A stretch of 62,153 nucleotides of DNA, filler included, from Rhabdomonas costata (lineage: Eukaryota): assembly GCA_019059605.1 (NCBI GenBank). It is 22 parts of 22 records of this genome, joined end to end, with 100 filler letters (N's around TTAATTAATTAA, not from the genome) between each part and the next. Parts side by side here need not be neighbours in the genome. Positions count along the whole stretch, not along the records: positions 14,155 to 16,884 come from JAHMHO010002218.1; 21 more parts are not named here. The stretch is one strand, 5' to 3'. This document shows, piece after piece, positions 1 to 62,153 of this stretch. Below the pieces are notes generated by a model, which made no database searches, was not told where the DNA came from, and was given only the letters and a program-made list of their open reading frames with translations. Every line of letters starts with the position of its first letter. Within the stretch, counting starts at the first letter, position 1. The position numbers and the translations under genes are program-made.

Positions 1-271
1 GTGGTGGGTGTGTTTGGGGGGTGGTGGGACGAGGGATGCTGTGGCCAGAGGACCACGATAAACTTATACTGGCGCACACTCGTAAGACTTGTAAAAAAGC
101 CACCGTGAACTCTTCTTGGGCACGAAGCTCAACGGTCGCGCAAAAACATGCGAAACAGAATAGTGCTAAGTTTCAGCCATAAAAAACTCGCACATCTAAT
201 GAAGGGCCCGAAAACACAGCAGTTAACGAAAACACTGATACTAATTGTAACCTTCCGTGAAGCTCTCAACC

Positions 272-1856
272 GTCAGACGTCTTAGCTTGATCATATCTGG
301 AAGGAACTCTAGTTGAGAAATCGGTCTGCCCCACAGCACAGTGCGATGCCAGCGACACTGGAAAAAGAGGTGGCGAGAGGTTTGGCGCAGGACCCGGAGG
401 TTGTCACAATTTGTCATGTTCGCGATCACGCTGGGCTCCAGCTTGAAGTAGCAGCTGTAGCCGTAGGGTGCGGTGTAGTAGCACACGTCGTTGCCCGCGA
501 GGATGGTATAGCAAAGACCTGGAGTGACATTCGTGGGGCATGCGCTTCGCAGAAGACAAGCATGAGAAAATTTTCAAAAGGCATCCTCTCCAAACCAAAC
601 AACCCAGCACTGCCCCACTTCATCTGGAATTCGGTTTTGGCGCATTCCAGCCGAAAATTGAAAAGGTAAAGTCACTTTTTTGTGCTTTGTGGGAAGCAAG
701 GAAGCGACGAACTCAAAAGGAAGAGTATAGAGCCCTACAGGGACGTTGCTGACAGAAAATGCTGCCGTGATCCTTGGATACTGCTCAGCCAGAGGGGGAT
801 GCCAACTCAGACAGACCACTAATGATGTGGCGAACAGTTAATCCCTGTAAAGGCGGCGGGTTCTCTGGCACAAGCAATAATTCTGAATTCTGAATGGTTT
901 CGGAGACGGGAAGTCCGTCAGGTTTGGTGAGCGGGCCCGCATCGGCATTGCGATATTAGGGACACCGCATGGCACCACTTCCCTTACATCGCAAAAGCGG
1001 TCCATAAAAAGCAACCCATGCCGCAAAAAAGTTACCTCTGAACCTTGTTATTCACATACACACGCGCACGTACCAACGCTGCTGCACGGGGGGAGGTTAT
1101 GGTGCGTCGGGTCTTGCACCGGGCCGTAGTCACACTGGTACCCCGTTGGGGGAGAGTAGTAGCAGGACTCGGTGCCGTTGGAGATGGTGATGTAGCAGCT
1201 TTGCCTGTGTGGGACCGACCGTGTCCTTATATCCCAACGCAACTGAAATCAAACGCATTTCGGACGGCAATGCATCATTTTGGGAGTAGAGGGTGTCAAC
1301 CGATTTTGGGCTCTGTCCCACGAGACAGTTCGGGGAGTTTCGGAGTGAACGGGCAGACCAAGCTTAGTTCGTCGCGGACTTGGTGCGTGAGTGTGCATGT
1401 ATAAATATTCCTTTCATGCTTATAATCGCTTTTGAACGTTTTTACGACCCTCCCCCTCCTCAACACAGTAAGCCCTATAAATAGCTCTTCAGCCCGTCCG
1501 TTCCGCTTGTCAGCATTTTCCAAATCGCTGGGTATCTGTTAACAGAGCGACTCTTAGCCAGTGCAAAGACAACCTGCATAACGTTAAACCCTGCAAACAA
1601 AGCAAGAAAGCAGATGGAAAACACCCCCCAAAAAATTGGAATACCACTGGCATTCCTGTGCTGTAATAACACACGGGCACTCGAAAGCCCAAGAGAAAAG
1701 CCAACTTAGAGTCAAGGAACGTTTGCGAATTGTATCGCTCATCTCCAACTGTTTTATGTGAGGGGCATACGTGGGATCATCAGCGGCGAGGAACCGCAGC
1801 TGGCCCATGAAGCCCAACATCGCCAGCAACACAAAAGCAGCGCGGAAGGCGGGCAT
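272..1856 (-). CDS. Multi-exon secreted cysteine-rich protein with a repeated CY-x8-CYY-x2-P-x-GY-x-C module (partial, exon structure incompletely resolved)
   Basis: ATG at 1856 gives signal-peptide-like MPAFRAAFVLLAMLGFMGQLRFLAADD. GT donor after 1706 and a 17-nt micro-exon at 1574-1590. Two homologous segments: SCYITISNGTESCYYSPPTGYQC and LCYTILAGNDVCYYTAPYGYSC. Confidence 0.55.
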
Positions 1857-2939
1857 CTTTTTTCCTTCCTTGTGTTCGTTTTTTCTGCAGTTCGCTTTCG
1901 GAAGGAGACAAGGGGGGGGGGGACAATGGTGACACAACAAATGAGCACGACGAACACGATGGATATGAATAACAGAAAGCAGCGCTGCAAAGGTAAAATG
2001 CCGCAGGGTACCCGGAGTAGTCGAAGGGAGCTGGGAATGCAGATATAGCACCAAAAAGGCAGTCCCCCCAAGCACGTTCGAATCCAGCTTGATGAACTAT
2101 GAACTACTGGCGCAAAAGGGATGGATCAGAAGCGCAGACTTCAACACCCGAAACTCATCCTGCATCGGCAAACAACAGAATTCAGTCGACCTCTGCACTT
2201 CATCTTCAATGAAATGGTTTCAAACATGGAGCGGAGCAAACTTTCATTTTTTGAATAAACACAAGAAACAGTAAGCACCAGCGCGAACCATTGAGACAGG
2301 TCCTGACCCCTGAGCATACCAAAAGCCTATTGAAAGCAACGAAGGCTCGGAATAGATCGTGTTACACTGAAAGCCAAAATCAACTTGCAATGCAATGAAA
2401 ACATATGGCACGAAAAACTCGATCCGACGCAAAAACAGCAAGGAAACATCCAAAGAGGTGCAACGGCTATATACCAAAACCCGGACAGGGGCGAGCGAGG
2501 CTACTGACGAGCATAGAACAGTGCGCCCTGATGAGTAAAACTACAACATATCTCTCACGGATGTTGGCGCACGCGCGTACCGACTACACACACGCGTGCA
2601 CCACAGCCCTTAAAAACACCGGCACGACACCACCGAGCAACCGCAAACCGTGCACAGGGCGGGAACCTCGGCATATCTCACCACAGCGGGAGACTGGTGA
2701 ATAACAACAGGCGCCGGGGAGAAGCACCAACAAANNNNNNNNNNNNNNNNNNNNNNNNNNNNNNNNNNNNNNNNNNNNTTAATTAATTAANNNNNNNNNN
2801 NNNNNNNNNNNNNNNNNNNNNNNNNNNNNNNNNNGTGTGGAGGTGGGGTGATTCGATGCGGTGGAGGAGGTGGGTAACACCAGCAGCGGGTTCACGGGCT
2901 CTGTAGGAACATCTGAGGGTCCTAGTTCGGGCGTGTTTT

Positions 2940-4981
2940 GAAGCGATAGGGGCGAGGCCCACTGCGAGACAACCCCAAGAGCGCAGCTCACAGCGCGGTA
3001 CTCCGGGTGGTCACAGCCTCGAGGGACGTTCCACAGCGCAAACGCCGAGTCTCCCACGACCTTGTCCAGAACCCCGTGCCACAAACTCACTACATCGTGG
3101 ACAAGGCTAACGAAGCGACTGTGCAGGCATGCCTGCGGAGAAAAGGACCTTAAAAGAAACATCACGTCATGATAGATGTTTACCGCATTTTTCGGACGAC
3201 TGTGCGCACACGCGCACTGGTTGTTGCGCAACTACACTGGGAAAGAAAGGATACCGATCAAAAGACACGAAATAAATCGGAAACATACGCACATACGCAC
3301 ATGCACATACACAGGACGTGCGCACGTCAGTTCAACAGCCAGCGCGTCCTGCGTCCAACATACAGACATACACACATGGTGCACTTGGCCAAGACGACTT
3401 TTTCTGGGGTGGACTTGCGTGTCTCTTCCCCCCTGGGCTACCCACCCTCGATGGGGGCATGGGCCTCTGTGTGTGGCATTCACGGATGTCATTGCCTGCA
3501 CTCTTTCTGTCTGTGTGCTTCCCTTCGATCCCCAGTGCTCCTTCCCATCTGCTTGGGCTGGTCGCCGTGGTCGTTTCGGGGCGTACCTTCACGTTCATCA
3601 AAGACTTGGGTTCTCAGGTGGCGTCGATCGGGGAGACTTGTCGAGCCGAACTTCTCCGCCAGTTCTTGGCGTCCCCAGGGACGGCTAGCGTTGCATCCTG
3701 TGCTGTGGTCCACTTGAGCTGTCTTTCCCTGTGCTTGGCCATCCTGTTCTCGTCTTCGTCGGTAATCATCTGGGATCTTTACCATTCCCCCTTTGCTCTC
3801 TCTCTCTCTCTCTCTCGCTGTCTCACTTCCTACACATACATAAGTCATCTCGTCCACGTTACACACACACACACACACACACACACACTTACACGCACAC
3901 ACTCATTCAGCAGGTGCAAAAATGCACGCCTGCAAGACTGCATAAAAACCCAACTTAAACGTCTGCGAAAAAACGGGCGGGGGTTTGGTATAAAAGGACC
4001 TGTCCGAAGTCCACGGCTCCTGCAACCCCAACACCGGAGAGGTCGAAGCATGACACAGTGCATAGCAGAGGTCGCAGCAGCGGGGCCGGGCATAACGGGC
4101 AAACCAAGCCCCAGTCAGGAAACGCTGTAGTGTCCGCGTCCAAGGGATCACTAAGGACGCCAGGGATAAGCCCCAGAAGACCCATGGTGTTGGTTGGAGC
4201 CAGCGTCTGGGGCTCGGGACAGTCCTTGTCCGCGGCTAGGCGCAGGTCCCGCTGCCGTCGCACCCAAAGCGTCTCCGGCATGAACTTCCGGTATTCCCGA
4301 AGGCATTGACACAGCGTTTCAAAAGACCGCATGAGGTCGTTGAGCTCACTTAGCCGGGACTGGGGAAAATTCATGTGCTCGGTAACCTTCATCCGACTGA
4401 GCAGCTTCATGTCTCGCACGAGCTGTCTCAGGGGATGGGTCAGCAGCCTCACGAAGAGCAGCGAGAGGATACAGGTTTGGGACAGAATATGGGTGTGGTG
4501 GGGTACAGCAACAATGGATTTCATCCGCTGCATTGTACTGCATTATGACTGGAATTTTGGACAGTGGGGCGGACAGCTGCAGGACTCGAGCAATAGTGAC
4601 ATATTCCAAATTCAGCCGTTGGGATGGATTGAACTCAAAATTAGCGCGGCAAAGAGAGCAGGGGGATCGGAAGAGAATAGGATGGATGGGAAAAAAAGGG
4701 AAGTGACTTCTGCAGCTATGTGCCGAGGAAAGATGACGGGAAGACGGCCATCGTACCATGACGGGATCCTATCGAAACGCCCTGTTCCGTCTTCCGTGAT
4801 AGAAAACCATACAATAGGGGACTTCGCAAGTTGTGAAAGACGAAACAGAGGGAAGGCTGGTCGCAAGGGCACACCCCACAATACAGCAGACCACAATCGT
4901 CGTGTTGACCCGTACTCCGGAGTACACTCGGCCCGTCCAGGATCCGGTGTCCGTGGCAACCACCACAACCCAATCCAGGCC
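2940..4981 (-). CDS. Receptor-type class III adenylate/guanylate cyclase fragment (TM-HAMP-cyclase), multi-exon
   Basis: Exon from 4981: GLDWVVVATD...TTIVVCCIVGCALA. HAMP-like HPLRQLVRDMKLLSRM...SELNDLMRSFETLCQCLREYRKFMP. Catalytic segment GVLDKVVGDSAFALWNVP...HPEYRAVSCAL. Confidence 0.8.
3861..3888. repeat. (CA)n microsatellite, intronic
   Basis: Uninterrupted AC dinucleotide run. Confidence 0.9.
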
Positions 4982-5664
4982 CTGAACGGGGTAATCACAG
5001 GGTTATCAACCGCCACCAGTCGTGACTCCCCGACATAGATCGGTAAGAGTAGCGTGGAGTGACTAAGCTCGCGGGGTGAGGTCATAAACGACAAGGGTGG
5101 TTCCCAGCACACCGGTCTTGGTCTTGCTTCTCTCCTCGGTCGGTTCCCCGACCCAAAGGACTTAAATCACGATCATGGTCGTCGCTCCACCCCTAACGCT
5201 CCACCTCCACCTCCAATGTTGTGTAGCTCCAATAACCCCTCAGTCACGGTCTACGATACGAGGGAGTCACCGGTGTTCTCGAGTCAGCATCACCACGGTC
5301 GGGTTTCTACCTACTCTGCCACGTTCTGCCATCTTCTGTGCCGGTAGTGGACATCTCGAACTCCAGTGGTGGCTCATCTCACAGGTATCCTATCATTGTG
5401 TGTGAGTCAGTGGGTCAGTGGGTCAGTTTCTGTCACCACTGGTGCGCCCTAAAGAATTGGACTGTATCCTCAGCAACAAGGAACCTACCACCGAGAAGTC
5501 AGGCAGCTGACCTCAATCGGGATCTGCCTCATACGTGTGGTTTGAGTACAAGGAGATAAGGACCNNNNNNNNNNNNNNNNNNNNNNNNNNNNNNNNNNNN
5601 NNNNNNNNTTAATTAATTAANNNNNNNNNNNNNNNNNNNNNNNNNNNNNNNNNNNNNNNNNNNN

Positions 5665-6453
5665 GGGGTTGGGTTCCTCCTTTTGGAGGGGCGTATGTCG
5701 CAAAGAGAAATTGCTCGCTGTTACAAAATCTCTCTCAAGCAACGGTGGCTAAGATTAAATTAAGAAAGCAGGGCCAGCTGGGCTTCGCAGCAAGAAGCGT
5801 ATCTGCAGAGGTGGCCGCCCACGTGCTCTTGGAATCAGGCAAACGAGGCTTCTTCTCCGGTTGCTCGAAAAGGAGTTCTTTCTGAAGAAGTGAAATAGAC
5901 CGCAAGGTTGCATGGTTTCCAAGCCAAAGTCGATCTGGAGCATGTCCGTGGGCTTTTATCTTGGTTATATGAGCCTCGTGCCTTCTCCTGAAAGGGTCAC
6001 CACGAGGGAACTGACGGGCGAACCTTGAAGTTCCTTGTTGCCATCTCAAATGGCAAAGGGGTAGTTATCTACAACAAACTTCACCGTATGACGGGCAGTT
6101 GATTTGCAAAATTGGTGAAAGAAGTGTTCTCGCAAGCCTTTTTGATCTGCAACAAACGCAGGCTGTTTTTGCAGGACAACTGCCCCTGCCAAAACGGCCA
6201 CGTAGCTAAAAGGGTCAGAAAAAGGCTGTCTGCGGCCCAGGTTTTCATTCCCCCTCGATCCCCCGACCTCAACCCAATCGAGAATATCTTTCGCATCGTG
6301 AAGCAGCGTCTTTCTGACGACGCTTACAATCGGCGAATTTATCATGAGACACCTGGCCAGTTCGCATTAACAATCAGGGATGCGCTGGACGCCGTGGTCC
6401 GCCAGCCCGGCGACAATACCATTGAAAGCATGCCACCCGATTCAAACAGGTAG
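5665..6453 (+). mobile_element. Degenerate Tc1-family (DD34E) transposase
   Basis: Frameshifted N-terminal HTH (MSQREIARCYKIS/QATVAKIK). Catalytic FLQDNCPCQ...IPPRSPDLNPIENIF has exactly 34 residues between D and E. Confidence 0.88.
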
Positions 6454-7595
6454 GGCGCCGCTCTTATTTCAATTTGGTTACGTAGCATAGTGTCGTTTAC
6501 CGGTTTTTACCCAATTCCCATTCCAGGTCATCTCCGCTCGTGGAGGTCGCTCCCGTTACAAGCAATTAGAGCCATTTGGTTGGTTCTACTTGCGGGATTT
6601 TGCTGTGCGGATTTGAGAAAGTGAGCTGGGACCGATGCTGTATGCTGAGATGATGATGAACAGTTCAGGGCAAAAAGACTTTTCCCATTCCCTTGCTTCG
6701 TCATCCCTGGATCATCCTGTAGGGAAACTACCGGCGACAAAACTCTGTGATAAATTGATGAAGAGAGTGAGAAAGCCACAGAATTTGGGAATATTACCGG
6801 TGATCACAGAGGTTTTGACACATGTTGCTGGTTCTGTTACAGACAGATATTCGCGCCCTGAAAAGGCAAATGAGGTTTTCTCGCGTGAAGCGCGACTTTA
6901 TGGAAAGAGGTTCAGGACTTTTTCATTTCTATTTTGAATGGGTTTTTCGTCTGCGTACAATGTTTTGCGCTGAAAGGGTACTTTAACGCTTATCTTCTGC
7001 CAACTCAAGATATGCGGCAGCGGGGGGAGTCGTTTCCCCGGATGGCCTCCTGCCTGGGGCACAGTACTGGCGGAGTTGGCCTTTTTCTGTCTTCGTGCGC
7101 AGCACTATCACGACACTAGCAGCTGCTGCGTGCTTTGTTATTCCTGTACTCCGAAACTCCTGATGGGTATGGCACTGGCTTGAATTATCCCGTCTACAAG
7201 CTTTTTCTGGACCGACAGAAGTCAAAAGTGAAGCAGTCCCGCCGCCCAGCCTGCAGGAATGAACGCCGTTTACAAAATATTTTCGCGGCTCTCCAATGCT
7301 TGTTCGTTTGCAAAGCCATTTCACCCAGTCTGGCAGGTCTCAAGAATCATAGCGAATGTTTGTTAAATTTTCGCATGGCGCAATCCAGATATGACGTGGG
7401 GAAGTCTTTTTCAGGCGAACAGAGAGATGTGATGCGGCTTTGTGCAAAATGTCCGCCTATTATTTCAAATATTTGGTTTGATCATGGGATATTTTTTCGA
7501 AGGTAGTGCCAGTGCTAGAATAGAGTTGAGAGCTTGAAATGGGCGGCAATCTGAATTCCCCAACGGGTCGTTCCGCACTACAGGCGATCGGTGAC

Positions 7596-7621
7596 GGGTA
7601 GGGTTACGGTTAGGGTTAGGG
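7596..7621 (+). repeat. Short degenerate interstitial telomere-like (TTAGGG) tract
   Basis: gggtagggttacggttagggttaggg. Confidence 0.7.
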
Positions 7622-10111
7622 GTGTGTTTCGAAGGGATGGCGGTGGGTGGGGTGCAGAGGGTGAGCCTCTGGCCTGCGGCAATGCTCACGGGTGTGTTGC
7701 CGCGGAGATTGACCGTGGCAAGGGCACCCCGCACCCGCACCCCAACACGGCCGGGCTTCACCAATGGCTGTGGTGAAGAAGGGCGCAAGCAAGGAAGAGT
7801 ACCACACACAGAAAGACACAGACACGGGAGGAGGGCTATCACATATTGGAACCAGCAATGGATATGACAAGACTGGAAGAACGCGCGAGGGCACTCCCAG
7901 AAGTTTTCGGCAAGACGCAAGCAGATCTTAAATTCAATGGTTCACAGCAGGCTCGCGCGCATTTGTCAATCACATGAGAACGGGACAAGCCCAATGGGAG
8001 ACAGCCTGCTGGCCTCTCCGCTAGCCGAAGCGCAGGAGAGCATGGGATTTGGACCGCTGGAAGAGAACCCCACGGAAACCAGTGCAAACCAAGTGAACGT
8101 GAGGAGAAAACTTAACGGCTCACGGCTAGGTCCCACTCGGTTCAACCTGGATTCCGAATCTTTGAGAAACGAGCCAGAAAGTGTAAACGCAACAAGGAAG
8201 GGTTGCCTAAAAAAACCAAAGGGAGGTGGTCTCAGCAAAGAGGGCAAACACACGGGAGGGATTTGGACTGTTGAACTGCGTCACAGCTGGGGAAAACATA
8301 TGTGAAATGGACAGGGCTTTCGAAAAAAAGAAGCAGATAGAGGGTTGATATGAACACGGTGTGCTTGACTCAAAATAATGGGCGGGGGGGGGGGGNNNNN
8401 NNNNNNNNNNNNNNNNNNNNNNNNNNNNNNNNNNNNNNNTTAATTAATTAANNNNNNNNNNNNNNNNNNNNNNNNNNNNNNNNNNNNNNNNNNNNTTGTT
8501 GGGGGTCCCACCCTGGGGGCTGCGCCCCGCAGCAACGGTGGTTTGAGCGCACGGGCGTCTCGTGTAGTCCTCTGGCGGCTTTGAGTCCCGCTATCGGGCC
8601 GATTTTGTAATGATGAAAATTGCCCGGCTTCATGGATAATCTGCAGGCATTGGTGGTTATAGGCGGCCTCAGGAATGGAAGGTGGTGGTGGTTTTTGTCT
8701 CTTCTTGGGTCGTTGTTGGTTTTTTGGCGCATTGTACCCATTCGGTTTCTTTTGTTATGGAACATTGTCGCGCACACAATCGACCAGTTTTTCGAAACAA
8801 GAAACGTTCCGAGATGTACGCCTCGCTTTCTCCAGGCCCTACTTGAGCGCATCAAATTGTGAAAGCGTTTCCTTTCTCTTTACACTCCCTTTGTGAAATT
8901 TGCCTTCCTTGCCCTTCGGCCTTTCCAGATGATATCGCGCCCTTCACAACGTTCTGCTTGCCGCGCGTGCTGCCTGCCATTCACCACCGCGGCCCGGTTG
9001 TTTGACGTTTCTTGTTTTTAAAAACGGGACGATATTGTAAATATTCTTTTTGTGAGGATTGCCGTACTCTTGACACCCCGTCTGTGCGGGCATGCCTAGT
9101 GCAACGTTCTTTCAAAAGATAAAGACTTCTCCAAGAGAAAATATTCAATAAAATTCGATCCCGAAAAGCGGCGAAGAGAAAATATGCCTACCCTACCAAA
9201 AAAAAAACAGCTAAACAGAGAAAAGAAAACATGCTACAAGATGCGGCAAAAAATTACAACTGCCCAATGTGCAAAAAAACACTCGACCTAAAAAGGGCCA
9301 TCATTATGAATTAATTCACCACCTCGCGTGAAAACGCTTGTAAGCTCCCATATTTGCACTATTATGAATTGCTAGCATAAGCGTTTTTAAAATAAGCCAC
9401 TTCCACCGACAGTGGCGCCTGGGTCGTGTTTTACGCTCGTTTTTCGCCTATTTTTGATCATTTTTGTGGTACAAGTGGAATGGGGTAATAAGATACAGAA
9501 TTATTGTCCATTTTATTTCCCCTCAGCAGAGTCAAACCAAAACAACTGCCTCCCCCTCTTTTCCCAGTTGCTTTTGCCTCACGGTTTTTTTACTCCGCGT
9601 GGTGACCACTGCAGAGGAAAAACTTGTTTAAATTCTTTTCGCTTTCACTTAAATTATCGCCTTTTACTTTTCTACAAACTGTGAACAATGCTGACATGGA
9701 ACAATGTTTCGAGTTTTTTCAATTGCATTTTTTGCACTCGTGCCCCACCTGAGAGCACACAAACCGTGAATGTAAACAGCACTGCTTACTCCCCGGTACG
9801 CGGAGGTCGAGATACGGTAGAAACCCCCGGTAATGTACAGCCCTCCCTGCACAGCCATCCCAGCTTCTGCTGTAAAACCTCCTTGGCCGAAATCTTTCGG
9901 CGCCAACGTGACCCCGTTGACAAAATTCCACACGTCAGGATAAACGCCCGAGTACCGCAGACTCCACTAAATGGAAACCAAGGAAGAGCCTCAGAGACCA
10001 GTAAAACCGACATTGGAAGTTGGAATTTCCCAATGGTCCCCATCAGAAGTGCTCCATACATGCGGTGGATGTGCAACACTTTCCTCAATGAAAAAGAAAA
10101 AGAAAGCACCA

Positions 10112-11226
10112 CTGGGCTGAGATTTTGCTTGTTTTTCTTGTTCTTGTCTTTCACTCTATATGCATGTCCAAACAAAGTTACCCCTTTAAGAAAATCTAGT
10201 AAAGAAGCAGTGTGTGGAAATTACCAAACTGAAAAATGCCTATGTGAATTCACCTGCAGTTTTCTTTTAAACAAACTTTTAAAGTCACTTGTTCACAACA
10301 GCTAGTGAAAGGATAACATACCACACATCAAATAACCTTGGATAGCTAGATAATGAATGCTATTCAAATGCAGATTACATTACATTTTATTATGCCCAAA
10401 TAAAAACAACCGATGCGGGCGAGAGCCAATCGCCTGTACATACGTTGTGTGTGCGACAATGTTCCATAACAAAAGAAACACATCGGGTAAAATTCGGAAA
10501 AACTCCAAAACCACCCACGATCAAACAAAAAACCCGCTTTTTAGCGGGTGCCCCATTTAAAATGATTATCATACTTTTTGAATAATTTCTTCACTGCTGT
10601 TGCTCGTGTCCATGTTATAGTGTAGGTGCCTCATACACATGCTGCCATTTTTCTGTTCTTGGTCCTGGTGCCCAAATATCATTAACTCAGAAAATCAATT
10701 GAATTGAAAAAAGAGGCAGGAAACCGAAATTTTACGAAAGCGCCCACAAGTTAACGTGGTAGCACGGTCTACTGGTATCTTTAACGTAGGCGAACACAAG
10801 CAACAGCAGTGAAGAAATTATTCAAAAAGTATGATAATCACTTTAAATGGGGCACCCGCTAAAAAGCGGGTTTTTTGTTTGATCTTGGGTCGTTTTGGAG
10901 TTTCTCGCGAATTTTACCCAATCTGTTTCTTTTTTTATGGAACATTGTCGCACACACAACGTATGCACAGGCGATTGGCTCTCGCCCGCATCGGCTGTTT
11001 TTGTGTGGGCATAATAAAGTGTAATGTAATCTGCATTTTCCTTTCACTAACTGTAGTGAACAAGTGACTTTAAAAGTTTGTTTAAAAGAAAACTGCAGGT
11101 GAATTCACATAGGCATTTTTCAGTTTGGTAAGTTCCACACACTGCTTCTTTACCAGATTTTCTTAAAGGGACATGCACATAGAGTGAAAGACAAGAACAA
11201 GAAAAGCAAGCAAAATCTCAGCCCAG
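10112..11226. repeat. Long diverged inverted repeat (arms ~10112-10609 and ~10793-11226, ~180-bp spacer)
   Basis: ctgggctgagattttgctt... at 10112 is the reverse complement of ...aagcaaaatctcagcccag at 11226. Arms differ by scattered substitutions and two indels (~12 and ~50 bp). Confidence 0.92.
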
Positions 11227-12202
11227 NNNNNNNNNNNNNNNNNNNNNNNNNNNNNNNNNNNNNNNNNNNNTTAATTAATTAANNNNNNNNNNNNNNNNNN
11301 NNNNNNNNNNNNNNNNNNNNNNNNNNTTTTTGTTGGTAAGCTTTTTTTTGGTTGCATCGTGCAATGAATGTATTGAAAAAGGTCAAGGTGTGCAGCCTGT
11401 CTGCGCCTTTTTTCTTTATTTTGTGCTGGTGCAAATGACTCCAGGCCTGTTTCGGTCGCCTTGCATTTCCTCCTGCTCCTGTGTGTTCCGCCTGCCCCTG
11501 AACGGTGCTCCTGCACCTCCCGCGAAACGGAATTCTGAACTGAGTGGCATTGATTTGAATTGAACTTTTTGGTCCACGTCGAGGTTTGAGGCATGCACAA
11601 CCCTGCGCTGGTCAGCTCTGCCTTTTCATCAATGCGGTGCTTTGGTAAGATTTGAAGGAGCTGAACTCTTAAGTTTAAACCTTGTTGAGAGTAGGTGAAC
11701 ACCATGTTACCAGAAGTATCTGGAGTTTCCCAAGTGTGGATTTTCAGTGCATCTAAAGAGGGTGTGAACATGTGAAGTTCATAATCCACTTCAAGAGAAT
11801 GAATTAGGTGCTGGAATTTACCTTCACACCTTGCAGTGAAAGGTTCATTTCAAAAGAGTGGGTAGCAGTTGCCTTCCTGTGGCCTTCCTGTGAAAATGTT
11901 GGTTCTCATCGTCCGAGAACCAGCTTACTACGCCATGGGAGCAGAAAGAACCGGCCTCTGAATTCGTGCGTGCCCCCCAACTCATTTTGCATGTGCTGTG
12001 CACTGCGGGCGGAAAGTTGCGCATATTACTGTTTCAAGAGAGTGAAAAGTGTCTCCAATCTTTTTTCCCCATCTGATATCCCCCGGCCGGTACTAACTGC
12101 TTGCAAAAAAAATTGTTAGATCTGAGGTATAATGAACTCAGGCTTGAACACATCCGCAAAAAGTGAGGCTGCAAGGCTGAGGCATCTCCCTTCGCCCTTC
12201 AG

Positions 12203-13869
12203 GGTGGGTCCTATGCCACTTTGCTGCGGATAGCCTTCCTCCTCGAGAGGCTCTGCTTCACCTCGCCATTGCTCATCACGGCTTTCATGTCATCGGCGCT
12301 CTGACCCGCCTGGGCATCCCTGACCTTCTGGGCGGATGCTCACGAACGGCCCCTGCCGTCGCTGTTGCCATCCGCGCCGACACTTCCGCCGTTTTTCGTC
12401 TATTGCGAGCAGCGGTTGCGGTCGGCGTGCTTCAGATAGACCCCAAGTCTGCTTTGACAGCCGCCGCCGAGGACCCTGTGGCAGGCACTTTGTTCACGCT
12501 AACTCAGACGGGCGAGGTGCTGCGTCGAGGCGCCCCAAACTCCATGAGGGCGTTTGCTGTGGGTGAGGGTTCGAGAAGGCGGACGGGTCATGAAAAAAAT
12601 TTGAATTTTCTACATGCCGTTGGATTCATTCACCTGGGGTTTTTGAGGAGAGGGAGAATGCGAGCGAGTGAGAAAGTATTTGACATAGTTCCCGAATATT
12701 CAAAGGTCTACTGGACCTCTTTTTGAAATCCCCATCAGTTGCCACAGGTTTGCGCTAAATGGGCTTATCGTATCTGCGGGGGGGGGGGTTAAAAATTCCT
12801 ACGGATGAAAGTTCCATGTTCACCACGTTCTTGATTGCTTCGCCATTCGAACCCGCACTGCGCTCAACCGTGTCCGAATACACTTCGCCCGCATACCACC
12901 TGCCCTACGGCCTGTTGGATACTGCCGTAAGGACTGGCCGCAGCACCACTCAGCAGGCCCTGGGCAGTGACATCTGGAGCTACTTCCGCAAGGTGCCCGA
13001 AGAGGGGATAATGTTTTCGGAGGCCATGAAGGAACTGTCTTCAACACTGACGACTCCCTTGGTGAACTCCACCTATGACTGGTCAGGAATTCACGTCGTC
13101 GTGGACGTCGGTGGCTCGCAGGTTTTGCCGGCAAAGGAGTGGGGCCAAACAAAAACAAGTCGAACGCCAGCTTCGACCCACTCCCACCTAGTTTTCACAC
13201 TTTCGCAAAACAACTCAACTACACATTCATCCCCCCCCACACACACATTCACTTGCAAAATTCACATTACCCAAACCGTAGCTTGGGAGTGACTATCCCA
13301 CGATCACAGCCGATGGAACAGAGATTTGTTGCAGGGAGAATTTTTCTTTTGTCTTGGAGCAACGCTGCTTGCAATGCACGTGACCCTTACCGTTTTTTGT
13401 GTGGAACTCGCCAGTTGACAACTCTGCTTGCTCGACATTTGCCCCCCACCCTCAAATTCTTGAGACGTTCCTTCAAGCCTTCGTTCCTTTTGACCTTCCG
13501 CATTGCGCAGAGTGGAATCTCGAATGGCAAAACCAACTACCTTGCACTGCATTAACTTAACTTCGATTTGAGCTTCTATGTATCAGTTAGTATTTATACA
13601 TATTTTTTCTTTGTCTTCTGACACTGCCTTTTTCATACTATTTTGTTTTTGTTTGTATGGGCTGGACAGGGGGAATTTCTGGCCCAAGTGCTGCAGAAGG
13701 TGCCCAACGCAACGGGGGTTTTGCTCGATCTTCCTGAGATTAAGGGTGCTGCGGAGGCCTATTTGGAGGCCAGTGGGCTTTCTGAGCGGGTTCAGGTGGT
13801 AGCCGGTGACTTCTTCAAAGAAGTTCCCCGCGGGGACTGTTTCCTGCTGAAGCACGTACTTCACAACTG
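12203..13869 (+). CDS. SAM-dependent O-methyltransferase (Methyltransf_2/COMT-like with dimerisation domain), partial; exons ~12203-12557, ~12866-13121, 13670-13869
   Basis: Dimerisation region LTRLGIPDLL...VFRLLRAAVAVG. SAM motif VVVDVGGSQ|GEFLAQVL. Also VLLDLPE, VAGDFFKEVPRGDCFLLKHVLHNW. Confidence 0.9.
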
Positions 13870-14155
13870 GTGAGCTCTTTGTGCCAGCTGGAAGCTTCGT
13901 AGTTTTTTTATGATAAAGCTGAGACCTTTTTGCAGAACAAAAGCCGTCACAAATCGCCCCCTCTCCTGGCGACGGCAAAAACATTCGAACATTTTGTTGC
14001 TAATTTTCTTTTGAATTCTGAATTCTCCTTCGAGGGCTTATCATCAAAAAACACNNNNNNNNNNNNNNNNNNNNNNNNNNNNNNNNNNNNNNNNNNNNTT
14101 AATTAATTAANNNNNNNNNNNNNNNNNNNNNNNNNNNNNNNNNNNNNNNNNNNNT

Positions 14156-16884
14156 CGTATTTCTCGTTCGTGCGATGACTGCATGCTCGGTCCCATTATG
14201 ATTGTAACGTTTAAGAATCACGCTCTTGACGACATTCTGATGGGATGTCTTGATTTCCTTCCTGGCAACGAACGCTCTCGACTGATCCGGGTTGGAAGCA
14301 GGAGTCAGTGCGAAGCGCTCTCGGAGCATAACCTAAATTCAGTGTGCAGGTTTCACCCTGCCTACTATGAAGTGAAGAAAAAGCTGGAGAAAGCCCGCAA
14401 AGATATTGCAGCAAAGACCAACCTTAAAAACCTTAAAATGAAGAAAGTTCAAGGCTCACGTCCGCGGAGTCCAGGCAGCCAAGGCCCAGCCCCAGCGTGT
14501 GATGACGACGATGAGGACGAAAATGACGAAACAAATGTTGGTTTGCTGAGGCCTAGTTATTCGGATGCCCAGGACCGATCCCTTTTTCAGACTGCGGTTT
14601 CCGTTTGCCCAGATAAGCAATCCGAGAAGTTGCAAAATGATTTTCAAGAGCTGCAGCGTGAACTGTTGCAGATGCGAGATTTTGCTCGAGTTAACACCAT
14701 GCGACAGGCCGCAATTATCGGCTTGACAACCACGGGCTGCGCACAGATCCAGCACCTTCTTCCGAAGATTCGACCTTCAGTGCTGATTGTTGAGGAGTCT
14801 GCGGAAGTTCTTGAGTCTCAGATCGTTGCCTGCCTGCAGGATTCTCTGCAGCAGCTGGTTTTAATCGGAGACCACAAGCAGCTGCAGCCAATGGTTGCCG
14901 TGCAGGCCTTGGCTGATCATAACAATTTATGTTTGTCGCTGTTTGAGAGGCTGGTCAACAACCGTTTTCCCAGGTTCATCCTCCGATATCAACGCCGAAT
15001 GCCCCCCCAGGTGTGCGCGTTGGTCCAGCCATTTTACGAGGAAGACGGCCTTCCTGGAATAGAGAATCATGCCTCCGTTCAGCAGCGAGCGAAATCCGTC
15101 CCCGGACTTCCCAGTAATCTCTTTTTCTGGGACCATACTCTCCCGGAGGAAGCTGGCCTCAATGGGATGAGCAAAAGCCCTGCAAGCCAAGGCGAGGCCT
15201 TGATGGCTGTTCTTCTGCTCAAGCAGCTACTTGAGTGCAAAGTTGCGGCGACGAGCATTACCGTCCTTACACCATACAAGGGCCAAGAGAAGCTCCTTCG
15301 AACGTTTGCCTCGGAAGCTGGGCTACCCACCGAAATTTTCGTGACAACAATTGACCGTTTTCAGGGTGACGAGAACGATTTTATTGTGTTGTGCCTAACC
15401 AGAACTTCGAAAATGACGAACTTTCTGAAAAAGGAGAATCGGTTGTGCGTTGCCCTCAGTCGGGCGCGCCGGGCACTGTTCGTGCTGGGCAGTGCCCAGC
15501 TTCTTCAAAACCCAAAGCTCTGCCCCCACTGGAATCGGGTGGTGAAAGATCTTCAAGCAAAAGGGCTTGTGAGCCCCCACCTACCGCTGCGGTGCCCCCG
15601 GCATACTGGTCATTGCTTTAGCATTGCCCCTCTTTCCCAAGGTGAGCTTCCCATCAAGGACATTAAGGCCACTGTCAAGAATATCTTTGAGGTGTGGAAA
15701 TGTCCCGTTCCCTGTGCAAGCCGATTTGAGAACTGCGCCAATCCCGCTCATATTTGCCAGAAAACCTGCCACTCTGAGCCCCATCTGACGTGTCCTCATC
15801 TTTGCGGGAAAGTCTTGAGTTGTGTTCACAGGTGCCAAAAGAAATGCGGCGAAACATGCGGTTGCACCTTCTCCGAGCTGAAGATCCTTCCGTGTGGCCA
15901 CGAGCAAAAAATCTTCTGCGGTCGCGGCACAACTCCGTGCATGGCAGACACCTTTGTCCCTCGCCCCCACTGTGATCATGTTGCAAAGGTTCCCTGTAGT
16001 AACCAGGAAGTGAGCCTATCTTGTGGCGATTGTGAAAAAGAGCGAATTGACACACAGAGGGATCGTGCTGCGGAGCTGCTGAAGGAGGCCCAGAGTCGAG
16101 CAAGGGATCATTCCAGGCCGGCCTCAGTTGACATCCCACCGTCACATGCAGAGTACAACGAGCTTGTGCGTAAGCTGCGACCCTTTATTCCGGACGAGCT
16201 GGAGACAGAGCAGCAAGTGGTGAAAAAATCGGTAAATCCCAGCTTGGAAGCGGCCTTCTGGGCTTCAGTCAAGAAACTTGGGAATCCCAGGAGAATTGAT
16301 ACGTTGTGTTTTGTTCATCTCAAACCCCAAGCGCTCGAAAAGATACTGAAAGATGGATTCGACCTGAAGCGGGATGGATCAGTTTTCCAGTCTCACCATG
16401 GCATTTTGCTCCACACTACAATGCCCATCCCCGAATCGGGCGCTTCTCATATCCACGCGTTAATCTGCAAGGTTGCAGTTGGCCAGGCGAAGTACATGGA
16501 GCTCAAGGAGATTGATACTGCCACGATTCGGCTGCTGAGAAAATCACATGACAGCTGCGCTCAGCTACCTGATGGGAGGTATGTGGTTTTTCATCGCTCT
16601 CAAGTGCTTCCTGAGGTTCTTATTAGCAGTGCAGTTCGCAGAAAGGCTTTGATTCCGGGTCTTGTCCCCCGCCATTGGACTTCGGGTTCCGGGCTGATTG
16701 ACGTGACAAATGAGATGGCGCCGAAGCTGCTGAACCTTATCAAGGCATCCAGTCACCCCGTATGCAAGGGTGTTGATGGCAAGTCGTGTATTGCTGACCT
16801 TCACATCAAGCAGGTTCTTCGCAACCAGAACCTCACTTTACTAAGCCGTTATCGTCTTCAACAGAGCTCCATTCTCGAAGAGAA
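14156..16884 (+). CDS. ZNFX1-like SF1 (Upf1-family) RNA helicase + NF-X1-type zinc fingers + PARP-like domains; open at both contig ends, no introns
   Basis: Helicase motifs PIMIVTFKNHALD, VLIVEESAEVLE, LIGDHKQLQP, SLFERL, VLTPYKGQ, TIDRFQGDEND, NRLCVALSRAR. Cys/His-rich fingers CQKTCH...CVHRCQKKC...LPCGH. ART-like ILKDGFD...ICKVAVG...YVVFHRSQVLP. Confidence 0.9.
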
Positions 16885-18699
16885 NNNNNNNNNNNNNNNN
16901 NNNNNNNNNNNNNNNNNNNNNNNNNNNNTTAATTAATTAANNNNNNNNNNNNNNNNNNNNNNNNNNNNNNNNNNNNNNNNNNNNTTTTTGTGTTAGATTT
17001 TTTATTTACTAGAAACGGCGAAATGGCATTCTTCTGCTACGCGAAACGCTGTGCCTTCGAAAACTTGTTATAAACTTCTTAATTATCAGTGTCTCTGTGT
17101 TCAGCACCTGGCCGATGGCAAAGTGGAACGGAAAGGGTGCCGGTGCTGCCCGTTTACAAATCCGAAGCAAAGCTCCAAGTGTCGTTTCCGCGAGAAAATA
17201 GCCCCAGCCACCAAGTAAAAAGCGTGGAGTCTCAGAGACACTAGGAGCAATGCAGCAATGCGTGTAGCCGCTGGAAAATAGCAGCTGCGCGACAAAGGCC
17301 CTAGACACGTGGTGCAGAATGGAAGTTACCATATGTGGGATCCGGTACCCACGGCACTGTTTGGTCCAACTGCACTCTAGTAATATTACTCCTTTATATC
17401 ACTCACATAATATTACTCCTTTAGATCGGTTGTTTGTCCAATAGTCAGCTGCGTCACGTTCGCTGTCATCCGGATATAGGCTCAGGGCCGTTTTTGTTCA
17501 CTTCTGACGGCATTGTCAACAGTTCACAGCTAGTGTCACCCCTGTGACATTGTTTACTGCATTTTCCTGTGATTTTAGTCTGAACCATTAGCTTGTTTGT
17601 GCTAGCACTTCATGTTGTGTTGATCTTTGGTTTTTCTTGATTTGTATTTGTGTTTTTATCAGGTCATGATAAACAAAGAGCGTGTCGATATGAATAAGTT
17701 TAAGACAAATTACGAGTCGTTTCTAGTAATGTCTTTATGGGTGTGCAATACCCCAACGCCAGCCCTGACTTTTCACCTAAACCTGAAGTTTTCTAAACAA
17801 ACGTTTTTTGAGAAGCACGTCAGCAGCGTATGTTGTAGACATCCTTGCACACTTATGCATTGCAAAACCACTCCAACATTTTGCAGTTGTTATACAGTAT
17901 TTAGTAAATAGAGAAGTATTTTTAAATTACGCAGCAGTGCGTTGTAGCGCATCCTGAAGTGGAGTATTGCAAATTCATTTGTTTTTGTTGAAATGGAATC
18001 ACGCCTCAGTTTATAACGTTTATGTGAAAACTCAAAGTGACCAGCGTTGAAAAAACCAGTAGATGTGAACAGGTTTCTTAATTATGAATGGAAGTAGTTA
18101 TAACTGCATGATTAAGGGTTTCAAACACTGAAGCTGAAACACGTGCTAATGGTGCCCGAAGTTGATAATTAGATTGTGTTGCACAAGAATGCGTCAGAGT
18201 TTGGACTTGGATTCGACTTTGTCTCATGAATGCACTACGTGCAAATGCATCTTGTCGCATCTTGTCTTGTGTACGTATAGAACGTTGTAATGTGTGAAGA
18301 AGAACTTGCAGTTCACGAGAACAATACGTTGTATACGTTATAAGTGTATTTGTGGGTGCATTATCTGTTGAGATTTGGGGCGACTTGGCGTTGGGTTAGG
18401 TTTATTTGAAATATATCACAGACCGTTACAGATTGTAGAAAATGCGGCGTTACGCTGAATATTTCGCATGTTACAGTGGGGGATCGAATGTTAAAGCGGA
18501 AGCGCTGTCGTGTTGCCATGTCGAATGTACATGTTTGAATGGCATCATCGTGAACTGACAGAAGGCAAATACATCTGGAAGGCCGGTGGAGTTTGCAATA
18601 GTGTACTTTTATTGGAGGCTTGGTGCTCCAATGCGAGTGGATACAGTAAAGCTTCAGGAAGAATGGTGGTCTGAATACTGGATGGACGAGCTACGTGGA

Positions 18700-19300
18700 T
18701 GAAATATTTAAATTTGGCAACATCAGAGTTTCTAGACACAGCAACGTGGCATCATTGACGTATTTGTCATCCAGGAAAAACTTTTGTGATTTACGAGAAG
18801 AAAATCAATTGAAAGTATCACAATTTCAAGCCGCAGTACATTAGTGTCTATCAACCACAGCTACGTTAAAGAGGACTACTTCATAGTTTGTGACATTTTT
18901 AATATCTGCAATGCTGGAGTTCACCAGAAATTAAAGTTTCAGTTAGAACGTAGAAGTAAATCTCAGTGGACGTTGTGACGATGCCAAAAACGGCAGTTTG
19001 GAGTTAGCGGAAATCCTATAGACAATATCGTGAATAGCATTTAACCTGAAAAAGAGTTTATTGATCTCGCGCCGTTACAACAAAACCTCAAAGAACATTG
19101 CAAGTTTGTTTTGGAGAGAGTTGGTTTGTTACCATTGGTTGCCAAAAAGCATTGCTAACGACAGATAAGCGATTTTAATTTAGATATTTATTATTATTGA
19201 TTTGATGAGTTTGGTTGTAAATTTGAGAACGGCGTTGCCGTATTAAACACAAACAAAATTTCATACTTAGATGACTAATCATAGAATGAAGGAAGCGTTC
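18700..19300 (+). pseudogene. Possible heavily decayed hAT-like transposase in an AT-rich contig
   Basis: Stop-riddled frame RKNFCDLREENQLKVSQFQAAVH*CLSTTATLKRTTS*FVTFL loosely resembles the hAT 'TRWLS...L.R' region. Weak. Confidence 0.22.
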
Positions 19301-20324
19301 ACGACGTTAATGGTTGCACACAAAGGAAACGGTAAACAGAGCTTGCATTGCTGGAAAAAATCGCAATTAACAGTTCCACTGTTGCACAAAATACAGTCAG
19401 TTTTAAAATGTTGTAACTGAATTACTGGTTTCACCAGATTTTGGTTGGATCTATCGGAGACCACGGAGCATTTAAAATGTGCCAAAAGAGATCCGGTAAG
19501 ATTAAAAATGAATTAGGAGTGGCAGAATTTGCGCGCTGCGTTTGAAATTGAGAGATCTTCAGCGCATTCCAATCTTATGAGAGCAAATTAAAAGCTTTTT
19601 GTATCGAAGGACCTGCTAATCAACACAAAAAAGCATTACAAGTGGATGTTTTGTGAGCAGCAGTGTTGCTGATCCTAAAGGCAACAGTTGCGTTTACGAT
19701 TGTGAACAACCCCTNNNNNNNNNNNNNNNNNNNNNNNNNNNNNNNNNNNNNNNNNNNNTTAATTAATTAANNNNNNNNNNNNNNNNNNNNNNNNNNNNNN
19801 NNNNNNNNNNNNNNCGGACAGGGGCCCTTCCCGCGCAGACCCTCCCGAAGTGCGGAGGGGCCCCCGTGCCCCCAGAGCGGGGGTTTGTGCATTGCGTGTA
19901 CGACGAGCTTCACTTGCGGCTGCGGCAGCTCAATAAAGCAGTGGCCGCTTCCGCCGCCGCTGCCGCGGAAGGAAAGTTTGACGGGGCGCTGCACGAATCC
20001 GCGGCGCGGCGCAAGCAGAGTGTCTAAAGAGTAGAGGTCAGATGGAATGTACATATGCCTCACCGAAGGAGAGAAATAGCTGAGATGGGCGACCTGCACC
20101 TCCCCACTTTGTGCATAGCCACTCAGTCAAAACTGGTGTTCTGTATGTGATGTTGCCCCCTTGTGGGTAGACCATCAGTCCCAATTTGCCTTCCGAAGGA
20201 TAGTTTTGTACAGTATAAGGAAAGAGAGAGACCTTACTACATTCGATTCCCACACACTGTCTTTCCGTGGTCTCCATAAGAGTTCTGAAAAACGACGTTC
20301 CCGATGTCCTGCGCTCTTCTTCAG

Positions 20325-22403
20325 CTCCGCTTGAATTTGGGGGAGGGCCACCAATTGACCCCTTCCCTCATGCACGCCTTTATTTTCCCTCTGATTCGTG
20401 AGTTACCACTTACCTCGGCGAATCCGGAACCCCCCCCTGGACCATGTCGCCTCACGTTGGAGCGCCACCGTGCTGGGTTGACAGCGTTTCGGAATCGACT
20501 TGCGGGGAGTTCGGCAAAGGCTGAAAGCCACTCAGACGGTTTGTGCCTTGTAACTGTGGTCAGAATCGCCGGTGATTTTCTCATCGACGAATGTTGTGTT
20601 TTTTGGTTGGGGGGTTTTGGTTGCGATCCTTCTCAGAGCTCTCTCCTTCACTGCTCTATCCACGTTCCGAACCACTTCTCAAAATTATGGGCAAATTAAA
20701 GGGCTTTCAAAATGCGTATCATGCTTCCGTTTTCTTTTCTTTTCTTACATGGGGCAGCACTGCTTTACCTGAGCCATTGCACTTCTGTCCGCGTTCTGGA
20801 TTTTGGGTTCTGGTGTTCACGTGGCTGATCTATGATACATTCACCCGACATCGATCAGAAGAGGTCCCACCTTCACTGCCCGTTGTCTAGCCACCAGATC
20901 ACCACATCGTCACCGATGCGGCTGTCCGTAGGAGTTGCTGTTCTTCTCGACGTTTTGTGCCTTTTAGTGTGTCTGCGCCTGCTCCAGTGTCCTCCAGACG
21001 GTTTTGTTTCCGTTGGTTAATTGACGTTCGTCGCCCCGTCCCCCCAGCCGTTTTTTGTTTCCACCGCCCATTGTGTATCCCCTCTTCCGTTTTTCCAGGC
21101 GCACAGAGGAGCGGGTGAGTGCATGTGTGCATGTGCAAGGGCATCTGCGTTTCTTGGGTTGCATCTCAGATGTGACCACGCATCTTCCCGATTTTATGGA
21201 GGGTGGTGGTGTCGTTCAGGGGTCCGGTGATTACGATGCGGCTGTTCACACGGGTATAGATTGCTTCTGAAGAGTCCGTGAAGTTCTCCCATTCAAACCC
21301 TTCGTGTATGCTGCCGGTGCGTGGTGGCGTCCATTTTCTGGGTTTCTCTTTTCATCCTCTCCATCATCTCACTGTCTCTCCTATTTTGCTTTTGCTCACA
21401 TTTGGAACTGCTTTTCCCTGGAGAACCCGGAAAAGCAGAAAAAAGCTACCCCGTGTTAGGAAATTCCATGCTGACGCAGAAAACACTGCATCACTATATC
21501 TCTCACTGATCATGGACTTTGTGCTGGCCAACGCTCAACAATGCACTTGTGCTGTTGAGTTGCTGGGGTTTTGTGCGGAACGGTGAATAAAGTGGCGTGA
21601 GTGAAGGTGACAAGTCACGAACAGTTCTCTTATGTGAGCGTTGGTTTAGTAGAGTTCCTGGTCAACGTTTGGGGACTGATGACTTGAGTCTATCAATCTG
21701 CTGTGCTGGGTGTTTTGCCAGAAAAACGAAGCGGACAGGGAAATTATGGCGCCTGATGTGGCACCATTTTCCCCCTATGGGGGCCCTTGTTTCGCCAGCT
21801 ACTGACGGAGACGGAGACCCGAACGCTTAAGTGTAATACAGTACTTGTAGTGGAGACAGAATGGGCGTAGGGTGACATTTCCGTTTGAAATGCACTTTTT
21901 CGTCACCATTTTGGTTTTCCCCAGCGCTGCCGCGCGGTGATTTGGGCATTCGGTATTTAGGCGCTGCAGAGGTTTGCAGCATTCTCAATGGTATTCGATT
22001 GAAAACGTGGTTGTGGTTACTTTGTGACAGACCTTTTTTCCGGAGTGGGGGAATTCTTTTGTCTCTCTCTCTCTCTTTCTTTTTGATGAAGTGGAGCGAC
22101 GTCCCGCAGCAGCTCCGAACGCGCTCTGCGGCGGCGCAGCGCCGGCTGTTGCGGCAGCTTCTGGGCCCCTTATTTGAGCACACGAAGCCCAAACGGAAAT
22201 CCGATCATAACCGCTCGTCCGCCGCGGCTGGCGCTGCCTCGGAACAAGCTTCGGGGGATGCCCAGGGATCTCAGGGAACTGCTCCGGAATTGAGTGCGGC
22301 CCTGAAGGCTCTGCTGGAGAGCAGTGGGCCGATCACCGCCGTTCTGCTGGATTCGGCGCTGTGCGCTGCGCTGGACCGCAAGTGCCTCCGGTTTAAGGCC
22401 GAG
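20325..22403 (+). CDS. Multi-exon protein of unknown function (partial)
   Basis: Five phase-compatible GT-AG exons: LRLNLGEGH...AESHSD / GVAVLLDVLCLLVCLRLLQCPPD / DVTTHLPDF...AVHT / ALPRGDLGIRYLGAAE / WSDVPQQLR...LDRKCLRFKAE. Confidence 0.55.
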
Positions 22404-22661
22404 GTTTGAAGGGGCACTTTCTGGTCACTTTCAGGACTGCCCGTCGGAATAATTTTCATTTGCATTGATATAAACAAATTTCTGTTTTTTTGTTTTTTGC
22501 CCCTCTCTGGGCTTTTTGGATGGCTTTGGGTTGTTAAGAACCANNNNNNNNNNNNNNNNNNNNNNNNNNNNNNNNNNNNNNNNNNNNTTAATTAATTAAN
22601 NNNNNNNNNNNNNNNNNNNNNNNNNNNNNNNNNNNNNNNNNNNGTGTTTTTTGTTCCTCAG

Positions 22662-23979
22662 GTTGCTCCGCGAGCTGAACAGTCACTGCTTCCCAAGTAC
22701 GTGGCAAATGCTTTTCTTCTTTGGACAGGGACAACTAGGGAAAAAGACTGTTGTGCTGACCGGACAGCTGGGTGGCCTTTGCCTTTTTTGTTTTTGTTAT
22801 CGCTCTCTCTCTCAGGTTGAATTGCGCGCACACACACACACACGTGACCACTGATCTGCTCCATTCCATTTAAATCTACTGGCAGAGCGAAATGTATAAA
22901 AGAATGTCTATTTGCCAGGACATATCTTTTGTATTTTACTCCCTTTTTCCTTGTCAGCGTTTCTGACAGCCGTGCAGCAGTCCAAGGTGATTATGGACTC
23001 AATCGTATGGGCCTTCAAGCACACCGAGAGAAATATCGCTGAGACGGGTGTGCCACAACACCATTGGTGATGTGGAAATGTGGGAATGTATCATCTTGGC
23101 CAGGTGTTTGAGTATCTCTTTATGGTGCCTTCAACGATCTTGATAAAGATGTTGAAAAGTTTGAATGGGAGGAGGCGAAGCGTTCACTCCATTTTGTGTG
23201 AGATTGGAGATTGAGGTTGTCCATTGTTATCTCCAATCCCAACGTCCCAGTGCCATTGTAAAGGGGCTCCCATCTTTGTATGTCGACTGTCAAAATACGC
23301 GCAAGGCCCTTCTGCTTCAGAGATACTTTGTTGTGGAATAAGAGCGTGCTTATCACTCTGCACCCAAGGTCTGACTGTGCTTCACGACTTTCTGAGGAAC
23401 GTCCTGCAGAGCGAAGTGGCGACGCCATTCCACCAGGCCTTCTTCATCTCTCTGGTCAACGACCTTTTTGTGGTGCTCACGGACACTATGCACAAGACAG
23501 GGTTTAAAATGCAATGCCAGGTGTGCATCTTCCCTCCTCCTGCCCCCCGCATATGAATTATGCGAAGGAGGACCTGTATGCAGGAAAGAACCAGCATCCC
23601 GGGATCTATGCTTCGTGCCTTGAGCATCTTTTCCTGCTGCAATGTGCAATGGAACATTACAACTGGCCCTTCAACCCACCCCATCATCTCATTGATCCAG
23701 GGTCCTGCCTTGCTTTTTTTGTTTGGGTTCCCACAGGTCTGTCGCTTTTTTTCTGAGGAGTTTCATCGTCAGCTTAACCTTCCATCCCCAGTCTTTGCCC
23801 CACTCACGAACCCACCCACCTCTCCACCTCACGCAGGTGCTGCAGCACATGATTCAGGTGGTGAGCAGTGGGAGAATCACCGCTCCGCTGTCCACGCAGC
23901 AACCTCCGGGAATGGACAACGGGACCTTTGTGCAACAGTACCTGCTGTCTATGCTTTCAGCCTTCCCTAACCTGACCAG
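22662..23979 (+). CDS. XPO1: Exportin-1 (CRM1) C-terminal region; exons 22662-22696, 22958-23047, 23369-23520, 23837-23979
   Basis: LLRELNSHCFP, MDSIVWAFKHTERNIAETGL, DLFVVLTDTMHKTGFKMQCQVL, LLSMLSAFPNLT. All introns GT-AG and in phase. Confidence 0.93.
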
Positions 23980-24261
23980 GTATATATGTTCCACGGGTGT
24001 TGAGTGTGTGTGTGTTGGATGAAACACCCTATATGAGCAAGCCGCGCGGTATTGTGTGAAGCGCGTGATGTCTTTGCTAGGAAGGGCTTCTGAGGAGGAT
24101 GGGGACGCCAATGAGAGGCAGGGGAGAGTAGCGTGAGGCTGTGAGAAGTAGAGCCGACAGAGAATGGTATGAGCCCCCAGGGGCCCATGTCCTATCGAGG
24201 TTAGGGAGCCCAGGGGGAAGAGAACGTCTTTCCCAGCAAAAGTTGCCGTCGCCAGGTGCGG

Positions 24262-24264
<3 letters not shown>

Positions 24265-24298
<34 letters not shown>
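24265..24298. repeat. (GT)n microsatellite
   Basis: Uninterrupted GT run. Confidence 0.9.
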
Positions 24299-24301
<3 letters not shown>

Positions 24302-25773
24302 GGGAGTGATAATATTGGAGCACCATGAGAGAGATATGCGTGGGGCAACGGGAATGCGTTGCGAGTGACAACGCAGCCACATTCACACCAACTACAGCGG
24401 CCCCACACCTGTGCTGAAGAAATATAAGCTCCCACACAGCGAAGGTTCTTAAGCCTAACTCGTCCTGGGCTAGCTAAATCAGCAGGTTTACTGAGGCATC
24501 TTGCCTTGTGAGTGATAGGTGCTCTTTAGGGGGGGAAGTGCTGTCGCTGAAGTACTATATAGAATCATGATCACCGACCTCTGGGTCGCCCTAACTGCGC
24601 GGCTGGGGGAAGGGCTCCCAGATGTCTCTCTTGGTGCTCAGGCTATCTTTCGTAGTTTCTGAATGCCTCTCTCTTTCGTCTGTTTGTGGCCCTTGGAGGA
24701 TGAGGAAGGGGGGCGAGTGAAGAAGCCGGATCACCCTCTGGCTTCAGTGCGATGTAGATTTGCAGATCTCATCCCCCACCCCCGTCTGTCTTACTCGGGC
24801 TGAGTTCCTGCAACCCGTTTCCCTATCATGTCTCGTGAAAGACCGTGCTGGCGGGCGCTGCGCTTTTATTGTGAGTTTGCTTTTGCACTTCTGCGGGGCT
24901 CCAAGGGTTTGTTTCACAAGAATTGCCCGTGCATCACCGAGCACCAATATGAATTCTACTGAAACGAAAACCAACCAGGCAACTTGACACTGAGGTTAAA
25001 TGCATGTGGAAAAGGTTTCCTCGATTTCCGGCATCTTTGTATTTTGCTAGCGTTGCGGCAAGGCGACAGTGAGGTAGTGGCAGCGGTGTGGGTGATAAGG
25101 AGGTGGTGGTGGGAAGCAGGTTTGGATGTTTTGGGGGTGCAGAGTTTGGGTAAAGGGACCGAAGCTGGGAAAGGGAGTGGTTGCGTTGACATGAGAAAGC
25201 CCTCCTCCCGAAACTGTGCAGCCATCCGCAGAAACTCGCTCAATTCCCGCATTTTTATCAGGTCCGGCTGTCTCTTTCTGTTTTTTTGGTATTTCTTGAC
25301 GGCCCTTATATATCTTGGAAAAGGTCCCCCTCCTTGCCCTCAGAGCAACTCAGGAAAGTCCTAAAAAACCAACNNNNNNNNNNNNNNNNNNNNNNNNNNN
25401 NNNNNNNNNNNNNNNNNTTAATTAATTAANNNNNNNNNNNNNNNNNNNNNNNNNNNNNNNNNNNNNNNNNNNNGTGGTGGGTGTGTTTGGTGTTTTGGGT
25501 GATAGACTTTTAACATCGTTAAATGGTTGGAAACTAATAAAATCGATATCTAGAGGTCGCTGATACGTATTCCTAACCCCCCGATAACTTCCTCATTTTT
25601 GATGCGTGATGTGTTGCAGTGTTAAGCTTTTTTATTGTTTAACGCTGATAAACGTCGAAAGTCAAAGGCATCCTCATGCTGTTCCCCGCTCCTTCAGAAC
25701 CTCCTTAGAAACTGTGGCCGTCCCGAAAAGGGATGCTGCGGGTGATCGTGTGCTGCCTTGAACTCGTTCACAG

Positions 25774-27910
25774 AGTGCTGGTGCGGGGGTTCGCCTGGGG
25801 ATGACCAGTGTGCTGGCGACGGTGATGTTCGTGGACATCGTAGACTTCACCCGGATGTGCGAGTGGGCCACCCCAGACATCCTGGTGGGCATCCTGGGGG
25901 ATTACCTGGGACATGCCTGCAGCTGCATCGTCAGCACCAACGGCATGCCCACGCTACATTAAGTTGTTCCTTCATTGCATTTCCCCGGGTTTGCTGTTGG
26001 CGAGAGAGTAGTCGGAGAGTATACGGAGGGCCTTCGCTTTCCCACGGAGTGGCATGTAACACGGAGCGGGGTTGGAGTCGGGGAGATCACTGGGGAACAT
26101 GTCTGGTGTGGGGTGTCTTCGGGGGTCGGTCTCGGTCCTGTGTGAATGCTGCCCGTCACGTTCAGGAACGGTGGACAAGTTCATTGGCGATGCCGTGATG
26201 GCGTTCTGGTGTGTGCGAATATGCAGGCGTTTGGGGGCTCTCCTTCATGTTGGGGGGTGACGGTTTCCTGTGTTAACAATTGCTTGAATGAAGTTATCAG
26301 GAGCGCAGTAAACCACGGTCGGCGCTCCTAACGGAGATACGACCTCCTCTTACTCACTCTTGTTTCTCATCAGTCAGCAGCCAATTTGAGGTGTGCTTAG
26401 AATGCTTATTTGCGCAGCACTGGCACAGTCTACTGAATCCCTAACCCCCAAATTAAATCATTGCAGTGCTCGCGCGTGGCCGTAGCCACGCCCCATCAAC
26501 TTCAATTGGGCCCTCTAATTCCATTTCGCACCCATATATTGCCCTCCTCCTTCTGCATAACTTTTGGTGGGCCCTATATCTCTTCAGAGCTCAAGAAAAA
26601 GCAAGTGCCGCGCCGGAATTTTAACACTGTACAGAGTGATAACCGCCGATCGTGACAGCGCCCACGACCCTTGGCCCAAAAACAAACCAAAATCGCGCGC
26701 AGGAACGCCCCGCAGCGAGTTATGCACCACCCCCGGCGGGCCTGTGGGGCGGCCTACGCTCTGGTGAGTGGGCTGACAGAGCTGAACGCGCTGTGGGCGG
26801 AGCGGGGTTGGCCCTCGTTGCGGGTCCGAGTGGGGCTGCACACGGACCAAGTCCTGGTGGGCAACGTGGGGTGTGACGAGCGCATTAACTACACCGCCTT
26901 GGGTATGTTACCCCTCTCGCCCCATCGCAGGACACCACTCTCACAATCACTATCTCTCGCTGCTCCTATAATGCCTCTCCAGTTAGAAAGGGGTAGGCCA
27001 ATGATGAGACCTCGAAAGCAACAGCCCCAGTCCCCCGGGCAGCGGCTTCAGCTGATTCCCGAACAGCACCATCCGCTCGACAGCCAGAAGCAGACCGTGA
27101 CACCTCGGCATCAGATTATGATTACGAGGCACACGTGACTCTGCAGTTCGTCTGTATCCTCGTACGCACACGTGCTTCCTTCTTTTCTTCGTTCAGTTTT
27201 TTATTCGTACTCCGTTCACACAAAATGGTGTGTGTGTTGCTTATGTACGGCATTTGGCGGCCCCTCACCTCTCCTCCGCCAATCTGGCTCCTTCGACCTC
27301 ACTGAAAGGGAACCACCCCCCGCGCTCAAATTTTCTGAGGTGGAGGATGGAGCCCCTTGATTAATTCTAGCAATCCACGATTTTGCCCACCACTCCATAT
27401 TTTTATTACTCGCTTTGGGCCATCACACCCATAAAGATAAAGTGGCTGCATTTCTGGAGTGTTGTAAAAGGGGTACGAAAGACCGGAAGTGGGTGGGGGG
27501 AGGGGGTGAAAGATCAAGAAACCCTGCCTCCCCAACTACCGACCCGCACAGCGTTTCGGAGACCTGCGGCACCCATAAAAGACCCCGGGCCTGTTTTGGG
27601 ATAAGCCCTTCATTGGCTTGTCCCCTTAAACCACGCTGCACTCACTCCATGGCCCCGAAACGTCTCTTTGTGTACGGTGACTCTTTGTGTTTGCTTTTGG
27701 TTTGGTTTTTTCCTTTCGTCCTGGGCCTCCCTGCTAGAACCCAGGCACTAGTGTGCCCTGTAGCTGCTGTGCGTTGGTCTTCTTTTGAGTGGCCTCCTGG
27801 GTGGGGTGGGCGCTCAATGCGCAGGGGATGGGGTTAACGTGGCCGCTCGACTGGAGTCCCTTGGAAAGGTGTACGGGGTCACCGTGAGCGTTTCCGATGC
27901 CGTGGTGCAG
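25774..27910 (+). CDS. Class III adenylate cyclase catalytic domain; exons 25774-25942, 26166-26208, 26703-26902, 27825-27910
   Basis: ATVMFVDIVDFT, GTVDKFIGDAVMAFWNAP, RVGLHTDQVLVGNVG..ERINYTALGDGVNVAARLESL. Both metal-binding Asp, the specificity Lys and the Asn/Arg pair are present. First intron is GC-AG. Confidence 0.95.
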
Positions 27911-28584
27911 GTCTTCCCTCTCAATCCCCGTAGCTCACTGCATTCCTGGCATCGTCAGCTGGGGCAGTCATCAACCCACCACTATCGATGCGTGGCGGCA
28001 CGTTGCGGTGGCCATAGTGTCCTGGCCACCTTGGTCTCATACAGCAGGGTAGCCGTCTCACCACCACTGGCAGCATCACAAGTGAGAGCCTTCTGAAACA
28101 GACTGACGATAACTAAGTGTTGCTTGTCTGAAATCCTGGAAAACACGCAGAAGAAGTTCAAAAAAGGAGCCCTTTCCTCCAGAATTCCAGTCCGCCAACC
28201 ACAANNNNNNNNNNNNNNNNNNNNNNNNNNNNNNNNNNNNNNNNNNNNTTAATTAATTAANNNNNNNNNNNNNNNNNNNNNNNNNNNNNNNNNNNNNNNN
28301 NNNNTGTTTGTGTGTGCTACCGGTCCCTCACTGCCTTGGCGTCACCGCCTGTGGGTTTATGCCATAGCCTAGCATCCATCACTAGGTCTTTCATCTGACG
28401 CCCAGATACGCCAGGTATCGCATGTGTACTCGTGGTACGGTTAGGCGTTGGTACCAGCACCGCTGATTGCTCTCTCGGAGATGACGAAAATGACACAACT
28501 TCGCACATCGGAAATGTTAACGTGTGGTACTGGTCATGCGAGTCACTCGTCGTAGTATTCGTCCATGCGTATCGTTGTTGCACC

Positions 28585-29130
28585 TTACAGGCTGTTGTCC
28601 CTGGAGTAGCTTTTGCCCTTGGTTCGGTGGGCGATGTTGGCCTTCCAACGCTGGAGATCCCAAGGGACTTCCTTGAAACCGGATGCAGAGACCTCCGAAG
28701 AGTGAAGACCGAAAGCAAAGACCCAAAGGCAGGAATACCCGAAGCATGAACCCCTCGACTCGGAGACACTAACACCTTGAATGCCTGAACCCAACGCATG
28801 AACACCGAACCCCAAGACCTCAAAACCCTAGTCATAAATCACGAATACCTACTGCTGAAAAAACATGTATCCTCCCTGCACGCGAAATTTAAAACCGACG
28901 CGAGAAATTGACCCGGGTGGTACCAGCTTCATCTCAGGACGCATGTGCATCTCAGCCGACCTTCCTGCATCTTGAGACCCTAGACACCAACTACCCACAC
29001 ACTGATGGAGTCTAGGAAATGCAGACACCCACCTGACATGGATGCCTACCCCTAAGAGACAGGGGGTGGAATTCTGAGGGCGGTTGGGACCTCCACCACA
29101 CCTTGAGACCCCGGGATACCAGACCACTCA
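28585..29130 (-). pseudogene. Possible decayed non-LTR retrotransposon C-terminus
   Basis: Frameshifted fragments CREDT/HVF and WDLQRWKANIAH resemble the zinc-binding and W.IW..RN tail of L1-type ORF2. Weak. Confidence 0.2.
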
Positions 29131-32100
29131 TGCCTACCATGATGGGCTGTTGGTACACTAGACACCTCCTGGTGGACCAAAAGACCCCTCCATACCCTGG
29201 TCCTAGGCGCAGATCTTGATGCAATAAATAATCTTATCAAATAATTGGTATGTATGCGCTTCTACCAAAAAGTTCGTCGGTGTCTTCAATGAACTTCATA
29301 TTACTGCAACATATTCTGTACATTGGAGGACATTTGCGTGGAATTGAGCGGAACGGTGAGCGTCTCACCGTGCAGCCAATAAGCCTCATGTGGATACTCC
29401 AAAGGCACTTAAAATGCATGATGATCAGTCGTAGGTTGCGTAGAGAAGGACTTTTCTGTGCAAAAAAACAACTTCCCACGCTTGCTTCGTCGATGGTGTT
29501 TGAACTTCATCACATTTACTTCATCACATTCCGTTGAATGCATGGATACAATAATGTGATCATGTTTATCAATGAATTGTGAAACAGCGCAGTCATGAAG
29601 ATCGCGCATGTTTGGACCTTAGAGAAATTACCTTTTGTACAAAAGGTGGTTGTAATTTAGATTGTACTGTGCTGCAGGAACTTTGGATTGATTTACTGAC
29701 AGAAAATATCCCAGGTTGCTTCTTGATATGGCTGAGCCCAAAAGAATGTGTTCTCACAATGCAATGGGTGCGCACTGGATGGTCTCCATAACCCATGGCA
29801 TCAAGTGATCAGTGTGTATACAGACGCTCATGGTTCTTTTTAATTTCCAGAACTTGTTTTCATGTGATGATGATGCCAAACGCTTTATGTATCCTCAGGT
29901 CCATTTTATTTCTGATGTAGTCTGCTTCAGTGAATAAGTGACCAGATCTGAAAGAATTAAATTGACAGATTAGTTGTTTTGCAAGAAACTATTAAAGTGG
30001 TAGCAAAAATATATAACTCAGGTTAAAAATGTGCTTTATTTGTCTACTTTAAAACAAAGCATGAAAAAACAAAATTGTACGGTGGATGGGAATGGTGGAC
30101 CGTGGCTATAAAAATCCATGTTTTCTTGAAAAACGTGATTAAGTAATGCTGAGTTAAAATGAGTGGAGCATGAAGTCTCGTTTTGTTCCGCATCCCACAA
30201 GGTGGCTTGGCAAACGAAGCCTCGTCAGCGTCTTCGGTTTATTTATTGGTGTGGCGGACTGCCTTGCCATGCAACCTAAATAGCAACGCCATTGGAAATT
30301 GAGAGTTAACTGCACGCACGCCGTCAAAGCTTGCATGTTGTGTGTAGAATCGTTTCAGTTTGATAGAAGGATGACACCAGACCGATGTAAGGCGGTTGAC
30401 ATTAGATGAAAATATAACAGTCAATACGGCGTCTGAAGAACAGATTACATAAATTCTATTTAGAACTCTGTTACTGAGTTTTATAGATTTTACGAAATTG
30501 CATAATGGGCATGGACAAGACGCATGAAACACAATCCAGTGGCTAATGAAAAATGTTAGTAGCTTTTAAGTGAACATCTACATGCCGTTACAACTTCAAC
30601 ATAGTGTGTGAATCATTCATCACTAGTGACACTTTTGCTTGGCATGCATGTTTTGCACCTGATTGTTGCGCCGAGACGGAGGTGCGGTGAAATTTCACTA
30701 AACGTTCCATTAGCATTAAGCCGCTTTAATGCGCATGAATGGCTGTGAGCCACGAAAGCTCCGCAGTACAAACCAGCTCGTGCACTTCAAAGATAAGCGC
30801 AAAGTAAATACCCAGACACGCTAAAAGCTAAAGCGCGCTGATTGACCGTCGCTACATACACACAATGGCACGGAGCGTGTTGAGAGCCTTGGGGAGAGGG
30901 CTCAGCAACCAGTTACTGATAACACTGAACCCTCGATTGCTTTTGCAACACGAACGCCCGTCATGATCTTCACCTTCGCATCTCCCAAGTTGATCAAAGA
31001 ATTGAAATTATAAATGAAATTAGAGCCCCACACCACNNNNNNNNNNNNNNNNNNNNNNNNNNNNNNNNNNNNNNNNNNNNTTAATTAATTAANNNNNNNN
31101 NNNNNNNNNNNNNNNNNNNNNNNNNNNNNNNNNNNNAACGAAAACGTTGAGTTTTGCAGTTCAACCTTGACTAAAAAAGCTCGTGCTTGCGTTTGAATTG
31201 TAACCAGCACCAGTCAATCAAATGTCGCACAATGCACAGCCCAAGTAAATGTCCACTCTACAAACTGGATACTCGCTCGTATCGTTTTAGCACAGCGGCA
31301 GCGGCCGCAAGAAATCTTGGCTCATCGATATTGCCGTCATCTTCTAAGTCAAAGAAATGAACCCAACAAAACACATGAGGACACAAAAATAGTTTCTTTT
31401 CAGAGCGCCTGGCCATACTAACAACTTGTATCCAACCATTACTGACAACGTGCATCCATAAATGCGAGGGGGTCACTCAACCTCAAATGGATTCATGGGA
31501 CAGAGCGGAGAGAGAGATAAGATAGGCGGAAAGCTGTGTCAAACTCCATAACTGATGCATGTCCAACGAAGGTCCATCAATGCGCGTTACGGAAGCGCGT
31601 TGTGGATTATGCGATTTACCCACGAAAGGCTCTACCTAAAACAAAATTCGGACCAATGTATATAGGGTGGGAATTGCACGATGATCCAAAGAATAGCAGA
31701 ACAGACTGTGTAAACATGGTTGCATTTTGCGTTGGTATTGCGAATAAACCTTCGCAGTCATAGTAACAGTAAAACTCTGATCTCCTTTCTCCTTCCTCAA
31801 AAGGAAACACACCAGTTGCGACCCACGTTCGGTCACAAGACGTGTTGTAGCGAAACTTCGTGCTCAGCTTGATGCGTGACGAGAGCATTCCCGCCAAGTG
31901 GGAAAAGCGAGAGCTGTCAATGACCTGTGATAAAGCAGCTGCTATCTAGAACAAAGCCTGGTCCAAAATGTGAGTCCGCCGCCGGTGCGCAATTGTTGCT
32001 ATCCATGGCAACTTATAACACCCAAAAGAAGTTTATTTTTGCACCCATCTCGTTTGTCCTTCACAAAATCAATGATACATGGTAGGAAGAACTTGGGGTT

Positions 32101-32289
32101 TTTCTTTCGATATTACTTCAGCGACAATCCTGGGTTACCCGTAATTCTTGAACTTGTAAATAAATTTGAAAGCCAAACTATTATTGGATTCTGCGCTCCT
32201 GTAAAGGAAACTGTGCCAAATACCATATAACCTGACAGGTCACCTCAACTCACACAGGGTTGTTATTGTCAAACATCCACAGAAGAAAA

Positions 32290-33690
32290 AAACTTGCCCC
32301 ACACACCAACACATCCGCGAGCACAAATGAGTGAAAAGTGGTCGTAGGCTCAGTGTCCAGGTGGATTTGTGCGCCAGGAAATGAGGCAGCTAACTGCCCA
32401 GCCATCCTGCCGGTCAGTAGCCGCGGGGACGAAGAGACGACGTGTACCGTGCACAGGACAGCTCCTTGGCGTTTCGCGGCCCCGCGGCTACAATACGGCG
32501 AGAAGGTTGAGCAAGGCAGCAGCTCACAGACTCTTTGCAGAACGGCCTGCGAGCATGGTGTGTGTGGGGAGAGGGGGGGAGGGTGAATAATGTGTCCTGC
32601 GCGAAACGGACGGGGCCTGTTGAGAGAGTAGGGAGGGACTCTCCGTCGGTCAATTTCTATTGCCGAAGGTGGGTTTCTGTGGACGCATAAGTGATGTACA
32701 CATGTGCGTTTGCAGACGTTAAAGGAACTTGGTGCTCGTGACGATTTGCTGACAGACTGATTGAGACTCACGGGAGAGAAGACTCACCGCAAGGAGAGAA
32801 ACATCTGGTTGGCGTTTGGGTAGCTGTGAAGGAACAGCCAACAGGGGCTCATGAAAGTCAATACAAAGAGGGCCTAAACGGAATGAGCGGGAAGAAAATC
32901 CCCTGGGACTAAGCCAACACATGATATGAAGGGCACAGGAATTTTCTTCTGGCCTCTGTCCCGTCCCCCGGAAACGTGTTACTCCCTTGTATCTTCCCTT
33001 ACGTTATCGAAGCCCCACCTGAAAGTAAGACGTGGGCTTCACTCGGAGCGACTGCTTGTCATTGGGCCTCCAGACGTCTCCCCTCCTCAGGTGAGCCACC
33101 ACACGCAGCGGGGCCGAGGAAGAGCCATTCAAGCAGCCCCATAACGGGCAAGCTGGTGAACTGCCCCACACACGAAAATATAAACGCATGCAAACAACCA
33201 AACACCCACCCAACTATTGCACCCCTTTGGGGCACAGAGGAAAAATGGGTCAGAAGAAATCTCAACAATGAACAACTGAATGATTGAGTGAGGTTGATTT
33301 TCCCATCGAGTCATCGGAAATGACTCGAAACTGTGAGCCCTCACACATTGTCTGATGCTGTATTGGTAGAAGAAAATGCATCCTTTCCATAGTTTTTGCC
33401 GCTCTGATTTCAAAGGCGAGTGTATGCGTACCCCAAATCAAGCGGTATGCCTTTTGAAAGATGGGAGTGCGCACCGTCGGCGGGCCAGCCCATAGGCCGT
33501 TCTCCAGAAAGGTGCTGTTGGGCAGTGATCAAAGGTGTCGGAGTGCTCCGCCAGCACGTACCGTGTCCCCGGGCGGAAGCCCGCACGGATCTCCTTGTGG
33601 GCATTCACAAGGCTCAGCCGGCGGGGCATCTGGACAGTCTCCCAGTGCCGCTTTTCTCCCGGAGCAGTGCGGGGGTGAAGTTGGGGAAGC
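32290..33690 (-). CDS. Fucosyltransferase-like glycosyltransferase (HxRRGD motif, GT11/GT23-like), partial; exons ~33690-33475, 33160-33019, 32546-~32290
   Basis: LRVVAHLRRGDVW...PTSYFQ|AVLQRV...IHLDTEPTTTFHSFVLADVLV. In-phase GT-AG junctions. Confidence 0.72.
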
Positions 33691-34023
33691 AGGGAGGAGG
33701 GATGGACTGAGGATGACATCGAAACCAACTTAAACTTTCATCTTCGCATCAATAATTCCGCAAAATTTGAGAACTTTTCGGTAAAGCTCTCTGCCGCCCC
33801 TACCAAAACCCCCTTCCGTCCCTATGCGACACCCACTTTTTCAGGGAAAGGCGGAAGAAGCAACANNNNNNNNNNNNNNNNNNNNNNNNNNNNNNNNNNN
33901 NNNNNNNNNTTAATTAATTAANNNNNNNNNNNNNNNNNNNNNNNNNNNNNNNNNNNNNNNNNNNNGTGTGTGGGAGGGACCAAAAGGATCGGATGCACAC
34001 AAAGGGTTGTGCGCGTTACACCT

Positions 34024-36104
34024 TTACTGACCCGTAGCCTGCAGCTGCTTCAGTCGCCAATCGTTGATCGCGTCCCGCAGGAAACGGTTAGCAATTAGCT
34101 GGGCCTTCTGGAGGGGCTGCCGGGTGAAGGGATCGGTGCCGCTCTCCTCAACCCACTTCGTTATCTCGATCCTGCCAACGATGCAGCGTCGAAAACGGAT
34201 TCGAGAGATTGGAATGAAAGTGCAGTTACCCCGTGAAGGCCATTAGTCCAGCAGAGCGCTAATCTGCAAAGAGATGACGCCGACGACGCGGGGCCCATCT
34301 CCCATATTATTAGCCAAGGCGGGAATATCATTCACACAAGCTTGCGCACAAACATCACCTCACAACACGCCGCATACACACACACACACACACACACACT
34401 CACTCACACCGGTCGTAGCTGATGCCCGAGGGGGTGATCACTGGGTCCACCATCACCTGCTGCGAGATCGGGCACGTGAAGCCGTGCGGGATGCTTCCAT
34501 CCACGGGCTCCACGGGAGGGGGGGCCAGCCGAGCCACCAGCGATCGCCACAGCTGGGGATTCTCCGAAACTAAAACCACACTGCGGCGGATAAAATACCA
34601 CAGGACAACAGCGGCGACAACCATAAAGCCTACCACGGTGATCCGGGGGTGGGCCAGGATGGACTGAAGGATGAGCTCCGGGCAGCGCTGGATCATCGCC
34701 CTCACCACAGCCCACGCCTTTGGTAGAGAGTATGTTCATTTTGGAAATCGGAGACATATACATCATCGTGAGAGTGACATTAGTGTAACCGTTCAACAAA
34801 AAACGGTTTGGTATGAACGGCAGCAACATGGAAGCAGGGTCAGGGATCCACGAGACACCATTCACAGACGCAACCAGCCCAATAAACTCTTTGGAGGAGG
34901 GGTGCGTTATTAGTGGTGACGGTTTCAAAAAAAAAAAGAACAAGGACTGAAAGTTCCCTCGAAATGACTATATTTTAGTGCAAGGGGGTAAAAACTGTGG
35001 CGAGGCTTCTGAGATGAGTTTCTGTTAGGGTTCAGGAGATTTGAATGAGGGTGGGACTATCCATATACTGCTAGCCTAGGACCAGCCGTTGGGCTTTGGT
35101 GGGCGAGTGGGACGACCTTCGTTGATCATGGAGGCCAAAGCGGGCCTGAGGCCTGAATGTGAAATGGGGGCTTAACTGAACTATTGTCGCCGCACCGTCC
35201 AGCATGAAGAATTGTCACTACTGAGAAACGTTCCAGGAAGAAGTCTGCTTTTAGTGCAGTCTACTATCAATCCACCCTCGGGGAGATCGTGTTCTGTGTT
35301 CAGAGGAGCGAAAGAAGCATGAGGGGCCCCCGCTACACCTCATTTGCTTTGGAGGCCGCCACGGAAAACTGTTGGGGCACGGTGGACGCAAGCCTGTCTC
35401 CAAGAAGCAGCACACTCTCCACAGGCAGGGCCCCGGTATGGCTGGAGGAGGCAGTGGCAGAGGTCGCAGGGTCGAGCCCCACTCAGGCGATCTTTTTCAC
35501 AATGTCTGCCCCTCCCCCCGTCTTTTCTCGGCAGCTCACGCTTCCAACACCCAGCATCATCATTGTCACTGGTTTTCACACGGCTCTGGATCGTGAGCCA
35601 TTAGGTTTTTCCCCCTATAGAGCAATGTCTCTCGTAACTCTAATCCCACTCTCCTTCCATGAGTGAGGTGAGCGGGGAGGGGTGTCGCAATCACTACAAA
35701 ATTTCTGGATCCTTTCCTCCATAGCACATGTCCTCCATATTTGTGCAATATTTTCTATCTGCACGGTTCTTGCGTAAAACCTTATCAACGAATGGAAATG
35801 CCCAGCCACAGCCACGCTGCCTTCAAAAATTCGTTTCCATGGATTTCGAAACCGCAGAGGCGGTAGAGGGGCCCGACCCTGAAGCAGTGGCAGCAGTTAC
35901 CGCCCCGGAGGTTGTCCGGAGGTGCCGGAAGGTGGAGACGGCCTGCAAGACAAGCGCGGCTCCGCAGCCCCCCTGCAGAAGGGAAGGCAGGGCTACCGCA
36001 GAGCTCTCCGGGCACTCCCCAGGGACGAAGGCAGTGAAAGAAGGGGGCCGAGCCGCAACAGGGGGAAACGTACGCCGCACCCCGAAGGCCGTCTTGGAGA
36101 ACAT
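34024..36104 (-). CDS. Membrane-anchored U-box E3 ubiquitin ligase-like protein, multi-exon (N-terminal exons less certain)
   Basis: TM helix ITVVGFMVVAAVVLWYFI, then U-box IPHGFTCPISQQVMVDPVITPSGISYDR|IEITKWVEESGTDPFTRQPLQKAQLIANRFLRDAINDW. Stop at 34024. Confidence 0.85.
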
Positions 36105-37178
36105 CCCGCCTTCTTGGCCGCAGGTGAGAGAAAACAGACACAAACCGGAGCTGCGTTCACAAAAAAGTAGAAGAGACCCTCCGTACTTCCGTACGCCTTC
36201 TCTCAGGCTCAGCCCGCCATCACAAGCAGCATAGCTGGGGCACTTTGCATTTGCCGATATGGGGAGCCTGCAAGGTCTAGCTCACGGGTGATGGAGGGCA
36301 CGGGGCAGGCTACGGGCAGATGCGGAAAGTCCTGCAGCTCTCTCGTTACCATACACTGTCCGAAACAATTTTTCACATGAATAGCACACCAGCTTTTTCA
36401 GCTTGTCTTTCACGAATGGGTGCAAATGCAAAGAGCTCTCAGCATACGTACTCGCACGCTAGAGAAAGACATGGTACAGGGACAACGTGGGATGAAGGGA
36501 AAGGGTCCAATGGATTGGAATGGGAGGACGCAGGGGTACAGTGGGAAGTCGCTATTAATGGCAACATGCCTGTGGGAATGGGAGTGGGACGGCGACCTGG
36601 TAAACGCTCACCGGTAAACGGCACCACAACATGATACCCGGGGGGTGAGGGACTACCACCCAAGTTGTTCCGACTTGTGTGTGTGTGTGTGTGTGNNNNN
36701 NNNNNNNNNNNNNNNNNNNNNNNNNNNNNNNNNNNNNNNTTAATTAATTAANNNNNNNNNNNNNNNNNNNNNNNNNNNNNNNNNNNNNNNNNNNNGTGTT
36801 GTTGTTCATGCTTCCCGCATGGGGTGTTCCGTTCGCTAATAGGAATTTTTGAACACAGAAACAATTCACCACTGTTTAGTGAAAGTTGTACACGGCAAAT
36901 TACAAACAGTAGACAACACACACAACAAGGAACACGCGGTCGCTCCCTAACCCTACCCAGTCCGAAATCAGGCCAAACCACTCCCACAAGTTCAAAACAC
37001 GTGAAAACCACACTTTCGCATCCAAGGCAATGGAGAAAACAGATCAAAAACCACTCGGAGTTGTACGTAGCGGACCCTCCGGGTCCAGGGCCTTGAGCTG
37101 CTCAAGCACTCCTGTAATTGGTCGTCATGGGGTGAGGAGGGAGGTGTGACCTGGATAGTCCTCTCTCGAAACAGCACT

Positions 37179-38260
37179 TCAGGACTTGAATCCTTTGCTG
37201 TTCAGACAGTTCCGACCCAGGGGAGCGGGCAGTCCACTCCGTTGTGACTTAAAGCTGAGAAACCGTGCACACAGTTTCCGGAGAGGTGTCGAAAGAACCA
37301 GCTTGGGCAGAGCCAACCGTAAAGATATGGAACGCGAGTCAGGGCGGCAGCGCAAAGAGCGGAGGTGAAAGCTTCCGCGAAATGCGTACGGCAACGACGG
37401 AATATGCTCCATGGATGGAACGTGTTTTGAAAGTATTGCATCTGCGAGCTGCCCGGTAGGTTGTGGAGATCCAGAAGGGCAGTTAACGGGATTTCGGACA
37501 ACACCACGCATGCGAAAGAAGAGGGTGAGGAGCCATTTCCTGAGCGTTTTGTTTTCCGGCTGGCAAACCATCCACCGAGAGGCCACAATGTCGACAGCAT
37601 CGATCAAAGTTCGACATCGCTCACCCACCCACCGCCTGAAGCTTGCCAGCCACTGGGGCGGGAGGCAACTTAATGAAGCACTGAGGAGTCCATGCAGCTG
37701 CCGCCAGGGATGCGAACGTCCGCAGTAGGGCGAGCAGGGCGGCCGAATGTCTCCAACATTGGGACCCACCTGCTGAGCTGTCGCAAGGCTTATTTTTGGT
37801 TGCGCCACAATCTGTTACGCCACGTCCTGTTGGGCTCGCTGCTCACCTCGGGGTTTCGCGCCGAGAAGGAAGTCGACATTGCGGGTTTGGAAGGGCCCCG
37901 GTGCCCGATCTGTCCTCTGAGCAGACCACTGCAGCTGAGGAAGAGAAACGGAAACATACTACCACCCGTTCCAAGATGGGTCACGGTGTTTTGTGCCGTC
38001 TGGCATGGACACGCTGGGGCAACTCGGCTCCTCCGCCCTCGCGGAGCACGTCTTTGCGGACCTGTACTGCGGAGCGCGGGCGGCGTGCCAACCCGATGAC
38101 GAAGTTGAAGGACTGCAGCGGCTACTCTCCTTCCGCACTCGCCTGGCATGCTCCACCACCACCATTGTCGGGACGCAGTTGGCTCCCCGTCGGCTTGCTT
38201 CACATCGGGGACAACGGGAACCAGGAACCAAGGCGGGCTCTCGCCTCGGTGTGACAGCAC
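37179..38260 (-). mobile_element. Decayed CRE-clade-like non-LTR retrotransposon, N-terminal part of ORF
   Basis: Degenerate zinc finger CSPYCGR...LHGLL...WLASFRRWVGERCRTL and ILSKHVPSMEHIP...LALPKLVLSTPLR resemble the pre-RT region of CRE elements. Frameshifted; RT not in the contig. Confidence 0.55.
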
Positions 38261-39431
38261 AGGTCCCTGGTTCGGTTGCGAGACCGGCCATTTTTCCGCG
38301 GAAGGACTCCCAGTTTTCCCACGACCTCTTCTTCCAGACCTTCTCTCCCTCGAGACCCTTGGTCCGTTTCGGCTTGGCTCCCCAAAACATGCGTTTCTTC
38401 ACGAACGTGAATCAGCGGCCCTGGTGTTGTTTTCCGGCAAACCTATTCTTTGCCAGCTACGCTTTCTGCTTGGTGTTATATCTGGTGTATATCTGTGTAT
38501 CTGGTGTTATATCTTTGCTTCCGTTGAAGAAGTTCGGTTTTGCTTTGCAGTCTATTTTTTTTTGTATTTTCCCGGTGTTTTCTTGCCATGTTGAGCGTAT
38601 CTTTTCTGGCAATTCCAACGCAGACTTCAGGTGCTGTTTAGCTTTAACACATGCTTTCTCTCGGTTGGATGTTACGGAATACGCATATAATGCATTCCGT
38701 GCCATGAATAGAAGCAAGTAAGAGACAGAATTTTGACACGCTCCTTTCTCCACCGTTTGTGGCGCACTTTGATGGCGCTGTCTTTTTCCCGATTTGTTTG
38801 GCAGATGGAAGACCCGTATACACTTTGGTGCCCCTGAGCACGGGTGTCTCTAAGCTCCCAGGAGGGCAATCAGACAGGTGAGAATGGGAAGCAGGGTGCT
38901 TGCTTTCACATCCGCCCGGTAGTCGCCAAGAAATCTTTGGAAACACCTGTGATGTTTGCTTGAAGATTGATTTCCTTCACACTGGCCTTATCTTTTTGTT
39001 CAGACACGTTTCGATTTTGCCTGTAATAGGGGTGAATGCCGGGTTTTCGCTCCTGGTCTGTTTGTTCACTCCTGCTTGTCTCGTTTGGCGAATGTCACTT
39101 TGCAGATCTCCCCAGATGTCACCTGCCAATACCAACGCGCGCCAGGACCACCTGTTGGCCCATTCCCACAGCTCCCCAGCTGTCCCACAAAATCCCTGTA
39201 TCCACGTTGACTGCTGGCGACGATTGCGAGTGAAAAAGGTGTGCCAGGGTAAAAAATACGCTGACTCTCGGGATAGTTGTGTTTGGGGTAGGAACGGAGA
39301 CCTCATTCGACCTGCTCGCCTCCACACAAGAGAACCATGAAGTTGGCAAGCAAAGCACAGGGTATGCGCAGCGCACAGGAAAAGTCTCACTTCGTGCTCC
39401 TGAACGGGCGGGAGGATAGATCCTCTAAGGT

Positions 39432-39523
39432 CAACCAACCAACCAACCAACCAACCAACCAACCAACCAACCAACCAACCAACCAACCAACCAACCAACC
39501 AACCAACCAACCAACCAACCAAC
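39432..39523. repeat. (CAAC)23 tetranucleotide microsatellite
   Basis: Perfect 92-nt CAAC array at the contig end. Confidence 0.97.
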
Positions 39524-39633
39524 ACCCCCAACANNNNNNNNNNNNNNNNNNNNNNNNNNNNNNNNNNNNNNNNNNNNTTAATTAATTAANNNNNNNNNNN
39601 NNNNNNNNNNNNNNNNNNNNNNNNNNNNNNNNN

Positions 39634-40222
39634 TCGTCGGCAACACCGTGAACGTGTGGCTGCTAGAGTCAAACACTTCGACGTGGGAAAGGTACGTCCT
39701 GCCGTCGCTTCCTCCGAAGATGAAAACGCGGCCTCCTGCGGCAACAGCACAGGCACCTCGGCGCTTGTTGCACATAGTCGATGGCAGCATCGTGAAACTG
39801 TTCCTGCTTGGATCAAAAACTTCGCAACTGGAGAGATATTTGCTGCCGTCAAGTCCTCCAAAGATGAGCACGCGACCTCCTTGGGAAACAGCGCAGGCAC
39901 CTTGGCGCTTGCTGCACATCGCCCTGGGCAACAACATGAAAGTGTTGGTGCTCGGGTCAAACACTTCGCAACTGGAGAGTTCCGTGCTGCTGGGTTGGTA
40001 CACGCTGTCGTCGTGCCCGCCGAGGAGGAATATTTGCCCATCCTGAGCTACGGCACAAGCGAACGAACGTTTGCCTCTCATCTCCACGCTACTGAAAGAA
40101 AAATAATCCTCGGTCAGAAAAGACCTGGGAACGAACGCGCACAGAGAACTCTGAAGCAACAGAAGCCGAACAAAAAGCAGGAAGAATTGAAGCGACGAAC
40201 CACATGCCACAGAGCGAGCCAT
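39634..40222 (-). CDS. Kelch-repeat (beta-propeller) protein with N-terminal signal peptide, 3'-truncated, intronless
   Basis: MARSVACGSSLQFFLLFVRLLLLQSSLCA followed by three kelch repeats (M..KR..ACAV...GR..IFGG.DG..YLSSCEVFDP....F..LP). Confidence 0.9.
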
Positions 40223-40797
40223 CTTCGAACTCAAAAGAAATGCCCTGTGGCCGAACTTCTGGGCTCTCCGACAACACACTCCGAGGGCGTAGGAAAAAGC
40301 CCTCACAGCTCAGCAGAAGAAATCCATCGGTAATGGCAACGCTAAGGAGGCGTTACTATTGGAGTTACGAACGCGCTGCGAAAAAAAAAAGCGATCTCGT
40401 CGCGTCTTTCAAACCGTCCAGGAACTAAAAGTGGCATGCAGGTCCAAAAGGCATTGCTGACTTGATTGCGGAGTGGACAACAAACATGAGCATCCCTATA
40501 CCACAAATCAGGAAAGAATCACAGCCGTGAAAAATCCAGGCACAAGGGCTTGTATTCCGACCGATCGTTTCCGCAGAGAAAAAAGCAAAGCAATTGGTGA
40601 ACGGGAACCTAAACCCTCGGTAGTGCACCCTTATTCCCCTGCGTTCCCTTGTTCGTCCCTTCAGCCCTACATGCTCTTGACCCAAAAAGACAAAACCCAG
40701 CACTTCAATTCGATTAAAGAAGTGCGGGACGCCTTTTTTATACCACGAAGGAACCACCCACCCCCAACTCGCAGCGTCGGATATCATGAACGAGGAC

Positions 40798-42115
40798 CTA
40801 AGGGACAGTCCAACCCGACCCAGACTCCATGACGCAGAGTATGCCGCCCCCGTAGTCACAGCCTCGGAACGCTAAAACCCACGTCCAGCACAGCTCCATC
40901 AATCGCCGCGAGTTCGTTGCCGCCAGCCTGTTACAAGGTGCGAGAGTTGCACAATCGTGGACTGCACTCCCGAGAGCCAAGCATCGCGCACCGCTGTGCC
41001 ACAAAACGTGCGCGACTGCTCCAGTGCTCTAAACGACATCAGGAGAACCTCAAAAAAAACATCATCAATGTAATGCATACCTTCTCACGGAGATGCTCAT
41101 ACCACACAGCAATGGAAATCCTCCTGGGGACCGTTTCGCAAATATCAGTCTCCGTGAACCCAAAATCAACCAGGCAGCGGGACTCCTATTCTATCGGTTG
41201 GTGGGCCGCCCATACGCCCGCTCGCATGATTCCAAGTCTCGGTCGTGGTACAGCAGACACTCGTACGCCTTCCTGTGGCTAGGCAGCAGCCCATCCCACG
41301 ACCGCACTTCCCAGTGAGAAAACATCGGGCACTCCGAGGTCCACGTGAAGCGGTGCCACATTTCCGAGAACGCGAAGAGCCCCATGGCTGACAAAAAAAC
41401 AGAGAAGATGTAATTTGTACACTTATGTAATTTGTACACAGCACAGATTACAGCTTCCCAAGGATATCCGCACAGAAGCCCAAATGCACCGTTTTCTTTC
41501 TTTCGTATGGTGTACCAGATGCCGCATCTGCGCTCTCAGCACTAAACTCCTCAATGCACTGCTGAATAGGCAGTGTCATCCGAAGTGACCATGTCAGGTT
41601 TTGAGTGAGAAGCCTGAAAGGCTTTGTGAGTATTCTTGGCCCAATCCGCAGAGAAAGGGTCCGCCGTCATGAGAGTGGAGAGGGAGACCTTCATAATCAT
41701 TGACCGAGTACGGGTCAAGCACAGCCAACTCAGCCGCGGTCCGGCCACGCCTGTACCTTAACCTGCGACAGAAAAAAGGGCTCACCAACAGTACGATACA
41801 GCCGCCTTCTTGCGGAGTCTCCAGGAATCCAGCACCTGTTGAGACAACGCACGGCTCACAGCAATTCCGATAAGATCACACGACCAAGCAAAGGAAGAGA
41901 CGGTCAACAGCTGAAATACATTTCGAAAGGGGAAAAATGGCAGAGAGGGGCCCACCACTGATGAAGCTTCTCCAGCACGGCCCTGGGGAAGAACTCAAAC
42001 CCGCACATGTTTAGGATGTACGGCTGCGCAAGCTGAAGCAGCCTCCGCGCCGCCGCAACCCACACCCGCAGACGCCTCTCTCGGGGCAGGGAATGCGCCA
42101 TCCTCCATGGCCGGC
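40798..42115 (-). CDS. Multi-exon protein of unknown function (3' part)
   Basis: Five phase-compatible GT-AG exons from RPWRMAHSLPRERRLRVW... to ...GILCVMESGSGWTVP* (stop at 40798). Confidence 0.5.
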
Positions 42116-42461
42116 CTGACACCCACACCAATACCCACAGATACTATCAAAGGGCACATGCTGGTGCACGGTAATTCAGTAGATCAGCCCGTTACGCGCT
42201 CATAATTCTGCTCTCTGATTCCTGAAGCCCGAAGCTCACTACGATTCGCCGCACTTTCAGATGCCGCCGCAGTGAAATATACGGCGAATCGTAGTGAGCT
42301 TCGGGCTTCAGGAATCAGAGAGCAGAATTATGAGCGCGTAACGGGCTGATCTACTGAATTANNNNNNNNNNNNNNNNNNNNNNNNNNNNNNNNNNNNNNN
42401 NNNNNTTAATTAATTAANNNNNNNNNNNNNNNNNNNNNNNNNNNNNNNNNNNNNNNNNNNN

Positions 42462-44683
42462 GTTGGTTGTTCAGCTCCTGCAGCCACACCTTCGTGTTGT
42501 TCTTCGTGTACAGCTCAATCCCGTGGTCGTACTGTGTATGTGTGTATGTGTCCGCTCAATTGGGCAATACTGTTCTCCTCCCTGCTTTAATGGCACGCAC
42601 TTCTCTTCCACGGTTTTTCACACCATGTACAATTTTGCAACACCGAGGGTTACAAAGACGGTTCCTGCCCCTCCGCCGCGACGTATACAGCGCAGGGCAG
42701 GTTCGCCGCTTACGCCCTACGGAAACCGTCTCTGTCATTCATGCCCATTCAGACAACATTCAGACAAATGCCCGGAACACTCTCGACTTGAGTGCGTTCT
42801 TTCTAACGCCGTGTTCAAAGAAGCACGAGAGATAAGGGTCGTCCTACTCCCTCTGGGTGCACGCCACTTTTGCACTACTTTCCTGAGCGTTTCATCCGTT
42901 TTCGGCGCAGCCCCGAGGGTCCTAAAGACGGGCGCTGACTGTTGCCTGATTGACTGTTGGTGATCACTGTGCATGTGTGTTTGTCTGAGAGCTCGACCTC
43001 TGTAGTAGTTGTTTGCTTTCCCCATTTTCCGATCGGATTATTCGCTCTTCGTGATCTTTCGAGAGAGAGAGAGTGTGTGTGTGTGTGTGTGTGTGCCAGG
43101 GGTCTGCTGGCTGGTGCCGGAACACAGTTACGTCGAAGCGAAAGCCGCCCAGGCCTCATGGCGGCCAATGATCAATTGTGCCGCTACAGTTGTGCCTCAA
43201 TCGAGCGGGAATACCGCGGAGGTGGTTTCCTAGATAACTGATCTTCATACCGAAAACTGTGTGTAGATGTGCACACGGGCGTAGGGTTTTGACTGCTTTG
43301 AAACACTGAAAGCATAGTAGAAGAGGAGGGCACAGAAAACCCGCCCCTCCCCAAATCCACCTGAGCGCCAACTTCCGAGTCCGCCAGGATTCGCCCACCG
43401 ATCACCTCGCACAGGGAATGCAGTTGGTGAACTTTCACCTGAGAGAGATGATATGGGGGCGTTGATACGACACCAGTTAGCTTTGACAGCACGACAGCAG
43501 TGCACAATGCTTTGACTCCGGGATCTAGCCGAGAGTTCGGGACAGGGAAAAAATGTTAAAGCCTCCGGAAGACCTGCGCCGTGCCGTGGAAAAGGGGCAT
43601 CCGCTGCTGCAGCCCTATATTTCCGGTCAGTGTCTTCCCCGAGCTCAGCGCAGCCTGCAGCACAACCCCCTTCGGCAGAGGGCCCTCGGGACGCTCCAGC
43701 AGCTCCATCGCACGCAGCACCGCCGTGGCCGCTCGGACCTGCTGGTTGGCTCCGAGCCACACGCACACCTGGAGCCGAATTTTTTTAGAGAGAGAAGACG
43801 AGTGGGCAGAGATTCCGAAAGCAGGCCCACCAACCCTGATCCGCCCGCACTTTGCTCGCTCGCTCACTCACTCACTTTTGGACTCCAGGGCTGTACTTCG
43901 CGTGATTTTTGCTTGAAAGAAATACTGGTGGTCCATCTAACCCCCACTTCGCTTGGTTTGAGCGGAAGTGACGGCCGCGAGGAGGGCCAAGATGGGCGTG
44001 AAGCGGGGACCAGGGATAAGTCCAGTGAACACAGTGCCTAACCCAAGTGAGGGACCGTGTAATACACAGGCGTCGGTGAGCAGGGGGTTAGGAGGCGATG
44101 CAGGTGTCCCCTGTGACTCCAATAGAAGATTTTGCATGAGGTGAGGTGGCGATGCACGCATCGGTCTTGCGTCCAAGAAAGCGAAATGGCACAGTTCACA
44201 TCAACACTACAGAAAGCGCTCACTCTGTCATCACGGCAAAAGCTTGAAAAATAAATCTGTTCCTCGGACGGAGTCTGTCTCCGCCTCTGCAATCCAAGCT
44301 AAAAGAGTGTTTTCGTTACAACAATCGCAGGTTTTAGCTTTCCTGCTCCTTTCCTTTCCTTGCTGTGGTAGAAACTATGCCACTGAACAACTTCGCGTGG
44401 TGCTGCACCTTCTGTGATGTGTTGAAGCCTTCTTCCTCAGTGGTTGGGGAAAATTTTTTCGTTCATTTTTTCTCTGGGGGAAATTTTTTCACTTCCCCTT
44501 CCCCGGAGCTTGGGTTCGATTAAAAATCCGCCTGCAAGTCATATCCTCAGACGCGGGCGCAGGGGGAGGATACCATCAGGTTTCCAAAGTATTGGTGGAC
44601 TGCTCCGCGCTCGGCGGTGACGCATTCGTGGACGGTGTTGAACAACGTCGAGAGCACGGACTCAGCTTGGACCAATTCAAGCC
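42462..44683 (-). CDS. Degenerate (probably non-catalytic) class III cyclase domain, multi-exon
   Basis: LFNTVHECVTAERGAVHQYFGNLM|VCVWLG...LQAALSSGKTLTGNIGLQQRMPLFHGTAQ|VKVHQLHSLCEVIGGRILADSEV follows the cyclase fold order, but GD is GN and the N..AR motif is lost. Confidence 0.7.
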
Positions 44684-45360
44684 CTGTGGAAGGCACCGCC
44701 CCCTTACACCAAGCACACGTCCACACATGCACATGCGCACCCACAGGGGGCACATGCTCATGTTCCCCGTGGCAGAACCCGCATGCATTGGTGGTGGTAT
44801 ATGATTGTGCCCCATCCCCATACACACGTAAAACGAAACCCACCGACAAAAAGGCACCTTCTCAAATTGTTGTCCTGCTTGGGCTTTCTTGATTAAGTCT
44901 GGGAGGAACATTGAACATTCCCGAGGAAAATCCATAAAAAAAAAGTACCGATTCGGTTCAATTAGCGGCACCACATTCCCCCCACCCTACCAAATGAGAT
45001 GCTCAAAAGTGTCGACTTGAAGGGAGTGAATCCGACGAAAAAGGTAGCACATAAGAACTGAACTGAGAAGGAACCTCTATATCCTATCTGTTCAACCCTT
45101 AAAGTTTTGAAGGATGCGCGAAAATATCTAATGTGAAGCGTTCAAAACTCAACCTCGTCATTGTTTCGACAACGACACTCGACAGAACTNNNNNNNNNNN
45201 NNNNNNNNNNNNNNNNNNNNNNNNNNNNNNNNNTTAATTAATTAANNNNNNNNNNNNNNNNNNNNNNNNNNNNNNNNNNNNNNNNNNNNGTGTGGTGTGC
45301 GAATGTGTGTGTCCGTGCTTGAACTTGAAGGGAGGGAGCTTGTGGCTTCATGGCTTGCAG

Positions 45361-47757
45361 AAGCATGACCGGGCCCTCGCTGACCTTGCGCGGCAGGAGG
45401 CCAAGCGGCTGGTTGAGGTGCAGGCCGTCGTGGAGACGCGGCTGGCGGAGCTTACTGCCGTGGCTAGGCGGCAGCTGGAGGGGTGCAACCCCGCAAAGCT
45501 TCTGTCAGGCCTTCTCAGTGAGGGTGACCTCTGAACTCAAAGCCACCCTCCCTCCGCATCAATACGCTCCGGCACTCCGCGGCGAAGGGCCGTGCACCGT
45601 ATCTGCGGATACCGACCCCTCCTCCCCCGATAGGATGAGGAAGCCATTGTACAGTGGGCGGATCCTGTGCGGAGGACGGCGAGATGCACCTTTGTCCGCG
45701 CTCAGACGTGTGCACAAGACCTCCGCATATGGTGATGGAAGGCAGTGGGCGCTCTTCCGCTGCAGGACCGCACCCTGTCTGTAAAGGAACCCAAGCTCTG
45801 TGGAGGAAGGTCCGGTGTTCTAATCTTACGCAGGGTAGTGTATATATGTATGTATGGGTCGGCTTTTCTGTATTAGTGCATTCTGGCGGTGTCGGACGGT
45901 TGGTTTTGAATAGAGTCCAAAAGAGTTTTAAAAGTTTTAGAGTGAGCAGTGCGAAATGTGCTGCGAGGATGTGAGTAGTGCGGCATTGGTATAGGGAAAT
46001 GATGAAGTGATCCTTGGATTGATTGTTGGTGCTTTAAAAATATGAACACACGCGACTAAAAATGCTGGCAGATTTCTTTGCCGACCCCCACCTGCAGCTG
46101 CTCTGTCATGTGCCTCTAATACAGGCTCTTTTTCTTGATTCCTTTCCTGATATTGAAGGACTGCTTTTTTCCCTTCCGCACCTTTCCCGTTGAACACCTC
46201 TGTTGGTTAAATGGCCAGCTCGGTTCTGTCCGTGACTACAGGACTTCACTCCGAGTCATGTCCCATTTCTTCCGTGCCGACTTCTAGCTTTGCCGCGCCT
46301 CATCCTCCCTCTGAGGTCACTGCCCAATGCCATACAATCGCCCAGACATGCACATACAATCTTGCAATTGCATTATCTCCGAGCCAAACAAAAGGGTGAT
46401 TCCGCGCCCGTTGTTCTTTTGCGTTTGCACTTCGCCAATTGTCCTCTGAAAGCACCATTACGGTGCAAGTTGCACTGAATGTCACTATGGGTAGGGACCC
46501 TTTCCGTTAGAGCCTTTTATGGTTCGCCCCCTCCGACGCTGGCTTGGTGCGGAAGTCAGGGGTTCCACTATAGTATAAAAGGCGTTACTTTAGAATTGTA
46601 CCCACCTCTGTCTTCAGGTTCTTTTTTGAGATGCTTACGCTTTTTGATCTTTTGGAAATTGTTGGAGATGACAAGAAGCGAAGAAAATGATGGAAAAGTA
46701 CAAGATTATGTGTTTATTGGCTTCTTTGACGTTACCTTTGGGGGTTAGGGTTAGGGTTAGGGTTAGGGTTAGCGTTAGGGTTAGGGATACGGTTAGGGTT
46801 AGCGTTAGGGTTCCTGGCCGTGGGTACAATTCTAAAGTAATGCCGGATAAAACTGTTTTTCTCTTCCCTGATCTTCGCATAGTGGTCGCCATTCACTAAA
46901 GGCGTTCGCGACTTACGGCGTAAATAGCTGGGGTCCGAAGCTTTACTATTTTGAGGCGGACCGGCCTTTTCGTGCATGCCGTGCATTTCAGGGGTTGTTT
47001 TCCGCCGTTTTTGAGGAGATTGACCTAATTCAGGCGTACGTCGAGGAGCACCTCACCCTCCAAGAGCTGCGGTTGCCGTTCGTGAGCATCATTTGTTCTC
47101 TGAATTTCTTTCCTTTTTTCTTCTGCGCTGTGGATTTTCTTGAGGAACTCAATAGATCCGCTTGCACTTTGTCGTGACGGCGCAGGTCCAGTCCAGTAGG
47201 TAGTGCGGTGAAACTTGACCCCCCCCCCCAATCATCGTCTGTTCTGTTTGATGACACCATGAAGCTGTTGCGGTGGATTGATGGCACCACGACATTTCTT
47301 CACACGCAGGCGGAAGCTTCAGCTCGCCAAGTTCCTCTCCGAGAGATCTTGCTTCCTGAGCTCCTTCGAAATCGGTCCTTTCTGCACCATAGGGGAAGGG
47401 GCTCACCGCCAACTCATCACCAGAAATTCGGCCCCAGCCTGCCCAACAGTTTCATGGGCCCCCTGCCAAGCATGGGATGTCTTCCCCAGAGTATTCCCGT
47501 CCGTCAACAAACATTACAGAACTTCTGGTGCGATGCGGTTGGCCTACCGCCCCCCATCGTTGGCAAGGTTGTCAACCGCAGGTTGACATCCCATTTTCTT
47601 GTGCTTGTGGGTGGGCGCTGACAGGTACCGATGTGAAAGCCCTGCGGGAGTTGACGGCCACACTGCCTGCCCTGCAGGCCCTCTGCGAGAAGGCGCAGGA
47701 GCAGCTACGGGAACGCCGCTGCTGCGGCGCGGTGGCAGTGGATCTGCAGAACCACAA
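45361..47757 (+). CDS. Multi-exon helical/coiled-coil protein of unknown function (partial)
   Basis: Phase-compatible GT-AG exons: KHDRALADLARQEAKRL... / ...ALWRK / GLFSAVFEEIDLIQAYVEEHL / RKLQLAKFLSER / TDVKALRELTATLPALQALCEK. Confidence 0.55.
46581..46844. mobile_element. 264-bp MITE-like element with 25-bp terminal inverted repeats and an internal (TTAGGG)n tract at 46741-46812
   Basis: ggcgttactttagaattgtacccac (46581-46605) versus gtgggtacaattctaaagtaatgcc (46820-46844): 24/25 complementary. Lies inside an intron. Confidence 0.75.
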
Positions 47758-48579
47758 GTATGTCTGGTTGACTACTTTTACACCACTCCCTCTTGGAGAG
47801 TACAAGCCCCTGGAGGTCCCTGGGTTCCCATCCTCTGCACCCGATGAAGCCTCCAGAAGGTTGGGAGAAAGCGGGCCGTTTTTTGGAGGAAGACGATCTT
47901 TGTAGCTTTTGCTAAGGAACAGCCTCCACCCCTATCGTACCATTGTGGACGGTATGATAGGGGTGGAGGCTGTTCCTTAGCAAAAGCTACAAAGATCGTC
48001 TTCCTCCACAAACCACNNNNNNNNNNNNNNNNNNNNNNNNNNNNNNNNNNNNNNNNNNNNTTAATTAATTAANNNNNNNNNNNNNNNNNNNNNNNNNNNN
48101 NNNNNNNNNNNNNNNNGTGGCGTTGGGCAGGATAGCGGAGTTCTTATATGTGTGTTTTCCCTTGGACACCGGGAAACGAGGGAAACTATTGCTTTAATGC
48201 TGTTCCGGCACTTTGAGCTGGTTTTCGATTCCCTAACTTTTATATTTCGCCTTTCCGAGACATCTCATCTCTTCAACTCACCGAAAGATAGGTTGGCTAA
48301 GAGATTTACAGGCAGAAGAAGGCACTCAAAAGGCATTAAGGAAAATATCTTGCCATTTTAACGTGCCTTCATTCATTACCCTGTCCCCGGTGACAGAGTC
48401 ACGCAGACTCAAACGAAATCAGACTGAGGGACCTCTCCTAAAGAGAAGCGTAGGACTTGCTTAATGCAACAGAACAGAGCCAGTGAAATTCTTCGACATT
48501 TTTTTCATTTGATTCCATTTGACTCTGGCTTTGATTGCGATTAAGAAATCACTTCAAAACTGGGAGGCAGAGAGGCCAC

Positions 48580-49931
48580 CTGTAGGACCACGAGAAGGTT
48601 GTGGTGGCCTTCTCCTTGGGGGTGTGGACCACGAGCTGCGGGGCGAACTGGTCGGGCTGCCACTCCACCCCAGGCCGGCAATCCTTGTCAATGTGCCCCG
48701 ATTCCACCGAGTACGGGATGACGTTGAAGCCCACAATCCGGTACCCCGGAACCCCCTGAGAGGGCGGCATTGCGGCATTGGAAAAAAGGAGGCCCCAAAG
48801 AAGGCACAGCCCATAAATTCACTGCGATTGTCAAAGCCACACCCACATTCACATCCCCCATGCTTTTTTCTTGCTTCCAGCATTTTAGCCGCACTGCCTC
48901 CCCCCGCTGCAACCACTTCGCTCACCTCGGGTTTGTGATACTTGATGGTGAAGGAGAGGTGGTTGTTCACCGTGGTGGGGGGGGTCTTGTTCCCTGGGAT
49001 GCCCAGAGGATACCCCAGCTTGTAGTACAGGGCCTCCCGCCGGCCTTCCCAGATGTAAACCTCCGACACCGGGAGATTGTCCAGGATCAGGTGCCCGCGG
49101 TATTCATCGTCAATTCGGGTCTTCAACTTCTTCAGCTGCCGAAGCTTTCCATCCTGCAATGGAAAAGAGCTCCAAAAAGAAAACTACTGATTGCACTCCA
49201 AAAAGAAAACTAATGATTGCACCTCAACACATAACGTCAAGCGTCAAAAGCACAAAGCACTCAGTCGCCGTTGCAGCAGAAAACAAGAGACACAGGAAAG
49301 AAGAAATATGGGCGTCAAAACAACAAATGAAAATAACACAAGTGAGGACAATGGGATGCAGAAAAGTGACATGACCAACGGGTATGAAAACACGTTACGG
49401 TGAACGGACCCACACACCTTCTCCTTGGCTTTTGTGGTGCAAAGCTTTTGGCAGGTGACGTCGACCTTCATCCGCGCCACGTAGCGGGACGGCTTTATGA
49501 CGTCCCCCCAGAGGATCTCCCTGCGCAAGACGAGCGAGTTGAGGTCACATTCATTGAAAATAGACAGCAAAATATGACCACGAATAATACCCGAAGTTCT
49601 CCACGTCCGCCTTGATGGGTCCGGGCCCCAAAGGGCGGCAGAACATGAGGGAGTAGTAATCATAGGGAATGGCTGTCTTCGTGGATTTTATGGAGTTGAC
49701 CTTGATTGTGAGATTGTCCCCCTTTTCATACTCCACAGGAGTGACCCTGATTAAATGGAGAGTAAATGGTTTTAGCAACTCGACTGAAAGTTGCATGTTG
49801 AACCAGCATTTGTGACAATGGCTGAACGTGGGGTTGTAATCTGACCAAGAAATTGCGTACCCTGGAAGATAAAAGGATAAGCACGGCTCCGAGATTAGAA
49901 CCAAAGCAAGAGCAGTCCAGAGAAAGGTCAT
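48580..49931 (-). CDS. Transmembrane 9 superfamily (EMP70/TM9SF) protein, N-terminal exons 49931-49861, 49746-49591, 49520-49418, 49153-48926, 48755-48580
   Basis: Signal peptide + FYLPGVTPVEY, VNSIKSTKTAIPYDYYSLMFC, ENFGEILWGD, YRGHLILDNLPV, NNHLSFTIKYH, YRIVGFNVIPYSV. All GT-AG. Confidence 0.95.
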
Positions 49932-52900
49932 GGTCCAAACAAAATTATTGTTGTGTGTGCAACAGACGCACAAATCTCTCCCTTACCTAATTTTGAATTT
50001 GAGTTTTTTTCTTTTCTTTTGGAGTGAGGAGGTAAGGTGAAGAAAAACGATACCACCACAAGCAAAAATCACACAAATCTGTAGGGTCCCCCGTCTGGAA
50101 CAATTATCAACGCAGAGTCCCATTTTTTTTTCGTGCGAAACGAGAAACCGGTTCCGATTCGGGGTTTGTGGTGATGTTAGAGTCCTGTTGTTCGCTGCGG
50201 AAGGACCGACAAAGAAGCCTCAAAAATTGCAGTCTCTCTTGGCACAGGCGACCTTGTGCCGCGGTTTTACAACCGCACCCTGATACTGAGTTTTTCGGCA
50301 CGTTTTGCGGTGTTGAGGTGTTGAGTGCGGCAGGATGTTAACTGGGGGTGGGTGTAATTGCTGCACCCCAACTGCAAAAGACAAAGTAAAAGAACACAAA
50401 AACTCATGAGGACAAAACCGCGTCAATCACCAACTCCACAGGAGAAAGTTCTCACAAAACCTTGTATAGTCGGACAAGTCGGATGTGTGATATGGAGGGG
50501 AGTGTCTTTGTGCAGGGGCGAACCAACCGTTGCATGGATATAATGTTAAAATAACTCCAATAATAATATTAAATATTGTATAATATTAAATTGTTAAATA
50601 TTGTTGATTAAATTCATTGTTATACCGATTATCAGTAAATTTTTGTTTGTATTCATTTGTTTTTTTTTGCATTATTTCTTTGAATGTGACTTGGTCTAGT
50701 TAGTCGTGAAGGTGATAATTTTTTGGTCTGCTTGTTCAACTTGCTCTGTATTTTTTTCGGGAACACGGGAACATTTTTCGGAAAAGCTTTTGCTGAAACT
50801 CAGGTTTGCTTTTCCGAAAAATGTTCCCGTGTTCCCAAAAACCNNNNNNNNNNNNNNNNNNNNNNNNNNNNNNNNNNNNNNNNNNNNTTAATTAATTAAN
50901 NNNNNNNNNNNNNNNNNNNNNNNNNNNNNNNNNNNNNNNNNNNTTGTGTTGGTACAGAGAAAAAGCAACGAGTGTTGAGATTTGTCATAAATGCCAATGG
51001 AATGCCATGGAATAGCATTGAAATGGGGCCTTACGTTTTCCGTTTTCCGAAGTCAAAGTGTGCAGAAACCGCGCTTCGGTGTAGGGCTCACTTTTGTAGC
51101 AATTTTTGAGCACAGTGATTCTGTTTGCCGAAATTCCATTGACGCCATTTAAGCTGCATAACGGACCCAAGGCGCTCTAAACTGCGCTAAACGGCAAGTT
51201 CGAAGCGGACGGCGAACCAAGCCATCCCACAGGAAGAGTAGTGACGGTTCAGGTAAGCAGGACGGCTCGGAAGGGACAAGGATCAGAGCACCGGGCACAA
51301 AGATGCACAGTCTGTGGGCAGTCGAGCTCAGTTGAGGAAGGGGCACGGAACGAGGACATCAGACCTCTGCAAGCTCAAGGCGAACGGCCATCTGATAGAC
51401 CCTGCCCAGTTCTTCGTACAATTCTGCAAAAACAAAAAGAGGAGGATTCAGCTATTCGAAAAGTCAGAAAAATCAAAATCAAGGAAAGGGTAGCAGTGAG
51501 GAAGTTGTTCTTGCAGCGGGTTTTTTTGTTAAGAAAAATAGTTGATCATCGAAAGATGATTCAAGCAGGGCCACCTTCGGACCAATTTGAAAATTTGAGA
51601 GAGATTTTGCGCAAATCGACACGATTTCGCGCGATCTAGCGCAATTTGTGTGATGGGGCGCTAATGGACGCCATTCGAAGCGACTTAGCGCGCGTCGACC
51701 ACCTTCTTCGTCTTCTGGATAAGTGAAAGCAGGAATGGGCAATCACATGCAAGTACAGTCACAGGGTCAGTTTGAATGACACCAAGGGGCAGCTTACAAC
51801 ACAAAACCCCCTAACCACCTAGCTACTCACCTGCACCTGCACAAAGCTACCAGCTGCTGGTTCTTTTGCCGTGAAATAACTTCGCGGTACGTCGGGAAAG
51901 GAAACGCTTCAACATTTGTACTCTCAAGCAGTATTTATTGTTTACCTGTCTTCCTGTCTTTTTTATCAGCACCGCCTTCAGAAGGGAAAGAGCAAGCAGA
52001 CCTGGAGAAACGGGGACCCGGACCTTTCCTTTGGTTTCAGATGCGTCTTTGCACTGAATCTCGTACAAGAAAAACAGTGCGTACACTGCAAAAAGTTTCG
52101 TGTTAAAGTCGGCATTGATGACCAAATAACCTGAAAAGAGAATTACGAGCAACCAGCAAATACACGGCAAATACACACAAGGACAATGCACCCAGTCCCT
52201 TGCACCGCAACTATGCGTTTAAAACCGTCGGCCCTGAGGGCACTGGAAGCTTTCCACCAAAACTTGATTGTTTTTTTTTTTTTGCTTCTTTCATGCTTTC
52301 GTGGTTGAAACTGGTTTCTGCTTTCAGCTGCTGAAGACCTGCCATTTGACATGTGTGAACCCTTCATATGGTAAAAAAGAGTTGAACACAGACTTGAACA
52401 ATCGAGCAATCAGGCAAAACGCGCGAAAACAACAGTAAAAAAGCATAATCCCGAAATCACGACATACCGAGAGCAGAAGTTAGCAGCAAAGTTAAGAAGT
52501 GCTTGGCACTGCTGGTTTTCTTCACGCTCAGGAATATCGACCCAAAATGCAGCGCTTCCCAAGCTTGGCGAAAGGCTGCTAAGGAGGGGCAAGCTGCATT
52601 CTGTCAGAAAAGAAAAGATTACCTAAAGATTCAGCTTATTCATTCTTTTCAAGAGTCTTATGATGCGCATGGGGGCCCCAGAGGTAAAAACATCTAAAGG
52701 TTTGGGTGACTTGGAACTGTATTATCTCCATCCCAACAATTAAATCCATCCAGTTCTAAATGAAGCAAATGAAGCAAATCCATCCAAGAAATCGACTGAA
52801 ATATTCGCACTACCCCGCAAACTGCAACCTTGAAGACCTGCACCAGGGAAATGGTGCAGCGACTTAAAACAAAGAACAAGAGCAACCTCAGCGAACTCCG

Positions 52901-54669
52901 CCAGTAAGCGGGACAGGTCCAGCAGGCAAGGAAGTGTGGAATTCTCTTCGGTCATGGTATCACAACGAAGCTAACAAGAGTTGAAGTAAATTCTCTGAGT
53001 GCAAAAAAAGGCACAAAGGGACGGAATATCCGCGAGAAAAAATGCTTGGAGCAGACTGCAGACTGGCTGAAAGGAGTTACCGCGATGGTTCAGCTTTTTG
53101 ACCAATTAATGCGGTTAAACAGGTTCCTGAGAACAATTCCCCCATTTGTAAAATAAAAAAAAGGAAAGAACTAAGTTTCTGAACCCTCAGCTGATGTGCG
53201 CGGTTGTTCACACTTTACCACGTTTGAATGTTCCAAATACACTGAAGTCACATGACGTCGTCAAAGCCAAACACCAGGGTTGTGGCTCGGACTGCCACAT
53301 GGCGTCAGATTCGCAGCTAACAACTAACACAAACTCACCTTTCCTGGGCCGAATCCGGATTCACGAGAAACGCTTGACAGCGAAGTTGCGCACAAAACTG
53401 TTGGCAAAGCCCAGCCTCTCAGTGAAACAGCAAGGCCAGCAGAAACCCCCAATGACAAAAGCACGAAAACTTCGAATTAACGATTACCAGGCTCTTTCTG
53501 TGCTCCTCCCCTCCATTTTTAATTCCAATCACACTGTTCTTCGGTGCTATGCCAGCCTCTGGACTTCGTTTGCTTGTTTGTGTGTTTGCTTGTTCCACGT
53601 CGCATCTTCTTCGAGTTTCACCGCGGTCCCTTCCCTTTCCACTCGTGTATTCTTTGTTTCTTTCCCGCCTNNNNNNNNNNNNNNNNNNNNNNNNNNNNNN
53701 NNNNNNNNNNNNNNTTAATTAATTAANNNNNNNNNNNNNNNNNNNNNNNNNNNNNNNNNNNNNNNNNNNNGTGGGTTGTGGTGTTGGGGTTTGCGTTTAA
53801 TTTCCGCTATCCTTTCCTCGGCGTTTTTTTTTGAATGAAAACAGGGCCATATGCTTTTACCTAAGGCTTGCACATGGCTCGCCGGTACTGTGAGGGAGTG
53901 TTTCCAGCTGTCTTTTTACGATCGATGCGTGCTCAGCGCTACCGATGTGCAGGCCTGACGGCGCCCATTTCCGTGTACTTTCGGACTGTACTATCATTTT
54001 GGAATGGTTGGCTGGTGAACCTGCTCCAGCTGTTTGCCCACCTGTCATTCCTGAAGTTGGGGCTTCCACGGGAGAGATAACTTGACCTAAGCTCAACATC
54101 GTTTGGGCCGCATCGACCATGCCATGGATCTTGTTTCGTGCAAAGTTGTAGCCCTAGTCCTTGCGTGAATGGGGCGGAGTGTCTTTAGAGTGTTGGGCGG
54201 AAATGGTAGCAACACTTTTTCTTTGGTCATGCTGCTACAGCACGTCTATTCTGGCTTTGCAAGCAGCCGGCTCCTGCGCTGATCCAGCGGCGCTGGTCTT
54301 CGGTCGCCCTCGCTATTGGACGGAATTTCGGTGGTTGATGAGGCGGAGATTCCGAGTGGTCCACACAATGCTCGAAACACGGTCGTGCTATGTTTGGAGG
54401 GTGGGTAGGTGCTTCGTCTTTGTTGAAAATGAAGCACTAATTTTCTAGGTTGGAGGTTTGACCATTCAGGCTGGACGGCTCAGAACATTGCGTGCTAAAT
54501 CACACTTGTTTGGAAAGACCACTGGTTTGTGTTCGTGCCCACTGGTTTTCTCTGGGTGCAGCTTTTCCTTCAGTTTGCTGAAAGCTTCCTGCTAGCTCAC
54601 CTGAAGGTTTTGAAGGTTTTTGTACCACATACAGTGCCGCTCCTTTGGTACGGAGGGTCACCGTAAGAA

Positions 54670-56431
54670 ATGTCGGCCTGGGCGAGGAGTGTCGCTGTGC
54701 AGGAGTTGCCTTCTCGAGGGCGAGGAGTCCAAGCAGTGGCACCGGTTCAAGCAGGTTTGGCCCTTGCCTGTTACTTTGGTTTGGTTTTCTTTCGAATGGC
54801 GTCATGTGTGATAAAATGACGTTGCCGGGAGGTGCCCCAGGTGGCCCCATGCCAGTCGCATTCTGTGTTACGTTCTTGTGGGGTTAGAATTTCTAACGGT
54901 GTCGGTCCCAAGGCTGTAAATATTCAGAGCACATCGAATCAAGGCGCGATGCCCTCCCCCCGCTGGTTCTTAGCAACTACGGGCCACTGGCTTGGTCCCT
55001 GCAAGATCCACGCACGCAGCTTCTTCTGAAAGGCATCTTTGCCGCTGTGCTGATGTGCTTACATCAGCGTTTGGTGCCAAACAAGTAGAGTTCTTTTTTT
55101 TCAGGCGCCGAGCTTCTGGCAGAACCGCCCTTTGCGTTTGTCGCCACCCAGGAGTATGAGCCCAGGGTGTGCCACAGGTGCTTCAAGGAGGCGGAAGACC
55201 TTCAGACCTGTCCAAGGTGTCAGCGAGTGCGATACTGCGGGCGGGCATGCCAGGCGTGTGTGATTTTTCTGCTATTTGCCTCTCCCACCTACCAGACCCA
55301 TATTCTGTGGTTCAACTTGTTCCTTGGTTGTTAATCTGTGTTGTTTGATTGGTATGTTATTGATGGGTTGTTCAGACCTCGGACTCAAGGTGGCACCAGC
55401 AGGAGTGTGCCTACCTCCGGGTCAGGCCCGTCACCCCGACACTGCGGCTGGCGCTGCGGGTGCTAGTTCGACTTGCAGCGGAGAAGGTGTGCCTTTCCCT
55501 ACCCATCCCACTGCGGCTCCTTCTCAGTCCCCCGCTTGTCGTGCTACGGTGCTTTGGCTTTGGCAGTTCAGGTGTTAATGTTAAGCTGTTCTTTGGTATG
55601 AGTGTGTGCGAGCACCCATGCATCGGGTGATCTACTGTGGTTGTCTTCCGCTGCTTTGTCAACACCCACTCCAGAACTGAAATAGTTGGCCCATAACGTT
55701 TGAACCGAAGGAAGTTTTTGGCCCCAAGGCCTGCCATTATCTTGCGATAGATGCTGTAGTGGCTAAGGCGTGCTTGCGACGCAGAATGGACCAGAGGACC
55801 CCTCTGCAGAAGTTGCTCGCCTGATCTCTCGTATGTGTTAGTTTCCCTTCTTGACTCTTTCCGCACGAGTTCTTCTCTTTATTCTCTTTTCGAATGTCAA
55901 CGAAACGAGACGTCTCCATTAGACGTCTCCTTTGCAAAGCATCATTGCGTTGTTCTTTCCCATCTTTTGCACATATTTTTCTTGAATCATTTGCCGCCAA
56001 CGGAAACTTCGGTTATCTTCATAAGTAACACACCATGGTTGCACCGATAATACCTACCTGCTCGGGTTGCCGCGAAGCTTGTTGTAGTAGCGCAGTGGCG
56101 CCGGGGTAAATGAGATCTGTGAGGTTCAGACCTGAGTCTGAACTCTGTCCTGTGATTCCGTGATCCTTTCAATCTTTCAATGTACATCTTTGGGTCGTTT
56201 CCTTCTTGATTTTTCCACGCCCCCCACCCCGCAGATCGCGAGGATATCCCTCCAGAGAGAGCGGAGATGTTCGCTCAGATGGCAGCTCTGGTGCTGGACT
56301 GTTTGTGGATCTCTGAGGGGGGCCAGTCTGGGGGTCCGCCCCAGGGGGTGGTGGAGCAGCGACCACTACCCTCCGTGTTGGTCTCCTCGGGGCTTTCCTC
56401 GGTGGCAGCCCTTGTGACCCTTTTCTGCCAG
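54670..56431 (+). CDS. SMYD-type SET and MYND domain lysine methyltransferase, 5' part; exons 54670-54754, 55105-55253, 55376-55486, 55785-55830, 56235-56431
   Basis: Split SET N-terminus RGRGVQAVAPVQAG|AELLAEPPFA. MYND finger CHRC...CPRCQRVRYCGRACQ|TSDSRWHQQEC. Not visible in the ORF track. Second intron is GC-AG. Confidence 0.9.
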
Positions 56432-57759
56432 GTTGACTGCCTGCTGCTGTTTGGCGGGGAGTTTTTTGACGGGGAAAGCACCGTGTGCTACTCGGACNNN
56501 NNNNNNNNNNNNNNNNNNNNNNNNNNNNNNNNNNNNNNNNNTTAATTAATTAANNNNNNNNNNNNNNNNNNNNNNNNNNNNNNNNNNNNNNNNNNNNGGG
56601 GTGGGGGGGTCGAGTTTCAGCGTCGCACCAGTCTGTGGGCCTGGATGCAATAATGGATGGTCTCGCACCCCCCCCCCCAGATTTTTTTACAATGTTGGCG
56701 CTAGAGTAGGCAGGTTACCTAGCCCTGGAGGGATACCGTTTAGAGTAAACAAGCCAACGCCCAAAACTGAAGGTTTTCCTGCTGTGCGTGCAGCAACGAT
56801 TTACGGAGCTTAATTTCTTTTTCCCACCTAGTAGCTCTTTGATTGCACAGAACAGCGGGAGGGCACCCTTGCGCGCCGAAGCTGTCAGTGCAATAGAAAG
56901 GCATGGGCCCTGGGAAAGCACTGGAACAAACGGTCCCCTGAATCCTCATCTTCGAGAACCTTGGCAAAACGGGCTTAGGCTGAAACTCGACCCCACCCCC
57001 CACCCCTCTGGTTCACGGACGTGAACCAAAATGTCTGGTGAGGGAAGCTGGGGCGTGGGTACAACTGTGGAGTGGGGTGGCTTCGGCCGCATCGCGTCCT
57101 AAATAATTCAATCGCTCTGGGGGAGTTACACTCAAGGAATACAGAAGAGGTTCGCTGCTCGGGGCAAGCGTTAGCGTTGGGTTTCGGTTCGCCTTTGTTT
57201 CAGCAACAAATTTGCACAACACGGCATCGTCCTTCTCGCCAACAGCAGAGATAAACGCAACAAGCTTTTGGGAACCAGAGGGAGAGAAAAGACAAATACA
57301 CGGTCAGCTTGGGCGTCTGTGGTTCACGTCGGTGAACCAAAAAAGTGGTTTACGGGGGGGGGGGCGTGCGTCTCCCCCTAACCAACCCGGAACTCACATA
57401 ACACCTCCCGCCCAAACTTCGTTAAATCACAGGTTCACAAATGTTCTACACCCGACGCAGTTTCCAATGCAGAAACCGAGTTGAAACACTTTTTTCCTTT
57501 TCGACACAAAGAAAAAAAACGCCAGACACCAGATATTCTGCTGAAACTAGAAATCAGGGAAGACTTACCGTGAAGGTGGTTATCTGAGGTTAGGTAACAG
57601 TTGGCTGATCTATTATTTGTAGTGGTTTGTCACCAATACTTTTTACGTTGTCTTGAGATGAGACCGATAGCTCGATCCTGCAGAAAAAGCCGAGAGCTCA
57701 GGGGATGGAGAAAGGGGTGGGGGACGCTCACCCGAGATCGGAATGGAGGGCAGAGTATT

Positions 57760-58417
57760 GACTCTGGAGGTGCGCGAGGGGAGGCTGGTGCTGACGTTGT
57801 CGCCGAGAAGCCGGTTCACCAGCTCATCTGCAAATCGCAGACAGAACCTCAGGCGCGTACGGCGCAATGGCTTCTTTTTTACTTCTACTGTGTGTGTGTG
57901 AGGGGGGGAGGGGCAGTCATCCGCAGTCATTCTGCATTCTGATTTCAGAAGAAAACAGCAGGCTCTTGAGGGGAGGTCGACACCTTTCTACACCGGTACT
58001 TTCACAGGAGTGAAGCAAAATCGTGTCAGCCTCCGTCTCTTTCAGCGTCTGAGGCGTAAGAGCAGGAAAAATGACGTGAGCCTCGGCCTTTATTTATTCC
58101 CAGAATTTTCATGACAGCACACTTTAGAAAACCAACTCGTCTCTTTTCCAGCCTAAAATGTCTGCAACGCCGCTTCCAAAGGATTGCTTTTTTTGAACCC
58201 ACACAAAAGGTGGCACATACACAATGAAAAAAGAAGGGGGACCTAGGAATCGCCGGAACTCGCTCAGGCTGGGCGCCCCGCCCGTCATCGCCACCCCGAC
58301 TTGCATCAGCAGCAGCTCCAGCTGCTCCAGCGTAATCGCAAAGTCGGGAGAAATGGCCTGGAAACGCCCTTCACTGTCCACCACAGCCATCTGGGCGGCG
58401 ATCCGGGCAGCGCCCTA
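57760..58417 (-). CDS. Probable exons of an unknown protein
   Basis: AG/GT-bounded GC-rich exon GAARIAAQMAVVDSEGRFQAISPDFAITLEQLELLLMQVG...SEFRRFL and downstream LRFADELVNRLLGD. Confidence 0.35.
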
Positions 58418-59671
58418 GGGAAGAGTCAGCCCCAAATCAGGAATTTTTGAGGGAAATATCAACTCTCAAGCACAAAAGTTCTTGCAGTAGCAGTAGCAGG
58501 AGTCAGCATAAACCAAAAAAAAAAAGAACAGAAAAAAAGAACAGAAGAAGAAAGGCAAGGAAAACCAGTGTGGATACGAGTGTAGCAGGAATTCAGGAGG
58601 AAGGGGGAGATCTTCTTCCTTGGGGACAGTTGTGCGGTCTGGTCTATACGTGGTATCGGGGATACCATTATATGGTATAGCGGCGTCATACGACAAAGGA
58701 CGAAACTGAACTTCTGGCCACTATTGCACATGCATCGGTGACGTGTATCGCGTGAACTGCTCAAAGAAGAGCATCACAAAGGACAACATGAACAGGCGGA
58801 GACTCCTGAAGAAGAAACCCGCCCGTCGGGATGTCCTATCAAGCGCAGAAGAAGAGGCTTACCAGGGCAAGGTCAGGTCAGGGACAGGGTGCGGGGTGGG
58901 GGCTGCCTCGTTGCGAAATGAATCTTCTGTCGAATCGCAGTAAAGCGACGTTTCCCCCATGTTCCTTCCTCATCACGCTCCTGGACTTCTTTTCTTTTGC
59001 GGGCCCCCCTCTTTCTTACTTCTCTCTTTATAACGCTCTAAAAAGCTAGAAAATTAAAGGAGATCCTTGAAAATTGGGCCATATTTTAGTGTCTTTAGCG
59101 TCGAAGTTCAGGGGACCAATCCGTGATAGGCCCCCCTCGGTAATAAATGCTAAGTGCCGACGTAGCATTTGCTATCAGCGGTCCAATAGCAATAACTACC
59201 GAGCTCGACCAATCGGTCAGGGTATGATAGCATTTGAAAATGCAACAGTCGGAGCGTCGGCGATAGCAAATGATATCACGGGTACTTTTTCTCAGAATTC
59301 CAAGTCATCGAAGACAAACACCAACNNNNNNNNNNNNNNNNNNNNNNNNNNNNNNNNNNNNNNNNNNNNTTAATTAATTAANNNNNNNNNNNNNNNNNNN
59401 NNNNNNNNNNNNNNNNNNNNNNNNNGTTTGTTGTGCCTTCTTCCCCCACCGCACCGGAGGGTTTTGACGTCAATGGGAACCGTCTTCTGCATCAAACCTC
59501 GGAAGCAGGCACAGTGCAAACCCTCGGAGACCATATACTACTGAGAAGAATGCAAACCCTCGTGGGTTACCTAACCCAGGGAATCAAAATCAGCAAGGAC
59601 GCAACATAAGATTCTCCTCGATAATGCATCGAAGGTTTCTTCGCTGAACGTAAGCAAGGTGAAAATCCACA

Positions 59672-59880
59672 CTCTTTGGGACTGCTGTGGCAGAATTTGG
59701 GGATGTGGGCTAAGGTCTCGTGGTAGGCGGCCTCCTTGGCCCTTGAAAGCTGAATGCAACCGTCCATGTGTGTGTGTGGCCGTCTCCTTGCCAAGTGCAC
59801 CAAGTGTGTGTGGCCGTCTTTGCCTGCTTTGAGTTTTTTGCGTAGTCAACGATTGCTTTGACTTTGGGACAGTGTTCTGT
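59672..59880 (-). pseudogene. Spermidine synthase pseudogene, N-terminal exon(s)
   Basis: Frameshifted GQ/TLS/KVKAIVDYAK, then DGCIQLSRAKEAAYHETLAHIPKFCHSSPK (family consensus DG.IQ.TE.DEF.YHEMLAH.P...HPNPK). Contains a small internal duplication. Confidence 0.8.
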
Positions 59881-61592
59881 CCTACTTCCAGGTGGGAAAT
59901 GAAAGTGGTCCGGACAGACGACTCGAAGGCTAGGTGGTAGCACTGATGAAGTTGGTCCTGCCAGCCCTCACGTCGACTTCGCTTTGTGTCCCCAAAAGCA
60001 CGCGATTTTTGAGGGAAAACGCCATGTAGTCTTCGATTCGAAGGCTAAAAAGGTGATGTAACCCAATGTTTTGGGATTTAGGGAAAGGTTTTTTGTCTGG
60101 CCCGTGATAAAGAGGATTGGCTGGGTAAGCCGGTTGAGAACGCTTTAGAAAAACACCCGACAATGGTGGTTGGTCCGCGCACCATATTACAAGTAACGAA
60201 CAAGCACACAGCGGCAGCATGCACCAGTGAACCCCCGCCCCCACAATACAACAGGAAGGGCTGAGCCTCAATGGTACGCCCTTCCGCACGATGCAGCGCT
60301 CTTCGGTACACACGATATAAACAAAAGCACCCCACCACCTGCTGCATAACAACCCTGGTGAGTGACTCACCGGAGTCCCTGGCAAGGGGATCGGCGCCCT
60401 GGAACCCCTGCGAAGACGAGTATCCGAGCACGTCAATTGTCCTCGATTAGCACGCGTTTAGCACAATACACGATACACGAAGTACGATAACGAACACGAT
60501 ATCCCATCATTCTCAGCTCTTGTTTCCATCTCAAGGCTACCCCGTCGCACAAGCCTTCACAGTTACCCCCCGGCGTACCCCCCTCCCCTTCCTAGGTTAC
60601 CCGCCGGGCGGAGCTGCCAATCGCGTTAAAAACAAGTACCCGTGAGAGCTTCCCTCCTCTTGGGGGAGTTGAGAATGCTCATAAAACGGCGTATTCGTTC
60701 GTTCGGTAACATTACGAACCATTGCTATTGCCGTTGCGCCCCGATTGATGGAAACATGGAAACAATTAAACCCATCTGAGCGACCAAGGTTGCACTTGGG
60801 TCCATCTCGTAGGCAGGAACGAAGTGACGGGTGCAAAGTACAACTGCGACGGACTGACCGATCCCAGGGAGCAGCGATGCCACAAAACCTCGGGTGGATG
60901 ATCGACGAACGACAGGGGGCCTTCCCCAGCTGTCATTGCATGAATGGTTGTCATCTGAGCAATAACGGCGCTTGTTCGCCAGTTGCAGGTTAATCAGTCA
61001 CTTTTGGTCATTTTAGTGCACTCTGCGGTTATCCTCTAGCACACTTCTGCTAAATAACCATCATGTGGGTCATCAAATTTGCAGAAACGAGGGTTGAAGT
61101 TGGGTTCCAGCGCTCTTTCAAGACGGACCTTTTGCATTCAAAGGCAACTGCGGGGTAGTATGTGGCACCACGCCACTGCTTCTGTTTGTGTGACGGAAAT
61201 GGGCTTGATCATAACCTTTTAGAAGCCAATCAGGTCGGGCCTTTCAAGACACATATACACAAACCCAAAGTACATCCCGCACACACCAGGACGCAGAATC
61301 AGGCTCCGCACCAAATTTTTGTGTAGCTCCAGGCAGTCGGCCATGAGAGGAAAAGTCTCCCACAGGTGAGTGGAGTTCTGGATGTCCGTGAACGCAAACG
61401 CTAGTCCTCCACCACTGGGGGTGCCGCCTGGGCCGCGGGGTGGGGATGGCAGGCCTGCCCGGGAGCTGCCACAGCCACCCCAAACAAGAGGAACTCACCA
61501 CCGGAGATCAAAAGGACCAAGAAATTTCCGCATCTACGAGTCTTCAGGGCTCCCGAAAACGCCCCATTGCCGAGCGACAAGCTGACGCACAC

Positions 61593-61634
61593 CTTTCGCG
61601 AAATTCCACCGTCACCTCCGCCCACAATAAGCAC
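61593..61634 (-). pseudogene. Spermidine synthase exon with the glycine-rich dcSAM-binding motif
   Basis: 42-nt exon VLIVGGGDGGISRK bounded by ttttttag and gtgtgc. Confidence 0.82.
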
Positions 61635-62153
61635 CTAAAAAAGCACACAAGGCCGTGCCACACAGACTGCAATCCAACGAATCAAACTCAAGCAACCCAA
61701 GAGTCGCAATGCGTAGCGAATCTGTACTTGGAAGGCTCAAAGAGAACACAAGTACGTTAACGTCCCCACAAACGGTCGTAAGAAAGCCACATTCATGGGG
61801 TCAACACCCCAACAACGGCTGAAATGCTCCACAAGGTTGCCAGGGTGGCAGCTTAAACATGTGGTCACCCAACGCTACCATCAATCGGGATGTCGTTTTG
61901 CACATCGGTACGTCCAAGCAACCTGCGGTGGTACGAGGGAAACAGTCTCTTTTTACCTTGTGCCGCTTCTTCCCCCACCGCACCGGAGGGTTTTGACGTC
62001 AATGGGAACCGTCTTCTGCATCAAACCTCGGAAGCAGGCACAGTGCAAACCCTCGGAGACCATATACTACTGAGAAGAATGCAAACCCTCCGGTGCGGTG
62101 GGGGAAGAAGCGGCACAAGGTAAAAAGAGACTGTTTCCCTCGTACCACCACCC

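Follow-up and report, generated by a model that had tools for sequence, protein, structure and literature searches.

The question raised by the O-methyltransferase gene of Rhabdomonas costata, a colourless, primary-osmotroph euglenid with draft genomic and transcriptomic data, is what interrupts its coding sequence between the dimerisation and the methyltransferase domain, and at which borders the interrupting DNA leaves the message. The gene lies on a contig occupying positions 11327-14054 of the analysed window, i.e. a stretch of 62,153 bases made up of 22 contigs, each 2728-2738 nt long, with linkers of the form N44-TTAATTAATTAA-N44 between them. Since the window consists of joined contigs and is not one molecule, genes lying on the two sides of a linker are not genome neighbours. 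Within the gene, the frame of exon C (12181+3k) may be followed as far as ...NSMRAF, and the reading is resumed in the frame of exon D (12759+3k) from VSEYTSPAY. The sole AG dinucleotide within 12780-12875 is that at 12810-11, located 58 nt upstream of exon D, and GT dinucleotides are present close to the 5' border at 12552, 12559, 12563 and 12569. The frame jump, the lack of a nearby AG at the acceptor and the GT dinucleotides had all been pointed out in an earlier note on this DNA, which placed here a stem-closed intron without conventional borders; each of these observations was reproduced in the present analysis.

Two transcript-derived proteins of the EukProt set EP00906_Rhabdomonas_costata, RCo048221 (P0153; 135 aa) and RCo048222 (P0154; 389 aa), show 100% identity to the locus and belong to one 90% cluster. 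RCo048221 was recovered with the read-through frame of exon C, and RCo048222 as a member of its cluster. In the species paper the RCo numbers are listed as "Rhabdomonas transcript ID" (Soukal et al. 2021, PMC8219788). The gene is transcribed; the earlier note had named an untranscribed pseudogene as an outcome that would overturn its proposal. The longer protein, RCo048222, contains complete Dimerisation and Methyltransf_2 domains (Pfam), its C-terminal 92 residues falling outside the window. Mapping of this protein onto the contig by exact 5-mer chaining gave a colinear arrangement, in which residues 38-146 correspond to 12229-12555, residues 147-230 to 12870-13121, and residues 231-297 to 13670-13870. 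At the junction of interest RCo048222 reads ...GEVLRRGAPNSMRAFVSEYTSPAYHLPYGLLDTAVRTG..., i.e. NSMRAF|VSEYTSPAY, and it aligns with bacterial and fungal homologues through this site with no gap. Because the protein maps to 12555|12870, the message lacks exactly 314 nt, with ...GCG TTT joined to GTG TCC... (...SMRAF|VSEY...). Judging from this predicted protein of a transcriptome assembly, the 314-nt stretch is absent from the mature message. The proposed stem-closed intron of a euglenid O-methyltransferase gene is thereby upheld as a segment missing from RCo048222. The shorter protein, RCo048221, ends with ...AFAVGEGSRRR, which equals genomic 12553-12582; it thus reads into the intron and is a fragment still carrying it.

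The exact borders differ from those originally suggested. A junction GC|A ACC (12557|12866), corresponding to an intron of 308 nt at 12558-12865, had been favoured, which requires AFA|TVSEY at a place where RCo048222 has AF|VSEY. The earlier note had itself allowed for an error of a few nucleotides; the position can now be corrected to TTT|GTG (12555|12870), with 314 nt removed.

The gene, all features of which are located on the + strand, begins with exon A (11364-11387), which contains the start codon, encodes MNVLKKVK and is followed by GTGTGC; it exactly matches residues 1-8 of both RCo048222 and RCo048221. Exon B (11912-11965, with a provisional 5' border; SENQLTTPWEQKEPASEF, followed by GTGCGT) is separated from exon C by a conventional GT-AG intron at 11966-12202 (RCo048222 residues 28|29 = 11965|12203). 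Exon C (12203-12555) encodes the O-methyltransferase dimerisation domain and ends with ...GAPNSMRAF. It is followed by the 314-nt nonconventional intron at 12556-12869 (GCTGTG...TCAACC|G; residues 146|147 = 12555|12870) and by exon D (12870-13121), in which the Methyltransf_2 domain starts (VSEYTSPAYHLPYGLLDTAVRTG...VDVGGSQ). The next intron, at 13122-13669 (residues 230|231), is a plain GT-AG intron, as had been stated before, and leads to exon E (13670-13869; GEFLAQ...KHVLHNW), followed by GTGAGC. The 5' part of the gene (11364-12226) shows alternative splicing: RCo048221 joins exon A straight to exon C, skipping exon B, and RCo048222 contains a 20-residue exon B segment.

Two small disagreements were noted between the contig and the transcripts. 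Both RCo proteins contain Pro37 (LLPDS), whereas the contig reads ctg-cg-gat and is one base short at 12227/12228, within exon C. Since Pro37 is shared by RCo048221 and the spliced form, this 1-nt difference sets the contig against both RNAs; its cause is either a mistake in the assembly or a genuine frameshift of the copy that was assembled. The second disagreement concerns residues 9-10 (EI) of RCo048222, for which no coding sequence was found between exons A and B (11388-11911) with models assuming one intron, a 1-nt deletion or indel, or a micro-exon of 5, 6 or 12 nt; there is also no AG directly upstream of exon B (11912). Given the one-base gap at 12227/8 and the fact that residues 9-10 are not encoded where expected, the contig and the transcripts are not perfectly the same molecule.

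The position of the junction was also approached through the spacing of homologous proteins. A phmmer search with the exon D frame against 1.84 billion representatives identified 431 relatives at E <= 0.001, and 78 full-length homologues of 300-400 aa were used for a junction profile, against which every in-frame, stop-free pair with the first intron base at 12490-12620 and the last at 12780-12920 was scored (n=6129). Each of the 36 best-scoring pairs removes exactly 314 nt. The pair 12556-12869 obtained 266.4 bits (rank 9, counting from 0), compared with 267.3 bits for the best pair and 261.7 bits for the 308-nt junction 12558-12865. It had been predicted before RCo048222 was seen, on the basis of homologue spacing and of the |GC...CC|G borders published for R. 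costata. Locally, there are two GC dinucleotides (12550 and 12556) and two CC|G sites (12854|5 and 12869|70); the exact spacing of the homologues results from the combination 12556-12869. Borders of the type GC..CC|G are carried by 16 of the 6129 pairs, among which the transcript-supported one has the highest score.

Only three placements within the scored grid yield RCo048222: 12556-12869 (GC..CC), 12557-12870 (CT..CG), which produces the same mRNA, and 12555-12868 (TG..AC), which produces the same protein with Phe encoded by TTC. At the protein level of RCo048222, TTT|GTG and TT|C GTG are alike. None of the three has GT-AG, GC-AG or AT-AC borders. Several other candidates were contradicted by RCo048222, namely (i) 12577-12866, relying on CGG at 12580 and CTG at 12858 with N3/N6 spacing (254.4 bits), (ii) 12560-12864, relying on stem geometry with N3/N6 spacing (260.8 bits), (iii) the three remaining GC..CC|G pairs that start at 12550 or 12556 and end at 12854 or 12869 (255-259 bits), and (iv) 12559-12872 (GT..TG), which would give AFA|SEY.

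The same data bear on the reading that a conventional GT-AG intron at 12552-12811 is removed in the main product, adding 18 residues (SMFTTFLIASPFEPALRS) to the protein; the earlier note had named this very product as one that would overturn its own proposal. By reading, this is the sole in-frame GT-AG pair, its donor GTTTGC resembles that of the next intron (GTTTTG), and the extension is open, with an exon-like GC content at third positions (12/18 by count). Moreover, the phmmer alignments of many homologues begin inside the extension. The alignment is only apparent: ALRSTVSEY imitates the SLRxxxxxx motif, and this motif is already encoded by exon C. The GT-AG product would read ...NSMRASMFTTF..., which RCo048222 does not; the 18 residues are missing from it, and the model (252.1 bits) scores 15 bits below the best junctions. 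We therefore regard the chance that this intron gives the main product as negligible.

The ends of the 314-nt intron are complementary, as had been proposed, and form a helix of 16-19 bp. In both the RNA MFE and the centroid structure, 12562-12565, 12567-12575 and 12578-12583 pair with 12839-12859, forming approximately 19 bp interrupted by a bulge and a small internal loop, and a repeat search detected an inverted repeat at 12563-12574/12847-12858 (12 nt, 92% complementary). The core of this terminal helix, recovered by RNA folding and repeat search, consists of a 5' arm at 12567-12583 and a 3' arm at 12839-12854, with pair probabilities of 0.74-0.99 when longer flanks were folded. A 4-bp extension links 12562-12565 with 12856-12859; with longer flanks, 12558-12566 pairs with 12885-12893 of exon D and not with 12856-12859. 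As the outer bases prefer exon D under these conditions, only the core helix is taken as the robust part of the structure. The upstream junction is 11 nt from the core helix and the downstream junction 15 nt; when the 4-bp extension is counted, these distances become 6 and 10 nt. When the first 40 nt of the intron are paired with its last 40 nt, the duplex energy is -37.0 kcal/mol, a value reached by 4 of 7505 other segments of the same length in the 62-kb stretch and by 1% of 2000 end shuffles. The gene's three conventional introns have corresponding energies of -18.6 to -22.6 kcal/mol, that of the intron between exons B and C (11966-12202) being -18.6 kcal/mol. The fold of the whole 341-nt fragment is no more stable than that of shuffled sequences (z = -0.03), and only the terminal helix stands out. 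An Rfam search over the contig returned one chance-level match (E 0.7, 18 bits versus a gathering score of 60).

Introns of this kind have been reported in the same organism: seven nonconventional introns of R. costata were described as candidates, and 26 cases annotated by blastx are listed (Soukal et al. 2021, Sci Rep, PMC8219788). As shown in Table S6 of that paper, the described, transcript-verified introns start with GC (7/7), their downstream exons start with G (7/7), and most of them end with CC (5/7). The intron at 12556-12869 (TTT|GCTGTG...TCAACC|GTG) follows the same pattern of a GC start, a CC end and a G opening the next exon (PMC8219788, Table S6 and Fig. 4). The distances between the borders and the helix are also similar: by eye from Table S6, three of the four best cases in print show values of approximately 10/8, 10/13 and 11/13 nt, compared with 6-11/10-15 nt here. 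In addition, both the published introns and the present one are transcript-supported and have a retained form (PMC8219788). The locus itself is absent from the 7 described and 26 annotated cases, and none of the Table S2 contigs of 2727-2732 nt, nor of those in the rows from NODE_2498 onward, fits this gene, which makes its absence from the published intron tables probable. The single contig of 2728 nt in Table S2 was rejected, since it carries four CT/AC introns belonging to a 27-intron transcript. The paper does list a different O-methyltransferase-like transcript (TR50117, NODE_4) with the boundaries "CG/AG" (PMC8219788). The intron at 12556-12869 is ordinary for euglenids and is a new addition to the small published R. 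costata set, being the eighth beside the seven described candidates, with its junction fixed by RCo048222 and independently by homologue spacing.

The similarity to the nonconventional introns of Euglena is only partial. According to the parts of the Euglena study used here, these introns obey a genetically defined code, 5'-N3CDG-/-CH'GN5-6|R (Nomura et al. 2025, PNAS, PMC12501133), and share with 12556-12869 the non-GT-AG borders, the paired ends, which in Euglena are required for bringing the junctions together, a purine as the first base of the downstream exon and the presence of conventional introns alongside in one gene. The earlier note had placed CTG (12858-60) at -8..-6, which does not hold; no RCo048222-compatible placement agrees with N3CDG/CH'GN5-6. 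At the 5' end (N3-C-D-G), positions +4..+6 are TGT, GTG or TGG in the three placements; at the 3' end (C-H'-G followed by N5-6), positions -8..-6 are CGC, GCT or CTC, and positions -9..-7 are GCG, CGC or GCT. The purine at the exon start is present (G at 12870 in the GC..CC placement). The spacers between borders and helix are longer than the 3 and 5-6 nt given for Euglena in the same portions of that study (PMC12501133). This deviation seems to be typical of R. costata, because the published introns of this species (three of the four best cases) also have long spacers. The general definition of euglenid nonconventional introns applies to the present one: its borders are not GT/GC-AG or AT-AC, its ends pair, and it is absent from RCo048222.

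The suggestion that this is an intermediate intron with a spliceosomal-like 5' end could not be sustained. Euglenid intermediate introns (Milanowski et al. 2016, as cited in later work) resemble 12556-12869 in having a GT-containing 5' region beside a structured intron, but, in that secondary account, one or both of their borders are conventional, whereas neither of the borders used here is. The first GT comes 3 nt after the junction, no compatible placement starts with GT or ends with AG, and the GT dinucleotides at 12559 and 12563 lie inside the intron, unused, which is why we do not assign it to the intermediate class. Outside the euglenids, introns of hemistasiid diplonemids likewise lack GT-AG and have G/C-rich ends with extensive end pairing, as described in the sections of PMC12621601 drawn upon here. 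These organisms belong to a different class of Euglenozoa, in which, according to the same sections, such introns are in the majority and may be spliceosomal.

Taken together, these data make it highly probable that 12556-12869 is a nonconventional intron whose terminal helix brings the two junctions together and which is cut by machinery blind to GT and AG. In such a pathway, the helix of the pre-mRNA (core 12567-12583/12839-12854) would draw the two junctions together, and machinery that does not read GT/AG would cut and join at the paired borders. By analogy with Euglena, removal would probably occur after spliceosomal splicing, and the intron would probably be released as a circle. In Euglena gracilis the removal of nonconventional introns follows that of spliceosomal ones, as reported in the abstract of Guminska 2018 (PMC6221363), and a nonconventional intron of tubA is excised as a circle (Guminska 2021, as cited in portions of Nomura 2025, PMC12501133). 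The rule by which the cut sites are measured would differ from the Euglena N3CDG/CH'GN5-6 code.

An ordinary U2-type spliceosome acting at non-canonical sites, with the terminal helix taking the place of splice-site recognition (an idea discussed for diplonemids and Fritillaria), seems to us improbable at this locus. Diplonemids do combine a conserved spliceosome with mostly noncanonical, end-paired introns (PMC12621601, in the sections cited above), the trans-factors of euglenid nonconventional introns are described as not known in the relevant part of Nomura 2025 (PMC12501133), and the GC with which the present intron starts is a minor conventional donor dinucleotide. However, the intron ends with CC, with no AG within 58 nt, and the donor context TTT|GCTGTG is unlike the GTGAG, GTGCG and GTTTT of the conventional introns of the gene. 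Two good-looking GT sites, located 3 and 7 nt downstream, are ignored, and the different times at which the two intron classes leave in Euglena (abstract of PMC6221363) also speak against a spliceosomal route.

A different explanation places the 314 nt at the level of DNA, the contig containing an inverted-repeat insertion of 314 bp, with RCo048222 derived from an allele or copy without it and RCo048221 from a filled copy. The complementary ends have the form of inverted repeats, filled and empty transcript forms both exist, and the contig and the transcripts show the small disagreements described above; furthermore, the draft was obtained from amplified gDNA and its assembly is fragmented (Soukal et al. 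2021, PMC8219788). Nevertheless, this explanation appears very improbable. A target-site duplication is lacking: the borders have only 1 nt in common and can be slid by no more than this, and the 8-nt flanks of the arms have 4/8 bases in common (by count). A blastn search of the 62-kb stretch for a second copy of the intron gave only chance or G-run matches of 10-17 nt, and the 21-nt 5' arm had 0 matches in JGI metagenome contigs. The borders agree with those of read-verified introns of R. costata (|GC...CC|G; PMC8219788), and RCo048221, the filled form, shares Pro37 with the spliced form. The same results bear on the earlier idea that the intron originated from a MITE-like insertion. Terminal inverted repeats are present, as imperfect arms of approximately 19 bp, but no direct repeat longer than 1 nt was found at the borders and no other copy in the window, and a MITE origin is unsupported.

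Inverted repeats and paired ends were also seen elsewhere in the window. The strongest end-to-end duplex of the whole stretch (-51.9 kcal/mol) is formed on the neighbouring contig by the 113-nt arms of an inverted repeat at 10497-10609/10794-10906, which are 96% complementary and 184 nt apart, and which may represent a foldback or MITE-like element. The scan with 314-nt segments also revealed strong end-to-end pairing for G-rich/C-rich 22-nt arms at 45329-45350/45532-45553 (73% complementary; -39.8 kcal/mol) and for 26461-26774 (-40.8 kcal/mol); both may be stem-closed introns or elements.

With a nonconventional intron as the preferred reading of 12556-12869, the repetition of GC...CC|G borders together with the failure of the Euglena code poses a sharper question, namely what the machinery of R. 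costata reads. It is possible, although doubtful, that the nonconventional introns of this species follow a cis-code of their own, consisting of |GC, a helix that starts approximately 6-11 nt into the intron and stops approximately 8-15 nt short of the 3' border, and CC|G, with machinery that, in this heterotrophic lineage, measures its cuts differently or is itself different. The same tentative proposal would assign to this class the many rows recorded as "CG/AG" (60 occurrences) and "CT/CG" (22 occurrences) in the exonerate tables of the paper, as slid or reverse-strand placements. For the intron of NODE_2839 the manual border is GC..CC|G and the exonerate record is "CGAG" (PMC8219788), which we read as the reverse complement of a CT..CG placement slid by one base; 12556-12869, when slid by one base, is likewise CT..CG. 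If R. costata does use its own code in this way, the class would be far commoner than the seven described cases. Exact-identity look-ups of the EukProt RCo proteins offer a practical route for settling other nonconventional-looking candidates of R. costata.

Two further sequences related to the gene were noted. RCo047025 (P0003) of R. costata and P0002, encoded by an ENA contig of 2265 nt and the only hit of a near-length search with exon D, are 52-55% identical paralogue-like proteins that share a starting Met (MPGxYLPF), located six residues beyond the position of the intron in the present gene. To judge from the sequences, this shared start would be consistent with an intron at the equivalent position of those genes that was left in or went unrecognised. 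P0002 is without the intron separating exons D and E. In JGI metagenome contigs, 139 pattern matches for relatives of the gene were obtained, none of which was confirmed.

Finally, the next contig of the window (14156-16888) is nearly filled by one intronless open frame of >900 aa, which contains the Upf1-like SF1 helicase domains AAA_11 and AAA_12 (E 1.6e-15 and 5.1e-33, respectively), followed by a cysteine-rich tail.

Follow-up and report, generated by a model that had tools for sequence, protein, structure and literature searches.

A ZNFX1-type helicase followed by a predicted pseudo-PARP and an H-Y-E PARP domain in the euglenid Rhabdomonas costata

The main finding of this study is a putative protein in which four modules are shown, as predicted domains, to follow one another in a single chain: a ZNFX1-type SF1 helicase, a zinc-finger stalk, a pseudo-PARP and a PARP. 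We propose, with a probability of about 0.6, that this combination of ZNFX1-type helicase, stalk, dead PARP and H-Y-E PARP places an ADP-ribosylation output on a predicted RNA-sensing module. The signal of such a helicase would probably be ADP-ribosylation, in contrast to the ubiquitin ligation of human ZNFX1. That the fusion protein couples to RNA, is catalytic and takes part in defence is what we infer. No description of a fusion between a ZNFX1-like helicase, a pseudo-PARP and a PARP was found in a search of the literature. The features on which the argument is built are as follows.

14155..16884, unstranded: single assembly contig of 2730 bases, between two N44-TTAATTAATTAA-N44 spacers
14156..16882, + strand: partial open reading frame P0001, 909 codons, no stop, open at both ends
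14195..14896, + strand: SF1 helicase lobe 1 (Pfam AAA_11, aa 14-247, 58.1 bits), with motifs Ia, II and III
14501..14530, + strand: acidic run DDDDEDENDE (aa 116-125), within a long insertion in lobe 1
14936..15496, + strand: SF1 helicase lobe 2 (Pfam AAA_12, aa 261-447, 114.7 bits), with motifs IV, V and VI
15587..16039, + strand: Cys/His-rich zinc-finger region (aa 478-628), aligned up to aa 588 with the NFX1-type stalk of 9q9z_A
16118..16642, + strand: domain 1, predicted pseudo-PARP (aa 655-829), with V720, V743 and R808 at the H, Y and E positions
16652..16882, + strand: first 77 aa of domain 2 (aa 833-909), the N-terminal helical part of a predicted PARP catalytic domain, truncated where the contig stops

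The window, by which we mean the whole stretch of 62,153 nucleotides that was analysed, is made up of 22 contigs of 2727-2738 bases separated by the spacers named above. It contains only three stop-to-stop frames of at least 250 aa, namely P0001 and two others of 284 and 260 aa. The contig at 14155-16884 carries the central portion of a protist gene together with most of its 3′ portion; the N-terminus, with Walker A and anything upstream of it, and the last 158 aa of the protein lie off this contig. The C-terminal part is supplied by P0002, a protein of 472 aa, to which the last 314 aa of P0001 are 100% identical and which extends the protein by those 158 aa. The protist origin assumed in the preliminary description fits, because EukProt lists this identical protein under Rhabdomonas costata, and the continuous reading frame together with the identical overlap confirms that helicase, zinc fingers and tandem PARP-like domains are joined in one chain. 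There is a second instance of the architecture: P0003 (1259 aa, encoded on a contig of 456,663 bases) shares the domain order of P0001/P0002, with AAA_11 and AAA_12 followed by a Cys-rich region, domain 1 and PARP, and is 33% identical to the Rhabdomonas costata protein over 497 columns (E 4e-65). P0003 is likewise short at its N-terminus and without Walker A; since the N-termini are missing from both proteins, further domains may exist.

The helicase is SF1/UPF1-like, with ZNFX1 as its closest family, as judged from motifs and profile matches. Motifs Ia, II (VEESAE), III, IV, V and VI were all found, and the Walker A position falls upstream of motif Ia, past the 5′ end of the contig. The top PDB chain for P0001 was human ZNFX1 (9q9z_A, E 2.6e-63, aa 170-588), against 1.7e-25 for Aquarius, the next family, which together with the AAA_11 and AAA_12 matches and the motif set bears out the ZNFX1-like helicase first proposed for this frame. 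The alignment to 9q9z_A covers not only the helicase but also the Cys-rich stalk, and up to aa 588 it agrees with the earlier assignment of NF-X1-type zinc fingers after the helicase. The region of aa 478-628 is rich in cysteine (21 Cys in 170 aa) and contains two matches to an NFX1 pattern; the Pfam zf-NF-X1 model gave no match to P0001 at E up to 1 or 10.

Several features are shared with human ZNFX1 (9q9z). Both have an SF1 core with the motif variants VEE[AS]AE, GDHxQL and DxFQGxE; in both, the helicase leads straight into a Cys-rich NFX1-type stalk, and the C-terminus is formed by a two-domain enzymatic module. The architecture described for human ZNFX1 includes a negatively charged auto-inhibitory plug in the lobe-1 insertion, and RNA binding is reported to raise its E3 ligase activity (10.1101/2025.10.14.682297); the acidic run found here lies in the lobe-1 insertion, at the site of that plug. 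The armadillo domain and Walker A are out of view because the contig ends. The two differ at the C-terminus, where a predicted pseudo-PARP and PARP stand in place of the Miz-like domain and RZ finger of the human protein. No C-terminal Miz-like and RZ-finger E3 module is present in P0002, in which domains 1 and 2 fill the chain after the stalk to the last residue and PARP is the sole Pfam family above its cut-off.

The assignment of domain 2 depends on P0002, as the 77 aa encoded in the window gave no Pfam match alone (E up to 10). The proposal of a second PARP-like domain, beginning at VPRHW (aa 837, base 16664) and truncated by the end of the contig, was upheld, and in P0002 the completed domain matches PF00644 (3.4e-23, 82.6 bits, cut-off 26.7); the PARP domain of P0003 reaches 67 bits against the same cut-off. 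Domain 2 is, by its sequence, a PARP catalytic domain with an intact H-Y-E triad, complete in the longer, identical protein as H346-Y377-E453, the remainder of domain 2 being seen in P0002 only. All 11 aligned PARP domains share H346, G347, Y377 and Y388, and the catalytic column carries Glu in eight of the 11 sequences, domain 2 included, and Ile in the other three. E453 is aligned with the Glu of AEYVIY in tankyrase-1, which is the top PDB match (2.9e-15).

The catalytic domain of tankyrase-1/2 is thus the top solved relative of domain 2 (E 2.9e-15), with H-Y-E aligned, and in both a helical regulatory domain is absent; the zinc-binding insertion of tankyrase, however, is an alignment gap in domain 2, and the ankyrin and SAM domains of tankyrase have no counterpart in this protein. 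In a large protein database, the nearest relatives of domain 2 were protist kinase-PARP proteins and PARP14-like proteins. An H-Y-E triad proves neither activity nor polymer formation, as PARP3 and PARP4 carry the triad and are mono-transferases.

In domain 1, the positions of H, Y and E read V, V and R; hence domain 1 is, as predicted from these substitutions, a pseudo-PARP, that is, a catalytically dead domain of PARP fold. Two of the three equivalences suggested in the preliminary description were retained: CFVHL corresponds to FHGT, with V720 at the H position, and GRYVVF lies at the E position, with R808. The third, GILLH as the equivalent of GIYFA, had to be replaced, since both hhalign and MAFFT put GSVFQ at GIYFA, and the Y position is thus V743. 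In P0003 the corresponding residues are W908, A932 and R999, so that in both proteins the dead E site is an Arg within G-R-Y.

One plausible mechanism would begin with the helicase binding RNA and translocating with ATP, as expected from its family and conserved motifs. The stalk would keep the C-terminal module at a fixed distance, by analogy with the structure of human ZNFX1. The active PARP domain, given its intact triad, could use NAD+ to ADP-ribosylate itself, nearby proteins or possibly RNA ends. The pseudo-PARP, presumably unable to bind NAD+ in the usual way, might regulate the active domain or serve as its binding partner. In this manner an ADP-ribosyltransferase output would take the place of the Miz/RZ ubiquitin-ligase output of human ZNFX1. 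A structure prediction for the complex of domain 2 with domain 1 scored 0.01 against a mark of 0.34, which is no evidence either way. A broader scheme, which we put forward tentatively as a possibility, would regard the ZNFX1 helicase and stalk as an RNA-sensing unit of ancient eukaryotic origin, to which different two-domain outputs can be attached. In a euglenid lineage (Discoba) and at least one other organism, Miz and RZ would have given way to pseudo-PARP/PARP; tankyrase-like ADP-ribosylation would be turned on when foreign or aberrant RNA is bound, possibly as polymer or as direct modification of that RNA, and the dead copy would be an allosteric gate.

If the main reading is true, a natural ADP-ribosyltransferase version of ZNFX1 would show that the sensing module is separable from the signalling chemistry, and helicase sensors and antiviral PARPs, each a major branch of innate immunity, would be linked in one polypeptide. 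Direct activation of a PARP by RNA binding could also be studied in it as a compact system. A dead PARP fold next to a live one is a rare tandem and may be useful for learning how pseudo-enzymes regulate active paralogues, and the repertoire of Discoba, a eukaryotic branch with poor sampling, would gain immune-like domain architectures.

The most likely setting for such a protein would be the surveillance of foreign or selfish RNA, such as that of viruses and transposons. Fungal and nematode relatives of ZNFX1 act in small-RNA pathways rather than in virus sensing. The same protein could serve another biology, as a cofactor in the silencing of transposons, in endogenous small-RNA silencing or in RNA quality control and not as an innate antiviral sensor, with ADP-ribosylation marking RNP or chromatin targets; the models for such a role would be Hrr1 of fission yeast, nematode ZNFX-1 and the pseudo-PARP proteins TASOR and TEX15. 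We consider this alternative rather unlikely, yet it is the strongest of those weighed here. Nematode ZNFX-1 is reported to work in inherited RNAi (PMC9276528), and the DUF3715 domains of TASOR and TEX15, whose PARP fold lacks the catalytic triad, as is predicted for domain 1, are described as acting in proteins of RNA-directed transposon silencing, with an origin in early eukaryotes stated in the same source (PMC10578480). The pseudo-PARP of TASOR (6tl1_B) was also among the Foldseek matches of a weak AF2 model of domain 1 (TMq 0.54). On the other hand, domain 1 matches ordinary PARP catalytic domains best, and the identity of a DUF3715-type pseudo-PARP was rejected for it, as the Pfam DUF3715 model had no match in the C-terminal 320 aa (E up to 10) or in P0002 and P0003 (E up to 1). 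The helicase core, moreover, matches PADLOC models of MkoA, the helicase of the bacterial anti-phage system Mokosh (2.3e-43 and 3.2e-29), and human MkoA-like matches are reported to include ZNFX1 (10.1101/2022.12.12.520048); MkoA, however, is prokaryotic and has other accessory domains, without zinc stalk or PARP. No sequence feature tells silencing from antiviral sensing.

A second alternative concerns the output rather than the setting. The C-terminal module might be a binding or scaffold unit, in which domain 2 is inactive or modifies only itself in vivo and the pair of ART folds recruits partners, much as is supposed for ZAP, whose PARP domain is inactive. Domain 1 has lost the whole triad in both proteins and keeps core positions, such as the G-R-Y at the dead E site, which speaks for the upkeep of ART folds in this protein for purposes other than catalysis. 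Domain 2, however, retains H, Y, Y and E, and when the two proteins are compared, identity reaches 51% in its ART core (69 of 136 columns) but 27% in domain 1 (42 of 155), the pattern expected for a constrained active site; we find a pure scaffold improbable and keep to the reading in which domain 2 is probably an active transferase.

The comparison with PARP13/ZAP made in the preliminary description holds as a likeness of working, and fails by sequence, as the predicted active domain is nearest tankyrase among solved structures. PARP13/ZAP and PARP12 also combine, within a single chain, a PARP-fold domain with a module for RNA recognition, and ZAP (2x5y) and PARP12 were among the Foldseek matches of the weak domain-1 model. 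In contrast to their CCCH fingers, it is a helicase that would recognise RNA in this protein, which lacks a WWE domain, and an inactive and a predicted active PARP fold stand in tandem. An inactive followed by an active ART-fold domain, with the dead copy as adaptor, is found in the enzymatic components of clostridial-type binary toxins and in VIP2, which are secreted bacterial proteins of the R-S-E branch of ART folds and have no helicase. Our protein resembles them in the inactive-then-active tandem and differs in its fusion to a helicase, as well as from their R-S-E branch and secretion.

Domain 1 itself was not matched by Pfam PF00644, either at E up to 10 with the C-terminal 320 residues of P0001 or at E up to 1 with P0001, P0002 and P0003. 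Profile comparison by hhalign of domain 1 with an 11-sequence PARP profile gave 91.4% (P 9e-7, score 47.2, 105 columns). None of 200 column shuffles reached this score (mean 12.6, sd 2.3, maximum 20.9), which lies about 15 sd above them, and the reversed sequence scored 14.2. The match persisted at 83% (P 8.4e-6, 140 columns) when both proteins' own domain 2 was removed from the profile; against only these two domains it was 31% (P 5.1e-4), which is suggestive only. MAFFT alone aligned domain 1 on the PARP domains of nine other proteins, and language-model (Atlas) features placed it at 0.94 to PARP clusters, with the PARP set accounting for 19 of 30 matches. The ART-fold-like domain with substituted H-Y-E, as originally suggested, is well supported by these comparisons. 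Origin as a recent tandem duplicate was rejected, as the match of domain 1 to PARPs of other proteins is at least as good as that to the domain 2 beside it.

It may still be asked whether the likeness to PARP is a coincidence of composition or short motifs in a linker domain of another fold. Consistent with this would be the lack of a Pfam match, the search of the PDB with a two-sequence HMM of domain 1 (E up to 10), which returned two matches of E ~2 and no PARP, and the low confidence of the AF2 models (pLDDT 53.7 and pTM 0.46; from the single sequence pLDDT 36.9, unusable). Against it stand the distance from the shuffles, the collinearity over 105-140 columns, the independence of the match from the proteins' own domain 2, and the independent agreement of MAFFT and language-model features, which make it very improbable. 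Of the 38 Foldseek matches listed for the weak model, 37 were PARP or pseudo-PARP domains (TMq up to 0.56), and these are not independent evidence, because the model was weak and its input alignment itself held PARP domains.

Domain 1 was common to only two proteins in an exhaustive phmmer search with aa 600-909 among 1.84 billion representatives, so its conservation is thinly sampled. A word-index search with the same residues against longer proteins gave none of 1260 candidates at E ≤ 0.001, and one with the domain-1 region of P0003 at near lengths found that protein alone among 1724 candidates. With the domain-1 alignment, 383 pattern matches in metagenome contigs and 161 in viral contigs yielded none confirmed. 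In the window, Rfam detected no family, and tblastn of P0002 and P0003 against the other 21 contigs revealed no more parts of the gene (best E 0.52 and 0.79).

That the contig is chimeric, or that the gene belongs to a different organism growing in the culture, is the least probable explanation of all, with a small residual probability left for contamination by another eukaryote: the assembly consists of very short contigs and both ends of the gene are off the contig, but the frame is unbroken over 2727 bases, the separately recorded P0002 is identical across 314 aa, the independent P0003 has the same domain order on its long contig, and the GC content of 0.517 is inside the range of 0.403-0.551 across the window. 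The contigs flanking 14155-16884 in the window carry unrelated sequence.

The helicase, zinc-finger stalk, pseudo-PARP and PARP are ordered in one chain, and this order recurs in a second, distant protein. In the window, the protein is encoded by exactly the sixth contig, 14155-16884 (GC 0.517; range over the window's contigs 0.403-0.551), where the plus-strand frame from base 14156 has no stop in 909 codons and extends beyond the contig at either end (the partial protein P0001). The 62,153-base window is made up of 22 unrelated contigs, each of 2727-2738 bases, with spacers N44-TTAATTAATTAA-N44 between them, and is not a single locus; the bases beside a finding in it thus never show that finding's genomic surroundings. 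The contigs (1-62153) are apparently in length order. The length of the P0001 frame is not due to chance, since stop-to-stop frames of at least 250 aa are so rare here: three in the whole window, P0001 included. The other two had no Pfam match at E <= 0.01, and ORFs on the opposite strand of the sixth contig do not exceed 156 aa.

16118-16642, plus strand: domain 1 (aa 655-829), PARP-like by profile
3276-4130, plus strand: other long open frame from the stop-to-stop scan, 284 aa
37939-38721, plus strand: other long open frame from the same scan, 260 aa

The proposal of the preliminary description that the N-terminal part is a ZNFX1-like SF1 helicase was upheld. AAA_11 (aa 14-247, 58.1 bits) and AAA_12 (aa 261-447, 114.7 bits) were the only Pfam families above their own cut-offs in P0001, and among all PDB chains human ZNFX1 (9q9z_A) came first (E 2.6e-63, aa 170-588), followed by Aquarius (1.7e-25), Upf1/NAM7 (about 1e-23) and others, with 24 distinct sequences at E <= 0.01. 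The residue alignment with 9q9z_A spans helicase motifs II to VI and continues into the Cys-rich region. Motifs Ia (TFKNHALD), II (VEESAE), III (GDHKQL), IV (QRRM), V (DRFQGDE) and VI (ALSRA) were all found, and Walker A would be expected 5' of the contig start. PADLOC models of MkoA, the Mokosh defence helicase, also matched the P0001 helicase (2.3e-43); human MkoA-like matches are described as including ZNFX1 (10.1101/2022.12.12.520048). An acidic run, DDDDEDENDE (aa 116-125, window 14501-14530), lies inside the helicase lobe-1 insertion and resembles the negatively charged auto-inhibitory plug of human ZNFX1 in position only, the alignment there not being significant.

With 21 Cys and 11 His among 170 aa, the region at aa 478-628 is rich in both residues, and an NFX1-type finger pattern fits two stretches of it. 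NF-X1-type fingers, as previously proposed, are borne out by the alignment to the ZNFX1 stalk but not by the short Pfam model zf-NF-X1, which gave no match in this region; the label thus depends on the stalk alignment.

The C-terminus of the protein could be recovered from databases. An exhaustive phmmer search with P0001 aa 600-909 against 1.84 billion representatives (E <= 0.001) found two proteins. The final 314 aa of the window ORF recur at 100% identity in P0002 (472 aa; source record EukProt EP00906 Rhabdomonas costata), which extends 158 aa further. P0003, a 1259-aa ENA protein encoded on a 456,663-base contig, shares 33% identity with P0002 across 497 aligned columns (E 4e-65) and contains AAA_11 and AAA_12 besides PARP in Pfam. 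Only the first 77 residues of domain 2 (aa 833-909) are encoded in the window, and what had been described as the beginning of a second PARP-like domain proved, in P0002, to be a complete PARP domain retaining H-Y-E. This is indicated by the Pfam match to the PARP catalytic domain (aa 322-470, 3.4e-23, 82.6 bits; 2.1e-18 for the C-terminus of P0003), by residues H346, G347, Y377 and Y388, invariant in 11 aligned PARP domains, and by the alignment of E453 with the Glu of the AEYVIY strand of tankyrase-1, the closest solved structure (2.9e-15). At the catalytic position, 8 of the 11 domains have Glu, including P0002 (E453) and P0003, and the other three (PARP12-like and one mollusc protein) have Ile. 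Judged by its sequence, domain 2 belongs to the PARP catalytic family; its tankyrase likeness and H-Y-E are compatible with polymer formation, without being proof of it.

Domain 1 is a more difficult case. Pfam gave no match to it even at E 10, and a two-sequence HMM of it retrieved no PARP from the PDB. At E 0.013, a secondary BLASTP match paired P0002 domain 1 with the PARP domain of P0003, and hhalign of the two-sequence profiles of domains 1 and 2 gave P 5.1e-4 (31%). Against the 11-sequence PARP profile, domain 1, defined by two sequences only (the window protein/P0002 and P0003), scored 47.2 over 105 collinear columns (91.4%, P 9e-7; 89% over 169 columns in global mode), and with P0002 and P0003 left out the remaining 9 PARP domains still gave 83% (P 8.4e-6, 140 columns). 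None of 200 column shuffles reached the real score (mean 12.6, sd 2.3, max 20.9), and the reversed alignment scored 14.2. The earlier comparison of the C-terminal region with the ART fold is thereby supported at the profile level. When MAFFT aligned whole proteins, the two domain-1 sequences likewise fell where 9 other proteins have their PARP domains. In language-model features, domain 1 alone reached 0.94 to PARP clusters, with the PARP set making up 19 of 30 matches and a recognition of 2431 against the mark of 2300; the 310-aa fragment reached only 0.89 and 2123. An AF2 model built from the MAFFT alignment was weak (pLDDT 53.7, pTM 0.46), and among the Foldseek matches listed for it 37 of 38 were PARP or pseudo-PARP, including PARP10 (E 1.5e-4, TMq 0.53), the TASOR pseudo-PARP (TMq 0.54), PARP12, tankyrase and ZAP, the lone other row being a Toxoplasma conoid protein. 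Because the input alignment held PARP domains and the model was weak, we regard this result as consistent rather than independent. We put the probability that domain 1 has the ART fold at about 90%.

Both hhalign and MAFFT agreed on all three triad positions of domain 1.

Triad positions of domain 1
His position: canonical LFHGS; window protein C-F-V720-H-L; P0003 W908
Tyr position: canonical GIYFA; window protein G-S-V743-F-Q; P0003 A932
Glu position: canonical (x)E(x)IVY; window protein G-R808-Y-V-V-F; P0003 R999

Thus, two of the substituted motifs originally named, CFVHL and GRYVVF, stand, but the Tyr motif had been shifted, GSVFQ taking the place of GILLH. The G-R-Y at the lost Glu site is the same in both proteins. 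Between them, domain 1 is 27% identical (42/155 columns) and the domain 2 ART core 51% (69/136 columns), the pattern expected of a relaxed pseudo-enzyme beside a constrained enzyme. We class domain 1 as a pseudo-enzyme of PARP fold that neither the PARP nor the DUF3715 model of Pfam captures.

How might such a protein work? Human ZNFX1 is described as an SF1 RNA helicase whose RNA groove is auto-inhibited by an acidic insertion, whose NFX1 fingers build a rigid stalk, and whose flexible C-terminus of about 500 residues carries two E3 domains, Miz-like and RZ; work of others cited there reports that RNA binding enhances its ligase activity (10.1101/2025.10.14.682297). The euglenid-type protein would use the same RNA-binding motor and stalk, its output would be NAD+-dependent ADP-ribosyl transfer via domain 2, and domain 1 would serve as a non-catalytic partner, either as regulator or as binding surface. 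The product may be mono- or poly-ADP-ribose, and proteins or RNA ends may be the acceptors. In such working the protein would resemble ZNFX1 (sensor, stalk, enzymatic output) and, by analogy, RNA-binding PARPs such as ZAP and PARP12. Of the traits of the ZNFX1 family it shows those of helicase and stalk but lacks the E3 module, and for this reason we do not file it as a full ZNFX1 orthologue.

Among the papers listed by our literature searches, none described a ZNFX1-PARP fusion in its title or abstract opening, and the main text of a paper on Rhabdomonas costata contains no occurrence of PARP, ADP-ribos, helicase or ZNFX. Residue 1 of P0002 corresponds to residue 596 of P0001 (window 15941), an internal Met within the zinc-finger region; with its 5' part thus cut off, the P0002 record does not show the helicase, which may be why the fusion went unnoticed. 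N-termini are missing from both known proteins of this architecture.

The closest relatives of domain 2 in a large protein database were the protist proteins P0004, P0005 and P0006 and mollusc PARP14-like proteins, and a helicase domain was present in one of 10 domain-2 matches, P0003 itself. All three protist proteins end in an H-Y-E PARP domain, preceded by a Pro/Thr-rich part with a possible membrane segment and coiled coil (P0004), a protein kinase and coiled coil (P0005), or ankyrin repeats and a kinase (P0006). Their PARP domains are 36-41% identical to that of P0003 and of the same H-Y-E type, a type that gives the impression of a mobile effector among protists.
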